Source: a virus
Virus record (IMG/VR): IMGVR_UViG_3300035698_019443
Location: 1-64,000 of that record
Direction: 5' to 3' (one strand)
Length of the DNA: 64,000 bases
Each line of letters starts with the position of its first letter. Positions within the stretch are counted from its first letter, which is position 1. Shown one piece after another: positions 1 through 64,000 of the stretch. The notes under the pieces were generated by a model that worked only from the letters and a program-made list of their open reading frames with translations, was not told the origin of the DNA and searched no databases. The position numbers were made by a program, and so were the translations under genes.

Positions 1-17
1 AGCTCCATATCTACTGC

Positions 18-2567
18 ATGCTCGACGTCGCGGTTACGTCCCGCGGCGCCTCGAGGCTCGCTGCGGAGAGTCGATTCATTCGACAGGTCGACGCCTTCCG
101 CATCGACACCAAGCTCTCGGCGGTCTGCCAAGGGATGCACGCCGTAGGGCTGCAGCTCGACACCATCGAGCGCGACGTCCAGTACCGCCGCCTTGGCTTC
201 GAGATGGAGAAGTACAAGGCGCAGGTCCGAGCGCAGGCGTCCGCCATCGCCAAGACCCCGATGAATATCAACCCCGGCAGTCCGCCCCAGCTGCGCGCCT
301 TCCTCTTCGACCGTCTTGGTATCGAGCCGGTCCCCGAGAACGCCGGCGGACTGACGGACACCGGCGAGCCCGCCGTCGGCAAGGATCAGCTCTTCACCCT
401 TATCGACACCGGACTCCCCGACGCCGTCGAAGAGTTTCTGCTCAGCATCATCGACTACAAGGAGGCGCAGAAGCTCCGCGGCACCTACTGCAGTGTCCAG
501 CCGATGAGGGACGGAAGGCTGCGTCCGACGTGGTCGCCCCACATCGTCGTCTCGGGGCGCCTCGCGTGCTCGGGGCCGAACGTGATGAACGTGCCCTACG
601 CGATGCGGGCGATGTATCACTCGCGCCCCGGCCACAAGCTCGTCTTCTGTGACAAGGGGCAGCTCGAGGCCCGTATCTGCGCGTGGTTCGCCCAAGACAC
701 CGGCCAGATCGAGGCCTTCCTCGGCGGGGCGGACATGCACATGGTCACCGCGTCGATCTTGCTCAAGAAGCCTGTCGAAGAGGTCTCGAAGAAGGAGCGC
801 AAGTTCGCCAAGACCTTCAAATTCGCCTGTCAGTACCTCGCTGGCGTCAAGAAGGTCCATCAGATGGTCCGCAACTTCCGCGACACTGACGGGACGCGTC
901 CCTTCCGCTCGTTCTCCCGCCGCCAAGCCGACGCTGCCTTCAACGAGTTTTGGGCGGCTCACGAGAAGATTATGGCGTACCACGAGAAGAACCGAGCTTT
1001 CTTCGACGAGCACGGCTACCTCGCCGAGCCGATCCACGGACGTCGGCGGTACTTTATGGACGCGACCCAGGCGGAGGACGAGAAAGAGGAGCTAGCGAAC
1101 TACATTATTCAGTCGTGTTTACCGCGGGATACGCGAGTCGCTACACGTAGTGGGATGCTTCCGATCGGGGATATTGCACCGCAAGGTGAAGTGTGGACCG
1201 GCCAAAAGTGGGCGCCCTACGAGCGGCTCTCGATGGGGACTTGTGAGATCGGGGAGCTTCGATTGGATAACCGACAGCGACTACGCTGTGACACGCGACA
1301 CAAAGTGCTCGTGGTCGGTGAGGATGGCTACGAATTTCGGCAGTGGTCGGACCTCGCTCCTGGAGATAGAATCTGCACGTCGCGTGCTCAAGTTCTCACG
1401 ATGGGGGACGCAAGCGCTGTCGATCAAGCGACGGCGTATTGGATGGGATTCGCCGTCGGGAACGGCTGCACGACTCAACGTAATGCACTGGCTGTGACGT
1501 TTGGAGATCGGAAGAACCGCTACACAAAGGAGGAGAAAAAGGAGCAGTTCAGAAGATGGGTAGAGGCGCGTGGGTACACGCCGCAGAAGGATCGCACTGA
1601 GACAGGAAGCATAACTGTGTGCGTAGAGGCAATAGAGTTCCGTCGATGGTGGGAGCGAGAACTTGGGTACCATTGGGGCGAAAAGGCTCATACCAAGCGC
1701 ATCCCTGACGTGATCTGGCGCGCCAATTGGCAGTCCCGCACGTCTTTTCTCCTGGGACTGCTCGACGCGGACGGCTGCGTGAAGCCTTCTCGCCATCCGA
1801 TCTATGCAGGCTCTCCAAACCTGCACATGTGCCAGCCGGAACTTCTTCGGGAGGTGCAGATGTTGGCGCGGACGGTAGGGGTCCGATCGAACCTGTCTGA
1901 CGCGCTGCAAGGCGGTATCAGTTGGCGCCTGGCGTTCAACCAGTCGCACTTGGCGGCGTTGGGATACGGTACTTGCATTCGCCGCCCGAAGTCTCGTGAC
2001 CTCGTCCCACCCTTCGTCGTCGCGGAGTTCGTGCGGCGAGCAAAGGGGCTTCGAGCGAAGCGCCGTACGTCGAAGGCGACTCTACTCCATCGACTACGCA
2101 GCGGCGGGACGACAAGCGTCGACATGTTCCCTAGCCTGTGTGAGACTCTCGGCGTGGGGTGTCCAGAGGTGTACGCGACGGAGCGACTTCGGGAGAAGGT
2201 AGAGACAGGGGTCGTCGAGGAGACGTTCACGTTGTCGGTCGACGATCCTAGTCACCGCTACGACTCCGAGGGAGTGATCAGTAAGAACTGCGCTTCGGCG
2301 GACGTCAACGACGCGACCTTCCGTATCGTCGACGAGTTCCCTTGGGGCTTCGACGGACCTCACACGGGGCTCGTCCATCAGTGCCACGACGCCCTCGGCG
2401 TCGAGTGTCGGGAGGAGAACGCCGAGGCAGTGGCGATGCGAATGCAGGACACCATGTTCTCAATGATTGGTGACATGCCGCTCCCCGTCGACGTGCAGAT
2501 CGGGCCGTCCTGGGGAGTGCTGACGGAGTATGAACGAGATGGCGACCACCTCATCGCGGTTGACTGA
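18..2567 (+). CDS. polA: Family A DNA polymerase, C-terminal part (begins upstream of window), interrupted by an intein
   Basis: SGRLACSGPNVMNVP; motif A VFCDKGQLEARI; motif B ERKFAKTFKFACQY; HGRRRYF; NYIIQS; motif C HQCHDAL. Confidence 0.93.
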   Translation: MLDVAVTSRGASRLAAESRFIRQVDAFRIDTKLSAVCQGMHAVGLQLDTIERDVQYRRLGFEMEKYKAQVRAQASAIAKTPMNINPGSPPQLRAFLFDRLGIEPVPENAGGLTDTGEPAVGKDQLFTLIDTGLPDAVEEFLLSIIDYKEAQKLRGTYCSVQPMRDGRLRPTWSPHIVVSGRLACSGPNVMNVPYAMRAMYHSRPGHKLVFCDKGQLEARICAWFAQDTGQIEAFLGGADMHMVTASILLKKPVEEVSKKERKFAKTFKFACQYLAGVKKVHQMVRNFRDTDGTRPFRSFSRRQADAAFNEFWAAHEKIMAYHEKNRAFFDEHGYLAEPIHGRRRYFMDATQAEDEKEELANYIIQSCLPRDTRVATRSGMLPIGDIAPQGEVWTGQKWAPYERLSMGTCEIGELRLDNRQRLRCDTRHKVLVVGEDGYEFRQWSDLAPGDRICTSRAQVLTMGDASAVDQATAYWMGFAVGNGCTTQRNALAVTFGDRKNRYTKEEKKEQFRRWVEARGYTPQKDRTETGSITVCVEAIEFRRWWERELGYHWGEKAHTKRIPDVIWRANWQSRTSFLLGLLDADGCVKPSRHPIYAGSPNLHMCQPELLREVQMLARTVGVRSNLSDALQGGISWRLAFNQSHLAALGYGTCIRRPKSRDLVPPFVVAEFVRRAKGLRAKRRTSKATLLHRLRSGGTTSVDMFPSLCETLGVGCPEVYATERLREKVETGVVEETFTLSVDDPSHRYDSEGVISKNCASADVNDATFRIVDEFPWGFDGPHTGLVHQCHDALGVECREENAEAVAMRMQDTMFSMIGDMPLPVDVQIGPSWGVLTEYERDGDHLIAVD
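1116..2288 (+). mobile_element. Intein with LAGLIDADG homing endonuclease (391 aa) in PolA
   Basis: Starts CLPRDTRV after NYIIQS; block B LRCDTRHKVL; YWMGFAVGNG and FLLGLLDADG; ends TFTLSVDDPSHRYDSEGVISKN with +1 Cys. Confidence 0.92.
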
Positions 2568-2715
2568 GCTCGAGGAGCGCCTCGACGTCCTCGAGGTCAT
2601 TGTTGTGCGAGAGCTCTGCCCACATTGCGTGGACGGTCTCGTGCTGCAGACCTGGGGATGCTTTGCGCTCGTGTGCTCGATTTGTGGAGGACTCAATGAA
2701 GACAGTGATAGCTAG
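2539..2715 (+). CDS. Small zinc-ribbon protein
   Basis: CPHC...CSIC; overlaps both neighbours. Confidence 0.45.
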   Translation: MATTSSRLTELEERLDVLEVIVVRELCPHCVDGLVLQTWGCFALVCSICGGLNEDSDS

Positions 2716-3082
2716 ACGGCTGCAGCGAACAGCGCAGGAGGACGCATCGGCGGACCACCTCCTGATGAAGTTTCGCAGTGCCAATGTGGACGTCGTGCTC
2801 GACGACGAGCTCGACTGGGAGCGGAGAGAGGGGGAGCAGTACGCCGACGCCTACGAGCGAAACCTCGAGGGCGTCGACCGCCTCGTGCTCATCGAGCACC
2901 TCGCGGATGATGAGAAGAACTGGGCGATCGCGCGCGGCCAGCATGACTGGGCGGTAATCGCAATGAAACGGAAGATCGAGGTACATATCTTTCGGCTTGG
3001 ACAAAGCCATCGAGTGAAGTACATCAAGAAGCGAACCGGCGACGTTGCGTGGGCCGGGGACTATGGAAAGGTAGTGGTGTGA
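2696..3082 (+). CDS. Hypothetical protein
   Basis: GGAGG before ATG 2696; fills operon gap. Confidence 0.6.
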   Translation: MKTVIARRLQRTAQEDASADHLLMKFRSANVDVVLDDELDWERREGEQYADAYERNLEGVDRLVLIEHLADDEKNWAIARGQHDWAVIAMKRKIEVHIFRLGQSHRVKYIKKRTGDVAWAGDYGKVVV

Positions 3083-3083
3083 A

Positions 3084-4613
3084 ATGACAATCGTACGATC
3101 TATTCAGACGAACCTGAAAGGGGCAGAGGAGCCCGTCGAGCTTGCGCCTTGCGTGATGCTCGTCGGCGCGAATGGGACGGGGAAGTCGACTATCGTCGAC
3201 TCGCTCTCTCTCGTGCTCACTGGCTCGATGCGGACGCCGGGGCTCGGCAAGCGCGAGGCGGACCTCTTCCGTCTCGTCTCGGGCGAGGGCGATCGTGAGC
3301 TCATCGTGACAGCGCGGCTCGGCGATGACCGCGCAGTGACCTGGAAGACACAGGGGAGCGAGGTCTCCGCGAAGAAGGCGACGTGGACTGTGACCGAGGG
3401 TGAGACCCCGCTGGGCGTCTTCGTCTCCGACACCGCTGAGGCCTTCCTCCTGGGAGACGAGAAGAAGATCCGTCGAGCTGTGCTCCTCGCCGCTGGCGGC
3501 GGGGTGCCACGGGTCGATCTCCTCGCCGAGGTTCCCGCGTCGCAGCACGACATCGTCGTCGAGGTGCTCCCCGGCGACGACAAGGAGATCGCCTTCGAGA
3601 CGCTGCTCGGCGCACGCGACAGTCTGATGAAGAAGGCACGAGATGCACGCGCTGGGGCGAAGGCGGTAGAGAAGACCGCAGAGGTCGCGGCGCTCTCCGA
3701 GAACGAGCGGAAGCTCTTTGTCGCGCTCTGTGCGCTCGATGGCGAACACCCCGGTGTCGTCCAGAGGACAGACCAAGCGACGGTGTCGTACCAGGAGTCG
3801 CTGCACACGATCTACCACGGGGCGTCGCGGGCCAGCTACGAGCTCGGCGCGCTCCTTTCGGCGAAGGGCGTCACGCAGGTCCCGAAGTGCCCGATGTGCG
3901 GAACGGCGGACGTCGCCGTCACGCAGATATCCGAGCGGTCAGAGGAGCTTATCAGCGCGGCGGAGAAGGTCTCGCGTTGGCTCGATGAAGTAGAGGGAAA
4001 GAACGCTGCCGCATGGGCGCGCGACGAGGTTGCAGCGCTACTCCCCAACGAATCTATCGGCAACTGGCCTGAGATCTATCGAGGCCTCCTGGCACGCAAC
4101 CGAGCGCAGTCCACAGCGCACGCCGCGGCTCGAGTCGCGACGGACGCGAATAGGGGAGCGGACGATTACAAGGCGGTCGGGCTCGCCTTCGACGGCCTCA
4201 TGGGCAAGTTCCTCGAGCGGTCGACAGCAGTCATCGAACGCCGCATCAATCGCCTGTTGCCACGGTCTGTGCGGGCTCGTATCGTGCTGGCCGAGGGGAC
4301 CAAGGCGGTCTGTCGTCTCGCAGCGTCGAAGGGCACCGACACTCCCTACCGCGACTTCCGTGCGCTCTCTGGCGCGGAGCGGCAGGTGCTGTCCATCGCC
4401 TTCGCGGCGGCTACCGTCCCCGTCGACGCTCCGCCGGTGCGCCTCCTGGTCATCGACGACGTGTGGCTCGACAACCCGACAATGAAAAAGGTGCTCGCGA
4501 CCGCGGCCAACGCCGTGACTTCAGACGACTCTCGTATCACGCAGGCTGTGGTCTGCGCCGTCAGCTGGACCGCCAAGGTTCCCGACGGTTGGCAGGTGAT
4601 AAAGCTGCCGTGA
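3084..4613 (+). CDS. Rad50/SbcC-like ABC ATPase (recombination)
   Basis: Walker A GANGTGKS, central CPMC zinc hook, signature LSGAER, Walker B LLVIDD. Confidence 0.85.
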   Translation: MTIVRSIQTNLKGAEEPVELAPCVMLVGANGTGKSTIVDSLSLVLTGSMRTPGLGKREADLFRLVSGEGDRELIVTARLGDDRAVTWKTQGSEVSAKKATWTVTEGETPLGVFVSDTAEAFLLGDEKKIRRAVLLAAGGGVPRVDLLAEVPASQHDIVVEVLPGDDKEIAFETLLGARDSLMKKARDARAGAKAVEKTAEVAALSENERKLFVALCALDGEHPGVVQRTDQATVSYQESLHTIYHGASRASYELGALLSAKGVTQVPKCPMCGTADVAVTQISERSEELISAAEKVSRWLDEVEGKNAAAWARDEVAALLPNESIGNWPEIYRGLLARNRAQSTAHAAARVATDANRGADDYKAVGLAFDGLMGKFLERSTAVIERRINRLLPRSVRARIVLAEGTKAVCRLAASKGTDTPYRDFRALSGAERQVLSIAFAAATVPVDAPPVRLLVIDDVWLDNPTMKKVLATAANAVTSDDSRITQAVVCAVSWTAKVPDGWQVIKLP

Positions 4614-4624
4614 TATGATGGGTT

Positions 4625-4996
4625 ATGTCGGACGAACACGCCTGCAATTACCCCACTGAGATCGCTGACGTCAAACAACAACGCAAGATACGATGGCTCC
4701 TCTACATTCTCGCCCTCGGGAGTATAGGCGGCGCCTTCATCTTTACGGTGAGTGTCTCGCAGGGCGCGGGAGCGCTCGCCAACGAGGTGCAGACTATCGC
4801 GAGCGATCAAATAGAGGATCGCCAGGAGATTCGTACGATGCGGGTGGAGCTTCTTCGATTAGAGAGAACAAACGCAAGTGAGCATCAACAGGTAATGGAG
4901 TCACTCGGGAGAATAGAAGAGCGTGTCAGCGGCTGTGGGTCGCGGCTGGAATCGCTTGAAGCAAGGCGTGTTTCACCACGAGACCGGCGGCGGTGA
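4625..4996 (+). CDS. Single-TM coiled-coil protein
   Basis: WLLYILALGSIGGAFIFTVSV then heptad-like tail; TATGAT 5 nt before ATG. Confidence 0.6.
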   Translation: MSDEHACNYPTEIADVKQQRKIRWLLYILALGSIGGAFIFTVSVSQGAGALANEVQTIASDQIEDRQEIRTMRVELLRLERTNASEHQQVMESLGRIEERVSGCGSRLESLEARRVSPRDRRR

Positions 4997-5333
4997 GGAC
5001 GACCGCGGCCTTTATCGCGTCCTCTTCTCCTCCCCACCTTCGCAGCACGTAGACACTCACCGGCAGCCCGATCAGAGTCCCCCACCCCGCGAGCTTCAGA
5101 GAGCGCGCAACAAGCTGCCGAGTCTCATCAGTCATAGCGGGCGTTCGTTTCAAAGACTGTGATACCGAAGCCATTCAGCTCTGCGTACGAGTGTTCGCGG
5201 AGCTCGGCTCGAAGCTCTGCGCGGAGCGCGGCACTCGACCTGCCCGTATCCCGCAGCGCGTTGTCCGCCGACGTGTACACGCCTCGAATGCGCGCTTCGT
5301 GACTGAGGTCGATGGCGACATAGACGTTTTTCA

Positions 5334-5939
5334 CTAGCTTCTCCTCTTCAGGCAAATGACGAACTTGTGCTTGGATGACCAGCCCGCGACGCGTGCCCCG
5401 AGCTCTTCCATCTGTTTGATTGTGAGGTTCTTCTTGTGACCCTGTGCGGTCGAGACGCGGCGCCCCTCGGCGTCGACCCACACGCGCCGCTGTCGCTTCT
5501 CTTGTCCGAGGTACTCCCAGTTCGTCGCCTTGTAGATCTGGCCCGTGTGCCCCTCGAAAGCATCTGCCCACGATACGAGCGCCTGATACTTCTTCTCCTG
5601 GCGGAAGTGGCGAATCGACCGACCGATGAGGAAGCTCGCGGCGTTGGTTGGGGCATCAGGGTGAATCGCGAGGCGTGAGAGGTCGCTGACGAGCTTTGGG
5701 TCTGTGCCGCAATGCCGCGCAACGGACTTGGCGGCGTTCGGCATAGGAGCCTTCCACCATGCAACTCCCATGAGGCGTTCGGGGGCATCGTGGCGAAAGA
5801 GGCAGTAGACGTGAGTGAAGGCCGGAGGGCAGGTCCCGCTGTAGTGCAGCGTCTTGACCATGTCGCGCGCTATGTCGCGTTCGACCTTGGTTTTCGGCTC
5901 TGTGATGAACCACTCTGAGGCCTTCAGTTTTCCGAGCAC
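5334..5939 (-). CDS. Mom-like DNA (adenine) modification protein, GNAT fold
   Basis: HYSG, LSRLAIHPDAPTNAASFLIGRS, VSWAD...GHTGQIYKATNWEYLG resemble phage Mu Mom family. Confidence 0.85.
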   Translation of the reverse strand: MLGKLKASEWFITEPKTKVERDIARDMVKTLHYSGTCPPAFTHVYCLFRHDAPERLMGVAWWKAPMPNAAKSVARHCGTDPKLVSDLSRLAIHPDAPTNAASFLIGRSIRHFRQEKKYQALVSWADAFEGHTGQIYKATNWEYLGQEKRQRRVWVDAEGRRVSTAQGHKKNLTIKQMEELGARVAGWSSKHKFVICLKRRS

Positions 5940-5969
5940 GATTAACTCTCCTTGTGGTAGGTTACCACA

Positions 5970-7688
5970 ATGCCAGGACAGGGAGTCGACCTACGAAGAG
6001 AGCTCACGGTGTTTCTGCCCACGGTGGGGGCGGGGAGTTTCCAGGCCTGCCGAGACGCGCTTGAGAAGCAGGACTGCCAGTTCACGCTCGACGTGATCTG
6101 GAATATCGCGCCGATGTCGACGGCGTTTCAGGAGATGCTCAATCGCTGCACGACGCCCTACTACGTCCAGTGCGATGAGGACATGATCCTCAAGCCAAAC
6201 GCTGTGCGGACGCTGCACGCGGCGATCAAGTCGCGGGATGGGACGCAGATCGCGATGATCTGCTACCCGCTCTTCGACGTCCACCTCGACCGCACGCTGC
6301 TCGGCGTCAAGGCCTACCGCCACGACGTCTTCCGTGACTTCCCCTACAACGACACGCAGTCCTGTGAGATGGACCAGATCGGCAGGCTGCGCGCCGCTGG
6401 CTACGGGTTCGACGTGATCTGGGGCGAGTGGGCTTCGCACCTCGGTGTGCTCGCCGAGGACGACCCGAACATCCTGGGCACGCACGGCACCGCCTACGGA
6501 CCCCGCGAGGCTTTCGAGCGCTACCGAGACCTCACGGAGAAGGCTCGCTTCGTCGGAGGCTCCGACTGGGTCTTCCCCTGGCTCTCCCGGTTCCTGACGC
6601 GCTTCGCCGAGGGGGGCAAGCTCGACGATCCAAACTTGTGGGCGGCGCTCGGGTGCGTCGCTGGGTATATGGCAACGCCCGAGGGAGCTCGGGGGGAAAA
6701 GGACTACAGGGAGTACGCCACCATGACTGACTACGGAGAGGTTGCAGCGGCTGTTGTCGCGCCGCCAGAACGCGTCGATGTCTACGTCACCTCGCGGTGC
6801 AACGCCGCCTGTCCATTCTGCGCTCGGCAGCGTCGACCGATGGTGCAGGCTCGGGACTTTGACGCAGCCCTCGCAAACCGCGTGCTCGACCGCTGGCCGA
6901 GCATCAAAGGGGCGTGTCTCGCGGGGTTCGGCGAGCCCCTCTTGGCTGCTCACTTCCCCAGTCTGGCGGATGCCTTCATCTCGCGTGGCATCTACACGTC
7001 GCTCATCACCAACGGGTTTGCCATCCTCGACCAGCTCGACGTGGTCCCCTGGAACAAGTTTGGCTATGTCAACGTGAGCCTCAACGCGGTGACGCCGGAG
7101 GATCACGCCACACAGACGGGGACGGTTGGAGCCTACGCTCGCGCCGTGCAGGGGTTTGACGCCCTCATCGAACGCGGGGTCAACGTCGGGCTCTCCTTCG
7201 TCGTCGGTGCGTCCACCCTCGACCGTATCCCTGACTACCTCTCTTTCGCTCAGCGGCACGGTGCCCACTTCGTCTCGCTCGTCAACGTGCTGCCGCACCA
7301 CGAGCAGGGGGATAAGGAGGCGGCGCAGGACTTCCGCAACGAGCTCTTGACCACAAGATCGCAGAGCGCGGCCGAGAAGCTCCTCGGCTTCCGGCGTACT
7401 GCCGCTCAGCTCGGAGTCGAAGTTTGGGCATGGCCGGAGCTCATCAACCCTGATCACAACCCCCGCAAGTGTCGTAGTCCCTTCGAGGCAATCGGCATCG
7501 ACGGTGACGGAAACCTGAGTGGATGTTGCCGCATCGTCGGCCCAACGGCGGCTCACGGAAACTTCGCCGCCGGCGGGGACATCTGGGGCGAGCTCCCCTA
7601 CCTTCGAGACTTGCGCCGAGAGCTCTCGGGGGCGGATGAGTTGCGCTTCCCCTGCACACGATGCTTCGGCAACTGGAAGGGGGCGTGA
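5970..7688 (+). CDS. GT-A-like glycosyltransferase fused to radical SAM domain with Cys-rich (SPASM/twitch-like) tail
   Basis: YYVQCDEDM (DxD); CNAACPFC, GFGEPLL, ITNG; CRSPF...GCC...CTRC. Confidence 0.8.
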   Translation: MPGQGVDLRRELTVFLPTVGAGSFQACRDALEKQDCQFTLDVIWNIAPMSTAFQEMLNRCTTPYYVQCDEDMILKPNAVRTLHAAIKSRDGTQIAMICYPLFDVHLDRTLLGVKAYRHDVFRDFPYNDTQSCEMDQIGRLRAAGYGFDVIWGEWASHLGVLAEDDPNILGTHGTAYGPREAFERYRDLTEKARFVGGSDWVFPWLSRFLTRFAEGGKLDDPNLWAALGCVAGYMATPEGARGEKDYREYATMTDYGEVAAAVVAPPERVDVYVTSRCNAACPFCARQRRPMVQARDFDAALANRVLDRWPSIKGACLAGFGEPLLAAHFPSLADAFISRGIYTSLITNGFAILDQLDVVPWNKFGYVNVSLNAVTPEDHATQTGTVGAYARAVQGFDALIERGVNVGLSFVVGASTLDRIPDYLSFAQRHGAHFVSLVNVLPHHEQGDKEAAQDFRNELLTTRSQSAAEKLLGFRRTAAQLGVEVWAWPELINPDHNPRKCRSPFEAIGIDGDGNLSGCCRIVGPTAAHGNFAAGGDIWGELPYLRDLRRELSGADELRFPCTRCFGNWKGA

Positions 7689-8656
7689 TGGACCCAATTC
7701 TCGCAATGTGTATCGACGCTCGCGGCTGGTGCTTCGACCGCACCGCCCAGGCGCTCGCGAAGTACTCGGCGAAGCACGACTGGCGGACGGTCTGTGCCAT
7801 CGAGCCAGACGGGCTCCACCTGAAGCAGGCGCCGCCGGCGGACATCTACCGCTTCGGTGGGCTGCCGCTCTTCAAGTGGTTCTTACGCAATGTCAGGATG
7901 GACACCTCCCGCGACCCGATTTACGTTCCGACCATCGCATCCTTCGCCGACCTCGAGCGGTGGCTGCCGCGCTTTGAGCCTGGGGAGCTCGACCGGGTCG
8001 GCGCCGTGATTTACAACGACCGAAGGATGCGCGATCTGATCCGTGCGCGGATCGCCATCCCTGAGCACGCCGTCCTCATTTACAGCCCCGACAACGTCGA
8101 CAGCGAGGTCTTCCGCCCGATGCCAGAGTGCCGAGCAGCGGATGGACCGCTCCGCATCGGTTGGGCTGGGTCGGAGAAGTGGTGGGAGGGGGCAAAGCAC
8201 GTCGACACCATCGCCGGCGTGTGCGGGGCGCTCTCTGACGTAACCTTCGTCCGCCAGGACCGCGAGCTCGATGGACAGAAGGACGCCTATGAGATGGCGT
8301 CGTGGCTCAATAGCCTCGACGCCTACGTCTCGCTCAACGACAAGCTGACCTGTACGCCGGTGACGCAACTCGAAGCGATCGTCTGTGGCGTGCCAACGAT
8401 CACGACGCACTGCGGCGAGCTATGGGAGGCGATCGGCAAGGGCCAGCCTTGGGCGCTGCTACGGCATGCTAGGCCCGCCGACCTCTCGCGCGCGTTGCGG
8501 GCCGCGATAGGTATTGGGCGTGGAGGGCTCATTGGGGTCGGGGTCCTGCAACGTGAACAGATGATGCCAGATATCGAGTGGGATACAACAGGGGAAGCTG
8601 CTTGGGTTACTCACTCTTTGCTGGAGGTTCTGTGCAATGTTCGAGGAGCTAGATGA
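7688..8656 (+). CDS. GT-B (GT4-like) glycosyltransferase
   Basis: VDSEVFRP, LRIGWAGS, LEAIVCGVPTITT; paralog of 54894-55844. Confidence 0.75.
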   Translation: MDPILAMCIDARGWCFDRTAQALAKYSAKHDWRTVCAIEPDGLHLKQAPPADIYRFGGLPLFKWFLRNVRMDTSRDPIYVPTIASFADLERWLPRFEPGELDRVGAVIYNDRRMRDLIRARIAIPEHAVLIYSPDNVDSEVFRPMPECRAADGPLRIGWAGSEKWWEGAKHVDTIAGVCGALSDVTFVRQDRELDGQKDAYEMASWLNSLDAYVSLNDKLTCTPVTQLEAIVCGVPTITTHCGELWEAIGKGQPWALLRHARPADLSRALRAAIGIGRGGLIGVGVLQREQMMPDIEWDTTGEAAWVTHSLLEVLCNVRGAR

Positions 8657-9464
8657 AGCGTGCTGGGAGCACGACGTCGCGTGCCAACTCTGTGGATCGA
8701 AGACCAATCGAAAGGTAGTGCTACCGAACGCGAACGGCACGCACCATGACATGGTGGAGTGCTCCTGCGGCCTTCGCTTCTTCTCTCCCCGGCTGTCCTG
8801 GGAGTGGATGCGGGCGGAGATCGTCGAACGGGGGGCGGGGGCGAAGGTCGCGAAGTCCCACTTCGAGACAGGCGTTATGGTGCCCGAGGTGGAGCGAAAC
8901 GCTCTACCCCCGGTGCAGCAAAAGGCAATCACCCAGCAACACTACCGGCAGATCGCTCGTCGTTTGACCTACCTCGTCGGGACGGAAGCGCCTCGAGTGC
9001 TCGACGTGGGTAGCGGCATCGGCCTCGCGTCAAAGCACTTCCGTGAGATCGGGTGGCTTGCACCCAACTCCGTCGCCGTGGAGCTCTGCCCACACGCGGC
9101 AAAGATCGCACGCGACTGGCATTCACTCGACGTTCGCAACTGCGCGATCGCCGACCTCGACACCGAGGCCGAGGGCGTCTTCGATCTCATCGTCGGCAAC
9201 GACATCATCGAGCACACCTACACGCCAGTCGACGATCTCGCGAAGCTCGGTGAGATGGCAGGTCCGCAGACGATCCTCTACCTGAAGACCTTCGCCGAAG
9301 ACCTCGACGAGCCCGCCGGGCGCACCATGCTGTGCCCCCCCTGGCACCAGTTCCATTTCACGCAAGACGTGCTCTTCGCCGCATTGGAGAAGACCGGGTG
9401 GAGCCTCATCGAGACGGTGACCCACCTCCCCGTCCAGTTTGACCTCGTTGCGCGGAGGGCGTAA
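8637..9464 (+). CDS. Class I SAM methyltransferase with N-terminal Zn motif
   Basis: CQLC...CSC; VLDVGSGIG; FDLIVGNDIIEH. Confidence 0.85.
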   Translation: MFEELDEACWEHDVACQLCGSKTNRKVVLPNANGTHHDMVECSCGLRFFSPRLSWEWMRAEIVERGAGAKVAKSHFETGVMVPEVERNALPPVQQKAITQQHYRQIARRLTYLVGTEAPRVLDVGSGIGLASKHFREIGWLAPNSVAVELCPHAAKIARDWHSLDVRNCAIADLDTEAEGVFDLIVGNDIIEHTYTPVDDLAKLGEMAGPQTILYLKTFAEDLDEPAGRTMLCPPWHQFHFTQDVLFAALEKTGWSLIETVTHLPVQFDLVARRA

Positions 9465-10219
9465 TGGTCAAACCACACGAGACGGTCTGTATCCTCGGCA
9501 TGAGCTACTGCGGCTCGACGATGCTCTCGGGACTCATGTACAACGTGCCCGGCGCGTTCTCCGTCGGCGAGGCGCATTGGCTGTTGCAGCGCAAAGATGT
9601 GCCGAAGCTCACCGCCTGCTCGCTCTGCGGGAACGACTGCAAGATCCTCGGCGGGATCACGGAGCGAAACACCACGGCGGAAACGCTCTACGACAATATC
9701 GCCAAGGCTGCCGACGCCGATATCCTCGTGACCTCGGATAAGGCGAAATGGACCGTCGAGCCCTACGTCCCCCGACAGACGGCGAAGGCGATCATTCTCT
9801 TCCGTCGTCCAGCTGCGATGCTCGCCTCGGGCCGGCGGCATGACGCAGGGTGGGACAAGACCCTCGGGGCGCTCTACTCTGAGTGGTATCGAGGCCTGCT
9901 CCATTGGACGGAGTACTGGTTCAAACAGCGCGTCGTCGTCTCCTACGAACGGCTGGCGTTGCACACGCAGCCCGAGCTCGAACGTATCTGCAACAAGCTC
10001 GAGCTCCCCCCGCCGGCCTCGCCCTTCGTCTACCCGCCGCCCAGGTGGCACAACACAGGCGGCAACGCGCACGCCTGGAATTGGGGCCACGAGGGGGCGA
10101 AGATCACCCTCGATGACCGCTGGCGCGTCGAGCTGAAGCCCGAGGAGGTCGAAGCCCTACGCCAACACGAGGGCTGTAGGTCCGCCTATGAGCAGATGGC
10201 AAGGCTCGCCGGCGAGTAG
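9464..10219 (+). CDS. Sulfotransferase family protein
   Basis: 5'-PSB-like ILGMSYCGSTML, VGE, LFRRP, VSYERL. Confidence 0.75.
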   Translation: MVKPHETVCILGMSYCGSTMLSGLMYNVPGAFSVGEAHWLLQRKDVPKLTACSLCGNDCKILGGITERNTTAETLYDNIAKAADADILVTSDKAKWTVEPYVPRQTAKAIILFRRPAAMLASGRRHDAGWDKTLGALYSEWYRGLLHWTEYWFKQRVVVSYERLALHTQPELERICNKLELPPPASPFVYPPPRWHNTGGNAHAWNWGHEGAKITLDDRWRVELKPEEVEALRQHEGCRSAYEQMARLAGE

Positions 10220-10251
10220 ACCACGTATGATCGTGCGTGTTATCCTGACTC

Positions 10252-12180
10252 ATGGCGCGATCAAAGAAGACTAAGCGACGACCAGCCCCGAAGCCTCCAA
10301 TCAAGCGAAAGCGCAAGACGCCCGCGAAGAGAATTAGTTACTTTGCGCTGATGACACGAGATGGGAAGATGCACGTACATCCCGTCAAAGACCGTGACGA
10401 AGCGTTGGGGCTCCGCAACAAGTTCCTCCCACTCAGCAACGTGAAGAAAACTGGCGCGTTTATCGCCCCTATCGGGTGGACGCTGGCGCGTGCGGCGGAA
10501 GACAAGAGAGTAGAGTGGGGGGCGAAATCAGTCACGATACACGCGAAGGGTGGCGCGAAATCCAACCCCGCCCCGAAACTCAAGTCGGGCACGTCCAAGA
10601 CCTTTGACCCGGCTGGCAACTACGGGATCAGCCATGACCCGCGTGGCGACTTCACGGCACACACTGCGTCTCGCTCTCGAGACTTCAAGACCTACGACGG
10701 CGCGCATCGGTGGCTGCGGAAGGTCGCCCCAAAGTCAGTACAGGCCGCGCTCGGCGCGAAGGGCAACCCCGCGTCGACCCACAAGATCGAGAAGATCAAA
10801 GACGCTCTGGTGAAGCGCGCAGAGAAGGACGGGTTCAAGGTGCTCGCCAGTAGCGCCGGCGCCACCGATATGTCGGCGCAAGGCATGGACACTTTCATCC
10901 GCGTCGAGGGTCGCCACCAGCGAAAGAAGTTCAATGGCTACGGGGGCGCCGTCGAGGTGACGAAGGGCTACGAGGTCTCGTGGACTGTCGGGCGGCTCGG
11001 CAAGACGAAGTCGAAGATCGTCCCCTACACAACGACGCCGACGGCGGTCGCCAACATGATCTTCGACGGCTTCAAGTCGAAGAAGTTCTACGCGAAGAAC
11101 CCGGCGAAGGCCAAGCGCAACCCACGCGTCGAGCTCCTCGGACCCTACAAGGCGAAAGAGGGCAAGTCCTTCTACCTCCGCCCCACAAGCGATAACGACT
11201 GTGCTGTGATGCTCGAGTCGAGCGGCGGACGCAAGACCGTCGTCGGCTGGACCAAACGCGCCCCGACCGGACTCAAGTGGACTGCCTCTTCGAAGTCACC
11301 GAGCAAGACCCTCGGCAAGTTCCCGACGAAGGTCTCATCGGGTCGAGCAGTCGTCAACAACCACACCTGGCTCCGCAACCCCCCCAAGCCGAAGGCCAAG
11401 CTGAAATCAGCTGATCCCCGTGGAGTATTCTACGCAAAAACTCGGGGGGGGAAGTTCGAGCTAGCGGTAATCGACCGGGGCGGGATGTACGATCTACGGA
11501 CGCGCAAGAGTGGGAATGCGTCGGGAGCTTCGCTCAACCACCCCTCAAAGAAAAGCATAGTGAAGCACGTCGTTGCCGAAATCAGGAACGCGCGGCAGTA
11601 CGACGGGATCAACTACCTCATCGAGAAGGACCAACTCGGCGTGGGTGATATTCTGGGCATGACCGTCCGCACCAAAACCGGCATAGTAGACAAGGCGATG
11701 GGGCGGCGCAACCCGACGAGGAAGGCGAAGACCCCGACCAAGGCGCAGTACGCGAAGGTTGCCAAGGAGTTTAGGTCTGCGCGCAACGAAGCAGCGAAGA
11801 TCGTCCCCGACATTGCTGCGACGAAGCTCACCGTCAACTCTGAGATCCACGACTCGCCGCGGGCCTTCGCGATGGCGGGGCTCGTCGGGCCAGACCAATA
11901 CCCCGAGATCGTGATCGCTCCCCAGCTCGCCTTCGAGAGTCTCTCCGTCATTCGAGGCATCCTCTATCACGAGCTCGGACACATCGCCCAGTTCCTCGGC
12001 TACGGCCAGGCGCTCGGCCACGGCGCATCGAAGCCCAAGGGCTACGACGCTATCGAGCGGCAGGCAGACCGCATCGCCGAGAAGCTCTTCAGTAAGAAGA
12101 TCTACTACGACAAGCGGGGCGTCGAGACGATCTACGCAGGCAAGGGCTACAGCAGACCCCGCCCGAAAGGTCTCAAGTAG
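10252..12180 (+). CDS. Lys-rich basic multi-module protein with C-terminal HExxH zincin-like domain
   Basis: Highly basic; six xNP motifs between modules; ILYHELGH...ERQAD. Confidence 0.65.
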   Translation: MARSKKTKRRPAPKPPIKRKRKTPAKRISYFALMTRDGKMHVHPVKDRDEALGLRNKFLPLSNVKKTGAFIAPIGWTLARAAEDKRVEWGAKSVTIHAKGGAKSNPAPKLKSGTSKTFDPAGNYGISHDPRGDFTAHTASRSRDFKTYDGAHRWLRKVAPKSVQAALGAKGNPASTHKIEKIKDALVKRAEKDGFKVLASSAGATDMSAQGMDTFIRVEGRHQRKKFNGYGGAVEVTKGYEVSWTVGRLGKTKSKIVPYTTTPTAVANMIFDGFKSKKFYAKNPAKAKRNPRVELLGPYKAKEGKSFYLRPTSDNDCAVMLESSGGRKTVVGWTKRAPTGLKWTASSKSPSKTLGKFPTKVSSGRAVVNNHTWLRNPPKPKAKLKSADPRGVFYAKTRGGKFELAVIDRGGMYDLRTRKSGNASGASLNHPSKKSIVKHVVAEIRNARQYDGINYLIEKDQLGVGDILGMTVRTKTGIVDKAMGRRNPTRKAKTPTKAQYAKVAKEFRSARNEAAKIVPDIAATKLTVNSEIHDSPRAFAMAGLVGPDQYPEIVIAPQLAFESLSVIRGILYHELGHIAQFLGYGQALGHGASKPKGYDAIERQADRIAEKLFSKKIYYDKRGVETIYAGKGYSRPRPKGLK

Positions 12181-12669
12181 ATGCTACCTGCTGTCATCGC
12201 CGCACCCTTTGCCGCCTACGTCTACGACGTCTACATCCGTCCGCAGTCGATCGCAGCGGACGCGCGGGCTTTCGCGAACAGCCGGGGCAAGCCCCTGCTC
12301 AACGTCGGTGCTGGAACCCCTCGGTCGTCGGCGCGCGTCGCCGTCTTCGGCAACACCGCGTGGGGGGACATCAACACGGACCTGACGGGGACGGGGGAAC
12401 CGCGTTTGGGTAACCCCTCGCACGTCTACCACCTCGACGTGACACGTCGTTTCCCCTTCCGTGACAAGGCCTTCGGTGCGATCATCGCGAGCCACGTCCT
12501 CGAGCAGGTCGAGGACCCTATGGCGGCGCTTCAGGAGATGGCTCGAGTCTCCGACCGCGTCTACTTCGTCTGTACCAAGTGGTGGGACGTGCTCTCTTGG
12601 CTTCACCCAGACCAGAAGTGGCGGCTCGACAGTCAACGCCGCTTCGTTCGCGTAGACGGGAGGTCGTGA
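12181..12669 (+). CDS. Class I SAM methyltransferase with hydrophobic N-terminus
   Basis: LLNVGAG, FPFRDKAF, ASHVLEQVEDP. Confidence 0.75.
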   Translation: MLPAVIAAPFAAYVYDVYIRPQSIAADARAFANSRGKPLLNVGAGTPRSSARVAVFGNTAWGDINTDLTGTGEPRLGNPSHVYHLDVTRRFPFRDKAFGAIIASHVLEQVEDPMAALQEMARVSDRVYFVCTKWWDVLSWLHPDQKWRLDSQRRFVRVDGRS

Positions 12670-12893
12670 TGCGACTCGCCGTCGCCGTCGTCCTGGTCTT
12701 CGCTCTCGGTGCCGCCTGCCCGCCTCCGTTGGACGCGCCCTGCGAGGTCGCCGAGACGCGCTGCGCTGAGAATCAGGTACAGGTCTGCAATGCGCGGAGT
12801 CGATGGCAGCTCGTCGCCGACTGCGCCGAGGTCGACGCCGACCGCGACTTCACTTGTCAGCGGATGGGCACCGGGGCGCACGCATGCTTGTAA
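12669..12893 (+). CDS. Small Cys-rich lipoprotein
   Basis: Signal MRLAVAVVLVFALGAAC (lipobox-like), multiple Cys. Confidence 0.65.
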   Translation: MRLAVAVVLVFALGAACPPPLDAPCEVAETRCAENQVQVCNARSRWQLVADCAEVDADRDFTCQRMGTGAHACL

Positions 12894-13459
12894 CGCCAGA
12901 GCTCACTCGTGCCTTCTGGGCTCATATGGGGGAGCACTTCGACTCCCGCGTCGTCGACCGACACGGCGCCCTCGAGATGATCCAGGTCGGCAAGTTCCTC
13001 GACAGTATGGGCGTCATGGAGCAGGAGGACTTCCTCAACGGGTACGCGACGACCATCGGGCACACGATCTATGTCCCCTGGACGGTCGGCGAGGGCGACG
13101 AGCCCACGTTGATTCAACAGATCCGTACCTGCGTTCACGAGCATCAGCACGTTCACCAGTTCGACCGCGACGGCGGCGTGCGCTTCTCCGTCGGCTATCT
13201 CGCAGACTCCGTCACTCGGGCGAACTATGAGGCCGAGGCCTTCCGGTCGAACATGGAGATCAACCACTGGTTTGGGCTGCCCGCCGTCGACCCCGCACGG
13301 TACGCTCGCAAGCTCGAGCACTACGCCTGCGCCGAGCTAGACATACGAGTCACTACGGCGACGCTGATCTCCTCTGCCGCAACCGTCGCCGCCGGCGGCG
13401 TGCTCAACTACGCGTCGAAGGTGGCAATCGCCTGGCTCGACGTCCATCAGGAGCTCTAA
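12884..13459 (+). CDS. Putative HExxH metallopeptidase
   Basis: ATTIGHTIY...HEHQHVHQ...YEAEAF. Confidence 0.7.
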   Translation: MLVTPELTRAFWAHMGEHFDSRVVDRHGALEMIQVGKFLDSMGVMEQEDFLNGYATTIGHTIYVPWTVGEGDEPTLIQQIRTCVHEHQHVHQFDRDGGVRFSVGYLADSVTRANYEAEAFRSNMEINHWFGLPAVDPARYARKLEHYACAELDIRVTTATLISSAATVAAGGVLNYASKVAIAWLDVHQEL

Positions 13460-14106
13460 TGTTCGGACTTGGGATCACAGCGGCGCTTGGGCTCGTGTCC
13501 ATCGTCGCGATCATGCAATGGAAACGGTCGCAGGGTCAGGGCATCGTGCTGCCCGGCCCGAGCAAGAGCGCGCCGGGGTCGATTTGGCAGCCCGACTACG
13601 GTCAGGCGCCTACTGTGCTTGCGGCGCCGCACCCTACACGACCCGACACCGCCGCCTACCTCGTACCCCAAGGACGTGTCGTACGCGGATTCGATATGGT
13701 GCGGAACCCGCCGCATTGGGGCTTCGACGTCTCTGCTCCCATCGGCACGCCAGTACATGCCGCGAAGGGTGGGCGGGTCGTCTACGCTGGGCGCTTCCCC
13801 GGCTACGGGATCAGCGTCGGCATCTCGCACGGCCCACGGCTGTCGACGTGGTACGCGCATCTCAACCAAGCAGTCGTTCGCGTCGGCCAGACCGTTCGCG
13901 GCGGCGACGCCATCGGCGAGGTCGGGAGAACCACCGAGGGCGACGAGGCGATCACAACAGCATGGGGCCGACTCATGGGCTCGCACTTGCACTTCGAGGT
14001 CCACCCCGCCGAGGAGCCTCGAGCCGCGGCGCAGCAGTTCCGCCGCACGGACCCCTCCCGCTGGATCATCCAACAGAACATCGCCCCCGCCGGGCGGAGG
14101 AGCTAG
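13459..14106 (+). CDS. M23 peptidase with N-terminal TM anchor
   Basis: HWGFD, GTPVHA, YAHL, HLHFEV. Confidence 0.9.
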   Translation: MFGLGITAALGLVSIVAIMQWKRSQGQGIVLPGPSKSAPGSIWQPDYGQAPTVLAAPHPTRPDTAAYLVPQGRVVRGFDMVRNPPHWGFDVSAPIGTPVHAAKGGRVVYAGRFPGYGISVGISHGPRLSTWYAHLNQAVVRVGQTVRGGDAIGEVGRTTEGDEAITTAWGRLMGSHLHFEVHPAEEPRAAAQQFRRTDPSRWIIQQNIAPAGRRS

Positions 14107-14108
14107 TC

Positions 14109-14453
14109 ATGGCACTCGTACTACCCCCAGAGCTCACGCCCGCAGTCCGAGCGCGAGAGGCGCAGACCGACATCGAGTCCGCCCAGAACCTCTGGCAGGA
14201 GAACCGCAACGTCGTGCTCGCGGCTCTCGTCGCGGGCCTCGCCGGGCGCTACACCGGGCGTCGCCGAGCGAGTTTCGAGAACACCGTTATCGGCGGGATC
14301 TACGCCGGCTTCTCCGCCGTGCGCGACCCCCGAACGTCACTGGTCTCCCAGCTGCTCGTCGCCTTCGGACAGGGCGTGTCTTGGGGCCTCACCGACGTCT
14401 ACGTCCCTGTCTTCCTCGATTGGGTCTCCGGTCGAGCTCCAAGCGCCCGCTAG
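14109..14453 (+). CDS. Hypothetical membrane-associated protein
   Basis: GGAGG before ATG 14109; hydrophobic segments. Confidence 0.5.
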   Translation: MALVLPPELTPAVRAREAQTDIESAQNLWQENRNVVLAALVAGLAGRYTGRRRASFENTVIGGIYAGFSAVRDPRTSLVSQLLVAFGQGVSWGLTDVYVPVFLDWVSGRAPSAR

Positions 14454-14506
14454 ATTCTTCTTCCTCCCCACGGCGTCTACTGCTACGGTCCCCTTGGAGG
14501 AGACGA

Positions 14507-15355
14507 ATGGGGTACACACACATTGACAATCTGGACAAAGACGAGCGCATCCTAGCGTTCCGCGAGGTCTACGCCCTCGAGAAGATCCACGGGACTGGCG
14601 CCCGCGTCTGCTGGAAGCAAGGCGAGCTGACCTTCTCGGGCGGCAGCGAGAAGCATGCACGCTTCGCCGCCCTCTTCGACGCGGACAAGTTGTCGGCGGC
14701 GTTCGAGACCATGAGTCAGGAGGCGATCACGGTCTACGGCGAGGCGTATGGCGGAAGCCAACAACGCATGAAAGCCACCTACGGTATCGACCTCAAGTTC
14801 GTCGCGTTCGACGTGAAGATCGGGGACCTGTGGCTGTCCGTCCCGAAAGCGGCAGCCATCGTCACAGGGGAGCTCGGGCTCGAGTTCGTCAGCTACCAGC
14901 TCATTTCGACAGACCTCGATACGCTCAACGCTGCGCGGAACGGGGACTCTGTGCAGGCTGTCCGCAACGGCATGGGCATGGGCAAGAAAGCCGAGGGCGT
15001 CGTCCTTCGTCCGATCTACGAGGTCCGCCTGAACAACGGCCAGAGACTCATCGCCAAGTACCGAAGCGATGCCTTCCGCGAGACCAAGACCCCACGAAAG
15101 GTCGGTGTCGCGCCCGAGGTGCTGACGGAGGCGAGGCTCGTCGCCGAAGAGTGGGTCACGGACATGCGCCTCACGCACGTCTTGCAGAAGCTCCCTGACG
15201 CAACGGGGATCGAGCACACTGGCCAGGTCGTCCGAGTGATGGTTGAAGACGTGCTGCGCGAGGGAGCGGGCGAAGTCGTGGATGGCAAAGCGGTGCAAGC
15301 CGCCATCAAGCGCGAGGCATCGAGGCTGTATCGCAACCGAATCGTGCCGTCGTGA
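14507..15355 (+). CDS. Rnl2-like RNA ligase
   Basis: EKIHGT (motif I), VYGE, FVAFDV, EGVVLRP, AKYRSDAFRE; GGAGG RBS. Confidence 0.85.
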   Translation: MGYTHIDNLDKDERILAFREVYALEKIHGTGARVCWKQGELTFSGGSEKHARFAALFDADKLSAAFETMSQEAITVYGEAYGGSQQRMKATYGIDLKFVAFDVKIGDLWLSVPKAAAIVTGELGLEFVSYQLISTDLDTLNAARNGDSVQAVRNGMGMGKKAEGVVLRPIYEVRLNNGQRLIAKYRSDAFRETKTPRKVGVAPEVLTEARLVAEEWVTDMRLTHVLQKLPDATGIEHTGQVVRVMVEDVLREGAGEVVDGKAVQAAIKREASRLYRNRIVPS

Positions 15356-15831
15356 GGGTTGTCTTTCTCGACTTCGACGGCGTGCTCAACTCGGGACCGT
15401 ACACCGACGCAATGGGACAGGACCCAAACTTTCAGCCCCGAGAGCTGTCGATGGAGTGGTGGGCGCAGGGGCTCGACCCCGTCGCTATCGAGCACCTCAA
15501 CAGTATCGTGGAGCGCACCGACGCGAAGGTCGTCGTCAGCTCGACGTGGCGGCTGCACGCCACAATCGGATGGCTGCAGCGCGTCTTGCGGCTACGTGGC
15601 TACCGCCATCGAGTGCGTGGCAAGACGGAACGCTGCGCCGGGTACGATCGAAGCTACGAGATACAGATGTGGCTGGCCAAGAATCCCACGTCGCACTTCG
15701 TCATCCTCGACGACAGGGACGACGCCGGCATCGCTGGGCATTTCGTGAGGACCGACCCAGAGGTCGGGCTCACCGCAGAGCTCGTCGAGAAGGCAGTCGA
15801 GATTCTTCTTCCCTCAACCCCGATCGTCTGA
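15352..15831 (+). CDS. HAD phosphatase, Swiss-army-knife RNA-repair type
   Basis: FLDFDGVL, VVSSTWR, FVILDD, GLT. Confidence 0.85.
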   Translation: MRVVFLDFDGVLNSGPYTDAMGQDPNFQPRELSMEWWAQGLDPVAIEHLNSIVERTDAKVVVSSTWRLHATIGWLQRVLRLRGYRHRVRGKTERCAGYDRSYEIQMWLAKNPTSHFVILDDRDDAGIAGHFVRTDPEVGLTAELVEKAVEILLPSTPIV

Positions 15832-15846
15832 TACGGTTCGACTCAT

Positions 15847-16212
15847 GGGGCTGAACTGGGTTCGACTGGCGATGGAAGGAAGTAGGAGCGTGCCGCAGAT
15901 GATCCATGTGCGTTACAACAGGGTCAAAACTCTAATTGCCAACACTGACAATTATGGGGAGCTCGCCCAAGCGGCGTGATCCTCCGTCCCTCTCAGATTG
16001 TCGCTATGAGATCAAGGGGCGTCATCAGCGATGCGTAGTGACCGGGTGTTGTGTGCGTGACCCGGTCTATACTCTACGCGGCTCTATCTTGCGCGAGTGG
16101 CCCAAAAACCGCCTCGAGGTTTGTTGGTAGCCGAGACTGATCGAGGATACGCACGTAGAGCCTACAGCCTGATATAGTTAGGACGCGGGTTCGATCCCCG
16201 CCAGCTCCACCA
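15847..16212 (+). ncRNA. ssrA: tmRNA, tag ANTDNYGELAQAA*
   Basis: 5' GGGGCTGAACTGGGTTCGAC; 3' GACGCGGGTTCGATCCCCGCCAGCTCCACCA; tag frame 15938-15979 ends in AA-stop. Confidence 0.95.
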
Positions 16213-16237
16213 CGTTTGGCAACGTGTGTTCTTGCGG

Positions 16238-16279
16238 AAGGCGCCGGGTTGACAAACCACCCGGCGCCTTTCTCTTTTT
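16238..16279 (+). terminator. Rho-independent terminator after tmRNA
   Basis: AAGGCGCCGGGT...ACCCGGCGCCTT stem followed by T-rich tract. Confidence 0.8.
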
Positions 16280-16293
16280 GATACAATCAACGC

Positions 16294-19200
16294 ATGGAGC
16301 TTCTACCCGGTATCTACGAAGTCGATTCGACCGAGCCTGAGTGGCTCATACTACAGGAGGCCGTGGAGGCCGAAGTCGCCTACGAGGTGGAGCGGCGGCA
16401 CGAGCAAGGCGGGGTCATTTACTCCCGTATCTACGTCCCGCCGGCGGACAGCGCCTGGCAGGAGAACCCTCTCATCCGCGTCTCCCCCCGCTTCTTTCAG
16501 ACCGCCATCAAAGACTATGAGAATTGGCCGCTCAAGTGGTGGCGCGAAGTCGTCCAGAACGCTGTCGATGCGAAGGCGAAGAACGTCTGGCTCGCCTCGC
16601 AGGAGAACGACGACGGGACGTGGACCTGTTCCTGCATCGACGATGGCAAGGGGATGACCGAAGACGTCTTGCACAACAAGCTCTTCGTGCTCGGCGAGAC
16701 AGGCAAAGAGTACGACCCCACAGCGGTCGGCGGCTTCGGCAAGGCGAAGGAGCTCCTCTTCGGCCCGTGGCTCGGGTGGATCATTGAGACCAACGACATG
16801 CGAGCCTACGGCGTGTCAATTGACGAGGAGGACCGTACGATCGAGCCGCTCTCGCCGCCGCGGAAGGGGACACTCGTTGCGGTCACCATGCCCGCCGACC
16901 AGCATACCGACAGCGTTGCGGCAATGGAATTGCTACAGCGCTGTGCGGTAACAGGGGTCAAGTTCTACGTCAACGGCGAGCTCTTCTCGGACAAGCTCCG
17001 TAGGGGGAAGAAGGTCGAGTCGACGCCGAACGGGACGATCTATCGGAACAGGAGCAAGCTGTGGGGCGAGTGTATCGTGCGCCACAAAGGCGTCTATATG
17101 TTCAGCGTGGGGCGGTTCCCCTCGGCGCTTGGGGTGCTCGTCTATGAGCTCGAGGGGGACGCGAAGAAGATCCTCACTGCCAACCGAGACGGCTTCGCGA
17201 TCAAGGAGCCCCGCTGGGCTGTCGAAGACCTCATCGCGAAGATCGCTACCGAGGGGGAGACGGCGCTCGTTAGCCTCGCCGTCAAGGAGATGGAGGTCTG
17301 GCGCGGGACGGGGCGGATGACGACACAGGAGCTCTCGGTGGAGTCGAGCCACGGGATTCGACACGAGATCGGGACGGTGCCCGCGATCAAGGCTGGTCGG
17401 GCGATCAAGCTCGGCAAGGCGCAGATCGAAGGCATCCTCGAGGACCTCGAGGCGACGACGGAAGAGGACAGCCGCAACGTCCACAGCCCCGTCGGCGTGC
17501 TCCTCCCCACGGTGGCGAAAGAGTACATGAAGCGCCCGCTCGTTGGCCCCTACAACGCTGACGCCCTCGCGCAGCAACTCGGCTGGGTACCGGACTTCAT
17601 GGTTCGCAGCGATGTCGAGAAGCTGAAGCTCCCGAAGAAGCTCAAGCTCGGCTCGATGGCGCAGAAGGCAAACATCCTACTGCAGCTCTGGCTCGAGGCC
17701 TGTCGTTGGGTCTTTATCCAGTTGGGCAAGACCGGGCAGTACGGCGTCGGCTTCTGCATCTCGGACCACGCGTTGGCGATGCACTGGGGCGGAGACTACG
17801 ACAAGGCGCAGGGGCACTGGCTCCTGTTCAGCCCGTTCCAGATCGAAGGCGCGACGAGCGGGGCTCTCATGGACATAGGGCTCCATGAGCTCCGCCGCAT
17901 CTACGCCGTCGCCGTCCACGAGGTGACGCACATGGCCGATGGCTACAGCGTCCACGACTCCGCCTACGCTGCCGCGCTGACCAACAACTTCGGCGTCTGC
18001 GCCGATGGCATCGAGGAGTTCTACACCATCGCGAAGAAGATCGTCCCCCGAGAGCTCGTTGCGCCGAAGCCGAAGACGCTCGACGAGCGGTTTCCAATGA
18101 TCGACGTGACCCTCGAGCTCTCCGACGACGGGGCCGCAAAGCTCTGGTGGGACGAGCATGAAAGGGTGTTCGAACGGATCAAAGCCGGTACCGCCAAAGA
18201 CCCCAACGCGATGAGCCTAGCAGAAGATGACCGCGATCGACTCCGCGACAAGTTCGGCGGTGGGCCGACCATACCGCGGATGGAGTTCTCTGCAGACGAG
18301 GTCGGGGATGAGACCTACGACAATTTGCTCCTTGGCAGCAGTCTATCTTTTGCCTCTGCGTACAACGAGGCACTTGGCATCGAACCTTGGAGCTCCGACG
18401 TGAAGCCTCTCCCCTTGGGTCGAAGCGTGACCATCCGGCTTATGCTCGACGATCTCGCGCAAGCCTACGCGGTCTATCATCACCTGCCCTACGGGACGAT
18501 TCACTACGGCGTGTCGGCGTATAGGCTGGAGGACGAAGCTGGGATTAGGATTGACGACGTCGACGGAGGTCTTGCTTCCGCGATGTACCTACGAGGGTTG
18601 CGGCAGGGGGGAATGGACGGTCGCGAAGCGGCTGCCACTGAGACCTATGCTGCGTTCGTAGAGGTTATCAAAGCACTCGAGACATCAGGGACTGAGGTTT
18701 CACGCCAGCTTTCAAAGAAGCTCGACGTTTGGGAGATCGAGCTATCGTCTCGCGACCCAGAGACAATGCTCGGGAAGCACCCGCTGTCGATGCTCTACCT
18801 CCTCGCGAACGCCGAGGCAATCTTCCCGAAGATCGATAAGGCGTCCGAGGCGAAGCGCGCAGAGAGCCGGGGACGGGTCGGCTTCGAGATCTACCCTCGG
18901 CCAAGCGAAGGCAAGACCTACGTCGTGCTCGACGCCTTCGAGGACCCCGGCTTCCTCGAGAGCGCGCAGAAGCGCGCCGCTGAGATGATCAGTACGGACC
19001 TCGGCATAGACCTCGAGCCAGCAGCGATTCGACTTAGCGGCAGTGACGGATTGGACGCAGTGAACCTCGCCGAGGCAATCTACGATCGGGATAACAATGG
19101 GCGCACTGGCGTTTACGCCAACGACGCCGCCGTCCACCTCGAGCTCGGGCTCGACGAGTTCGCTCAGCTGCTCGCCTTCCGCAACGGCTACTACCCCGGC

Positions 19201-19764
19201 AACGTCAAGATCGACATTGCGCGGCACGCGCACCCGTCGGGGCACGACGTGGCCGAGGTCGTAAACGTCATCGAGTCGCTCGCCTCCGCGGCGATGTTCG
19301 ACAACCTTGACACAGAGAGTGCCGAGACGGCTCTCCACCCGAACGACATCACCTACCTCGTCCTCCGTGGCTCGCCCGGCTGGTTCGATCTGGCTCTATG
19401 GGCAGAGACCTTGGGGTTCGACATCGGCACATTTGCGCCGGTCGCAGTGCCCGCCCGCGACCTCCACCATGATATCAACGACGTGTTCTTTTCCGACTAC
19501 CCCGACCTGCGCGATCTGCGAGACGCCGTGTTCGCCACGATCGTGTGGATGCCGGGTATCGAGTCGCTCCTGGCGTGGGAGGAGGGGAACATCGACAGCA
19601 TCGCGAACATTGACGTCCGCAACTTGAAGGCACTAAGCGACAAAGAGCAAGCGGCGTTTGACCAGATCACGGCGCGCACCGACCATACGCGTGGGGGGGA
19701 ACAAAACACGCTGCTCTCGCCGAGTACCATCGAAGCTCTCAAGCGGTGGAACGAGGAGCAATGA
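16294..19764 (+). CDS. Large protein: GHKL ATPase + HExxH zincin-like domain + acidic unknown C-terminal half
   Basis: REVVQNAVDA, DDGKGM, GGFGKAK, GTLV; AVHEVTH. Confidence 0.8.
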   Translation: MELLPGIYEVDSTEPEWLILQEAVEAEVAYEVERRHEQGGVIYSRIYVPPADSAWQENPLIRVSPRFFQTAIKDYENWPLKWWREVVQNAVDAKAKNVWLASQENDDGTWTCSCIDDGKGMTEDVLHNKLFVLGETGKEYDPTAVGGFGKAKELLFGPWLGWIIETNDMRAYGVSIDEEDRTIEPLSPPRKGTLVAVTMPADQHTDSVAAMELLQRCAVTGVKFYVNGELFSDKLRRGKKVESTPNGTIYRNRSKLWGECIVRHKGVYMFSVGRFPSALGVLVYELEGDAKKILTANRDGFAIKEPRWAVEDLIAKIATEGETALVSLAVKEMEVWRGTGRMTTQELSVESSHGIRHEIGTVPAIKAGRAIKLGKAQIEGILEDLEATTEEDSRNVHSPVGVLLPTVAKEYMKRPLVGPYNADALAQQLGWVPDFMVRSDVEKLKLPKKLKLGSMAQKANILLQLWLEACRWVFIQLGKTGQYGVGFCISDHALAMHWGGDYDKAQGHWLLFSPFQIEGATSGALMDIGLHELRRIYAVAVHEVTHMADGYSVHDSAYAAALTNNFGVCADGIEEFYTIAKKIVPRELVAPKPKTLDERFPMIDVTLELSDDGAAKLWWDEHERVFERIKAGTAKDPNAMSLAEDDRDRLRDKFGGGPTIPRMEFSADEVGDETYDNLLLGSSLSFASAYNEALGIEPWSSDVKPLPLGRSVTIRLMLDDLAQAYAVYHHLPYGTIHYGVSAYRLEDEAGIRIDDVDGGLASAMYLRGLRQGGMDGREAAATETYAAFVEVIKALETSGTEVSRQLSKKLDVWEIELSSRDPETMLGKHPLSMLYLLANAEAIFPKIDKASEAKRAESRGRVGFEIYPRPSEGKTYVVLDAFEDPGFLESAQKRAAEMISTDLGIDLEPAAIRLSGSDGLDAVNLAEAIYDRDNNGRTGVYANDAAVHLELGLDEFAQLLAFRNGYYPGNVKIDIARHAHPSGHDVAEVVNVIESLASAAMFDNLDTESAETALHPNDITYLVLRGSPGWFDLALWAETLGFDIGTFAPVAVPARDLHHDINDVFFSDYPDLRDLRDAVFATIVWMPGIESLLAWEEGNIDSIANIDVRNLKALSDKEQAAFDQITARTDHTRGGEQNTLLSPSTIEALKRWNEEQ

Positions 19765-20546
19765 AGAAAGAAGACCTGATACTCCCCGCAGCTGTCGGGG
19801 CGGGCGTGCTCGGACTCGGACTGCTTGTGTCGCGCATCGGTCGAGGGGGCTCGAAGGAGCCGTCGCCGTCGACGCCACCGTCGCCGTCGCCGTCGGCATC
19901 ACCACCCCCGATGGTCCCCCCGGTGACGACCGGCGCAGGGGCGATCGTCCTCAATGGGCGGCGGGTCGCCGTGCCGGTCCCCGTCAATCACTCGCTGCAG
20001 TTTCGCGTCGGAGAGCCCGGTGTGTCCGCGAGGACGAGGCGGGTGAGCCTTGGGGTCATCCACTGGTCTGGCGGCGAGCCAAGCGACGGCAGCGGCGTCT
20101 ACCGCACCCTCCGCGAGCGAGGGCTCGCTGTCCATTTCATCATCGACCGCCAGGGGACTCTTTGGCAGTGTGCGGACCCCGGTACGACGGTGGGCTCGGA
20201 CGCCTCGAGCGTCTACAACCGGCGGTCCTGGGGGGTCGAGGTCGTCGGCTCTGTTCGAGGCCGTGGCAGGACGACCTATCCGATGATTCTACGGGGCGAA
20301 GAGGTGACGGCTTTCGACTTCTTCCCGGTGCAGTACACGGCGCTTTTCGCCTTGGCCGACGCGTGCTCAGGCGCCTTTGATATCCCGCGTGTTGTGGCTG
20401 GTCCGCCGTGGCAGCGACTCCCCCTCGACGTGCGGAACAACTTCGAGGGCGTCGTTGGGCACCTACACATCTCGCCGCAGAAGCCTGACCCCGGCTCGAG
20501 GCCCCTCGAGCGACTCGCCGCACGCCCCGGCTGGCGTCAACGCTAG
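19761..20546 (+). CDS. N-acetylmuramoyl-L-alanine amidase-like protein with TM anchor and Pro/Ser linker
   Basis: VIHWS, VHFIIDRQG, SWGVEV, GHLHI...KPDPG. Confidence 0.8.
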   Translation: MKKEDLILPAAVGAGVLGLGLLVSRIGRGGSKEPSPSTPPSPSPSASPPPMVPPVTTGAGAIVLNGRRVAVPVPVNHSLQFRVGEPGVSARTRRVSLGVIHWSGGEPSDGSGVYRTLRERGLAVHFIIDRQGTLWQCADPGTTVGSDASSVYNRRSWGVEVVGSVRGRGRTTYPMILRGEEVTAFDFFPVQYTALFALADACSGAFDIPRVVAGPPWQRLPLDVRNNFEGVVGHLHISPQKPDPGSRPLERLAARPGWRQR

Positions 20547-20863
20547 CGGAGTTTGGTGGCTGCGATCTTGGCGATCTCTCGCGCCATTGGCCTCGGCCCC
20601 ACTTTGCGAAAAGTCTTGCTGACGAGCCCAGTATCTCCTGGGAGCGTCCACTCGAGAATGATAACTACGCCGAAGCCACGCTGGGGTCGAGTGACCATGA
20701 TCACATATTCGTTCTTTCGCCCTGGAACTTTCACGCTGACGAAAGGAGGGTTGATCCAATCGGCGGTGACCTCGGAGGATATGCCCACAGCGCTAAGCTC
20801 TTGTGCGATGACCTCTGCGGTGGCTTCGTACTCGTGGTAGTACTCTTCTTCGATCTTACGCAT
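20543..20863 (-). CDS. Hypothetical protein
   Basis: Tightly packed ORF. Confidence 0.55.
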   Translation of the reverse strand: MRKIEEEYYHEYEATAEVIAQELSAVGISSEVTADWINPPFVSVKVPGRKNEYVIMVTRPQRGFGVVIILEWTLPGDTGLVSKTFRKVGPRPMAREIAKIAATKLR

Positions 20864-20865
20864 GT

Positions 20866-21270
20866 CTAGTACTCCTCGACTATCCAGTAGAGCGTCGACC
20901 AGGCGTCGCGGGTCTGCTTGTCGCCCCGGCCTCGCAGGAACGCCCCGAACCTCGACGCCCCCTTGTCCTTGCGGCGCTTGTTTCGTTCGTAGAACCGCTC
21001 GACCGCGGCGAAGAGCTTGGTGTCGTCCGTCGCGTCGCCGAACGATGGTGCTCGTGTAGAGAAGTCATCCCAAGCCATCTCATCCGCGAGGTCGCCGTCG
21101 ACCTCGCCTCCAGCTAGTTTGGCGAACACAAGCGCGTTCGGTTGACGTGCGGTGCGGACTACCCCAGAGAGCAGAAGCCAACGCGGGCCGGTTCGCAGGT
21201 TTGCTCCGATCGTCTCGTAATCGAATTGGTCGGCGAGGTGTTGAAGGATTGGGCTGCTATCGTAGTCCAT
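20866..21270 (-). CDS. Hypothetical protein
   Basis: TACAAT 6 nt before ATG; packed ORF. Confidence 0.6.
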   Translation of the reverse strand: MDYDSSPILQHLADQFDYETIGANLRTGPRWLLLSGVVRTARQPNALVFAKLAGGEVDGDLADEMAWDDFSTRAPSFGDATDDTKLFAAVERFYERNKRRKDKGASRFGAFLRGRGDKQTRDAWSTLYWIVEEY

Positions 21271-21282
21271 GCCCCGATTGTA

Positions 21283-22164
21283 TCAGACTTCGATGTCGGG
21301 ATGCACCCAGGCGAGCGCCTCGCGGAAGCCTAGCTTGTCCATGCCCCAGCGGTAGACCCGAGGGTGGGTTTCTTTGAGCAGTAGGTAGCGGTTGGGCTCG
21401 CCGTCGTAGAGCAGCCCGAAGCCGCAAAGGGTGCAGCCTGTGCGGGTGTAGCCCATGTCGTATTCGGGGGCGTAGGGGAGGCCTTTGCCCTTGATGTACA
21501 TCCAGACGTCCTTATCCGTCCAGTAGGCAAGAGGCCACGAGCGGGGGCGCTTCGCGTCGAGGGCATTGCACCCAGCTGCGCGCCACTGCTGCATCCGCAT
21601 ATTGCTCTCGGACACCATCGTCCCCGAGATACCACTGCGCTTCGACGCGCGCTCGTACTTCTTCAGTGGACTCTTCTTCATAACGTCGCAGCAGTCCGCG
21701 CTGATCTTGTGCGGACAGTGGATCAGGTGCTGCCACTTCTTCGAGATCATGCCCGTCTTGCCGTTGGGCCAGCCGTTGAGCCGGCGGTAGCGCTGAACCG
21801 GGTCCTTCGTCCGCCGGTAGCGGCTCAGCGCCGTCGCCTGGTCTTTGCTGATCAGTGGGTAGCCGTACTGCTCGATGACTCGGCGGAAGCTCATCCTCGG
21901 GCGGAGCACGACGTCCGCCAGTTCGCGACCGAGGCTCCGCACGCCGGGGAACTCGGTCCCGGTGTCGGCGAAGACGAGGGGCACGTCGGGGTAGAGCTCG
22001 CGTACGATAGAGGCGAGCGCCGTTGAGTCCTTGCCCCCTGACACCGAGCAGTAGACCATCCCGTTCATCGCGTCGTAGAAGTCCTCGACGCGAGCCTTCG
22101 CTACTGCAACTTTCTGGGGGAAGGGGAGAGCCATTGAACGCACGAGCTCTGCTTGTGTGGGCAT
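21283..22164 (-). CDS. PAPS-reductase-family (PP-loop) protein
   Basis: SVSGGKDS, ADTGTEF, CCDVMKKSP, RTGCTLC. Confidence 0.9.
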   Translation of the reverse strand: MPTQAELVRSMALPFPQKVAVAKARVEDFYDAMNGMVYCSVSGGKDSTALASIVRELYPDVPLVFADTGTEFPGVRSLGRELADVVLRPRMSFRRVIEQYGYPLISKDQATALSRYRRTKDPVQRYRRLNGWPNGKTGMISKKWQHLIHCPHKISADCCDVMKKSPLKKYERASKRSGISGTMVSESNMRMQQWRAAGCNALDAKRPRSWPLAYWTDKDVWMYIKGKGLPYAPEYDMGYTRTGCTLCGFGLLYDGEPNRYLLLKETHPRVYRWGMDKLGFREALAWVHPDIEV

Positions 22165-22862
22165 TAGAACCTACAGATCCGACAGGCTCGGGCGTCCTCT
22201 TTGAACTTCCGTACCTTGCGTCCGCTGTCGAACTCGACGGCGAGGGAGCGAAGGTCGGCGGGCCAAGTGTCGCGCTGCGGCGAGCGGAAGGTGTAGCCCG
22301 TCGCGTCCTCCCAGGCGACCCCCTCGGCGTAGTACTCAGGCCACTCCTCGTAGAGCGACTTCCATTCGCCGAGCCGCTGGAAGGGGCAGACCGCACAGTC
22401 GGTGCGCTTCGGGACGCAGACGTCAATGCGCTCGAGGTAATGCCAGACGTCATCGACGCCCCACCCCCACTCGCGCAGCGGGTGTCGGTACTCGGCGAAG
22501 TCCCCATAGAGCCCCTTGCGGTCCTCTTCGTCGGCTCGTAGCCCGACGAGGAGCGTCGTCTCTGGGTGCGCTTTGAGCCACCTGGCGCAGGGCTCGACCT
22601 TGATCTCGCGGGTACACCAGCGCTGGAACACGTTGGGCAGAGCGCTGTAGTGCTCGATGCGCTCGGCGAGCGTAGGGGCGTCGAGCTGAACGAGCTCGAT
22701 GTCGAGGTCTTCGACGACGCGGGCGATGTGCTGTTGGACCGGCGGCAGCTCGTTGCCCGTCGCCGTGAAGATCATGGTGAACTCGAGGCCTTGCTCTCGG
22801 AGGGCGTAGGCGAGTGCCGTCGAGTCCTTTCCGCCACTGAAGGCCAGTACGTTTTGAGTCAT
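22164..22862 (-). CDS. Second PAPS-reductase-family protein
   Basis: AFSGGKDS, TGNE, RWCTREIK, GLRADE, CAVCP; AAGGAG RBS. Confidence 0.88.
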   Translation of the reverse strand: MTQNVLAFSGGKDSTALAYALREQGLEFTMIFTATGNELPPVQQHIARVVEDLDIELVQLDAPTLAERIEHYSALPNVFQRWCTREIKVEPCARWLKAHPETTLLVGLRADEEDRKGLYGDFAEYRHPLREWGWGVDDVWHYLERIDVCVPKRTDCAVCPFQRLGEWKSLYEEWPEYYAEGVAWEDATGYTFRSPQRDTWPADLRSLAVEFDSGRKVRKFKEDARACRICRF

Positions 22863-22925
22863 ATGTGTTGTCTCCTTCGCCGAGGGTAGCACAGGGGCGA
22901 CTTCCCGTGATACCCTCGATTCAAC

Positions 22926-23753
22926 ATGACACAACTCCCCCCGGCATCGACGATTGCCCTAAATAGACGAGGTGGACGCCTCGTGATGGGGCGCTTTGAC
23001 GCGGTAAAGCACGTCAACCCCGTACATCTGCACATTGAGCTCGCCGCCGAGAGGCCTGCGACGAAGCGCCGCGGCGTCAGGGTGCTACGCCTCAAGCTCG
23101 GGGATGCACCTTGGGCCTGGCGCTCGCGGCCCGCCGAGGTTGCACAGCTTGCGAAGATCGCCAAACAGGCAGCAGCCGTGATACAGAAGGGCGGTACTGT
23201 CCTCGTGACCTGCAACATGGGGCTCAACCGCTCGGGGCTCATGGCAGGATTCATTTTGCGGCAGGCGGGGCTCACCCCCCGTCGCGCCGTCGAGCTCATC
23301 AGGACGAAGCGTCCAGGGGCACTTTTCAATCAGTCATTCGCAGACGCCGTGATGGCGGCAGGAGTACAGGCCAGTGAGGAAAGCAGAGCTCATCAGGAGA
23401 GTCGCGCGCGAGGCGGGGTTCACGGAGGAGGACGTGAGGACAGTCTTCAATATCTTGCCGATAGTGATCGCGCGCGTGCTGACGGACCAACCCGAGGAGA
23501 CGATTCGAATCACGGGAGTGGTGACGCTGAAGTGGGCGCCCACTTCGGCGACGAAGGAATGCAAGAGGCCGAACCCGAGGACCCGCGAGCCAATGATAGT
23601 CCCGGCACGGCCAGCGGGCCGACGCCTGAAAGCGACCGCTTCGACTTCGCTGAAACAGATCCCGACGCCGACGGCGTAGTTGGGGATGGGGGCGTCGACG
23701 ACGACGAGCTCGAGAAGGCATGGGGCGGATGGAGTGGGTCGAGTCTCGAATAG
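22926..23753 (+). CDS. Dual-specificity/PTP-like phosphatase; C-terminal extension overlaps HU gene
   Basis: VLVTCNMGLNRSG (CX5R), AVELIRTKRPGA. Confidence 0.75.
   Translation: MTQLPPASTIALNRRGGRLVMGRFDAVKHVNPVHLHIELAAERPATKRRGVRVLRLKLGDAPWAWRSRPAEVAQLAKIAKQAAAVIQKGGTVLVTCNMGLNRSGLMAGFILRQAGLTPRRAVELIRTKRPGALFNQSFADAVMAAGVQASEESRAHQESRARGGVHGGGREDSLQYLADSDRARADGPTRGDDSNHGSGDAEVGAHFGDEGMQEAEPEDPRANDSPGTASGPTPESDRFDFAETDPDADGVVGDGGVDDDELEKAWGGWSGSSLE
23374..23679 (+). CDS. HU/IHF-like DNA-binding protein
   Basis: MRKAELIRRVA, IRITG, NPRTREPMIVPA; AGGAG upstream of GTG. Confidence 0.8.
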   Translation: MRKAELIRRVAREAGFTEEDVRTVFNILPIVIARVLTDQPEETIRITGVVTLKWAPTSATKECKRPNPRTREPMIVPARPAGRRLKATASTSLKQIPTPTA

Positions 23754-23767
23754 GGTACAATGAAAAC

Positions 23768-23798
23768 GAGCCCCGCAGGGGGGTGACCTGCGGGGCTC
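23768..23798. terminator. GC-rich hairpin (T tract follows on minus strand)
   Basis: GAGCCCCGCAGG...CCTGCGGGGCTC. Confidence 0.6.
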
Positions 23799-23867
23799 CA
23801 GCGGTGTGTGGGAAACAACAGGGACAGTGTAAACGCGCCCGCGTGTAAAAGTCAAGGAGAGAAAGCA

Positions 23868-24503
23868 GTGAGTCGGATTACTATCGCTCGGCAAACTTCG
23901 CTGCGTGGGCAGCCTCTCCGCACACGCTTGACCGCGCTCGTACAGGCGATGGCGGCTCACCCTCCCTACTCCACAGTTCGAATGACGCAGAGCTGGGCTG
24001 GCCCGCGGCTCAACCTCGCTGCCGCGCCCCACATGGCGGGGACCATAACCGTCGCCGAGAGCTCTGGCGGCTCGACCGTCACCGTCAACCTCGACTTGCA
24101 GAGCTCTATCGCCGAGATGTACGCCGCCCAGGTCCGCGAAGACCTCGCGGGCGTTGCCGAGCAGCTCCCCGCCGCCAACGGGGCGTCACCGACTGCCGAT
24201 GCAGCGTCACAACCGGCAGCGACGGACCCCGCGCCAACGGCAACGAACCCGTTCGCGGCGATAGTCACGGCGGTGGGCGGCATAGTCTCGACGATCACCA
24301 ACGCAGTCACCGGAGGCTCCACCCCCCCTACCGACCCGAGTCCTGCCCCAACGGGGCAAGGGACCGGGAAGACCTACGGGGCGCCCGACCCCAACTACCA
24401 AAAGACCGCTTACGAGGGGGCGCCCATCCCTTGGGGTTGGGTCGCGGGAGGCGTGGTCGCCGTTAGCGGTGTGCTCTATTGGGCTGCGCAGAGGACGACA
24501 TGA
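23868..24503 (+). CDS. Putative virion membrane protein, C-terminal TM
   Basis: Ala/Pro/Thr linker; WGWVAGGVVAVSGVLYWAAQR. Confidence 0.6.
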   Translation: MSRITIARQTSLRGQPLRTRLTALVQAMAAHPPYSTVRMTQSWAGPRLNLAAAPHMAGTITVAESSGGSTVTVNLDLQSSIAEMYAAQVREDLAGVAEQLPAANGASPTADAASQPAATDPAPTATNPFAAIVTAVGGIVSTITNAVTGGSTPPTDPSPAPTGQGTGKTYGAPDPNYQKTAYEGAPIPWGWVAGGVVAVSGVLYWAAQRTT

Positions 24504-25096
24504 GACGAAACCCTGCGGACTTCGGGTGGGACGAAGAGCTCGCCGACGTGAAGGCCGAGCTCGAGGGCGAGTCGGTCTGGCTCTACCACGCGACGACGCC
24601 AGCGATTGCCAAGCGCATCGTCGATAGCGGCGTGCTCCGTATCCCGCCCGGCGCCAACGATAGCTACGGCGTCTATGGCACGACGAGCGCGGACGAGGCC
24701 CGAGCAGACAATCGAGGGGGCGCTGTCGTACGCTTCCTCGTCCCCCTTCGAGACGTCGAGTTCGAGGACTACTTCCCCGGCCTCTCCCTCTGGGCGCAGA
24801 TCGAGACCCGTCGCGGGAGCTACCGCCCGACGAAGATCGACGGCGTGTGGGCGCAGAACCCCAACGTGCAGAAGGCACGGAAGATCGGAGAGCACCTCGG
24901 CGTCGACTGGGCGACCTCACCCTTCCCTCCGTCGCAGCTCGCCGCTGGCATCGAGGTCGAGCTCGAGCACGGAACGGTCGACCCCCGCACCGACGTGACC
25001 GGGGACGACGTCGGCATGACGGCGAAGATCGCCCTCGCCCACCTCTACGAACTCCCCGATTACTACGTTCGTTTGGCTGAGATGGAAGAGGACTAG
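24500..25096 (+). CDS. Two-module protein: ART-like N-domain + DUF5661-like C-domain
   Basis: LYHAT...GVYGT; GIEVELEH...KIALAHLYELPDYYVRLAEME. Confidence 0.6.
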   Translation: MRRNPADFGWDEELADVKAELEGESVWLYHATTPAIAKRIVDSGVLRIPPGANDSYGVYGTTSADEARADNRGGAVVRFLVPLRDVEFEDYFPGLSLWAQIETRRGSYRPTKIDGVWAQNPNVQKARKIGEHLGVDWATSPFPPSQLAAGIEVELEHGTVDPRTDVTGDDVGMTAKIALAHLYELPDYYVRLAEMEED

Positions 25097-25098
25097 CT

Positions 25099-25488
25099 AT
25101 GAATCGTGGCCGTATCAGCACAAACCCAGTCCCCTACGCCGACGAGGCTTTCGCGCTATTGGAGAGCCTGGGGGCGACGATAGACCGTCGGCCATTCTGG
25201 GAACGTAGCAAGCGGATAAAGACGGTTGAGTGGTCGTCTCCCCTACGCGTCCTCGCCGTCTTCTTCTGCGGGGGACCAGCCTACTATCTTCCGATCGAGG
25301 ATCTACCGAATGCCGCCTTTGGGGAAGATGACGTAGTGGGGGCAAAACTCCACGACGACCTGCCCTTTGGGTTCGATGTCCTCTTGAAAGACGGGGAGTC
25401 CTACAGTGTCTGTGGGGACCTCGTACTTTACCTGTACGAGCCCGAGTACCGCGCCAAGACCGACGCTTATCTCAAGTCTATGGACTAG
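25099..25488 (+). CDS. Hypothetical protein
   Basis: GAGGA RBS; packed ORF. Confidence 0.6.
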   Translation: MNRGRISTNPVPYADEAFALLESLGATIDRRPFWERSKRIKTVEWSSPLRVLAVFFCGGPAYYLPIEDLPNAAFGEDDVVGAKLHDDLPFGFDVLLKDGESYSVCGDLVLYLYEPEYRAKTDAYLKSMD

Positions 25489-26174
25489 GCCGAGGCGAAG
25501 TGCTCGGCGATGGCGATGAGGGGTGCAGGACCTGGATCGCACTTGGGGTGCTTCTGGCCGAGCCACGCACAGTGAAGATGTCCGCAGACCCCGCCGGCTG
25601 ACCGTTCGAAGAACCCACGAGCTCTACGTTCCCATGGCGAGCCCAGCACAGTCCGAGGGATGCCCGTCGCCAACGTGACGGCGTCGGCCAGCCCACAGGC
25701 GGCAACCGTCTGCACGGGGAAGTAGTCGTAGAGGTTGGGGCGCCACCCGCCGTGAAGCGGGGGCGACTTGTACTGCGGTCGACTCTCTGTCGTCACCGAC
25801 GCTCGCCGGCCCGGCTTGTTCCACCCGACGCAGGAGACCTCGACGCCGATCGAGATCTCGTTGACCCTCGAGGCGTGTCGGCAGCGGACGTCGTTGGGGT
25901 CGCAGTACTGATAGATCACGCCGAGATTGTCGATGAAAAACTCCACCGACAGCTTGCGCGCCGAGAGGCTGTCGTAGACTTTCTTCGCCCCCCGCGGCCC
26001 GGTGCGCTCACTTGCGGTCCAGTGATAGACGAGCCACTTTGGGGGAAGCCGTCGAGCGACGGCGCTGTTCTCCGTCGTGAAGTGCAGCCCTCGCATGACG
26101 TCGTCGTGCCAGGTGTGGACCTCGACGCCAGGGATCACGAACTTCTCGCCACCACAAATTATCGCTCCGTCCAC
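25485..26174 (-). CDS. N-acetylmuramoyl-L-alanine amidase (soluble endolysin candidate)
   Basis: VYHWT, CRHAS.VNEISIGVE, CGH...KCDPG; related to 19761-20546. Confidence 0.82.
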   Translation of the reverse strand: MDGAIICGGEKFVIPGVEVHTWHDDVMRGLHFTTENSAVARRLPPKWLVYHWTASERTGPRGAKKVYDSLSARKLSVEFFIDNLGVIYQYCDPNDVRCRHASRVNEISIGVEVSCVGWNKPGRRASVTTESRPQYKSPPLHGGWRPNLYDYFPVQTVAACGLADAVTLATGIPRTVLGSPWERRARGFFERSAGGVCGHLHCAWLGQKHPKCDPGPAPLIAIAEHFASA

Positions 26175-26245
26175 GAGGCATTCTCCTTATGTTACGATAG
26201 GTAGATGCTTCTACCACTCGCTCTATCATACGCGGTCGAGGACTG

Positions 26246-26761
26246 ATGACCACAGTAATGACGCCTACGAATTGGGGCTCCGTCGTTCAGATTCTCTGCG
26301 GGTACCCATGGCGGACCAAGGTGCGGATACTCAAAGGGAGCCTCCCGCACCCGCAGACTGTTGGAATGCAGTTGAGCTCTGGGATGCCAGAGGGGCAGAA
26401 GGCAGACTACAGGTACGCCCTCCAAAACGGCGTTGGGCTCCATGTAAAGGACTTTGGCCCCTACTACGAGGGCCACCTCGACGAGGTCCACCCCGATGTT
26501 GATGTCATCGAGCATCTGCGTCAAGACGCGCCGGGTGTATACGTCGGGGGGTCGGTAGTCGTTGGCGCTTTCGTAGGTGGGGTGCTCGGAGGGTCGTGGG
26601 AGTCCGCTCTCGTGGGTGCTACGATCACGGGGCTTTGCAGTGTAGCCCTCGTAGCCGCGGCGACGAAGGACGATCTGAGTCGACGTCGTCTTCTGTTACC
26701 CGCAGCGGTCGATAGGACCCTTTTTGGTGCGCCGGAGCTCGATGATCTTACGCGAGATTGA
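26246..26761 (+). CDS. Hypothetical membrane protein
   Basis: Gly-rich hydrophobic C-terminal segments. Confidence 0.6.
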   Translation: MTTVMTPTNWGSVVQILCGYPWRTKVRILKGSLPHPQTVGMQLSSGMPEGQKADYRYALQNGVGLHVKDFGPYYEGHLDEVHPDVDVIEHLRQDAPGVYVGGSVVVGAFVGGVLGGSWESALVGATITGLCSVALVAAATKDDLSRRRLLLPAAVDRTLFGAPELDDLTRD

Positions 26762-27424
26762 CTCAAACGGCGCGTGAGGCCACTCACGATCGTGTAGGTC
26801 TGCTTCCCATAGGTCCAAGTGAGCCTGCGCCACTAATACCACAAGAGCCATCGTGGGAATAGCAACAGCTCCTACAACAGCCCCAACGATCCACGAGACG
26901 GGACAGAGCGCAAGTAGGCCTGACATGAAGATGAGCCACAGGCGCCCCTCGGTCGGGCCGATGCCGTTATAGTACACGCAAAACTCGTCCTTTGCGCCAG
27001 AGAACAGGAAGGCGTGGAAGAAGCACCCGAGGGGAGCGAAGGGTAGTAGGATGGCCCACGCTCCGATGTGCGGCAACATACCCACTGTCCACACTGCCAT
27101 CGCACAGGACATGAACACAAAGTCGAGGATGTGGTCGAAGTAGAACCCCCACCGCACGAGCCCCGTATCCCGAAGCCGCCCCACGGCGCCGTCTAGCACA
27201 TCGGTCACATATTGAAGGACGATTAGGGGGATGAGTACGAGCACGGCGACGCGACTGTGGCTTGACGCCAACGCGACCAAGAAAGCGAGGACGCTCCATA
27301 TCGCGGTGAGCCCCGTCAGGTGTTGAGTTTCGCACCACAAAGGCACTTGCGGCACCGCCCACCGCTTGAACGCCTCTTCGACAGGACCCAACACCGGACG
27401 CCCTACTTTGCGTGCGTGCTCCAT
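26696..27424 (-). CDS. CDP-alcohol phosphatidyltransferase family
   Basis: DVLDGAVGRLRDTGLVRWGFYFDHILD signature; multiple TMs. Confidence 0.9.
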   Translation of the reverse strand: MEHARKVGRPVLGPVEEAFKRWAVPQVPLWCETQHLTGLTAIWSVLAFLVALASSHSRVAVLVLIPLIVLQYVTDVLDGAVGRLRDTGLVRWGFYFDHILDFVFMSCAMAVWTVGMLPHIGAWAILLPFAPLGCFFHAFLFSGAKDEFCVYYNGIGPTEGRLWLIFMSGLLALCPVSWIVGAVVGAVAIPTMALVVLVAQAHLDLWEADLHDREWPHAPFESISRKIIELRRTKKGPIDRCG

Positions 27425-27427
27425 GGC

Positions 27428-27637
27428 TTAGGTCCGGTCTGCCACGGCTTGCAACTGCCGCAGTGTCTCCGCGTCCTCAAGCACGCGTCGGGCGACCTTC
27501 GCGGCCTCGGGGGGCAACGCCGAGAGCAGGGGCTCGAGGTCGTCGCCCCGCGTGAAGGCGTCGATCAGGGCAACTGTGAGCTCGCTCGCGAGACGCGCTC
27601 CAAGCGTGATCAGTGATGTCGTTGTGTCAGTCGGCAT
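27428..27637 (-). CDS. Small hypothetical protein
   Basis: GAGGAG RBS; coupled to upstream lipoprotein. Confidence 0.5.
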   Translation of the reverse strand: MPTDTTTSLITLGARLASELTVALIDAFTRGDDLEPLLSALPPEAAKVARRVLEDAETLRQLQAVADRT

Positions 27638-28190
27638 TGTCGTCTCCTCTAGCTGCGAGCGATGCGATAACGTCGACGGACCAGCGACAGACCGGGCCGA
27701 GGACCGCCGCGACGAGATCGAGCTCCTCGGGGTAGTCCACCTCGAAGCGCTCAAGCCCAGCGAGCACCTGGGGCATCGCGAGGCCGAGCGTCGCGCATGC
27801 AGCGTGGAACGCCGCCGGCGGAGCCTCTCCCTGAGCCTCGGACCATTCGACGACTGCCGTACTGGCGTCAACGAGCGCCCCATCGACGGTGTAGGTGGCG
27901 TCAACGGCAATGCGGTAGGCGTCGATGTCCGCCTGCCATCGGACGAGCGCCTCTTCGGGCGTGCCTGCTGTCGTCGGGTTCGCCACGCGGGCGAGCTCGT
28001 ACTGCTCGACGACCCTCGCGCGTGTAGTCAGTAGAATGTCCTCGCGGATACCCTCGAGCGCCTGGTAGGCGGTATGGTTCACGGCGTGCGCTGCGGTCAG
28101 GCCCCGGTGGACCCCGACCCAAGGGGTGGCGCAGCCTGCGGAGACGACGACAACGAAGAGGAGCGGGGCCACTGCCTGTGCGTGCCTCAC
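27627..28190 (-). CDS. Helical lipoprotein (possible lysis accessory)
   Basis: LLFVVVVSAGC lipobox; GTGA-coupled to holin-like gene. Confidence 0.6.
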   Translation of the reverse strand: MRHAQAVAPLLFVVVVSAGCATPWVGVHRGLTAAHAVNHTAYQALEGIREDILLTTRARVVEQYELARVANPTTAGTPEEALVRWQADIDAYRIAVDATYTVDGALVDASTAVVEWSEAQGEAPPAAFHAACATLGLAMPQVLAGLERFEVDYPEELDLVAAVLGPVCRWSVDVIASLAARGDDNAD

Positions 28191-28420
28191 TCTGTGCCCC
28201 CTCGCCGCTCGATAGCGCCGGCGACGCTCGCACCTACCGCCTGCGTCGTGTGCCCGCCCACGAGGAGAGCGACGACCCATTCGGCAAAGTCAAAGATCTG
28301 CTGCGCCTCCACAGTGACCTTCCCTAGAATCGCGAGGGTCAGGATTGTCGCGAACAGAAGCAGGGTGATCGCCATCGCGACCCCAAACTTCCAGCTTTTC
28401 CACCAGGCTATGTTTGTCAT
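28187..28420 (-). CDS. Holin-like two-TM protein
   Basis: 77 aa, WWKSWKF then two hydrophobic helices; same strand as downstream amidase. Confidence 0.55.
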   Translation of the reverse strand: MTNIAWWKSWKFGVAMAITLLLFATILTLAILGKVTVEAQQIFDFAEWVVALLVGGHTTQAVGASVAGAIERRGGTE

Positions 28421-28612
28421 AGGCCCATCGTACCACGCGCCTCTCCAGGTCGCCCCCACAAAGGTTCGACCACTACTGCGTAAAACGGGTGCCAGCTGCG
28501 TAAAAACTCTACCCCCTGTAATCACAGGACTTTTCGGGATGCCGCGACGAACGCTGTGTAGCTGGGCGCTCACTTGGACCTGCGAAACGCCCGTAAACAT
28601 AGGCGAAAAAGA

Positions 28613-28628
28613 TGGCACGCCCCTCGCA
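28613..28628 (+). promoter_or_regulatory. Putative sigma-54 (-24/-12) promoter
   Basis: TGGCACGCCCCTCGCA = GG-N10-GC; CTGCGTAAAA direct repeat at 28476 and 28496 upstream. Confidence 0.55.
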
Positions 28629-28641
28629 ATAGAGGCTGGGC

Positions 28642-28872
28642 ATGACCACAACGACGGCAACCAACACGGACACCGAAACTAATCTAGACCGCGTAGGGCA
28701 GACAGGAGGCCTGCTTCGGGTTCGTGCCGTGACCGAGCGGCTCGATGTCAGTCGCGCGACGATCTATCGGTTGATCGCGTCGGGCGAGCTGGCTGCAGTG
28801 CGAATTGGGCGGGCTGTTCGAGTTCCTGCTGACGCTGTAGAGGAATACATCGCAAAGAATCTGACTATCTGA
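28642..28872 (+). CDS. Excisionase-like HTH protein
   Basis: LLRVRAVTERLDVSRATIYRLIASGELAAVRIGRAVRV. Confidence 0.9.
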   Translation: MTTTTATNTDTETNLDRVGQTGGLLRVRAVTERLDVSRATIYRLIASGELAAVRIGRAVRVPADAVEEYIAKNLTI

Positions 28873-28925
28873 GAACAAGTGTCAGACCTCGCGAAGATCG
28901 AACGTCGAGAGAGCAGGAGGCAACG

Positions 28926-29258
28926 ATGGTACGGAAGCTAGGACATGGGAACTACGAGGTCAATGTCGATGGCATCATGCTCGGGATCGTCCGCAAGCGT
29001 TGCAGCGGTCGCGGCTGGGCGGCACGCAGGTGGGTCGACGGGCACCCTCGCCCCTTCGACCTCGTCGAGTCCGTTCGTACCCGCCGCGAGGCGGTCCAGT
29101 GGCTCGTCGATGGTCCCCAGTGGGCCGTTCGCATGCCGGGATGCGCCGCGTGGAGCGAGCACCTGACTCGCGAGGACGCAGAGGCCGAGCTGGCAGGGGC
29201 GCTCTACCTCGGCCTCGGCGGCCTCACCTCCGCTGCGATCGTCGCTCGTATTGAATAG
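28926..29258 (+). CDS. Hypothetical protein
   Basis: AGGAGG RBS. Confidence 0.6.
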   Translation: MVRKLGHGNYEVNVDGIMLGIVRKRCSGRGWAARRWVDGHPRPFDLVESVRTRREAVQWLVDGPQWAVRMPGCAAWSEHLTREDAEAELAGALYLGLGGLTSAAIVARIE

Positions 29259-29268
29259 GAGGCGTTCG

Positions 29269-29565
29269 ATGAGAGACACGTTTACCCAGACGGGGCGGGA
29301 CGGGCACATCGATCCCGAGGGCTCGCTCAAAGTCCTCGCTGACGAGGAGGAACGCGGGACGTTGTTTCTCGCGACTGGAAACCCCGACTTCGTCATGGCG
29401 CCAGAAGAGCTCGGCGGCGGGCGGGTTGACGTCGTAGGCCGCATTGTAGTCGAGGGCTGTCCCAAGTGCGGCGCCGATGGTCCGCACCCAGCCTACGCGC
29501 TCGAACGGCGTCTAGTCGTCGTCGGATGCACGGCGTGCCATGGGTACTCATGGGTTCAGTGGTAG
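29269..29565 (+). CDS. Hypothetical protein with Zn ribbon
   Basis: CPKC...CTAC; AGGAGG RBS. Confidence 0.6.
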   Translation: MRDTFTQTGRDGHIDPEGSLKVLADEEERGTLFLATGNPDFVMAPEELGGGRVDVVGRIVVEGCPKCGADGPHPAYALERRLVVVGCTACHGYSWVQW

Positions 29566-29830
29566 AGGAGGATGGGATGGTGACTGGATTCATAGTAGCT
29601 CGCTCGCCGCGCGATGGCTCGGCGATAGTGACGCGCACCGTCGAGCAGGCGCTGCGTGCGGTGCTCATGGCGGGAGAAGAAACGCCCCGCGTCGTGATCG
29701 GCGCGTCCACGGCAGTCCCCACGATACGGACGGTCGAGTGCATGCTGCGGATAGACGAGGAGGCGACGATTACCACTGCGGGCAACGTGCGCTACACCAT
29801 CCATCCCGCATGGATCATGGAAGGGACAAC

Positions 29831-30178
29831 ATGAGACGCTCGCGCGAGGACATAGAGGCAGAGCTCGCTAAACGCAGCGAAGCAGTGGAGGCGCTTCGGG
29901 CAGAGCTCAACGCGCTCGACTCGACGACGCTCGTGCGCTGCGAGAAGAACAACAACGGCGACGGGTGCGGCCAAGGCTTCGAGATCCGGGAACTTGAGTA
30001 CATCCAAACGCACTGGTACGTCGAGCCGCGCGGATGCACGGGCGGTGACTACTGGCGCGAGGGCGAAGGCAACTGGAGTTGTCCGAAGTGCGGACACCGT
30101 AACCGGCTTTACAACAAGCCGGATATCGTAGCGTTGCGGCGGCTGTTCCGCAATTCAGTGGACGAACACGAGCACTAG
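29831..30178 (+). CDS. Hypothetical Cys-containing phage protein
   Basis: HWYVEPRGCTGGDYW, CPKC. Confidence 0.6.
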   Translation: MRRSREDIEAELAKRSEAVEALRAELNALDSTTLVRCEKNNNGDGCGQGFEIRELEYIQTHWYVEPRGCTGGDYWREGEGNWSCPKCGHRNRLYNKPDIVALRRLFRNSVDEHEH

Positions 30179-30188
30179 GGGTGACGTC

Positions 30189-30857
30189 GTGACAATGCAA
30201 AAGTTCAAAGAGCTCCTGCGGGCGAAGGCCGCTGTGAGGCAGCGACTCCTCGACACGATTGGGGCCGAGGGGCAGTACGCCGCGATGGCAGAGCTCCTAC
30301 GCGGGCCGGGCTCGCTTCCGAGCTGGCGTAAAGGCGACGACAACCGGCGCGTCTGCAATCTCGCCTTCGCGCATCTCGGCCACGCCGCCTACTTGCAGGC
30401 GACCGCGTCGGTAACGGATCGGATGAAGGTGACCTACGTCGAGCTGAAGCAGGAGCAGCGGTGGCTCAATACGCAGCTCGAACGTCTCGCTCCGCACGTC
30501 CGTGTCTGTGCCGCTGCGTCGTGGAATCTCTATGACGAGGTCTGGACGTCGACCTACCGCTCCCAAGGGTTTGGGGCGACGAGCTATGCCCGAGGTCGAG
30601 CAGAGATCAGGACACTCGACCTATTGACGGCAGGCCTTGAGGCCCGAGTACGAATGGTCGGCGAGGACTTCCACGTCGAGGGCAAAGCGACAAAGTCGGC
30701 GCTTGAGGTCATCCGCCGGCGCCCGCCCGTTCCGCTGCGGACGATGGTCAAAGCCTGTTGGGCACGCGGATGTAATCCTCGTGTCTATATGCCCCTCTTA
30801 CCGCAGGGGTACGAAGCGGGCGTCGGGCTCGACTACTTCGGAGGTGAGACGTGCTGA
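30189..30857 (+). CDS. Hypothetical protein
   Basis: Operon-packed ORF. Confidence 0.55.
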   Translation: MTMQKFKELLRAKAAVRQRLLDTIGAEGQYAAMAELLRGPGSLPSWRKGDDNRRVCNLAFAHLGHAAYLQATASVTDRMKVTYVELKQEQRWLNTQLERLAPHVRVCAAASWNLYDEVWTSTYRSQGFGATSYARGRAEIRTLDLLTAGLEARVRMVGEDFHVEGKATKSALEVIRRRPPVPLRTMVKACWARGCNPRVYMPLLPQGYEAGVGLDYFGGETC

Positions 30858-31020
30858 TGACCATTACAATCCCCGCCGAGGTGCTCCTCAAGGCCGAGCG
30901 GGCTGCTCGGCGCGAAGCTGCTCGCGGGGCGGGCTACTACGACGGGCGGAACGCCCCGCGGCGGGACTCGGACAAACGCAAACAGGCGTCGAAGCGCGCC
31001 TGCCGCGGCAGGGTGTACGA

Positions 31021-31443
31021 ATGAAGACCATCAACGACAAGAATGTGACGGTGCTCGGCACCGTAGGGGACGCCGACCCCATCGAGTACGGCGGGGGCTA
31101 CATCCTGCGCGAGGGGGACGACGAGCCTCGGGTCGAGTACTTCTACGGGCTCGACACCGACACCGCCGACGAGGAGGGCTACCTGTCGATCTACTTCGCC
31201 ACCGTCGAAGTGGATATCTTCGCCTGGTGCGACTGGGTGAGCCTCGACGAACAGGAGGAGCTCGCCGCAGAGGCCGAGCTCTCTATCGAAGAGTATCGGC
31301 TGCAAGGCCGGTCGAGTGACGCCGTTGTCCGAGCTCGAGTGCTCGAAGACATCGCCGGGCGCTGGGGTTGGCACGAGCTGGACCAATACCCGGCACGGTT
31401 CACCGAGGCTGCGCTACGATCTCGTTGGGGAGGTGAGCTGTGA
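31021..31443 (+). CDS. Acidic hypothetical protein
   Basis: GDADPIEYGGG...WGWHELDQYP; GTGA-coupled to next gene. Confidence 0.6.
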   Translation: MKTINDKNVTVLGTVGDADPIEYGGGYILREGDDEPRVEYFYGLDTDTADEEGYLSIYFATVEVDIFAWCDWVSLDEQEELAAEAELSIEEYRLQGRSSDAVVRARVLEDIAGRWGWHELDQYPARFTEAALRSRWGGEL

Positions 31444-32141
31444 GTACCGAACGAATCGCCGAGTGGATGCGGGAAGAGTGCAGCCGCCTCGAGGCGCAGG
31501 CGGCTATCACGGAGGGCGACGTATCCTCCCGTTTGGAGACGATGGCAGACTGTCTCGCAATCTATTCGGGACACATCGAGAATGGGCATCATCTGCGGCT
31601 TTTCCCGCCGCCCATCGACATCTACGGGGCGCTCGCCCAGTGTGCCCCGGCGCCGTGGCTGCTGAAACGGACCAAGGAGCTCGTCGCGTCCCCTGACTTG
31701 CTCGACCACATCGTTGCGGTGGGTCTGATCGGGCGGCTCGCTGCGGGGTCGACTATCGCAGCGAGGACGATGCTCCGCAAAGTCCTGAACGGCGAAGAGA
31801 CGCCGCACTCGAGGGCGCTGGCGTGGACGTCGAAGCTCAACCGTGGGATGCGCAACGAGATCGTGCGTCGAGCCACCGAGCGCGGTGACCGGCTGCGGGA
31901 CGACTTGGACGACTTGGACGACAAGGCTAGCGTCAGCATGTGCCTGCAACGCGACGACCTCGAGTCCGTGGCGTGGGTCCTTCGATCGCATGGCAACCCC
32001 TTTGGGATCGGCACAGAGTTCGAGTGCCACCTCGACTCGCTCGACGAGAGGTCCGAGCCTCACGGGTTGGACGCCGCCGCGTCCTTTCATCTGCACGAGG
32101 TCAGTTGGCAGGAGCCCGAGGCGTGGTGGGGGATCGCATGA
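31440..32141 (+). CDS. Hypothetical protein
   Basis: GGAGGT RBS; coupled ORF. Confidence 0.6.
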   Translation: MSTERIAEWMREECSRLEAQAAITEGDVSSRLETMADCLAIYSGHIENGHHLRLFPPPIDIYGALAQCAPAPWLLKRTKELVASPDLLDHIVAVGLIGRLAAGSTIAARTMLRKVLNGEETPHSRALAWTSKLNRGMRNEIVRRATERGDRLRDDLDDLDDKASVSMCLQRDDLESVAWVLRSHGNPFGIGTEFECHLDSLDERSEPHGLDAAASFHLHEVSWQEPEAWWGIA

Positions 32142-32328
32142 CTGACCTCACGCCATACGAGAAGAAGGACGTGGTCATGGTCCTCGGCGCGATTCGTGAG
32201 CTGGCGACGCGCAGCGTGGACCACGGCGTCGCGGTCGCCGGGGAGCTCCCCGGCCTCGTCCACGCTTTTCGCCGCGTGCTCGACGCCGCGGCGGATCTAT
32301 TGCAGGCGGAAGCCCAACGGAGAGCGAA

Positions 32329-33336
32329 ATGACCGTGATCTACGCCCCCGACGGGATCTACAATCCCGCGTTTCGTGACCTGTCCAACATGAACTTCTGG
32401 CAGGACGAGGACGTGCTCGCCTGCGTGGGGCGCATCACCAAGTTCTTCAAGCAGGGGAGTATCGAGACGGTGTACACACTGCTCTCGGTCGACCACGCGG
32501 TCATCGTCGTTGCAGCGATGGGGGCACAGTGTCGGGTCGTCCTCTACCCCTCGCCAACTATCGAGTGGAACAAACAGTACCGCGCGGTACGGCAGCTCGT
32601 GCGCGGCGTGCTTCGCCGCGTCCAGGCGAAGGAGCCGTCGGCGTTCATCGTCGAGAGCGTCGAGGCTCTACGTCGACAAGCCTACGAGGCGGGGTGCGAG
32701 CGACTCATTATGTCCAACAGCTGGATGGCGCGCCAGGGGCACAGTATCGCGTCTGTCTCGCCCTCCGCCCAGTGGTGGGGCGATGACGTACTCACCCCCG
32801 AAGAGCTCGAGAAGCGAGACGCGAGGGTCCGCCGACAACAGGAGCGCGCCGAGCAACAGCGAACGAAGCAGCGAGCCGCGGCAGCAAGGAGGCGAAAGGC
32901 GAAGGCAAAGGAGGCAGCAGAGCTCGTGGCAATAGAAGCCGAGCGAAAGGCCGCGGCGGCGAGACGAAAGGCGAAGCCGAGACCGAAGCCCGCGCCACGC
33001 CAGGTCTATCGTCCCCCAGAGCCCTATTGCCGAGCTAACCACCCGTTCGGCGACACGAAGGGGGCTGCGCTAGCTGCGGAGAGGACAGACGAGAAGGTGC
33101 TCGCTCTCATCAATCGAGTGGACGAGCATCGGACCCCATTCACGCCGTGGGTCGGCGGACGAGGGGGGCAACTTCATGGCACGCCAGAGCAGCGGCAGAG
33201 GTTGGCCCAGGCGTGCGAGAAGCTCGATCGACACCCCATCGGGAGTACAGAGTTTGCGCTTTGGCCCAAGCTAGAAGAGCCGCAGTACGCGGACGATTAC
33301 ATCAACAGCCTCGGGAACGACGGCTACTACTGGTAA
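32329..33336 (+). CDS. Hypothetical protein with charged coiled-coil
   Basis: Packed ORF directly upstream of RAMP gene. Confidence 0.6.
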   Translation: MTVIYAPDGIYNPAFRDLSNMNFWQDEDVLACVGRITKFFKQGSIETVYTLLSVDHAVIVVAAMGAQCRVVLYPSPTIEWNKQYRAVRQLVRGVLRRVQAKEPSAFIVESVEALRRQAYEAGCERLIMSNSWMARQGHSIASVSPSAQWWGDDVLTPEELEKRDARVRRQQERAEQQRTKQRAAAARRRKAKAKEAAELVAIEAERKAAAARRKAKPRPKPAPRQVYRPPEPYCRANHPFGDTKGAALAAERTDEKVLALINRVDEHRTPFTPWVGGRGGQLHGTPEQRQRLAQACEKLDRHPIGSTEFALWPKLEEPQYADDYINSLGNDGYYW

Positions 33337-33352
33337 CGAAGGAGAGAGAACG

Positions 33353-34219
33353 ATGACGAAAGAGAAGACGATGGTCGAGAAGAAGATCAAAGAGACCGCA
33401 GCGATGGCAGCTACTCGACGGCTCGAACGATCCCGCGGCGTGCTCGTGCATCCCGCAGACCTGCTCGGCGCGACCTACGACGAGGCCGACAAGCTCTACG
33501 CGATCTACGAGGTTGGGATCAAGTTCCGCGATCGTTGCCTCGGCGGACGACCGAAGCTCATCGACGTCGCGATGGCGGCGCTCGAGGCGAAGGCACGAGC
33601 GGGCAAGATGCCAGAGGACGTCCTAGAACGAGCGAAGGCCGACATGCGCGAAGCCTACACCGACGCCGAGAAGGCGCGAGAGAACGGCGACGTCAGCGAC
33701 GAGGCCTACGAGCTCGACGGGGCGAAGGACTCGATGAGCCAGGCGTGGAACGGTTTCTACTACGACGGCGTCGGGATCTATCTCGAGCAGCGCGTCATCA
33801 AAGCCTGCCTGAAGTCCTGCTTCACGCAGCTCGGCATCTTCAAGACGAAGAAGGTCGGACCTGGGGGGACTGTCGGGGCGAAGCAGACGCACAATACAGG
33901 GTTCTTCGTCTGCCCTGGCCGGGTCTACTTCGAGCGCGACGGCGAGATCCTCAAACGCCCCGATGGCTACGAGGACATGCCAGCTCACGTCACCGACCAA
34001 AAGACAGGAGCCCCTCGATCGATCCTCTCGCGCATCGACTACGTCACCGAGGCGGAGATGACCTTCATCGCCAAGCCGCTCATCGGGGGCGCCATCGACG
34101 AGCATGACCTCCTCCGTGCCCTCGCCCTCTCCCGCGACGTGGGGCTCGGCGCGAAGCGGTCGCAGTCCTTCGGTCAGTTCGAGCTCACAAAGGTCCAGCG
34201 TCTCGGCATCGGACGCTAG
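33353..34219 (+). CDS. Stand-alone Cas7/Csm3-like RAMP-fold protein
   Basis: beta1 YEVGIKFRDRCLGG; IYLEQRVIKACLKS (resembles ipgssiKGalR); C-terminal Gly loop GLGAKRSQSFGQF; AAGGAG RBS. Confidence 0.75.
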   Translation: MTKEKTMVEKKIKETAAMAATRRLERSRGVLVHPADLLGATYDEADKLYAIYEVGIKFRDRCLGGRPKLIDVAMAALEAKARAGKMPEDVLERAKADMREAYTDAEKARENGDVSDEAYELDGAKDSMSQAWNGFYYDGVGIYLEQRVIKACLKSCFTQLGIFKTKKVGPGGTVGAKQTHNTGFFVCPGRVYFERDGEILKRPDGYEDMPAHVTDQKTGAPRSILSRIDYVTEAEMTFIAKPLIGGAIDEHDLLRALALSRDVGLGAKRSQSFGQFELTKVQRLGIGR

Positions 34220-34285
34220 ACGACCAACACGAACACGTAGGAAACGCGCGGATAACGACATGACAACGGTCAAACAACAAACCAC

Positions 34286-35143
34286 CGACCGACTTGACAT
34301 CACTTCGCCAGCCTACGCTTTCCAGCAGGCCGGACTACACCCCACCCTCCTTTCCTCGACGACTCGCCAGAGCGCTCTCCACCAAGCTGCGCCAAGCCTC
34401 GCTGCGCGACTACCTATTCCGACCTACTCTTCGCCCTACTATGCCAAGCCCTCCTCGCGACTTGCCAGACTAATCCGGGCTTCACTAGCCTCACCCGACA
34501 ACAGGCCAAACTCCTCTTTTCTCGCCTGCCTGCCGACTTGCTATTCTTCGCCTCACCGGCTCGTCCTGCCGACCTGCCATATCGCCCCCTTCACGCCTTT
34601 CGGCGAGCTCTTGCACACTGCTCTTTGCCGAACTATCGACAGACACACAAACCAAACCGTCCTGTCGACCAGCCGAGCCGTGCCCGGCTGTGCTCCCCTC
34701 CCGACTGGCTACACCCCTCTTCGCCTGCCTGGCCTTTACGACAAACACGACCGCACTACACTCTTCTGCGCTCTCGACTTGCCTCGCTCTTCTCTGCCTC
34801 GCTGCGCCGCCCCTCTCGACGGACCAAGCCGCGCCCCCCTTCGTCGACCTCGCGACAGGCCCGGCTACGCTACGCGCACCTTGGCTCCCGACTCACCAGG
34901 CCGCGCGGCGCTTTGCTACGCTGCCCCTACCCAGCCACGGTCTGCGCTCCACGGCTCTCGTCCGCGCTCCCGACTATCTTGTCTACCCCGCCCCCTACTA
35001 CAACGACGACAATCCAACCCCTCCACGCCCCGCCTCGACGACCTCGCAACTTGCCCGCTCCAGCCGAGCTCCGCTGTGCTCGACGACTGCACATACCCGT
35101 CTATGTCCACCTCTCGACGCACTGCTCTCTTCTGCGCTCTGCG
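34286..35143 (+). repeat. Array of ~23 units, CGAC-(NNNCY)~6-NN(N), modal period 36-37 nt; putative guide-RNA array
   Basis: CGAC heads at e.g. 34666, 34702, 34739, 34775, 34817, 34853, 34889; e.g. CGAC cagCC gagCC gtgCC cggCT gtgCT cccCT cc CGAC. Confidence 0.85.
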
Positions 35144-35157
35144 GTAATCCTTGATCC

Positions 35158-35193
35158 CCGCTCCCAGTCGTGTACGATCACGGCTGGGAGCGG
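35158..35193 (+). other. 15-bp hairpin closing the array
   Basis: CCGCTCCCAGTCGTG-TACGAT-CACGGCTGGGAGCGG (one G-U pair). Confidence 0.7.
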
Positions 35194-35231
35194 AAGCCCC
35201 CACGAGGCGGAAGCCTGAAGGGAACGAGACG

Positions 35232-36227
35232 ATGGGGAAACGAAAGAACAAGAATCGGCGAAGAGGCAAGAGGCCAGAGAACGCGCAGACGAAAGATGCT
35301 GTGTCCGCGTCAGTTCGGGGCTATTTGCAAGCGGTAGAGTCGCATACAGTCGAGCCCATAGAGCAGATCTACCTTCTAGAGAAAAAGGCAACAAACGCGC
35401 TAACCGCTAGACTAACGAGCCACAAAGAAAGCGAGGCGAAAGAGCTAGCGGATGACGCAGACTTTCATCTGCGGACGGAGAGATCGTGGCCGTTCCCTTC
35501 GTTCATTATCTGTCTTGACGATCGGTTTATTACACGGAGGAGGAGCGTTGCTGCGTTTCTCCCTCCAAACGCCGAGCCGCGAGACAAGATCACCTGTTTG
35601 GGGTTTGTCTTCCAACCGGACCGCGTGTCCGCGCTGTTTCGAGTCGGCGCGGAGCCGCGTTTAGTTCCTATACGATCTAAGCAGGCGTGGCACAAATGGC
35701 CACGTAGTGGGTGGTTCTTCTACGCCTTAACTGCGACGGCTGCACTTCGTCGCGTGTGCTCGCGTCAAGTGCTTCCCCTATTCAGCCTAGCCGGCGTACG
35801 CTCCACCTCCGCGCATAACGTCGAGGCGAGAGAGGCGCTGCGTCCTCTACCCCTCCTGTACTACGAGACCAAGGAGCCCACCGGGTATAGCGTAAACGCC
35901 CCGCCCAACCTCGAGACGAAGGGGACACGAGCTCCGCTGCGGTACAGCTACATGCGGCGGAGCTCTGAGTCGGTCAAGGTGCGGCGAGGAGCTCTACCGA
36001 TCTCTGCCGTGGATCAGGCGGTGCTCGCCGATCTCGTCAAGCGGGGGTATCGAGTCTACGCCGAGCCCACGCGAACGATCCGCGAAGAGGACGCAGCGCG
36101 GCTCGAGCTCCGAGGGAAGCGGCTCAAGCACCAAGACGAGTGGCTCGCGATACTGGCGTGGTCCCGCAGAGCCACGCAGGTCAGGCCAGACCTCGAGCTC
36201 ATTCCATCAGTACGGAGGGTTGGATGA
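35232..36227 (+). CDS. Basic hypothetical protein
   Basis: Long ORF downstream of array; no recognised family. Confidence 0.55.
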   Translation: MGKRKNKNRRRGKRPENAQTKDAVSASVRGYLQAVESHTVEPIEQIYLLEKKATNALTARLTSHKESEAKELADDADFHLRTERSWPFPSFIICLDDRFITRRRSVAAFLPPNAEPRDKITCLGFVFQPDRVSALFRVGAEPRLVPIRSKQAWHKWPRSGWFFYALTATAALRRVCSRQVLPLFSLAGVRSTSAHNVEAREALRPLPLLYYETKEPTGYSVNAPPNLETKGTRAPLRYSYMRRSSESVKVRRGALPISAVDQAVLADLVKRGYRVYAEPTRTIREEDAARLELRGKRLKHQDEWLAILAWSRRATQVRPDLELIPSVRRVG

Positions 36228-36546
36228 GCCGCTGGCGACGAACCAAGAGACACCCCGAGGGGCTGTGCGACTGCGGGGCTCACTTTGTCCTGGGGGGCGA
36301 GCTCAGCAAACAGCCCACCGTGAAATGCCCTGGGTGTGACGCCGACCACGGGCTCGTGCTCGTCAAAGACGGAAGCAAGCTCGTTTCGCGGATACCTTCG
36401 AGGAAGAACCGACGGAAACAGCGACGGATACCCGCACCACGACCGCATAATACCTAAGAAACTCAATGATATCAAGTAGTTAGGTCTCTTTTCGTAGACA
36501 CAGAGGACCACCATAGGGTAGTGTACGGTAGGGCAGGAGGTCCAAC

Positions 36547-37272
36547 GTGGTACGAAAACAGACGCAAACCAGGGACGACCAGCGCGCGATCGGCTACGCG
36601 CGGGTGTCTACCGTCCAGCAAGCACAAGAGGGATACTCACTCGACGCGCAGCGCGAGAAGATCGCGACCTACTGCTCGATGCGAGACCTCGAGCTCGTCG
36701 ATGTCTTCAGCGACGAGGGGGTCAGCGCCTCGATCCCCTTCGCTCATCGTCCTGGCGGGACTCTCGCAGCCGAGACGTTGTCCTCTCACGGCGCGGGACA
36801 CCTCGTCGGGCTGAAGATCGATCGGTTCTTCCGCAACACCGTAGACTGCCTCTCGAGCATCTCTGTGTGGGATGACAGCGGCGTGGCGCTCCACCTCGTC
36901 GACATGGGGGGCCAAGCCATCGACACTTCCACGGCGATGGGGCGGTTCTTCCTGACAATGATGGCGGGCATGGCCGAGTGGGAGCGCAACGTCATCAGCG
37001 AGCGGACGATCATGGCGCTGCAGCAGAAGAAGGCCAAGGGAGACGACCTCGGGGCGGCAGCCTTCGGCCAGCGCTGGAACACGACGACGCACAAGCTCGA
37101 AGAGAACCTCGAGGAGGTCTTCGTGATCAGACGCATTCGAACGCTGCGGCGCAGCGGTCTGAGCTACGCGAAGATCGCGAAGCTACTGAACGACAACGGG
37201 GTGCCGGCACGACACGGCAAGTGGCACGTCAATACCATCGTTCGAATACTGAAGCGCCCGAGGGGTAAATGA
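36547..37272 (+). CDS. Serine recombinase (resolvase-type catalytic domain + short DNA-binding domain)
   Basis: GYARVST, DEGVSA, KIDRFFR, MAEWERNVISERT. Confidence 0.93.
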   Translation: MVRKQTQTRDDQRAIGYARVSTVQQAQEGYSLDAQREKIATYCSMRDLELVDVFSDEGVSASIPFAHRPGGTLAAETLSSHGAGHLVGLKIDRFFRNTVDCLSSISVWDDSGVALHLVDMGGQAIDTSTAMGRFFLTMMAGMAEWERNVISERTIMALQQKKAKGDDLGAAAFGQRWNTTTHKLEENLEEVFVIRRIRTLRRSGLSYAKIAKLLNDNGVPARHGKWHVNTIVRILKRPRGK

Positions 37273-37301
37273 GACCACGCCGTGGCCGAGGAGAGTGGGG
37301 G

Positions 37302-37619
37302 CTACTGAATGAGACGCTGGGTGGGCGCGGGGTCTTCGTAGATCTCGACGATGACGCCGACGTCCTCTGCGTTGAAGTAGCAGGCCTTGGCCGGTTCCGG
37401 CGGAAGAGGTGCGGGCCGAGGCTGTTCCGCTTGCGCGACGAACCAGAGCTCCTCGATCTCGGGGTTCTTTCCAAGCATCCCCTCGAAGTGGACCGGCCCG
37501 TCAGTGGCGCGGCCATCTGACCCCGACGCGAACCCCAGTGCCACGGCGGGCTTGATGTAGACGACTACGGGCTGTCCGTCGAGCTTCTCCATCAGTGCCT
37601 CTACGGTCTCTTTCCTCAT
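37302..37619 (-). CDS. Hypothetical protein
   Basis: AGGAGG RBS; ATGA coupling. Confidence 0.6.
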   Translation of the reverse strand: MRKETVEALMEKLDGQPVVVYIKPAVALGFASGSDGRATDGPVHFEGMLGKNPEIEELWFVAQAEQPRPAPLPPEPAKACYFNAEDVGVIVEIYEDPAPTQRLIQ

Positions 37620-38200
37620 GCGATCCTCCTGTTGGGCGGTATCCCAAAGATGTTCCCCTCGATGTTCACCAACGAACCGGGGAAGTCGAATGCCGCGAAG
37701 TCTACCATCTCGGGCACGGGGTTCTCAAGAGTCCCGGCCCAGAAGTCGTCGACGACGCTTCTCGTCGTCTGCGGGATAGAGGACCAACCGAGCGTTCGGA
37801 TGCGAGCTCGGCGGGCCTGTTGTGCTGCCGTCCCCCGGTTCTCCCAGATCGGGTTGACCGGCTGTGAGTAGGCTCGAATGATGCCGGTGAAGGTCGACAT
37901 GCGTGGGGGGCTCGACCCGACGAGCATGAGGTTCTGCGCCATCGCCCAGGTGACCGCCGCCGCCGCCCGCCTGTTTGTCCCGCCAGACTCGCCTACAATC
38001 GCTCGAGCGAGCCAGAGCTTGTCAGCGTTCGTCAACGGGATTGGATCGCCCACAGGGCCATGCAGCGCCCCACCCTGAACATAGACACGCCCCCTCGTTG
38101 GTGTCGTGCCCATCTTGCCGATCGTCCCTCGGACCCGCGAGAGCCCAAACAGCCCTAGCCCTGTGAGGCCGGCGACGAGCGTCCACCAGTACCGCGTCAT
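37616..38200 (-). CDS. TM-anchored SleB/CwlJ-like cell-wall hydrolase candidate
   Basis: N-terminal TM; WLARAIVGESGG...AVTWAMAQN...YSQP. Confidence 0.55.
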   Translation of the reverse strand: MTRYWWTLVAGLTGLGLFGLSRVRGTIGKMGTTPTRGRVYVQGGALHGPVGDPIPLTNADKLWLARAIVGESGGTNRRAAAAVTWAMAQNLMLVGSSPPRMSTFTGIIRAYSQPVNPIWENRGTAAQQARRARIRTLGWSSIPQTTRSVVDDFWAGTLENPVPEMVDFAAFDFPGSLVNIEGNIFGIPPNRRIA

Positions 38201-48028: not shown

Positions 48029-48331
48029 TTACTCCACTCTTATCCATTCTATGCGATACCCTGTACAGGCACCGAAACCAGTACCGTAAGGATCAGGATA
48101 TAAGGCACCCGTAGGATCGGGTGCGCTAGTTGTTGACCAAAGTACCCAGCGAGGACCACCTGAGTCCCAGACCTTATTGACGTAAGTTGTAGTTGAGCCC
48201 CCGGCATCCCCCACGATAATCGCACTAGGTGAGGGGTACGAAACAACTGTCACATCTGACACGTCGTCTGGAGCAAGTATGACCTGGGGGTCTGGGAATG
48301 CTACCACCAAAACATCTGGAAGATCTGCCAT
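48029..48331 (-). CDS. Small structural accessory protein
   Basis: Packed between the paralogs. Confidence 0.5.
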   Translation of the reverse strand: MADLPDVLVVAFPDPQVILAPDDVSDVTVVSYPSPSAIIVGDAGGSTTTYVNKVWDSGGPRWVLWSTTSAPDPTGALYPDPYGTGFGACTGYRIEWIRVE

Positions 48332-48338
48332 ATCAGTC

Positions 48339-49805
48339 TCAGATCCCAGTAGGGGTCGTTGCCCCGTCAAGAAGGTCTACAATCGCCACATCAGTCATCA
48401 TCAACAATGTCTTTAGTGCCCCAGTAGTCGGATAGGTACGAGCAGCGACCGCACCCCAAAGGAGCCAGCGGGAGACGCCGAGGTATCCCCCAAGTAAAGG
48501 CTCCATCACAACTACCGGCATGAGACGCTCTTTCGAGTCATATAGGCTCGCCCTGCCTGCCGTTTTGTAGGCCACACTGCTACTGATGCGGTAATACGCC
48601 CCATCCTTTGCGCTTTCAAAGTCACCCCCTACGTCGACCCACACCCGCACCCATTCATTGGCAACAGCGGCAAGAAGGGTATCGGTCATAAGAGCGTCAG
48701 AGTTGTGACAGAGCACGAGAGGGTGAAGATCTCCTACTGCCGTATCAGACATATCATCCAACCACATGGACTGGCTCAACGTGTTTGTCGCATAATACTC
48801 CTGGGCGAAGAAACCGTACTCGCCTGCGGCACTGGGAGTATCATCGGCAGCAAACTGGCATATCGTGGGGACAGTTCCTGCTACCCCCATGGCTTGCGGA
48901 GCCGCATGTGTCCCCTTATCAGACAACGCTTGCTCATCTGTAGCTGTTGGGGCCAGCTTGAAAGTCGGTGATCCTCCTGTATACCCTACGGCTTTCGAGT
49001 AACCAGCAAACCAATAACCGTCATATGTCGCACTATCGTTGATTGCTCGGTTAAATAATATCTCCCGCGTACCGCTGGGATCTTGAATGCGGAACCAGCA
49101 AGAGTCTGCACCAAGCGGGAGACCGAAGGGCGTCGGTGCTCCCCCAAAGAAGTTGTTCTGTCCTGCCTTCTCGCTCGTGAAATGGTCGCCGTGGACCTGA
49201 TAGCAAACAATTGCAATCGTCCCGTCCACAGTCGCATCGGTGATGTCCTCGTTGAGCACGATGTCTGTTGGACCGGAGCCGGTAGTCGATGCGACAGTGT
49301 ACGTCCCATCGTTCCCCGTCGACCCTGCAATGACAACGGGATCGCCCGCACTCAGCCCCGAAGCGTCCTCTGCCACCGTGATGGTTTCGGTCCCTACAGC
49401 GACCCCAGTAATCGAGAACGGGGAGGAACCAGTCTCGGTGGCTCCCCCCGAGGCGATCTCGACCTGGACTGTATCTGCGTCAATGACTGCTGTGATCTCG
49501 GCATTGATCACGTTATTGAGGGCTGTTGGCATCCCGAAGTTTGTAAGATACTGCCCTACCATCGCTGCTGTGAACAACCCGCTTCCTGGTAGTTCGACCT
49601 GCATATGCGTTGCGTCGGGTGTGTCTTTTGTGATGTCGATAGCTCCCCCATCAGTCACCCGGTAAGGCGTCGAATCGCCCGCAGAGTCCTCCCCGCTACC
49701 GCTATCGAGTACCTTCCAGCCGGCAGCTTTGAGGATCTCTTTCAAGTAGTAAAAAAAGGAGTGAGACCCTAGTCCCGCTCGGTTCAGATCTCTTTGAATT
49801 GTCAT
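48339..49805 (-). CDS. Putative spike/receptor-binding protein (paralog B)
   Basis: Paralog of 46808-48028 with larger internal beta insert. Confidence 0.6.
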   Translation of the reverse strand: MTIQRDLNRAGLGSHSFFYYLKEILKAAGWKVLDSGSGEDSAGDSTPYRVTDGGAIDITKDTPDATHMQVELPGSGLFTAAMVGQYLTNFGMPTALNNVINAEITAVIDADTVQVEIASGGATETGSSPFSITGVAVGTETITVAEDASGLSAGDPVVIAGSTGNDGTYTVASTTGSGPTDIVLNEDITDATVDGTIAIVCYQVHGDHFTSEKAGQNNFFGGAPTPFGLPLGADSCWFRIQDPSGTREILFNRAINDSATYDGYWFAGYSKAVGYTGGSPTFKLAPTATDEQALSDKGTHAAPQAMGVAGTVPTICQFAADDTPSAAGEYGFFAQEYYATNTLSQSMWLDDMSDTAVGDLHPLVLCHNSDALMTDTLLAAVANEWVRVWVDVGGDFESAKDGAYYRISSSVAYKTAGRASLYDSKERLMPVVVMEPLLGGYLGVSRWLLWGAVAARTYPTTGALKTLLMMTDVAIVDLLDGATTPTGI

Positions 49806-52800
49806 TACACCACCTCCACATACAGGCCAGCGAATCCAAGGTTGAGCGTGTCCCCGACTGTCCCGCCTGTAAGGGACACCGAAACTTCATACATGCGAGC
49901 TGCCGCTGCCAGCGTGCCCGCCGCAGGCCCCCCTGTCAGCGTGAGGGCGCTCGTCTCCTTGTACACCTGGCCAGCAACCGCCGACTCAAGCAGGAACCCT
50001 GCCCCGCTAGTGATGCGTGTGGGCGCGGCAGCGGCGGCAGTAGTGCCGATGTCGTCAATATGCACCGACGCTGTTCCTGCTGCGGCAAAGACCGCATTCA
50101 TCATGCAGCGGAACTTCACCTGCCCGCCAGTTGGCACCTTCGAGGCGTCGAACATGAATTGGCCGACAACGATCTCTGGTCCTGCCCCTGTCACGACGTA
50201 GTCATAGCGTCCAGTCTCGATGGAGGTGTAGACCCCCGTTGACGTGCCACCACCTGTGACCGTATCAGCCCAAACATCAGGGCCAGTGGACACAAGATAC
50301 ATCCACCCGGATTTGCCTGTTGCTGTATTCGTCCCGTCGTCGAGGTAACACGCCCCGACAGCCTCTCCAGTGGGAGCTGCGGCTGCCGGAAGCGACACAG
50401 TGAGACTGCCGCCGACGCGGAGAATCTTGTTGTCGAACTCGCCGTAGATCAGAGGGGTAGCAGTGTCGGTGTTCGCGATGAACAACTTGTTCGAGCCGGT
50501 CGTCTCCAGCCCACCTGCGTTGTAGCCGAGAAGGACATTCAGCGTGCCGGTTGTAAGCTCGTCACCAGCCAGTGCCCCGACCGCTGTGTTGAATCCTACC
50601 GAGGTAGTAACTTTCTCCAGGCACTGGAAACCAATCGCGACATTGCTATCACTGGCTCCCGACGCAGAAAAGGCAGTCATGCCCACAATAGTATTTCTCT
50701 GCCCGTCATTTCGATAGCTGGCCAACGCACCAATGCAGACACTATCGTCGCTATTGATGAGACCATCTCCCGCACGCTCGCCAATACAAACATTGTCGTC
50801 GCCATAGAGCTTAGTGGCTGCTTGGTGGCCTATGGCTACGTTCCGTTGGCCGCTGGAAATAGCGTAGCCGGCTCGATAGCCTATTAGTGTATTCTCATCC
50901 CCGAAAGTTGCACCTTCGCCTGCCTGTGAACCAATGGCAGTGCATTTATCCGCACTAGTAGCAGCCACCATGGCTTGGTAGCCAATAGCAACTGTGTCAT
51001 TGACCGTAAGAGCTTCGCCGGCACGGTAGCCCACAGCGACACAATTGGTAGCTCCAGTTGTCGCATTCTTCATAGCGTCGATGCCAACAGCTACCGTGAA
51101 AGAAGCTAGCGCCGATAGAGACCCGTCGCCGATGGCGATGGTTGAATCACCTCCAGCCGCACTGCCCGTCATCCCGTACCGCCACATCGACTGCTTCCAC
51201 AAATACGTGTAAGCACCCGAAATGGCTATCCAACGAGTAGTGCCCGCGTCGGCAGTAGCGAGGACGTGGGTTGCGTCGTCCGCGTAGGTGCCGACAACGA
51301 CAGCCTCGTAACGGTACATCGACTCGGTCTCGACGCAGTACATCAGGTCGTTATCGGTACCCGTTGCGAGACGAGCCGCAGCAACCGTCGTGTAAGTCGT
51401 CAGACCGCCGCCGCCACCGCCCGCTGCGGCCCAGGAGATGTCGGTCCCGTCAGAGGTCAAGACGTAGGTTGCCGTCCCCGCCGCCAGCCGCGTCGTCGCG
51501 TTCGCGGCGTTTCGGATAATGAGGTCTCCCCTAGTCGTCATCGGGTCGGCGAAGCCCGTGCCGAGCTGCACGGGAGTTCCCGCATCATCAACAAACCACA
51601 GCGTGGTGGGAGCACTGTTGTCGACATAGAGCAGGCCAGTTCCGCCAGCCGCCGAGGGGTCAAAGGGCGCTGCTGCCTGCTCGTCGAGCACCAGGCCCGT
51701 TGGGTCGATCAAGCCAGTGACGGTGAGCTTGCCCTCGATGCGAGCGTCTCCTACGACACGCAGCGTCTCGGCCCCGGCAACCGCTGCCGCGCCCACGACG
51801 AACTTGTCCCCTGTCGCGACGTAGACCACGCCGGTCGTCCCGTCAGAGGTCGAGGCGAGGCGTAGGGTGTCGGATGCGTCCGTCCCACCGTAGAGCACCT
51901 GGCCCCCGCTACGGCCCACGAGCCATGCGGCCCCAGGGTGATCGTCGTCGAGCAGCCCAGCGAGGCTACCGTGGTCGCTCGCGACCCCTGCACTTGCCCG
52001 TGTGACAGACCGGAAGTCGACGTAGTTTGCACCCTCATCAGTAGTGACCACGCGAGCCTGCACCACGTTGCCGTAGCCGTCCGAGGTCTGATAGATCACC
52101 GAGCCGAGGGGTGTGATCTCGGCGAAGGGCAGCCCCGCAGTGACCAGCGAGTTGATCTCAGTGGTCGCACCTTCTCTGGCTTTCCGCTTATTGCTGTATT
52201 CGACCTGTCCCTGGATGGCGATGATGGGCTCGTCGAGGTCGTTCGTGGCGAAAATGTGAACGAGAACGAAATCGTTATTCGTGACCTGGGTCTGCTGCCA
52301 TGCCCCGCCAGTCAGCTCATTCCATGCGAGTCGGTCGGACGCGCCGAAACGCTTGCAGGCGTAGACTGAGGCGGTGTCCTTGTTCCAGTCGGACGCGCCC
52401 GACAGATAGTAGATCGGGGCCGTGAGCTGGGGTGTGAGATCCTGGGGCGATCCATCGGTGAAGCGTAGGTAGATGTCCTCGTCCGCGATCGCGACCGTGC
52501 CGCAGTCGAACTGCGCCGAGGCGTTGACGCCGCCGTCGCCATCGGCTGAGAAGCTGCCGAGCGCACCACCTGAAACCCACTGAGTGCCGAATGCCGCATG
52601 GAGGTATTCATGCGTGATCCCGTCCATGATCGTGCCATGGCGTTCTTCCGCGAAGTAGATCTGGACGGCGGCTGAGACGTCCCAGTAGACGATGGCACAG
52701 ATCGCGTTGTCCCGCAGAATAGTAGTGGACCACGTCTGCGTGGCCTGGAGTACCTCGGAGCTGTCGAGGTAGAAATACCAGAGCCCCTCGGTGTTAGTGA

Positions 52801-53428
52801 TCGCCTTGGTCTTGGCGGCGACGGAGTATTTTACCCCTGAGATCCAGTAATCGAAGGTCGCGCCGGTCGGAGCAACTGTGAGCGTCAACGTCCCGTCGTC
52901 GAAAGCGAGCGTCGATGTTGTGCGGCTGTCAAAACCCGTGGGTTCCGCCAGGGCTGCGAAGGAGGCGCTCGGCGCGGCCAGCCACGCGAGGTCAGACCCG
53001 TCCGAACCCAATACCTCGCCAGACGCACCCAGGCCGAACCGGGCTGTAGCGTTCGCGGCATCGCGAATAATGAGGTCGCCTCGTGTAGTCATCGGGTCGG
53101 CAAACCCCGACGACTCTGCGGCCCAGACGATGTCAGACCCGTCTGAGGCGAGTACCTGCCCGATAGTACCGATGCCGAGACGAGCGAGGACGTTCGCAGC
53201 ATCGCGGACGATAATGTCCCCACGGGTCGTCATCGGGTCGATAAGCGCCGCCACCCAAGCGATGTCTGTACCGTCCGAACCCAGTACCTCGTCGGCGGCT
53301 CCGATCCCGAGGCGAGCTGTCACATTCGACGCATCTCGGATAATGACGTCGCCGCGAGTGGTCATGGGGTCAGAGAAGCCGCCGCCGCCACCCTTGGGAG
53401 AAGTAGAGCCGAAAAGACTACCAGACAT
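49805..53428 (-). CDS. Long fibre/spike protein with DPMTTRGD repeats and YadA-head-like xxAIG repeats
   Basis: Four ~44-aa DPMTTRGD...SDGxDxxW repeats; many N(V/T)AIGxxA repeats; Gly/Ala/Thr-rich. Confidence 0.75.
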   Translation of the reverse strand: MSGSLFGSTSPKGGGGGFSDPMTTRGDVIIRDASNVTARLGIGAADEVLGSDGTDIAWVAALIDPMTTRGDIIVRDAANVLARLGIGTIGQVLASDGSDIVWAAESSGFADPMTTRGDLIIRDAANATARFGLGASGEVLGSDGSDLAWLAAPSASFAALAEPTGFDSRTTSTLAFDDGTLTLTVAPTGATFDYWISGVKYSVAAKTKAITNTEGLWYFYLDSSEVLQATQTWSTTILRDNAICAIVYWDVSAAVQIYFAEERHGTIMDGITHEYLHAAFGTQWVSGGALGSFSADGDGGVNASAQFDCGTVAIADEDIYLRFTDGSPQDLTPQLTAPIYYLSGASDWNKDTASVYACKRFGASDRLAWNELTGGAWQQTQVTNNDFVLVHIFATNDLDEPIIAIQGQVEYSNKRKAREGATTEINSLVTAGLPFAEITPLGSVIYQTSDGYGNVVQARVVTTDEGANYVDFRSVTRASAGVASDHGSLAGLLDDDHPGAAWLVGRSGGQVLYGGTDASDTLRLASTSDGTTGVVYVATGDKFVVGAAAVAGAETLRVVGDARIEGKLTVTGLIDPTGLVLDEQAAAPFDPSAAGGTGLLYVDNSAPTTLWFVDDAGTPVQLGTGFADPMTTRGDLIIRNAANATTRLAAGTATYVLTSDGTDISWAAAGGGGGGLTTYTTVAAARLATGTDNDLMYCVETESMYRYEAVVVGTYADDATHVLATADAGTTRWIAISGAYTYLWKQSMWRYGMTGSAAGGDSTIAIGDGSLSALASFTVAVGIDAMKNATTGATNCVAVGYRAGEALTVNDTVAIGYQAMVAATSADKCTAIGSQAGEGATFGDENTLIGYRAGYAISSGQRNVAIGHQAATKLYGDDNVCIGERAGDGLINSDDSVCIGALASYRNDGQRNTIVGMTAFSASGASDSNVAIGFQCLEKVTTSVGFNTAVGALAGDELTTGTLNVLLGYNAGGLETTGSNKLFIANTDTATPLIYGEFDNKILRVGGSLTVSLPAAAAPTGEAVGACYLDDGTNTATGKSGWMYLVSTGPDVWADTVTGGGTSTGVYTSIETGRYDYVVTGAGPEIVVGQFMFDASKVPTGGQVKFRCMMNAVFAAAGTASVHIDDIGTTAAAAAPTRITSGAGFLLESAVAGQVYKETSALTLTGGPAAGTLAAAARMYEVSVSLTGGTVGDTLNLGFAGLYVEVV

Positions 53429-53429
53429 A

Positions 53430-53915
53430 TCAGCCCTCCACGCAAGAGACAGCGACGTAGCCGTCAACAGAGTCGGTGTCTTTCCTAAACGACAGATAGA
53501 CGAAGGTTTTCGGGATGTACTCGTAGGTCGATCCACCCTTGAGGTGCGTCGAGCCATTGCCGACTAGGTTCCCTACATTGGCGCTTCCCCCCGCCGTCGC
53601 TCGGGCGTTGAACCACGCATCGACACTGGGGGTAATGTGGAAGGTTCGATCAGAGGGGTTTAGCGGTCCAAGCTCCTGGCTTGCGGCGAGTAGGGTCATA
53701 CGCCATCCACGGGAGGAAGGGATAAGGTCAATCTGCCGGAATGGATTGATCGTAGTGTCGTCCCCAGCTACGCCACTGATAAGAAACGTCCCGCTAGGCG
53801 TCCCCGAGACGACCTCGATGTATCCATTGTCGTCGGTACGGATCATCCGTCCTTGTCTGTGCGTGACCTGGCGTGCAGTAGACCCTATGATCGTCGCTAT
53901 CGTGCTGTCGCTCAT
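53430..53915 (-). CDS. Putative structural protein
   Basis: Beta-rich; first gene of fibre operon; TAGAAT 6 nt before ATG. Confidence 0.55.
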   Translation of the reverse strand: MSDSTIATIIGSTARQVTHRQGRMIRTDDNGYIEVVSGTPSGTFLISGVAGDDTTINPFRQIDLIPSSRGWRMTLLAASQELGPLNPSDRTFHITPSVDAWFNARATAGGSANVGNLVGNGSTHLKGGSTYEYIPKTFVYLSFRKDTDSVDGYVAVSCVEG

Positions 53916-53946
53916 ACACCCATTCTACTGGGCGCGGCGTGACTAT

Positions 53947-54906
53947 TCAACGCAGGGCGGAGAGGAGAGGAGAGCGGGAGAGCGCGGCATCCCAGGACCA
54001 GTGGTCGCGCACGGAGGGGGCGAAGTTCTCGGCCTTCCGGTGGAGCTCCTCTTCGTTGGCTCGATAGAAGTCCAACGCGGAGTCGAGATCGGACAGGTCG
54101 TCGGCCACACGCACGAGCCCGCCGTCGATCGTGTCCGCCCACTCGGCGTGGCCTGTCGAGGTCGTTGCGACGACTGGCGTGCCGCAGGCGAGCGCCTCGA
54201 GAGGCATCATTCCGAAGCCCTCGGCGCGCGAGGGGGCAACGAGACAGTCGATCGTCTTATACAGAAGCGCCATGACAGAGGGGCGCCGGGATGGTCCGCC
54301 CATGTCGATCGGCACGCCGTGCTTTGACGCCAACACCGCGTCCGTGCCCTTGCGGTCGGAATTGACGGCAGACCGGAAGTGCCGGAAGTTGACAGAGCTC
54401 CGTAGCTTCGTCCAGGGATGAGCTCGTGGGGAGAAGGCGGCGCCGACGCCGTGCTGAACCACGCCGACGGCCCGGTCAAGGCCAGCGTCGAAGAAGGCGT
54501 CGCGGCAATGCGCGGAGGGCGTGAGGATGGCGTCAGCCCGCTCCATATCCGCGACCCATCGGGGGCTTACCCCATTGGCGTAGTCACAGACGTGGTAGCC
54601 CACGACGTGCTCATAGCGGGGCACAGCTCGGAGCCACTCGGGGAAGCCGAAGACGAGAGCGACGCCCCTCCGCCTGAGCTGCGAGTCCTCTCGTGACTTC
54701 GAGTACTGGAGCGCGGCGTTGCGCACTTCGATGTGTAGAGCCTGCGGAGCTCGCGGGATGCAACTCGGCAGGTCGCAGGGCTCGCCGCGCAGATTGACGA
54801 CTTGGAGATCGACCCCCTGGCGCACGAGCCACTGTGCGATCTCCCGGCACACTACCGGGTAGCTCGACCAGCCAGCGAAGTGCCCATAGAAAGTTACCTG
54901 TGACAC
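53947..54906 (-). CDS. GT4 glycosyltransferase
   Basis: ILTPS, RKG, APSRAEGFGMMPLEALACGTPVV. Confidence 0.9.
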   Translation of the reverse strand: MSQVTFYGHFAGWSSYPVVCREIAQWLVRQGVDLQVVNLRGEPCDLPSCIPRAPQALHIEVRNAALQYSKSREDSQLRRRGVALVFGFPEWLRAVPRYEHVVGYHVCDYANGVSPRWVADMERADAILTPSAHCRDAFFDAGLDRAVGVVQHGVGAAFSPRAHPWTKLRSSVNFRHFRSAVNSDRKGTDAVLASKHGVPIDMGGPSRRPSVMALLYKTIDCLVAPSRAEGFGMMPLEALACGTPVVATTSTGHAEWADTIDGGLVRVADDLSDLDSALDFYRANEEELHRKAENFAPSVRDHWSWDAALSRSPLLSALR

Positions 54907-55844
54907 AATGCCTCCATTGCGAGCGTGACCCGTTGGGCCTCGTGAACGAAGCCCCACGCCCCCACGGCGTAGCTATGGAGGTCTGCCCCCATCTTCCGCA
55001 ACCCGTCTCGTCCGTTCTCGTTGAGCATCCTCGAAACAACACCTTGTACGGCGTGCTTTGTGATCGGCCCGATGACACCCTCGCCTTGGATCGCCTCGAT
55101 CTCGCGCCAGACCCCGCCGGTCCTCGTCGTGATAATCGGCACGCCGCACATCCCCGCCTCGAGCACGGGCACCGATGTAGGATGGTCCCCGTCATTCAGG
55201 CAAATGTAGGCGTCGAGCGAGCGGTACCACCCTCGCATCCCCTCGGCGTCGAGCAGCCCCTCGACCTCCCGACGCTGGAGCACGAGCTCTGCGTCGATCT
55301 CTGCGAACGCCGCCTGTATGATGTCGACGTTCTTGACCGAGCCCCAATTGAGATCCGAGCCCGCCCAGCCGACCCGCAGAGGTCCGCCGTGGTCGCTGTC
55401 GTAGGGGCAGGGGGACCAGAACTCCTGGTCGACCCTGTCGTGCGAATAGATAACGGGCACGCCGAGCTTGACTGCGTTTGGGATCATCGACTGGGTGTTG
55501 ATCACAACGGCGTCGAGCGTCTGCGGCCTGACTGAGACCCGCATGTCAACGCCCTCGTGGCGAATCTCGAGGCGAGCGTCGCGCATCGAAGCGAGGGTCA
55601 ACACCGCCCGTTTGCACAGGGGGAGGACGCCGCGGCGTACCGCATCGTAGTAGACGGGCAACGAACCGAAGCGGACGAGGTCAAAGGACCCCATTCGTTG
55701 CGGCGTGCATTCGTTCTGTAGGATGTTCAGTACCTCCCACCCGGCGTGCGTCGTCTCGCCGTAGTTCACGAGGCCCATTCCGTCGCGGTGGAGGCACCAC
55801 CAGTCGACGTCGGAGACGTAGCAGAACCTCAGTGCGCGTTCCAT
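54894..55844 (-). CDS. GT4-like glycosyltransferase
   Basis: LRVGWAGS, VLEAGMCGVPIITT; paralog of 7688-8656. Confidence 0.8.
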   Translation of the reverse strand: MERALRFCYVSDVDWWCLHRDGMGLVNYGETTHAGWEVLNILQNECTPQRMGSFDLVRFGSLPVYYDAVRRGVLPLCKRAVLTLASMRDARLEIRHEGVDMRVSVRPQTLDAVVINTQSMIPNAVKLGVPVIYSHDRVDQEFWSPCPYDSDHGGPLRVGWAGSDLNWGSVKNVDIIQAAFAEIDAELVLQRREVEGLLDAEGMRGWYRSLDAYICLNDGDHPTSVPVLEAGMCGVPIITTRTGGVWREIEAIQGEGVIGPITKHAVQGVVSRMLNENGRDGLRKMGADLHSYAVGAWGFVHEAQRVTLAMEALCHR

Positions 55845-57514
55845 GTCACCCCCCGGTTCGCGTCGAGCTCATCGAGAATCGCTCGGTTGCGCTCTCCCTG
55901 CGCGGCTTGCTCGGCGGTGTGCTCGTGTTGGTACTGGGCGACAATGAGCGGGTGGCTATCCGACCGCACCCCACCATGCGCATCGAGGCGTTGCAAGAAG
56001 TCAATGTCCTCTGAGCCCCAGCCCTCGAAGTGCTCCTCGTCATAGCCGCCGGCGTCAACGAGGTCGGAGACGGCGACGGCGACGCAGCCTGTGGCCGGGC
56101 GCTCATTGCCGATGAAGGGCACGAGGTACGTCCCTGGCCGAACGACGGTGGCTACGTGGTCGAGGTAGCCCGTGGGGATACAACAGTCGACGTCGAGGAA
56201 GAAGACGATATCGTAGTCGTCCTCGAGGGCGAAGCGCGCCCCGGCGTTGCGGCAGCGTGCGATCGAGAACTCCCCGCTCTCTGGCGGCGTCGTGCCAATA
56301 AAGGGCACGTCGAACTGTAGCGCGACGTCGTTGGCGGACTCGGCGAAGCCTGCGCGGGACCCCTGGTCGACGACGACCGCCGGGGCACCACCCAACGATT
56401 CGAGCGCCGCGCGCAGGTCGGTCGCGGAGCGATCGCGGAAGGGGATCACGGTGAGCACCCGAGGCTGCGGGCGGTAATCTGTCTTCTCCCGACGAAGGAG
56501 TGCTTTGATCACCGTCGAGAGCTCGCCCCCTACCGCCTCCGTCGTTCCTCGATAGGAGAGACACTTCCGTGCCCCGTCGAAGTGGCCCGAGGCGGCAGCG
56601 ACGCGAAGCGCAGAGCCCACGAGCTCGCCGTGCGTACCACTACGCCAATAGGGAACGTCGTACTCTCGCAGCCACCCGCCGATACGCTGCGGGGCGATAA
56701 TCGCGAGGTCTGCCGCGGCGGCGTCGAGCAGGTAGGGGTCGAGGTCCGAGCGCCCCGTCGTCGAGATATAGACATCAGCCCGATCAAAGATCTTCTGGAG
56801 CATGCCGTGGTGGAGGTCTTCGCCCAACCCGACAAGGGTAATTGAAGGAAGCTCGCCGGCGTCGTCAACGAGCATCGTCCGAGCGAGCGAGCGCGCGTCA
56901 TGGAAAGGGGCGTCAGGGCATACGAGAACGAGCTCGACGGGGCTCGTCGGGCCGAAGGTCTTCACGTACTCATCAACGAGGTGCGAGATGGTCCCCCCGC
57001 TATGCCATCGCCCGATGGCGACGAACTTCGTCGCACCGCGCTCGTGGGGCGTCGAGTAGTAGAGCTCGGGCTGCGCCGGCGGGGCGACGTAGGCCAGACG
57101 CTCGACGCCGGCAGCCGCAAGCACCTTGTATGCGCCCGGCGAGGGGACAATCACACCCTCAAAGTCGTTCAGCCCGTCGACGTACTTCTCTGGGATCGAG
57201 TTGAGGCCCCACTCGACGAGGGCGACGTTGCGTGCTCCCGCCTCCTCGGGCACTCGGATGTACCGACAGGCGTCCGCGACGGTCCCGATGAACAGAACGC
57301 TCTTGTCGCGCTCTGCCCAGGAGTCGCAGCGGAGGTGATGGTCCAGTATCGGGTGCCACGGCTCGGGGGTCGCCCCTCGCTCGACTGCCGCATTTGTCTT
57401 CGCCCGCCAGGTCAGGCGGTAGTCAACCTCCGCCTCGTGGAGCGCCGAGAGGTAACCCCACCCCATCCGAGTCCACCAACTGTCGCCGATCAAGTCGGCT
57501 GTCACAAAGAGCAT
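55829..57514 (-). CDS. GT-B + GT2 (GT-A) fusion glycosyltransferase
   Basis: VIVPS...ADVYIS; VIPFRDR, VVDQGS, RNAGA, FLDVD, GGYDE...GWGSEDIDF. Confidence 0.8.
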   Translation of the reverse strand: MLFVTADLIGDSWWTRMGWGYLSALHEAEVDYRLTWRAKTNAAVERGATPEPWHPILDHHLRCDSWAERDKSVLFIGTVADACRYIRVPEEAGARNVALVEWGLNSIPEKYVDGLNDFEGVIVPSPGAYKVLAAAGVERLAYVAPPAQPELYYSTPHERGATKFVAIGRWHSGGTISHLVDEYVKTFGPTSPVELVLVCPDAPFHDARSLARTMLVDDAGELPSITLVGLGEDLHHGMLQKIFDRADVYISTTGRSDLDPYLLDAAAADLAIIAPQRIGGWLREYDVPYWRSGTHGELVGSALRVAAASGHFDGARKCLSYRGTTEAVGGELSTVIKALLRREKTDYRPQPRVLTVIPFRDRSATDLRAALESLGGAPAVVVDQGSRAGFAESANDVALQFDVPFIGTTPPESGEFSIARCRNAGARFALEDDYDIVFFLDVDCCIPTGYLDHVATVVRPGTYLVPFIGNERPATGCVAVAVSDLVDAGGYDEEHFEGWGSEDIDFLQRLDAHGGVRSDSHPLIVAQYQHEHTAEQAAQGERNRAILDELDANRGVTWNAH

Positions 57515-57527
57515 GCTTGCCCCCTCC

Positions 57528-57944
57528 TCATACCTTGTGTACGACGTTCTCGTCGATCCTGAATGCCAGCCCACAGATCGTCTTCCCGATGGTCTGCGAG
57601 CAAGTGAGCGCCTCCTCGATGGTCACAACGACTGTTTGGACAACGGGTTCGCCATCGTGGGGGTGGGCAAAGGTCAGGGGCTCTCGACGGTCGACGTGGA
57701 CCGTCTTCTTCCCCCCACTGATATTGAGTTTCTCGCCGCACCTCGGACAGCAGATCTCGATGTCGTAGGGTATCTGCCCCCCCGAGCGCTCGTGCAGGTC
57801 AGCGGCGAGCAGGTCGGCGTCGATCACGAGCCCGTCGATCTCCCCCCCACGGCAGAAAAGGTAGACGGGCAGCCCATTGAATGTTGAGACCCCCCAACGT
57901 CCTCGCTGCCAGGCCTCCGCCGTCTTGCTATCTGGTTTCTTCAT
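57528..57944 (-). CDS. Cys-containing hypothetical protein
   Basis: CPRC...C...C. Confidence 0.55.
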   Translation of the reverse strand: MKKPDSKTAEAWQRGRWGVSTFNGLPVYLFCRGGEIDGLVIDADLLAADLHERSGGQIPYDIEICCPRCGEKLNISGGKKTVHVDRREPLTFAHPHDGEPVVQTVVVTIEEALTCSQTIGKTICGLAFRIDENVVHKV

Positions 57945-58347
57945 CGTGACTCAACTCCTCGAGCGCCGCCGCCCGTGCCTTGTTTAGCTCTTTCATCGCC
58001 GCTTCACCTTCAGGGTGGCGATCTGGATGGAAGTCGCGAGCGAGCTCGCGGTACGCCTGGTTGACGCCCTCCTTCGTTGCGGTCTTGGGGTCAAGCCCTA
58101 GCAGCGTCCAGTGGTCACTCTGCTCCGCGACCTCCTCTGCTGTCTGATCCCAAGGGAGCTCCTCGTCCTCGTCGAAGAGGCCTTCGATACAGTCATCGCA
58201 GACGACTCGCTTCTTCGCGACGCTGAGCCAGGCATGGTTGGGTTGGGTGAACCTGCCACAGGCGGCACACCCGAAGGTCTGCTCGGCACCGCCGAGGACC
58301 GTCCCGAGCCCGCCGAGCAGTTGGTGGAGGAGGTCATCCATGGTCAT
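57928..58347 (-). CDS. Zn-finger + DnaJ domain protein
   Basis: CAAC...CDDC; LLGL...AYRELARDFHPDR. Confidence 0.85.
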   Translation of the reverse strand: MTMDDLLHQLLGGLGTVLGGAEQTFGCAACGRFTQPNHAWLSVAKKRVVCDDCIEGLFDEDEELPWDQTAEEVAEQSDHWTLLGLDPKTATKEGVNQAYRELARDFHPDRHPEGEAAMKELNKARAAALEELSHDEETR

Positions 58348-58717
58348 CGGCCTCGAGGTCGAAGCGCGCTGTGTCCACTGCAGCCGTCGCCGCCGCCGTC
58401 TCCTCGAAGAGCGCGGTCACGATGGCGGCTAGGTGTTGCGAGGCAAGGACGCGGACGGAGCGAGCAGTGGAGAAGAGCGGCAGCGGGGCTAGGTCGAGAC
58501 GCCTCGCGACGAAGCCCCAAGTGCGGTCGGCTCGACGAGCCCACCCGAAGCGCCAGCCGCCATCGTCTTGCGCCTCGAGCCACGCCTCGACGCCGGGGTT
58601 CGTCGTCCGCACCCGCTCTTCGAAGCGTTCGATCTCCGCATTGAGCTCGTCTGTCGCCTGGTGCAGGTCGACCGCCCGCTTCCCCAGGCGCTCTATCATC
58701 ACATCGAGGTCATTCAT
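58334..58717 (-). CDS. Hypothetical protein
   Basis: TACTCT 6 nt before ATG. Confidence 0.55.
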   Translation of the reverse strand: MNDLDVMIERLGKRAVDLHQATDELNAEIERFEERVRTTNPGVEAWLEAQDDGGWRFGWARRADRTWGFVARRLDLAPLPLFSTARSVRVLASQHLAAIVTALFEETAAATAAVDTARFDLEADDHG

Positions 58718-58749
58718 GCACGGAGAGTACGACGGAAGCTATGGCAGGG

Positions 58750-59931
58750 TCAACGCCTTTTGAGGAAGGAGGAGCCGAGGACGAGGGCGCCGACGATGGG
58801 CACGCCGAGCACAATGCCCCAGGAGAGCTTCGAGCCAGACGCTCGTCGAGCTGCCGCCGCCGCTTTGATGGCGGCAATGTCCTCTCGGATCTGCGCGGTG
58901 GCGACACGCGACGCAGACGCTGCTCGCGCCCGAATGAGGTCCGACTCGAGCCCCATTAGCGTACGCTCGGACTCGAAAGTACGAAGGAAACGAGCCTCCT
59001 CAGCCGGCTGTAACTCCGACCGCTGTATCCGTTGGTCCGCAACCATCGTCCGCAGCGTAGCGAGCGCCGCCATTCGAGTGAGCCCATTGCGAGCTGCCGT
59101 TATTGCTGCCCCATCAACCGTCTCGTTCTCGAGCGCTCGCGCACGCTCTGTGCGCTCCGACGATTCGATGCCACGCTGTATCTGGCGCCTGTTGTGTTCG
59201 GCGCGGTTCGCCCCGTAGATCTTGACGCCAATGCCCACAAGAGCCGCAGCGGCAGCGGCAATCCCCGCTACAACCGAGGCCACGACACAGTAGTCAGGAC
59301 CAGCCGCAACACCTTGGCTCATAATACGGTCGAGGGTCGCGTCGCGGAGAGCTCGAGTAAGCCCACGATGCAACGCCTCATCGGGGTTTACTCCCCGTTG
59401 GATGTCCGCCTTGATACGCTCTTGGATATCGTAGGCATCCGAAGGCGTTCGCGTCATTGCATACTCACGAAGCTCCGTCGAAGGGAAGACCTCCTTGAGC
59501 CTAAACGCTGCCTCTCTTTTGTCCCAGCCGATGGGGACTGGTGGGCGCAGGACCTGGAGGTACTCGTCGATCTTCGCCGCAGCCTCCTGGGGGCTCGCGG
59601 AGATCTGCTTGGCGCCTTCAATGACCCGACGTGCCTCCTGCGGCGCCCACTCCATGATCATCATGTTGAAGATCTGTCGGCGCCGAGCGAGGAGAAACGA
59701 GATCGACGCGACCCGCGTAGCGTCCTCGGGCGTCTCCCCCTCTTCGACCCACTGCTGCGCCCGCTCTCGGACGTTCTGCTCGAGGCTCGGGTGGATCTCA
59801 CTGAGAATGCGAGCGTACTCCGCCCCCCGCTGCCCTGCGGGCTTCTGCTGCGCGGCCTTCATCATATTGCCGACGAAGTCGTGGGCAGTACGAGAGCTAC
59901 GCCACGCCGCCTGGAAGACCGGGCGTGCCAT
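58750..59931 (-). CDS. Putative virion membrane protein (two TMs, coiled-coil)
   Basis: Central and C-terminal hydrophobic helices; ends FLKRR. Confidence 0.6.
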   Translation of the reverse strand: MARPVFQAAWRSSRTAHDFVGNMMKAAQQKPAGQRGAEYARILSEIHPSLEQNVRERAQQWVEEGETPEDATRVASISFLLARRRQIFNMMIMEWAPQEARRVIEGAKQISASPQEAAAKIDEYLQVLRPPVPIGWDKREAAFRLKEVFPSTELREYAMTRTPSDAYDIQERIKADIQRGVNPDEALHRGLTRALRDATLDRIMSQGVAAGPDYCVVASVVAGIAAAAAALVGIGVKIYGANRAEHNRRQIQRGIESSERTERARALENETVDGAAITAARNGLTRMAALATLRTMVADQRIQRSELQPAEEARFLRTFESERTLMGLESDLIRARAASASRVATAQIREDIAAIKAAAAARRASGSKLSWGIVLGVPIVGALVLGSSFLKRR

Positions 59932-60492
59932 CTACTTGCGCCCCTTGAGGAAGTACCAACCTCCGCCCGCAACTGCCACGAGAATGACAGCGCCGACGAC
60001 GTAGGTCCCCATCGAGGATGCGGGCGGGGGAGGTAGCGTTCGGTTGTTGTCCGCGGTGGGAGCTGGGTCGCCGTCGCGCAACGCCGCGAGCTCAGCGAGC
60101 GTCGTGTTCAGCGCCGCCTCGGACGCCTGTGCTGCTTGCGCGCCTGTCTCCATGAGCTGCTCGTGCTCGCGGATGTCCTCTTCCGACTGGGAGTCCCGAA
60201 CGCTACTATAGATCTGGACGACAGCGTCGACTGCTCCCGCAGCAGCCCCAGTAATCGAGTCGATGAGGTCAGTCACGGTCGAGCCCAGTCCGCTCATTCC
60301 GCTAGCCCGGCGAGAGATCGCCTCGGCGAGGGCGGTCTGCAAGGGCACGCCGGCAGAGGTTCTCTGTAGGACATAACGGTCCTGCCCGATCCGCCCCATG
60401 GCGTAATTGAGCGCTGCGGCCCGCACGTTCGGGGGCACGTTCGACTGGCGCAGTTTAGTGATGAGAGCCCTAGCTGCTTGTTGCGAGTTCAT
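59932..60492 (-). CDS. Putative virion membrane protein, C-terminal TM
   Basis: SGMSGLG; YVVGAVILVAVAGGGWYFLKGRK. Confidence 0.6.
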   Translation of the reverse strand: MNSQQAARALITKLRQSNVPPNVRAAALNYAMGRIGQDRYVLQRTSAGVPLQTALAEAISRRASGMSGLGSTVTDLIDSITGAAAGAVDAVVQIYSSVRDSQSEEDIREHEQLMETGAQAAQASEAALNTTLAELAALRDGDPAPTADNNRTLPPPPASSMGTYVVGAVILVAVAGGGWYFLKGRK

Positions 60493-61054
60493 CGTCCTCT
60501 TCCTCCTCGGGTATCTCAGGGGCTGGCGGGGAACCCGACTCCCCCGGCATGGGTGGACGGTTCGGACGCCAACGGTCCCAACCGATCCAACCGAGAGCTC
60601 CGAGGGCGCCCAAGGCGACCACGGGTGGAGCCCACCGACGAAGTGTCAATGCGACCCCCGGCACGTCGATCCCGAGCTCGCCTTGGATCTTTCCTTCGGA
60701 GCCGGCGAGGTATTCGAAGATCGACGAGAGCTGCCATGCCCCTCCGAGCGCGGCGGCAGGACTCGAGCACGCGGCGATCGCGGTCGAAGGCGGGAGTCCC
60801 GCATCGACGTCCGACAACCCTGGCTCGGCGCCAGACAGTAGACGAAGGTAATCGCGCAGTCCGTGCGCTGCCTCCTCCTCGAGCTTGGTGTTTCTCAACG
60901 CCCCTACTCGCTGGGCGAGCTCCTCGGGGCTATGACGTCGCGACCCTCGTCCGAGGATGGCGGCTTGGGTGAGAGCGCGAGCACGATGGTAGTCTGCCAC
61001 TGCGCCCCGAAGTCTATCGTGGGCGACCGTAGCCTCTCGCAGAACGTCAGTCAT
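60470..61054 (-). CDS. Putative membrane protein
   Basis: VVALGALGALGWIGW near C-terminus. Confidence 0.55.
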   Translation of the reverse strand: MTDVLREATVAHDRLRGAVADYHRARALTQAAILGRGSRRHSPEELAQRVGALRNTKLEEEAAHGLRDYLRLLSGAEPGLSDVDAGLPPSTAIAACSSPAAALGGAWQLSSIFEYLAGSEGKIQGELGIDVPGVALTLRRWAPPVVALGALGALGWIGWDRWRPNRPPMPGESGSPPAPEIPEEEEDDELATSS

Positions 61055-61059
61055 GTTGT

Positions 61060-61704
61060 CTATGATACGCGATTTGCGAAAGAGATGTCATCCCAGAGGC
61101 TCTTGGGGATCCACCGCCCGTGAATTTGGTAGAAGGCGAACTGCCCGGTGTGAAACTCTATGGGAGTTCCGAGATGGGTCATTAGGAGCTCTACGGTATC
61201 ACCTTCGTACGCGATGAGATGTACCGGCACGTCACCCCAGTTGTCCATAAGGTTACGGTTGCAGAGTGCCGAGCCTGACGCGATTGTGCCGTAGGAGTCC
61301 GTTTGCATATCCAGCGGGGATAGGCCTGCAATCTTGGTCCCCCACAGCAGGTAGGGGAGCAGCGCGTAGTCTCCGACACTATAGAGGCCAGTAGCCGTCT
61401 GCCCGAGTAGAAACGCGAACTGCACCTGTGAGATGTCGAGGACTAGCCCAGAAGGTACAGTGAACTGCACCATGGACGTCACGACTCCAACTGCCTGGTT
61501 CTTGAAGGGAGCCACGCCTTCCCGTACATAGAAACTCGTCGCGTCCGGCGGTAGGGTGTCGTACATCCCCTGCGTGATTCGAACGAGCTGCGGGCCACGC
61601 TCTGGCTGAACGATCGTCCCTGAGCCAGGTTTACGCACCAGAGGCCGTTGGATCGACCTGATCGACTTCTCTCTGAGCTTTCTCGTATCGTGTTTATTTG
61701 CCAC
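61060..61704 (-). CDS. Putative single jelly-roll capsid-like protein
   Basis: Beta-rich; VQFTVPSGLVLDI and LIAYEGDTVEL segments. Confidence 0.45.
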   Translation of the reverse strand: MANKHDTRKLREKSIRSIQRPLVRKPGSGTIVQPERGPQLVRITQGMYDTLPPDATSFYVREGVAPFKNQAVGVVTSMVQFTVPSGLVLDISQVQFAFLLGQTATGLYSVGDYALLPYLLWGTKIAGLSPLDMQTDSYGTIASGSALCNRNLMDNWGDVPVHLIAYEGDTVELLMTHLGTPIEFHTGQFAFYQIHGRWIPKSLWDDISFANRVS

Positions 61705-61715
61705 GATTGCTCCTT

Positions 61716-62366
61716 CTAGCTCTTCAAGACGTCAAGGCACTGCACGCCCACCATTTGAATGTAGAGCGTTCCATCGGTGCCCGGTGCGACCGAGGGCGTG
61801 ACGTAGAATCGCGCCGTCGAGTTGGGGCCGAAGCCGTCGCCCTCTGGGCCGAGAATCCCGTCTTGGTCCTGTCGGTAGAGGATGTCCGAGGGGATCGCAC
61901 GATCTTGCCGGTCCCGCTCGGCTCGCCCGTCGGAGTACTCCCAGAAGAAGTCGAGCACGTCGTCGACTGGCGATGCCGCGACCTCCTGCGAGCCCGCGAT
62001 GTAAGGGTTGCCGCTCGAGATCGGGCGGAACCTGCCGCTGTTGGTACCGCTCGAGGGCACCCACACCATATGGAGGCGGTCGAGAAAGAACCAACCCTCC
62101 TCGGACACTGCCACGGCACCGCTCGCGCGCTCGGCAGAGCCCGAGGTCAGCGCAACGGAGACGCGGTAGGTAAAGGGGATGATCTTCGCGGCGTTGAGCT
62201 CCGTGTACCGGCGGAAAGAGAGCTGTCGGCCTTCGAGCGCGTCGAGCCGCGCGATGAGTTGGCTGGGATCACCAAACTCTTTGAGTCGCCCGTAGAGCTT
62301 GCGGAGCCCCACCGAGGTGTCCTCTTGCTTGTTTCGGAGTGCAGCGATCGCTTCGTTGATGTTCAC
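61716..62366 (-). CDS. Putative single jelly-roll capsid-like protein
   Basis: Beta-rich ~200 aa; ends LYIQMVGVQ; GAGGAGGAG RBS. Confidence 0.45.
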   Translation of the reverse strand: MNINEAIAALRNKQEDTSVGLRKLYGRLKEFGDPSQLIARLDALEGRQLSFRRYTELNAAKIIPFTYRVSVALTSGSAERASGAVAVSEEGWFFLDRLHMVWVPSSGTNSGRFRPISSGNPYIAGSQEVAASPVDDVLDFFWEYSDGRAERDRQDRAIPSDILYRQDQDGILGPEGDGFGPNSTARFYVTPSVAPGTDGTLYIQMVGVQCLDVLKS

Positions 62367-62390
62367 GGTAATCTCCTCCTCTAATGAGGG

Positions 62391-62436
62391 TAAAGCCCCC
62401 GGCGAGGTCGACTTCGCGTGACACTCGGCGGGGGCT
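62391..62436 (-). terminator. Hairpin/terminator downstream of putative major capsid gene
   Basis: AGCCCCCGCCGAG...CTCGCCGGGGGCTTT on minus strand. Confidence 0.6.
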
Positions 62437-62475
62437 CACCTGTCGTTGCAACAGTAAGCTATGTAGGTGTTCTCC

Positions 62476-63084
62476 CTACAGGACGTCGCGGACGTGCAGC
62501 CCATCGATCATGTAGCCGATGGAAACTTCGCCAGCGGTCAGCGCGGTGATGTCTGTGGCGAGGTCTGCAGAACCAAGCGCCGAGACACTCGCGTTGACCA
62601 AGAAGTTTTGCCTCGCCGGAATAGCTATACTTCTCGCCAACTTGCAGATACTTTCCTGGCTCGGTACCCCGTTATTAAAGTAAACGGTTGTGTCCGAACC
62701 GACGTCGCCGAAGAGACCACCACCTGCGGGCAAGTAGAAGGTCGGCGCCGTGAAGGCCTGCTTGTTTTGGATGACCAACTCCCAGAAGAGCTGAGCCATC
62801 GCGTGATGGTACATGATGTGGTCGTTCTGCGACGCGCCGACACAACCGCGGAAGTACAACCAAACACGAAGGGCGAGCACTCGGTAGCTTTGGTCGGATG
62901 GGAACGCGCCTGCGCCCTCCATGTTTGTGAGAGCGACGGCGCCCGTGCTCGCAGCGGTGAACAGCCGGATGGGGCTGTTGGCGATGGTCGTTCGGGGGGT
63001 GAACCCGCCGGCGACGTTGCCTCGGATCAGAGTGTCCCAGAACGGCTGGTGTCGCCGTTCTTTCATTCCACGTACTTTCGACAT
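62476..63084 (-). CDS. Putative major capsid protein (single jelly-roll-like)
   Basis: QPFWDT...TNM..AGAFP...YRVLAL...IAIPARQNFLV...MIDG; good RBS; followed by hairpin. Confidence 0.5.
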   Translation of the reverse strand: MSKVRGMKERRHQPFWDTLIRGNVAGGFTPRTTIANSPIRLFTAASTGAVALTNMEGAGAFPSDQSYRVLALRVWLYFRGCVGASQNDHIMYHHAMAQLFWELVIQNKQAFTAPTFYLPAGGGLFGDVGSDTTVYFNNGVPSQESICKLARSIAIPARQNFLVNASVSALGSADLATDITALTAGEVSIGYMIDGLHVRDVL

Positions 63085-63157
63085 CTCTTTGCTCCTCTCC
63101 TCGAAATCCTGTTTCTTTTCTGCGGGTGCGCTCCCACATCTTCCGAGGTGTTATTGC

Positions 63158-64000
63158 CTATCCAGAGAACACACTGCCGGCCAAGATGCCGGTCGATGCT
63201 GGGGAACCGTACTTGCCTGTGATCGGCTTGACGTAGCCAGGGGCTCCGTCAACCGGCCAGTTGCCCGCACTGCGCGGGTAGTCACCGGGTTGATTCGGCA
63301 TGACAGTGACGCCGCCAGCGGGGGCGCCATTGAAGGCTTGATTGACCGCGGAGAGCACGGCAGCGCGAAGCTGCGGAGTGCCCTTGACCATGCCCATGCG
63401 GTTCTTGACTTCGCGGTAGGCGTGGATGGCGGCTTGTTTCGCGTTGGCGCCGGTGGCTGCCGCAGCGTTGGCGGCGTCAGCGATCGCCGCGTGGATCACT
63501 TCATTGCCCTGCGCGGCTTTGTCGCCGAGCACGCCGCCGTGAGTCTCGTTGCCGTAGAGCGAGCCGCCCTCATCAGCGAGACCCTCGTCCGCCGTGATAT
63601 CGAAGCCTGCGACGGCTTCCTCGACTTCGAGGCCCATGCCGGGCTCTTCGATGTACTCGGCGAGACCGTTGTCTACGCTGACGTCGAAGTCGGCGAGACC
63701 GTTGTCAATGCCGATATCGAGACCCATTCCAGGTGTCTCGATGTACTCGCCCATGCCTGGCTCTTCGATGTATTCACCGACGCCGGGCTCTTGGATGTAC
63801 TCACCGATGCCATCGTCCGCCGCGAGTGCGCCGGCCATGCCACCGGAGAGAGCTCGCTCGTAGACATCGAGGTTCGAGCCCATGCCGTAGCCTGCGAGGT
63901 CCTCGGCCAAGAGACCAACGGGCGGGGCGACATAGGCCTGGACGTTGGGCGGAGCGAACTGCGTGAGCAGAGTCTCGGCCAACGAGACAAGCGCGCCGAC
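63158..64000 (-). CDS. Acidic Gly-rich repeat protein (5' end beyond window), probable virion core/scaffold
   Basis: 9-aa repeats GEYIQEPGV/GEYIEEPGM/GEYIETPGM; frame open to window edge. Confidence 0.6.
   Translation of the reverse strand, partial: VGALVSLAETLLTQFAPPNVQAYVAPPVGLLAEDLAGYGMGSNLDVYERALSGGMAGALAADDGIGEYIQEPGVGEYIEEPGMGEYIETPGMGLDIGIDNGLADFDVSVDNGLAEYIEEPGMGLEVEEAVAGFDITADEGLADEGGSLYGNETHGGVLGDKAAQGNEVIHAAIADAANAAAATGANAKQAAIHAYREVKNRMGMVKGTPQLRAAVLSAVNQAFNGAPAGGVTVMPNQPGDYPRSAGNWPVDGAPGYVKPITGKYGSPASTGILAGSVFSG

What the first reader, a model, noticed from the sequence alone, without database searches (positions are those of the whole stretch)
33353..35193. Orphan Cas7/RAMP-like gene plus a pentamer-coded array: candidate non-CRISPR RNA-guided system
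Seen: a 288-aa ORF with RAMP hallmarks (first strand ending LGG, 'VIKACLK' helix, C-terminal GLGAKRSQSFGQF loop). It is followed by a ~66-nt A/C-rich leader, an array at 34286-35143 and a 15-bp hairpin. Hand parsing gives ~23 units with heads at 34286, 34323(CAGC), 34360, 34407, 34458, 34496, 34534, 34570, 34601(CGGC), 34637, 34666, 34702, 34739, 34775, 34817, 34853, 34889, ~34927(CTAC), 34971, 35007, 35047(CAAC), 35084 and 35115. Each is CGAC + usually six NNN-CY pentamers + 2-3 nt. No cas1/2/3/5/6/8/10 or canonical CRISPR repeat is recognisable in the window. Established: Cas7-family RAMPs polymerise along guide RNA with a fixed nucleotide step. Inference: one subunit binds each pentamer by its CY and displays the variable bases, and CGAC marks processing sites; with no nuclease the output may be binding/silencing of rival elements or host genes. 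From memory this resembles the phage VIPR systems (GGY/NN motifs), unverified here; the CY/NNN code with CGAC punctuation would be a different variant.
Basis: partly seen in the sequence, partly recalled or inferred. Interest (0 to 1): 0.97.

Follow-up and report, generated by a model that had tools for sequence, protein, structure and literature searches.

The report
Phage VIPR system, C-anchored guide array
A 104-kb phage carries a lone Cas7-like protein gene followed by 23 short five-letter-repeat guide units; this is a VIPR RNA-guided DNA-silencing system, a kind first described in 2026, but its fixed letters are cytosine-pyrimidine on the gene's own strand rather than the published G-G-pyrimidine.

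Summary
33353-34219 encodes a 288-aa protein with a confident RAMP (Cas7-like) fold. After it come a 66-nt leader, an 858-nt array with 5-nt (z=5.0) and ~36-nt (z=4.0) periodicity, 23 units mostly headed by CGAC, and a 15-bp hairpin.

It is not a new kind of system. It belongs to the VIPR systems (Vipr RAMP plus pentamer-repeat vrRNAs) of 2026 preprints. A profile comparison links the family to SUSP1 Vipr (95.9%, E 5e-9). Of 54 homologue loci, 38 carry the same sort of array beside the gene.

Differences from published GGY/NN:
- On the gene's strand the fixed letters are C-Y here (Y-C in most relatives), and three letters vary.
- Units are short (about six pentamers) and abut, separated only by (C)GAC.
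- There is no structured 3' tail and no recognisable vap gene.

Operon packing, terminators and one consensus promoter indicate that the C-rich strand is transcribed (about 70-75%). Its complement would read like the published 'NNNGG/NNNNG' variants.

Pooled over 36 arrays, the variable triplets join like contiguous natural DNA (z=6.4). That suggests the third base is also specified; it is not significant in this window alone. No target was found. This scan noted the same C-anchored arrays in other genomes.

The parts
33353..34219 (+). vipr-like gene: 288-aa single-RRM RAMP protein. It has an N-terminal helix (residues ~2-46), a helical insertion (~70-131), a thumb hairpin and a glycine-rich loop at residues 264-276. 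An AGGAG ribosome-binding site lies just upstream.
   Evidence: AlphaFold2 model pLDDT 91.5. Foldseek top hits are all Cas7-type RAMPs, E 2e-7 to 1e-4. VIA-align Z 11.3 to Csm3 and 11.2 to type VII Cas7. 393 homologue clusters. hhalign to the SUSP1 Vipr family 95.9%, E 5e-9.
34220..34285 (+). 66-nt A/C-rich leader between the stop codon and the first unit. It has no predicted structure.
   Evidence: Sequence; MFE -5.7 kcal/mol, z = +1.25; no sigma-70-like promoter found.
34286..35143 (+). Guide (vrRNA-like) array of 23 abutting units. Each is CGAC (four variants) plus 5-9 (usually 6) pentamers N-N-N-C-Y plus 2-4 nt. Some units are diverged duplicates of one another.
   Evidence: periodicity, parse, statistics; partial duplicates, e.g. 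34752-34774 / 35118-35140 at 91%; no Pfam hit for the ORFs that run through it; no Rfam family.
35158..35193 (+). 15-bp hairpin directly after the last unit, a likely terminator of the vipr-array transcript (no U tract).
   Evidence: It is more stable on the + strand (-32.8 vs -29.3 kcal/mol) because one pair is G.U on + and A.C on -. Equivalent hairpins, some with T tracts, follow the arrays of homologue loci.

Best explanation
This is a VIPR-family system of a complete 104-kb phage. It consists of a Vipr-type RAMP protein and an array of about 23 short guide units, transcribed with the gene on the + strand and ended by the hairpin at 35158-35193. By homology with the SUSP1 system, protomers would polymerise along the RNA, one per pentamer. 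They would sequester the fixed letters (here C-Y) and present the variable letters for base pairing with double-stranded DNA, at three target bases per pentamer. Because no nuclease is present, the outcome would be binding and transcriptional silencing of a competing mobile element or a host gene. The (C)GAC element every ~36 nt delimits the units, either as a cutting site or as a filament start/stop. Shown here: the fold, the homology to Vipr, the array and its statistics, recurrence of the grammar beside homologues, and the genomic evidence for the transcribed strand. Inferred: RNA binding, filament formation, the strand that acts as guide, processing at GAC, DNA targeting and silencing.
For: Fold: pLDDT 91.5. 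Every top Foldseek and VIA-align match is a Cas7/Csm3/Cmr4/Csf2-type RAMP. The G-loop matches Csm4 at E 0.004 with the family profile. Homology: profile-profile comparison to 31 SUSP1-type Vipr proteins gives 95.9%, E 5e-9, over 143 columns spanning helix 1, thumb and G-loop. SUSP1 Vipr is the solved protein 36pp. Context: a complete virus record with terminal repeats, with no Cas1 and no CRISPR array. Recurrence: 38 of 54 non-redundant homologue loci have a 5-nt-periodic array within 450 nt of the gene. One is the cultured Microcystis phage Mae-JY09, with the same CGAC heads and end hairpin. Strand: the C-rich strand is the gene's strand in 38 loci against 3-4. Both flanks of these arrays are coded on that strand in 30/34 and 29/33 cases. 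Arrays run from the stop codon of the previous gene up to the ribosome-binding site of vipr or of the next gene, leaving no room for a promoter (L063, L050, L021, L035). T-tract terminators follow the C-strand 3' end in L045, L077 and L011, and G.U asymmetry favours that strand in the window, L037 and L014. The only strong sigma-70 match beside any array (TTGACA-17-TATAGT, L017) points into the C strand. Published mechanism: bioRxiv 10.64898/2026.04.26.720920, 10.64898/2026.04.26.720927, 10.64898/2026.10.15.759431.
Against: The fixed letters do not match the published GGY on the gene's strand. On the opposite strand the array reads R-G-n-N-N followed by GTCG, i.e. repeats followed by a short fixed 3' element. 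That resembles the published vrRNA layout (repeats then 3' tail) and the published 'NNNGG/NNNNG' variants. The SUSP1 residues that read the two guanines (D177, W178) align to Ala267 and Lys268 here, so base recognition cannot be transferred. No vap gene is recognisable. Six pentamers give only 12-18 informative bases per unit.
Confidence: 0.7

Rival explanations
1. It is the same VIPR system, but the functional vrRNAs come from the G-rich minus strand, convergent with vipr. Units would be (R-G-N-N-N)n ending in GUCG. That is the published 'NNNGG/NNNNG' or 'staggered array' variant, so this would simply be a new member.
For: The complement of the array has G at the fixed position, as all published vrRNA motifs do. 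In L019 the complement is exactly TTTC-(GGYNN)n-GTCG. A fixed element at the 3' end of each unit mirrors the published repeats-then-tail layout. Three loci (L012, L037 upstream, L040 upstream) have the G-rich strand on the gene's strand.
Against: In most loci the position after the two fixed letters would be G (40-60%) on that strand, not the pyrimidine that the SUSP1 pocket requires. 38 of about 42 arrays would be antisense to tightly packed operons with no space for a promoter. Terminators and G.U asymmetry point the other way. No promoter match faces into the G strand. Inverted arrays have larger gaps to the gene (83-194 nt), as expected if the C strand then needs its own promoter.
Confidence: 0.22
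2. The array is not a set of guides for this protein. It might be a decoy/sponge of vrRNA-like units that captures rival phages' Vipr proteins, or a DNA- or RNA-level regulatory tract of the operon.
For: Solo vrRNAs that redirect another element's Vipr are documented (bioRxiv 10.64898/2026.10.15.759431). No target of any unit was found here.
Against: The array sits directly beside its own vipr gene, as in 38 of 54 homologue loci. The fixed letters differ between subfamilies of the protein: C-Y here, Y-C elsewhere. Both points argue for a cognate pair. The units are diverse, not copies of one decoy.
Confidence: 0.05
3. The array is a translated proline/serine-rich coding region (ORFs of 347, 226 and 154 aa run through it), or a decayed CRISPR remnant beside an orphan Cas7.
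For: Long open frames exist on the + strand.
Against: The periodicity is 5, not 3 (the lag-3 signal is at background). Units of 36-38 nt shift the frame. There is no Pfam match. Arrays of homologues differ freely in unit number. There are no 25-40-nt repeats, no spacers of CRISPR size and no Cas1.
Confidence: 0.01

Closest known systems
VIPR type II system of Escherichia phage SUSP1 (Vipr + vap1 + four vrRNAs; bioRxiv 10.64898/2026.04.26.720920, .720927; PDB 36pp)
   Same: Phage-borne, with a lone single-RRM RAMP that has a thumb and a G-loop. Profile-level homology. A non-coding array with 5-nt repeats that mix fixed and hypervariable letters, on the same strand as the gene. No nuclease and no cas genes.
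   Different: The protein is 288 aa rather than 195, with an N-terminal helix and a helical insertion. The G-loop reads GLGAKRSQSFG rather than GVGDWRPRFG. The fixed letters are C-Y, not G-G-Y, and three letters vary rather than two. There are 23 units of about 6 repeats that abut, rather than 4 RNAs of 10-12 repeats each with a ~40-nt pseudoknot tail. No vap1 homologue was found.
Non-canonical VIPR arrays: 'NNNGG, YNNNG, NNNNG' repeats and 'staggered arrays' (same preprint, methods and fig. S17-S18), and 21 clusters with motifs such as GAC/NN, CAC/NN, WGT/NN (bioRxiv 10.64898/2026.10.21.760802)
   Same: Vipr-like fold next to 5-nt repeats whose fixed letters depart from GGY. Units follow one another without spacers. 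If read on the minus strand, this array is of the NNNNG/NNNGG form.
   Different: Neither text (figures not available to me) reports a C-anchored motif, a (C)GAC delimiter, or which strand is transcribed in these types. The second study oriented its sequences arbitrarily. Only types II, III and V have small-RNA data.
Cas7-family backbone subunits of class 1 CRISPR effectors (Csm3, Cmr4, type VII Cas7, Csf2)
   Same: Best structural matches (Z 9-11.3). They have the same RRM + thumb + G-loop and polymerise on guide RNA with a fixed step.
   Different: Those bind 6-nt steps of a contiguous spacer without base specificity. They work with Cas5, Cas6, Cas10/Cas8 and CRISPR arrays, none of which is present here.

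Membership tests
VIPR system | Vipr protein: minimal RAMP with one RRM core, a thumb and a glycine-rich loop | tested here: met
   Model pLDDT 91.5. Cas7-type RAMPs fill the top of both structure searches. G-loop at residues 264-276.
VIPR system | Sequence homology to an experimentally characterised Vipr | tested here: met
   hhalign of the 79-sequence family profile against 31 SUSP1-type Viprs: 95.9%, E 5e-9, 143 columns. Weaker tests failed: profile vs single sequence 9%, and the HMM found nothing in the SUSP1 genome.
VIPR system | Adjacent non-coding array of tandem pentanucleotide repeats with fixed and hypervariable positions | tested here: met
   recurs beside homologues.
VIPR system | Fixed motif GGY (or the published variants NNNGG, YNNNG, NNNNG) on the RNA strand | tested here: inconclusive
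   The gene strand reads N-N-N-C(84%)-Y(89%). The minus strand reads R-G, then C37/G24/T20/A18%. This fits NNNNG only if the minus strand is the RNA, and the genomic evidence argues against that.
VIPR system | Invariable structured 3' tail on each vrRNA | tested here: not met
   Only a 4-nt CGAC delimiter lies between units, and one hairpin follows the whole array. Published types also vary in architecture.
VIPR system | Accessory vap gene next to vipr (typical, not universal) | tested here: not met
   Flanking ORFs have no Pfam or PHROG match, and none is shared with about 60 homologue loci.
VIPR system | No cas genes or CRISPR array; viral or proviral location | tested here: met
   Virus record with terminal repeats, 100% complete. 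No Cas1. No CRISPR-like repeats.
VIPR system | vrRNAs expressed and bound by Vipr | not testable with these tools
   This needs RNA sequencing or a pull-down.
VIPR system | Noncontiguous DNA recognition (two bases read, one skipped) | tested here: inconclusive
   No target was found. Pooled family statistics fit three target bases per pentamer with the third also specified. The window alone is not significant.
Class 1 CRISPR-Cas effector (Cas7 subunit) | Encoded with other cas genes and a CRISPR repeat-spacer array | tested here: not met
   neighbours are unrelated to cas genes.

The most novel reading that the evidence does not exclude
A large clade of Vipr proteins uses a mirror-type code. 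The guide is the C-rich RNA co-transcribed with vipr. Two pyrimidines (C-Y or Y-C) are the protein-held anchor, and all three remaining bases of each pentamer are matched to the target. The gapped guide would then read a contiguous DNA sequence rather than two bases in three. Dozens of about 36-nt guides are released or delimited at (C)GAC.
Probability: 0.3. Interest if true: 0.7.

Novelty: new variant of a known kind. Interest (0 to 1): 0.5.

Why it matters
VIPR is a months-old field, and its code (GGY held by the protein, NN read, one target base skipped) rests on one clade. This locus and about 40 relatives suggest a clade in which the anchor letters are pyrimidines on the gene's strand and three letters vary. 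That would mean the protein-RNA 'grammar' can be re-specified in evolution, and that a gapped guide may read a target without skipping. Both points matter for the proposed ancestry of Cas7 filaments and for engineering small programmable DNA binders. If the minus strand is the guide instead, the locus is an ordinary, though unusually dense, member of a published variant. In that case the antisense placement of nearly all such arrays would itself need explaining.

Tried and rejected
- Pfam and PHROGs on the protein gave no family.
- phmmer against PDB sequences gave only a sub-threshold Csm4 G-loop match.
- tblastn against cultured phages gave one hit, Microcystis phage Mae-JY09.
- The family HMM found nothing in the SUSP1 genome.
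- Rfam on the array and on 40 homologue loci found no hammerhead or other family.
- The sigma-70/terminator scan of the window found nothing useful.
- RNA evidence: no RNA holder was listed for the locus.
- Self-targets: the 23 units were tested under five reading rules (NN, NNx, NNxx, NNxxx, NNN) against the rest of the 104-kb genome. Results were no better than shuffled guides. The same held against 335 kb of homologue loci.
- Exact collection scans with the two-in-three pattern gave 0 matches each. They used the window's 9-pentamer unit and two long guides of relatives. The scan cannot allow mismatches, so this says little.
- The idea that variable triplets are in-frame codons was dropped. 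TAA and TAG are depleted (0.2-0.3x) but TGA is not.
- Relatives cannot be drawn for a virus record.

Full report
**What is there**

The window is the first 64 kb of a 104,264-bp virus record with direct terminal repeats, rated complete. At 33353-34219 (+), 17 nt after the preceding gene and behind an AGGAG site, lies a 288-aa ORF. A 66-nt A/C-rich leader without predicted structure follows. Next comes an 858-nt C-rich tract (C 45%), 34286-35143. After it stands a perfect 15-bp hairpin at 35158-35193 (-32.8 kcal/mol, z = -6.3). The next gene starts at 35232.

**The array is real**

- Same-base autocorrelation peaks at lag 5 (0.388) and lag 36 (0.371), against 0.303 +/- 0.017 in Markov simulations (z = 5.0 and 4.0).
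- CGAC occurs 28 times against 12.7 expected.
- The seven strongest lag-5 windows of the 64 kb all lie inside the tract, and it is the only such array in the genome.
- Each unit then has 5-9 (mostly 6) pentamers. Position 4 is C (84%) and position 5 is C or T (89%), while positions 1-3 vary.
- Unit lengths step by five (31/36/51; 37/42/47).
- Some units are diverged duplicates.
- The lag-3 signal is at background, and the ORFs that run through the tract match nothing, so it is not coding.

**The protein is a RAMP and a Vipr homologue**

Pfam, PHROGs and single-sequence PDB searches were silent. An exhaustive HMMER search found 393 clusters of homologues. With 79 of them as alignment, AlphaFold2 gave pLDDT 91.5.

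Foldseek and the independent VIA-align search were both filled with Cas7-type RAMPs. These included Csm3 (Z 11.3), type VII Cas7 (11.2), Cmr-beta (11.1) and type IV Csf2 (10.4).

VIPR comprises a lone ancestral RAMP (Vipr) plus vrRNAs made of GGY/NN pentamers. It was shown in phage SUSP1 to form a filament with one protomer per repeat and to silence double-stranded DNA, reading two bases and skipping one (bioRxiv 10.64898/2026.04.26.720920.720927, 10.64898/2026.10.15.759431).

I located the SUSP1 locus and collected its family. I then compared profiles and obtained 95.9% probability, E 5e-9, over 143 columns covering helix 1, thumb and G-loop. The phage has no Cas1 and no CRISPR-like repeats. 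The locus is therefore a VIPR-family system, not a new class.

**The grammar recurs beside homologues**

I fetched 2 + 18 + 49 loci from viral and metagenome collections, plus the cultured Microcystis phage Mae-JY09. Of 54 non-redundant loci, 38 have a 5-nt-periodic array within 450 nt of the gene: 31 upstream and 10 downstream.

Heads are (C)CGAC in most, CAGAC in L020/L021 and GCGAC in L035. After the head, the family logo on the gene's strand is N-N-S-Y-C. This window is unusual in having the strict C one position earlier, giving N-N-N-C-Y. No neighbouring gene is shared between this window and any of these loci, so I see no vap here.

**Which strand is the RNA?**

This is the main open point.

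For the minus strand:
- Its reading, R-G-N-N-N repeats followed by GTCG, resembles the published layout of repeats then a 3' element.
- It also resembles the published variants 'NNNGG/NNNNG'.
- In L019 the complement is exactly GGYNN.

For the C-rich plus strand:
- It is the gene's strand in 38 loci against 3-4.
- The flanks of such arrays are coded on that strand in 30/34 and 29/33 cases.
- In L063, L050, L021 and L035 the array fills the whole space between the stop codon of one gene and the ribosome-binding site of the next. It must therefore be transcribed with them, and an antisense promoter has no room.
- Classic T-tract terminators follow the C-strand 3' end in L045, L077 and L011.
- End hairpins are more stable on that strand through G.U pairs: window -32.8 vs -29.3, L037 -34.1 vs -15.7, L014 -26.4 vs -14.5.
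- The single strong sigma-70 match next to any array (L017, TTGACA-17-TATAGT) fires into the C strand, and none fires into the G strand.
- The few inverted arrays keep a larger gap to the gene.
- In most loci the position that would be 'Y3' on the G strand is mostly G, which the SUSP1 pyrimidine pocket would exclude.
- The two guanine-reading residues of SUSP1 Vipr (D177, W178) align to Ala and Lys here.

I put about 70-75% on the C-rich strand. No RNA run was listed for the locus.

**What the variable letters say**

I pooled 3,094 pentamers from 36 arrays. Position 3 of one pentamer and position 1 of the next are two fixed letters apart in the array. Yet they show the dinucleotide biases of adjacent bases in the flanking genomes (z = 6.4; 0 of 1000 order-shuffles reach it). 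Position 2 and the next position 1 behave like bases two apart (z = 3.4). A no-skip NN model and three control pairings do not show this (z -0.8, -5.4, -2.5, -0.1).

So deleting the fixed letters leaves strings that look like contiguous natural DNA, at three bases per pentamer. This agrees with the published geometry of three target bases per repeat. It also suggests that in this clade the third base is specified as well.

The evidence is statistical and holds only at family level. In this window alone it is not significant. Stop-like triplets TAA/TAG are depleted but TGA is not, so I do not claim in-frame codons.

**Targets**

None was found.
- The 23 units match the rest of the phage, and 335 kb of homologue loci, no better than shuffled guides under any rule.
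- The absence of self-targets agrees with the published systems.
- Exact scans of the viral collection with three long guides found nothing.
- That tool cannot tolerate mismatches, so the test is weak.

**Standing**

Non-canonical VIPR motifs are already reported (bioRxiv 10.64898/2026.10.21.760802). Neither text addresses a C-anchored motif, the (C)GAC delimiter or the strand.

Earlier notes of this scan describe the same C-anchored arrays in other phages, so the pattern has been seen before on other DNA. I class it as a new variant of a known kind, of moderate interest. The interest lies in the strand/anchor question and the possible contiguous reading. Both can be settled by one small-RNA experiment and a reporter assay.

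Noticed in passing
window 36547-37272 (+): A 241-aa serine recombinase (Resolvase N-terminal domain E 1e-34; PHROG integrase/invertase) lies 1.3 kb downstream of the array. The SUSP1 VIPR is reported to target a satellite's excision recombinase, so recombinases are relevant players in such conflicts; no link was shown here.
   Followed up: partly
window 35232-36227 (+): A 331-aa ORF directly after the array hairpin has a very basic N-terminus (K/R-rich first ~25 residues) and no Pfam or PHROG match. It could be an unrecognised accessory protein, but it is not conserved beside homologues.
   Followed up: partly
L019:3032-4340 (metagenome contig ERZ1292625...16373): A very regular relative: more than 40 units of CGAC + 3-6 pentamers NNRCC + 4 nt (often GAAA), with unit lengths 23/28/33/38. 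It includes a duplicated block of two units (3529-3578 and 3961-4010). The array runs off the contig end.
   Followed up: partly
L048:1107-3018 (IMGVR_UViG_3300005343_000003): A 1.9-kb array upstream of vipr in which CCGAC is itself in register with the pentamer lattice (units of 5n). This is the largest array seen among the fetched loci.
   Followed up: no
L037 and L040 (IMGVR_UViG_3300036846_000525 / _000731): These loci have two arrays, one inverted upstream (G-rich on the gene's strand) and one co-oriented downstream, so the C-rich strands both point away from the gene.
   Followed up: partly
L058:2655-2715 vs L063:2326-2386: Two related phages share one guide unit that differs only at variable positions 2-3 of three pentamers (AGC/ATG, AGA/ATT, CCG/CCA). 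Pairs like this could be used to study how guides drift.
   Followed up: no
L020 vs L021 (metagenome contigs Ga0310345_10015549 / Ga0256380_1000102): These near-identical vipr genes have arrays headed by CAGAC. The arrays share the gene-proximal units but differ in number and content of distal units, which hints at polar gain or loss of units.
   Followed up: no

What the first reader, a model, noticed from the sequence alone, without database searches (positions are those of the whole stretch)
34286..35143. Removing the CY dinucleotides yields unique ~20-nt strings that read like coding DNA (hidden spacers)
Seen: concatenated triplets per unit give 34286 CGATGATCATCGAGCACGTT (atg atc atc gag cac gtt, MIIEHV); 34407 TACATTGACACTTCGCTAATGAAGCTCCG (YIDTSLMKL); 34458 TTGAGAAATGGGTCAAGCCA (EKWVKP); 34601 GAGCTTACAGCTTTGGAAAT (ELTALE); 34666 CAGGAGGTGCGGGTGCCCCC (QEVRVP); 34702 TGGACACCTTCGTGCGGCTT (DTFVRL); 34853 AGGCGGACGACGCACTGGCC (ADDALA); 35047 TTGCGCCAGGAGCCGGTGCGA (LRQEPVR). 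No two units share a string, unlike an ordinary minisatellite. The third base of each triplet takes all four values but is G-enriched, so it may be a weakly read position. Inference: the strings are target addresses stored non-contiguously, which raises the question of how they are written without Cas1-Cas2. The coding-like look is an impression and short strings can mislead.
Basis: partly seen in the sequence, partly recalled or inferred. Interest (0 to 1): 0.9.

Follow-up and report, generated by a model that had tools for sequence, protein, structure and literature searches.

The report
Phage VIPR guide-RNA array, C-anchored
The odd 860-base stretch is the guide-RNA array of a VIPR system, a CRISPR-related phage weapon first described in 2026 that stores target addresses in the variable letters of five-base repeats.

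Summary
Window 34286-35147 holds 95 in-phase NNNCY pentamers, against 15±7 in shuffles. They are grouped into GAC/CGAC-punctuated units of 4-9 pentamers, and no two units share more than two consecutive variable dinucleotides.

The gene just upstream (33353-34219) folds as a lone Cas7-type RAMP. Distant homologues (23-37% identity) in 13 other independent phage or metagenome loci carry the same kind of array beside them.

This matches VIPR systems (bioRxiv 10.64898/2026.04.26.720920 and .720927). In these, a lone Vipr RAMP binds one pentamer per protomer, and only the variable bases address double-stranded DNA, with a skip at the codon wobble position. This scan has also reported such arrays on other DNA.

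Differences from the published type:
- The fixed letters are C-Y on the gene's own strand, not G-G-Y.
- Three positions vary, not two.
- Units are short.
- Stop triplets are depleted in all frames, on the C-rich strand only.

My limited searches (own genome, IMG/VR exact patterns) found no target above shuffled or chance level. The guide strand, the exact reading rule and the writing mechanism remain open.

The parts
32329..33336 (+). Upstream ORF (335 aa). It is a candidate accessory (vap-like) gene by position only.
   Evidence: It ends 17 nt before the RAMP gene and has GC3 of 0.77. It has no Pfam, PADLOC or NCBIfam hit. hhalign found no similarity to the ~180-aa gene conserved upstream of the RAMP in L006/L012/L015. 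The Atlas search gave only weak leads.
33353..34219 (+). vipr-like gene: a lone Cas7-type RAMP of 288 aa, with an N-terminal helical part, an RRM core and the G-rich loop GLGAKRSQSFGQF.
   Evidence: The AF2 model has pLDDT 91.8. Foldseek top hits are Cmr4, Csm3 and type VII Cas7, with E from 3e-8. VIA-align gives Z 11.9/11.5/11.3 to type VII Cas7, Csm3 and Cmr4. The family has 393 representatives at E<=1e-3. Only the G-loop aligns to SUSP1 Vipr (hhalign E 0.003).
34220..34285 (+). A/C-rich junction between the gene's stop codon and the array. It holds two CGAC motifs and has no clean pentamer phase.
34286..35147 (+). Pentamer array of about 20 units. Each unit is (C)GAC followed by 4-9 NNNCY pentamers. 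The strand is 45% C and 19% G.
34407..34457 (+). Longest unit: CGAC plus 9 perfect pentamers. Variable dinucleotides: TA AT GA AC TC CT AT AA CT.
   Evidence: The exact NNx pattern has 0 hits in IMG/VR.
34360..34406 (+). Unit of 8 pentamers, one of them imperfect.
   Evidence: The NNx pattern gave 12 IMG/VR hits, which is chance level.
34458..34495 (+). Clean 38-nt unit: CGAC plus 7 pentamers, with the last Y shared with the next CGAC.
   Evidence: The unit is unstructured as RNA (z = 0.1).
34666..34738 (+). Two clean units of 6 pentamers each (34666-34701 and 34702-34738).
34775..34816 (+). Unit of 7 pentamers.
35158..35193 (+). Perfect 15-bp hairpin immediately after the array. It is probably a transcript end or cap for the gene-plus-array operon.
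   Evidence: Fold energy is -36.7 kcal/mol, z = -5.1. It has no U-tract, so the consensus terminator scan did not call it.

Best explanation
The stretch is the vrRNA (guide) array of a phage-encoded VIPR system. The 288-aa protein encoded just upstream is a Vipr-type lone RAMP.

By analogy with the solved SUSP1 system, Vipr protomers coat the transcript with one protomer per pentamer. They clamp the fixed letters and present the variable letters, and these address double-stranded DNA of a competing mobile element in a gapped, codon-periodic register, silencing it.

Shown here:
- the periodic grammar;
- the RAMP fold;
- conserved linkage of gene and array across distant relatives;
- unit-wise turnover of arrays;
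- absence of self-targets.

Inferred from the literature:
- filament formation;
- DNA targeting;
- silencing.

My own further inference, at about 65-70%, is that in this branch the guide is the C-rich strand, made as part of the vipr operon. Its pentamers would be N-N-N-C-Y (C-Y clamped) and its units would be punctuated by GAC.
For: 1. Grammar. There are 95 in-phase NNNCY pentamers against 15.4 +/- 7.3 in shuffles. The lag-5 z is 6.1 against 1.0 at lag 3. Units are 36-38 nt.

2. Protein. The model is confident (pLDDT 91.8) and its best structural matches are all Cas7-family RAMPs, with Z up to 11.9. The G-loop aligns with the loop of SUSP1 Vipr that carries D177/W178/R179.

3. Linkage. Homologues at 23-37% identity carry the same kind of C-rich pentamer array directly beside the gene. 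This holds in L002, L005, L006, L008, L009/L010, L011, L014, L018, L038, L040, L041 and L043. L008 shows a textbook grammar: CGAC + k x NNGCC + GAAA, with unit lengths of 23/28/33/38.

4. Turnover. L009 (12 units) and L010 (19 units) share near-identical units in the same order and differ by whole-unit insertions and deletions.

5. Known system. The papers describe exactly this anatomy and report variant repeats: NNNGG, YNNNG, GAC/NN, CAC/NN. I located the SUSP1 locus and confirmed its Vipr against PDB 36pp.

6. No self-target above shuffles, as reported for published VIPRs.

7. Strand.
- The C-rich strand is co-oriented with vipr in 13 independent loci against 1 inverted (L003).
- Arrays abut the vipr Shine-Dalgarno sequence (L005, L009, L010, L014, L041) or its stop codon (this window), leaving no room for their own antisense promoter.
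- A hairpin or terminator follows the array on that strand.
- Stop triplets are depleted on the C-rich strand only: 54 against 108.6 expected, while the complement shows 171 against 178.9.
Against: - Sequence similarity to the experimentally studied SUSP1 Vipr is confined to the G-loop (hhalign probability 11%). No Vipr structure appeared among the fold matches, because those libraries predate or omit it.
- The fixed letters on the gene strand are C-Y, not G-G-Y. In SUSP1 the G-rich repeats lie on the gene strand.
- No accessory gene homologous to those of other loci was found.
- Units hold 4-9 pentamers, fewer than the published 9-16, so short units would address only 8-12 bases.
- No natural target was found.
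- There are no RNA data.
Confidence: 0.85

Rival explanations
1. It is a VIPR array, but the guide is the G-rich (minus) strand. It would read R-G-y-N-N, i.e. the published NNNGG/YNNGG-type repeat ending in GTCG, and would be transcribed antisense to vipr.
For: The complement of NNGCC in L008 is a perfect GGC-NN. The complement here is [A/G]-G-[64% Y]-N-N. All experimentally verified vrRNAs are G-anchored. In L003 the G-rich strand is the gene strand.
Against: This would put the array antisense to its gene in 13 of 14 loci, with no intergenic room for a promoter where arrays abut the Shine-Dalgarno sequence or stop codon. On this reading the Y3 position would be pyrimidine only 52-69% of the time, whereas the solved pocket excludes purines; on the C-strand reading it is 100% pyrimidine. 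Stop-triplet depletion is specific to the C-rich strand. The G-rich strand folds more strongly.
Confidence: 0.3
2. It is a periodic protein-binding scaffold or decoy with no addressing function. The fixed letters would recruit the RAMP (or Rho, or a host protein) and the variable letters would be mere spacers, as in the TRAP-binding (G/U)AG repeats.
For: No target was found. Many units are too short to specify a unique site. The first pentamer after the punctuation is family-biased: TTG here and AAACC in L009/L010.
Against: Every unit is different. Arrays turn over by whole units while keeping the scaffold. The homologous published system is programmable through exactly these positions. A C-rich Rho-loading site would need neither strict 5-nt phase nor GAC punctuation.
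Confidence: 0.08
3. It is protein-coding: ORF 34104-35147 (347 aa) or another of the open frames is a real gene.
For: Long ORFs cover the array in all three + frames, and stop triplets are depleted.
Against: The period is 5, not 3. GC3 is 0.64 against about 0.8 for the phage's genes. Unit lengths differ in 5-nt steps in relatives. All frames are equally open. The translation is low-complexity.
Confidence: 0.03
4. It is a degenerate or miniature CRISPR array.
For: A RAMP gene sits alongside, and the units are of spacer-like length (36-38 nt).
Against: There is no repeat longer than the 4-nt CGAC. Tandem Repeats Finder and Rfam find nothing. Neighbouring ORFs gave no cas-family hit. The internal 5-nt phase is foreign to CRISPR spacers.
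Confidence: 0.01

Closest known systems
VIPR systems (Vipr + vrRNA + vap). Best studied: type II of Escherichia phage SUSP1, NC_028808 about 27.5-29.5 kb, PDB 36pp. Sources: bioRxiv 10.64898/2026.04.26.720920 and 10.64898/2026.04.26.720927.
   Same: Both are phage-encoded and have a single small Cas7-like RAMP with a G-loop. Long non-coding flanks are made of tandem pentamers with fixed and hypervariable positions. Each guide is unique. There is no Cas1-Cas2 and no self-targeting. The array and the gene lie on one strand.
   Different: The fixed letters are C-Y (a weak G before them) instead of G-G-Y on the gene strand. Three positions vary instead of two. Units hold 4-9 pentamers and are punctuated only by (C)GAC; SUSP1 has 9-16 pentamers plus a structured pseudoknot tail of about 40 nt. 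The protein is 288 aa against 195 aa, and sequence similarity is limited to the G-loop. No recognisable vap1 is present. Stop triplets are avoided here but are frequent in SUSP1 guides (GGTAA).
Non-canonical VIPR repeat classes: NNNGG, YNNNG and NNNNG in 10.64898/2026.04.26.720920; GAC/NN, CAC/NN, WGT/NN and TGH/NN in 10.64898/2026.10.21.760802. Also the 'staggered' vrRNA arrays.
   Same: These share the five-base period with other fixed letters next to a Vipr-like fold. They also include back-to-back units in which the end of one marks the start of the next.
   Different: I could not see the figures or tables, so I cannot tell whether this exact C-Y / GAC-punctuated class is among them. If it is written on the opposite strand, it would read as the published NNNGG class.
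Class 1 CRISPR Cas7-crRNA backbones (Csm3, Cmr4, type VII Cas7).
   Same: They have the same RAMP fold (Z 11-12). One protomer binds per fixed step of guide RNA, and a thumb flips bases out at each step.
   Different: The step is 6 nt with 5 paired bases. Guides are contiguous spacers between long repeats, written by Cas1-Cas2. Effectors are multi-subunit.

Membership tests
VIPR | A lone RAMP (single RRM core, G-rich loop, thumb, helical bundle) with no other cas genes | tested here: met
   The AF2 model has pLDDT 91.8, with N-terminal helices plus a beta-sheet core. The best fold matches are all Cas7-family. Neighbouring ORFs have no cas, Pfam or PADLOC hits.
VIPR | Detectable homology to an experimentally characterised Vipr (SUSP1, PDB 36pp) | tested here: inconclusive
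   hhalign of the 76-sequence family profile against SUSP1 Vipr matches only the G-loop region (E 0.003, probability 11%). A profile search of PDB sequences did not list 36pp. The papers state that Viprs are too divergent for sequence methods.
VIPR | Flanking tandem pentanucleotide repeats with conserved and hypervariable positions | tested here: met
   for this window. for 13 related loci.
VIPR | Repeat consensus GGY/NN (or a published related consensus) on the transcribed strand | tested here: inconclusive
   The gene strand reads (g)CY/NN. The opposite strand reads RGy/NN, which would fit the published NNNGG/YNNGG classes. The transcribed strand was not measured.
VIPR | An adjacent vap accessory gene | tested here: inconclusive
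   The 335-aa ORF at 32329-33336 is adjacent but has no similarity to the conserved neighbour of other loci and no family assignment.
VIPR | Encoded by a virus or provirus | tested here: met
   The window lies in a 104,264-bp IMG/VR virus record with direct terminal repeats, estimated 100% complete.
VIPR | Guides match other mobile elements under the 1-nt-skip rule, and none match the element's own genome | tested here: inconclusive
   No self-match exceeds shuffles. External searches were limited to exact IUPAC patterns in IMG/VR: 0 hits for the 18-base guide and 12 chance-level hits for the 16-base guide, with no convergence of guides on one contig.
VIPR | vrRNAs are expressed, co-purify with Vipr and direct DNA binding or silencing | not testable with these tools
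This needs bench work.
CRISPR-Cas | Direct repeats of about 24-40 nt separating spacers, plus a Cas1-Cas2 adaptation module | tested here: not met
   There is no repeat beyond CGAC, no Rfam hit and no cas family in the neighbouring ORFs.

The most novel reading that the evidence does not exclude
This branch of VIPR may use a different code and biogenesis from the published one.
- The guide would be the C-rich sense strand of the vipr operon.
- Only C-Y would be clamped, and all three variable bases would be presented, so each pentamer addresses a whole codon-sized triplet (contiguous, 0-skip) rather than NN plus a skip.
- The array would be kept free of stop codons in all frames because it is traversed by ribosomes, or must evade Rho or termination-linked decay, while embedded in the operon.
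Probability: 0.2. Interest if true: 0.7.

Novelty: new variant of a known kind. Interest (0 to 1): 0.42.

Why it matters
VIPR is a months-old class of minimal RNA-guided DNA binders, proposed as the ancestor of CRISPR effectors. This locus and its relatives suggest a large, uncultured, high-GC branch. The family has 393 clusters at 50% identity.

In this branch the clamped letters, the number of presented bases, the unit length and the punctuation all differ from the characterised type. If the C-anchored, three-base reading is real, it would widen the design rules for programmable DNA recognition. It would also show that the protein's base-clamping pocket is evolvable.

The strand-specific avoidance of stop triplets is a new, testable clue to how such arrays are expressed inside operons. 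As a discovery in itself, however, the 'hidden spacer' principle is already published.

Tried and rejected
1. Self-targeting. Decoded triplet strings, gapped raw units and NN strings under skip 0-3 were searched against the 104-kb genome. None exceeded triplet-order shuffles.

2. IMG/VR exact NNx patterns. The 9-pentamer guide gave 0 hits. The 8-pentamer guide gave 12 hits, about the chance number.
- One hit contig (IMGVR_UViG_3300021431_000295) also matched the neighbouring guide at 15/18, and both matches were in frame with ORFs.
- The other 16 guides were at chance on the full 32-kb contig, and the third letters matched only 1/7.
- I rejected it as not significant.

3. Codon-model likelihoods for N1N2 and N1N2N3 in six phase and orientation models. 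The wobble-skip models were best in 5 well-parsed arrays, but the orientation differed between arrays and margins were modest. This was not decisive.

4. Reading the in-phase stop avoidance as proof that triplets are copied codons. I weakened this claim because stops spanning Y5-N1-N2 are depleted too.

5. Accessory-gene search by all-against-all BLAST and hhalign across loci. Nothing is shared with this window apart from the RAMP.

6. Rfam, Pfam, NCBIfam, PHROGs and PADLOC gave no family beyond weak RAMP or Csm4 G-loop hits.

7. Host identification via genome contigs. There were no relatives of the window protein and one uncultured proteobacterial MAG for a sub-family. In cultured phages the only hit was Microcystis phage Mae-JY09.

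8. Tools unavailable:
- Two related-loci runs failed for lack of a conserved stretch.

Full report
**What is there.**
Window 34286-35147 is a strongly C-rich, G-poor stretch (C 45%, G 19%). It begins 2 nt after the stop codon of a 288-aa ORF (33353-34219) and ends at a perfect 15-bp hairpin (35158-35193; -36.7 kcal/mol, z -5.1).

Its autocorrelation peaks at lag 5 (z 6.1), lag 10 (3.7) and lag 36 (4.8), but not at lag 3 (1.0). Splitting at CGAC gives units of mostly 36-38 nt, each reading CGAC followed by 4-9 pentamers of the form N-N-N-C-Y.

Ninety-five pentamers lie in runs of four or more, against 15.4 +/- 7.3 in dinucleotide-preserving shuffles. No other part of the 104-kb genome has such an array.

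Column composition:

| Position | Composition |
|---|---|
| 1 | uniform |
| 2 | 43% C |
| 3 | 42% G |
| 4 | always C |
| 5 | T 58% / C 42% |

No two units share more than two consecutive variable dinucleotides. Tandem Repeats Finder and Rfam see nothing.

**The neighbouring protein.**
The 288-aa product has no Pfam, NCBIfam or PHROG family. It gives only marginal hits of its C-terminal GLGAKRSQSFGQF loop to Csm4/RAMP models.

An exhaustive HMMER search found 393 cluster representatives. With 76 of them as the alignment, AlphaFold2 gave a confident model (pLDDT 91.8). Its best matches by two aligners are all Cas7-family RAMPs:
- Cmr4, Csm3 and type VII Cas7, with Foldseek E down to 3e-8;
- VIA-align Z of 11.9, 11.5 and 11.3.

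The window belongs to a complete 104,264-bp virus record with terminal repeats.

**Conservation of the pair.**
Distant homologues (23-37% identity) from IMG/VR, metagenomes and one MAG carry the same kind of array directly beside the gene.
- L008 is the clearest: CGAC + k x NNGCC + GAAA, with unit lengths 23, 28, 33 and 38.
- The punctuation differs by lineage: CGAC here, CAGAC in L009/L010, TTGCAAC in L040 and GTGACA in L038. It always ends in AC.
- L009 and L010 are related phages. L009's 12 units nearly all recur in the same order among L010's 19, so arrays change by insertion or loss of whole units.

**Identification.**
A look-up of earlier notes of this scan pointed to VIPR systems. I then read the sources myself.

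The papers report the following:
- VIPR loci hold a lone ancestral RAMP (Vipr), usually one accessory gene (vap), and long flanks encoding vrRNAs made of tandem GGY/NN pentamers.
- One Vipr protomer binds each pentamer and flips out GGY.
- The NN dinucleotides pair with double-stranded DNA while every third target base is skipped, usually the codon wobble position.
- Natural targets are competing phages, satellites and prophages.
- Seven types, 'staggered' back-to-back arrays and variant repeats (NNNGG, YNNNG, NNNNG; GAC/NN, CAC/NN and others) are reported.

I located the SUSP1 locus (NC_028808, about 27.5-29.5 kb). I confirmed that its 195-aa gene product is the 'SUSP1 Vipr protein' of PDB 36pp, and saw its GGY/NN repeats on the gene strand.

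The present locus has the same anatomy, so I file it as a VIPR system. Two caveats apply. Direct sequence similarity to SUSP1 Vipr is limited to the G-loop. No vap homologue was recognised.

**How this bears on the finding.**
Dropping C-Y and concatenating triplets gives strings with the 3-nt period of the published target register (NN + one skipped base).

What I could not do is show a target:
- The phage's own genome gives nothing above order-shuffled guides under skip 0-3, which agrees with the reported absence of self-targeting.
- In IMG/VR the 18-base pattern of the 9-pentamer unit has no exact hit.
- The 16-base pattern of the 8-pentamer unit has 12 hits, which is chance level.
- One hit contig also matched the adjacent guide at 15/18, in frame. 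The remaining guides were at chance on the whole contig, so I do not count it.

**Is the third letter read, and do the strings 'read like coding DNA'?**
In relatives the third position is barely biased (L002, L009, L010). Its G+C content broadly follows the G+C of the locus: 0.36-0.40 at 52-54% GC, 0.60 here and 0.69 in L008 (L014, 0.42 at 62%, departs). It therefore behaves more like a variable than a clamped position.

In-phase triplets avoid stop codons:
- Across nine arrays there are 2 stops against 10.1 expected (P = 0.0003).
- TA-purine occurs 0 of 9 times, against 69 of 105 for the same context after A, C or G.
- This window alone has 0 against 2.8 expected (P = 0.014).
- A small replicate set goes the same way but is underpowered.

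However, stop triplets that span the Y of one pentamer and the next two letters are depleted as well: 7 against 16.9 expected (P = 0.0013). In this window Y is T in only 2 of 13 cases before AA/AG/GA, against 43 of 71 otherwise (P = 0.005).

Overall the C-rich strand has 54 stop triplets against 108.6 expected, while its complement has 171 against 178.9. From 34489 to 35145 no frame of the + strand contains a stop.

So the coding-like look is real, but it is a property of all frames rather than proof that the triplets are codons. SUSP1 guides show no such avoidance, since GGTAA is frequent in them. I cannot explain this. Exposure of the operon transcript to ribosomes or Rho is my best guess.

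**Which strand is the guide?**
Read on the minus strand, the pentamer is [A/G]-G-y-N-N, close to published consensus forms. Read on the plus strand it is (g)-C-Y-N-N. The variable dinucleotide is the same either way, so target searches do not discriminate.

The following points favour the C-rich plus strand:
- It is co-oriented with vipr in 13 independent loci, against one inverted (L003).
- In L005, L009, L010, L014 and L041 the array runs from the upstream gene's stop codon to within about 20 nt of the vipr Shine-Dalgarno sequence. Here it starts 2 nt after the vipr stop codon.
- A hairpin or terminator follows it on that strand.
- The pyrimidine position is 100% pyrimidine on this reading, as the solved pocket requires.
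- Stop-triplet avoidance is specific to this strand and is absent in the inverted L003 array.

I put the C-anchored reading at about 65-70%. No RNA data could be obtained.

**Verdict.**
The locus is a VIPR system of a divergent branch that is probably C-anchored and GAC-punctuated. Still open are the natural targets, the reading rule for the third base, the guide strand, the accessory gene and the way new units arise.

Noticed in passing
window 34286-35147 (+); also L008:3030-4340, L010:3350-3945, L002:6790-7240: TAA/TAG/TGA are depleted about two-fold in all three frames, on the C-rich strand only (54 against 108.6 expected; the complement shows 171 against 178.9). Window 34489-35145 has no stop in any + frame. 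The choice of C or T at the Y position avoids creating stops. The inverted array of L003 and the AT-rich L038 do not show the depletion. This is unexplained.
   Followed up: partly
L009:3290-3645 versus L010:3350-3945: Two related phages share near-identical array units in the same order. L010 has seven extra units, so arrays evolve by whole-unit gain or loss, as CRISPR arrays do, without any known adaptation genes.
   Followed up: partly
L040:3300-3730; L009/L010; L038:2270-2490; L008:3030-4340: The unit punctuation is lineage-specific but always ends in AC: CGAC, CAGAC, TTGCAAC, GTGACA. The first pentamer after it is biased: TTG here, AAACC in L009/L010, and A-rich in L008. This suggests a short handle.
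   Followed up: no
window 35232-36227 (+) and 36547-37272 (+): Downstream of the array lie a 331-aa ORF with atypically low GC3 (0.66) and no family, then a serine recombinase (Resolvase, E 1e-34). The VIPR block may sit at the edge of a mobile or integration module.
   Followed up: no
L036/L037 (IMGVR_UViG_3300021431_000295) 24123-24145 (-) and 31422-31447 (-): Adjacent guides 34364 and 34411 match this 32-kb viral contig at 16/16 and 15/18 variable bases, both in frame with ORFs. It was selected from 12 chance-level hits and other guides do not follow, so it is only a weak lead.
   Followed up: yes
PP395641.1 37740-38456 (Microcystis phage Mae-JY09): This is the only cultured phage in the collection with a homologue of the RAMP (28% identity, E 6e-6, annotated as hypothetical). 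It could serve as a laboratory entry point to this branch.
   Followed up: no
L006:3224-3766, L012:3408-3956, L015:739-1398: A conserved ~180-aa gene sits immediately upstream of the RAMP in three loci. It is a candidate accessory (vap-like) gene of a sub-branch and is not detectable in this window.
   Followed up: partly
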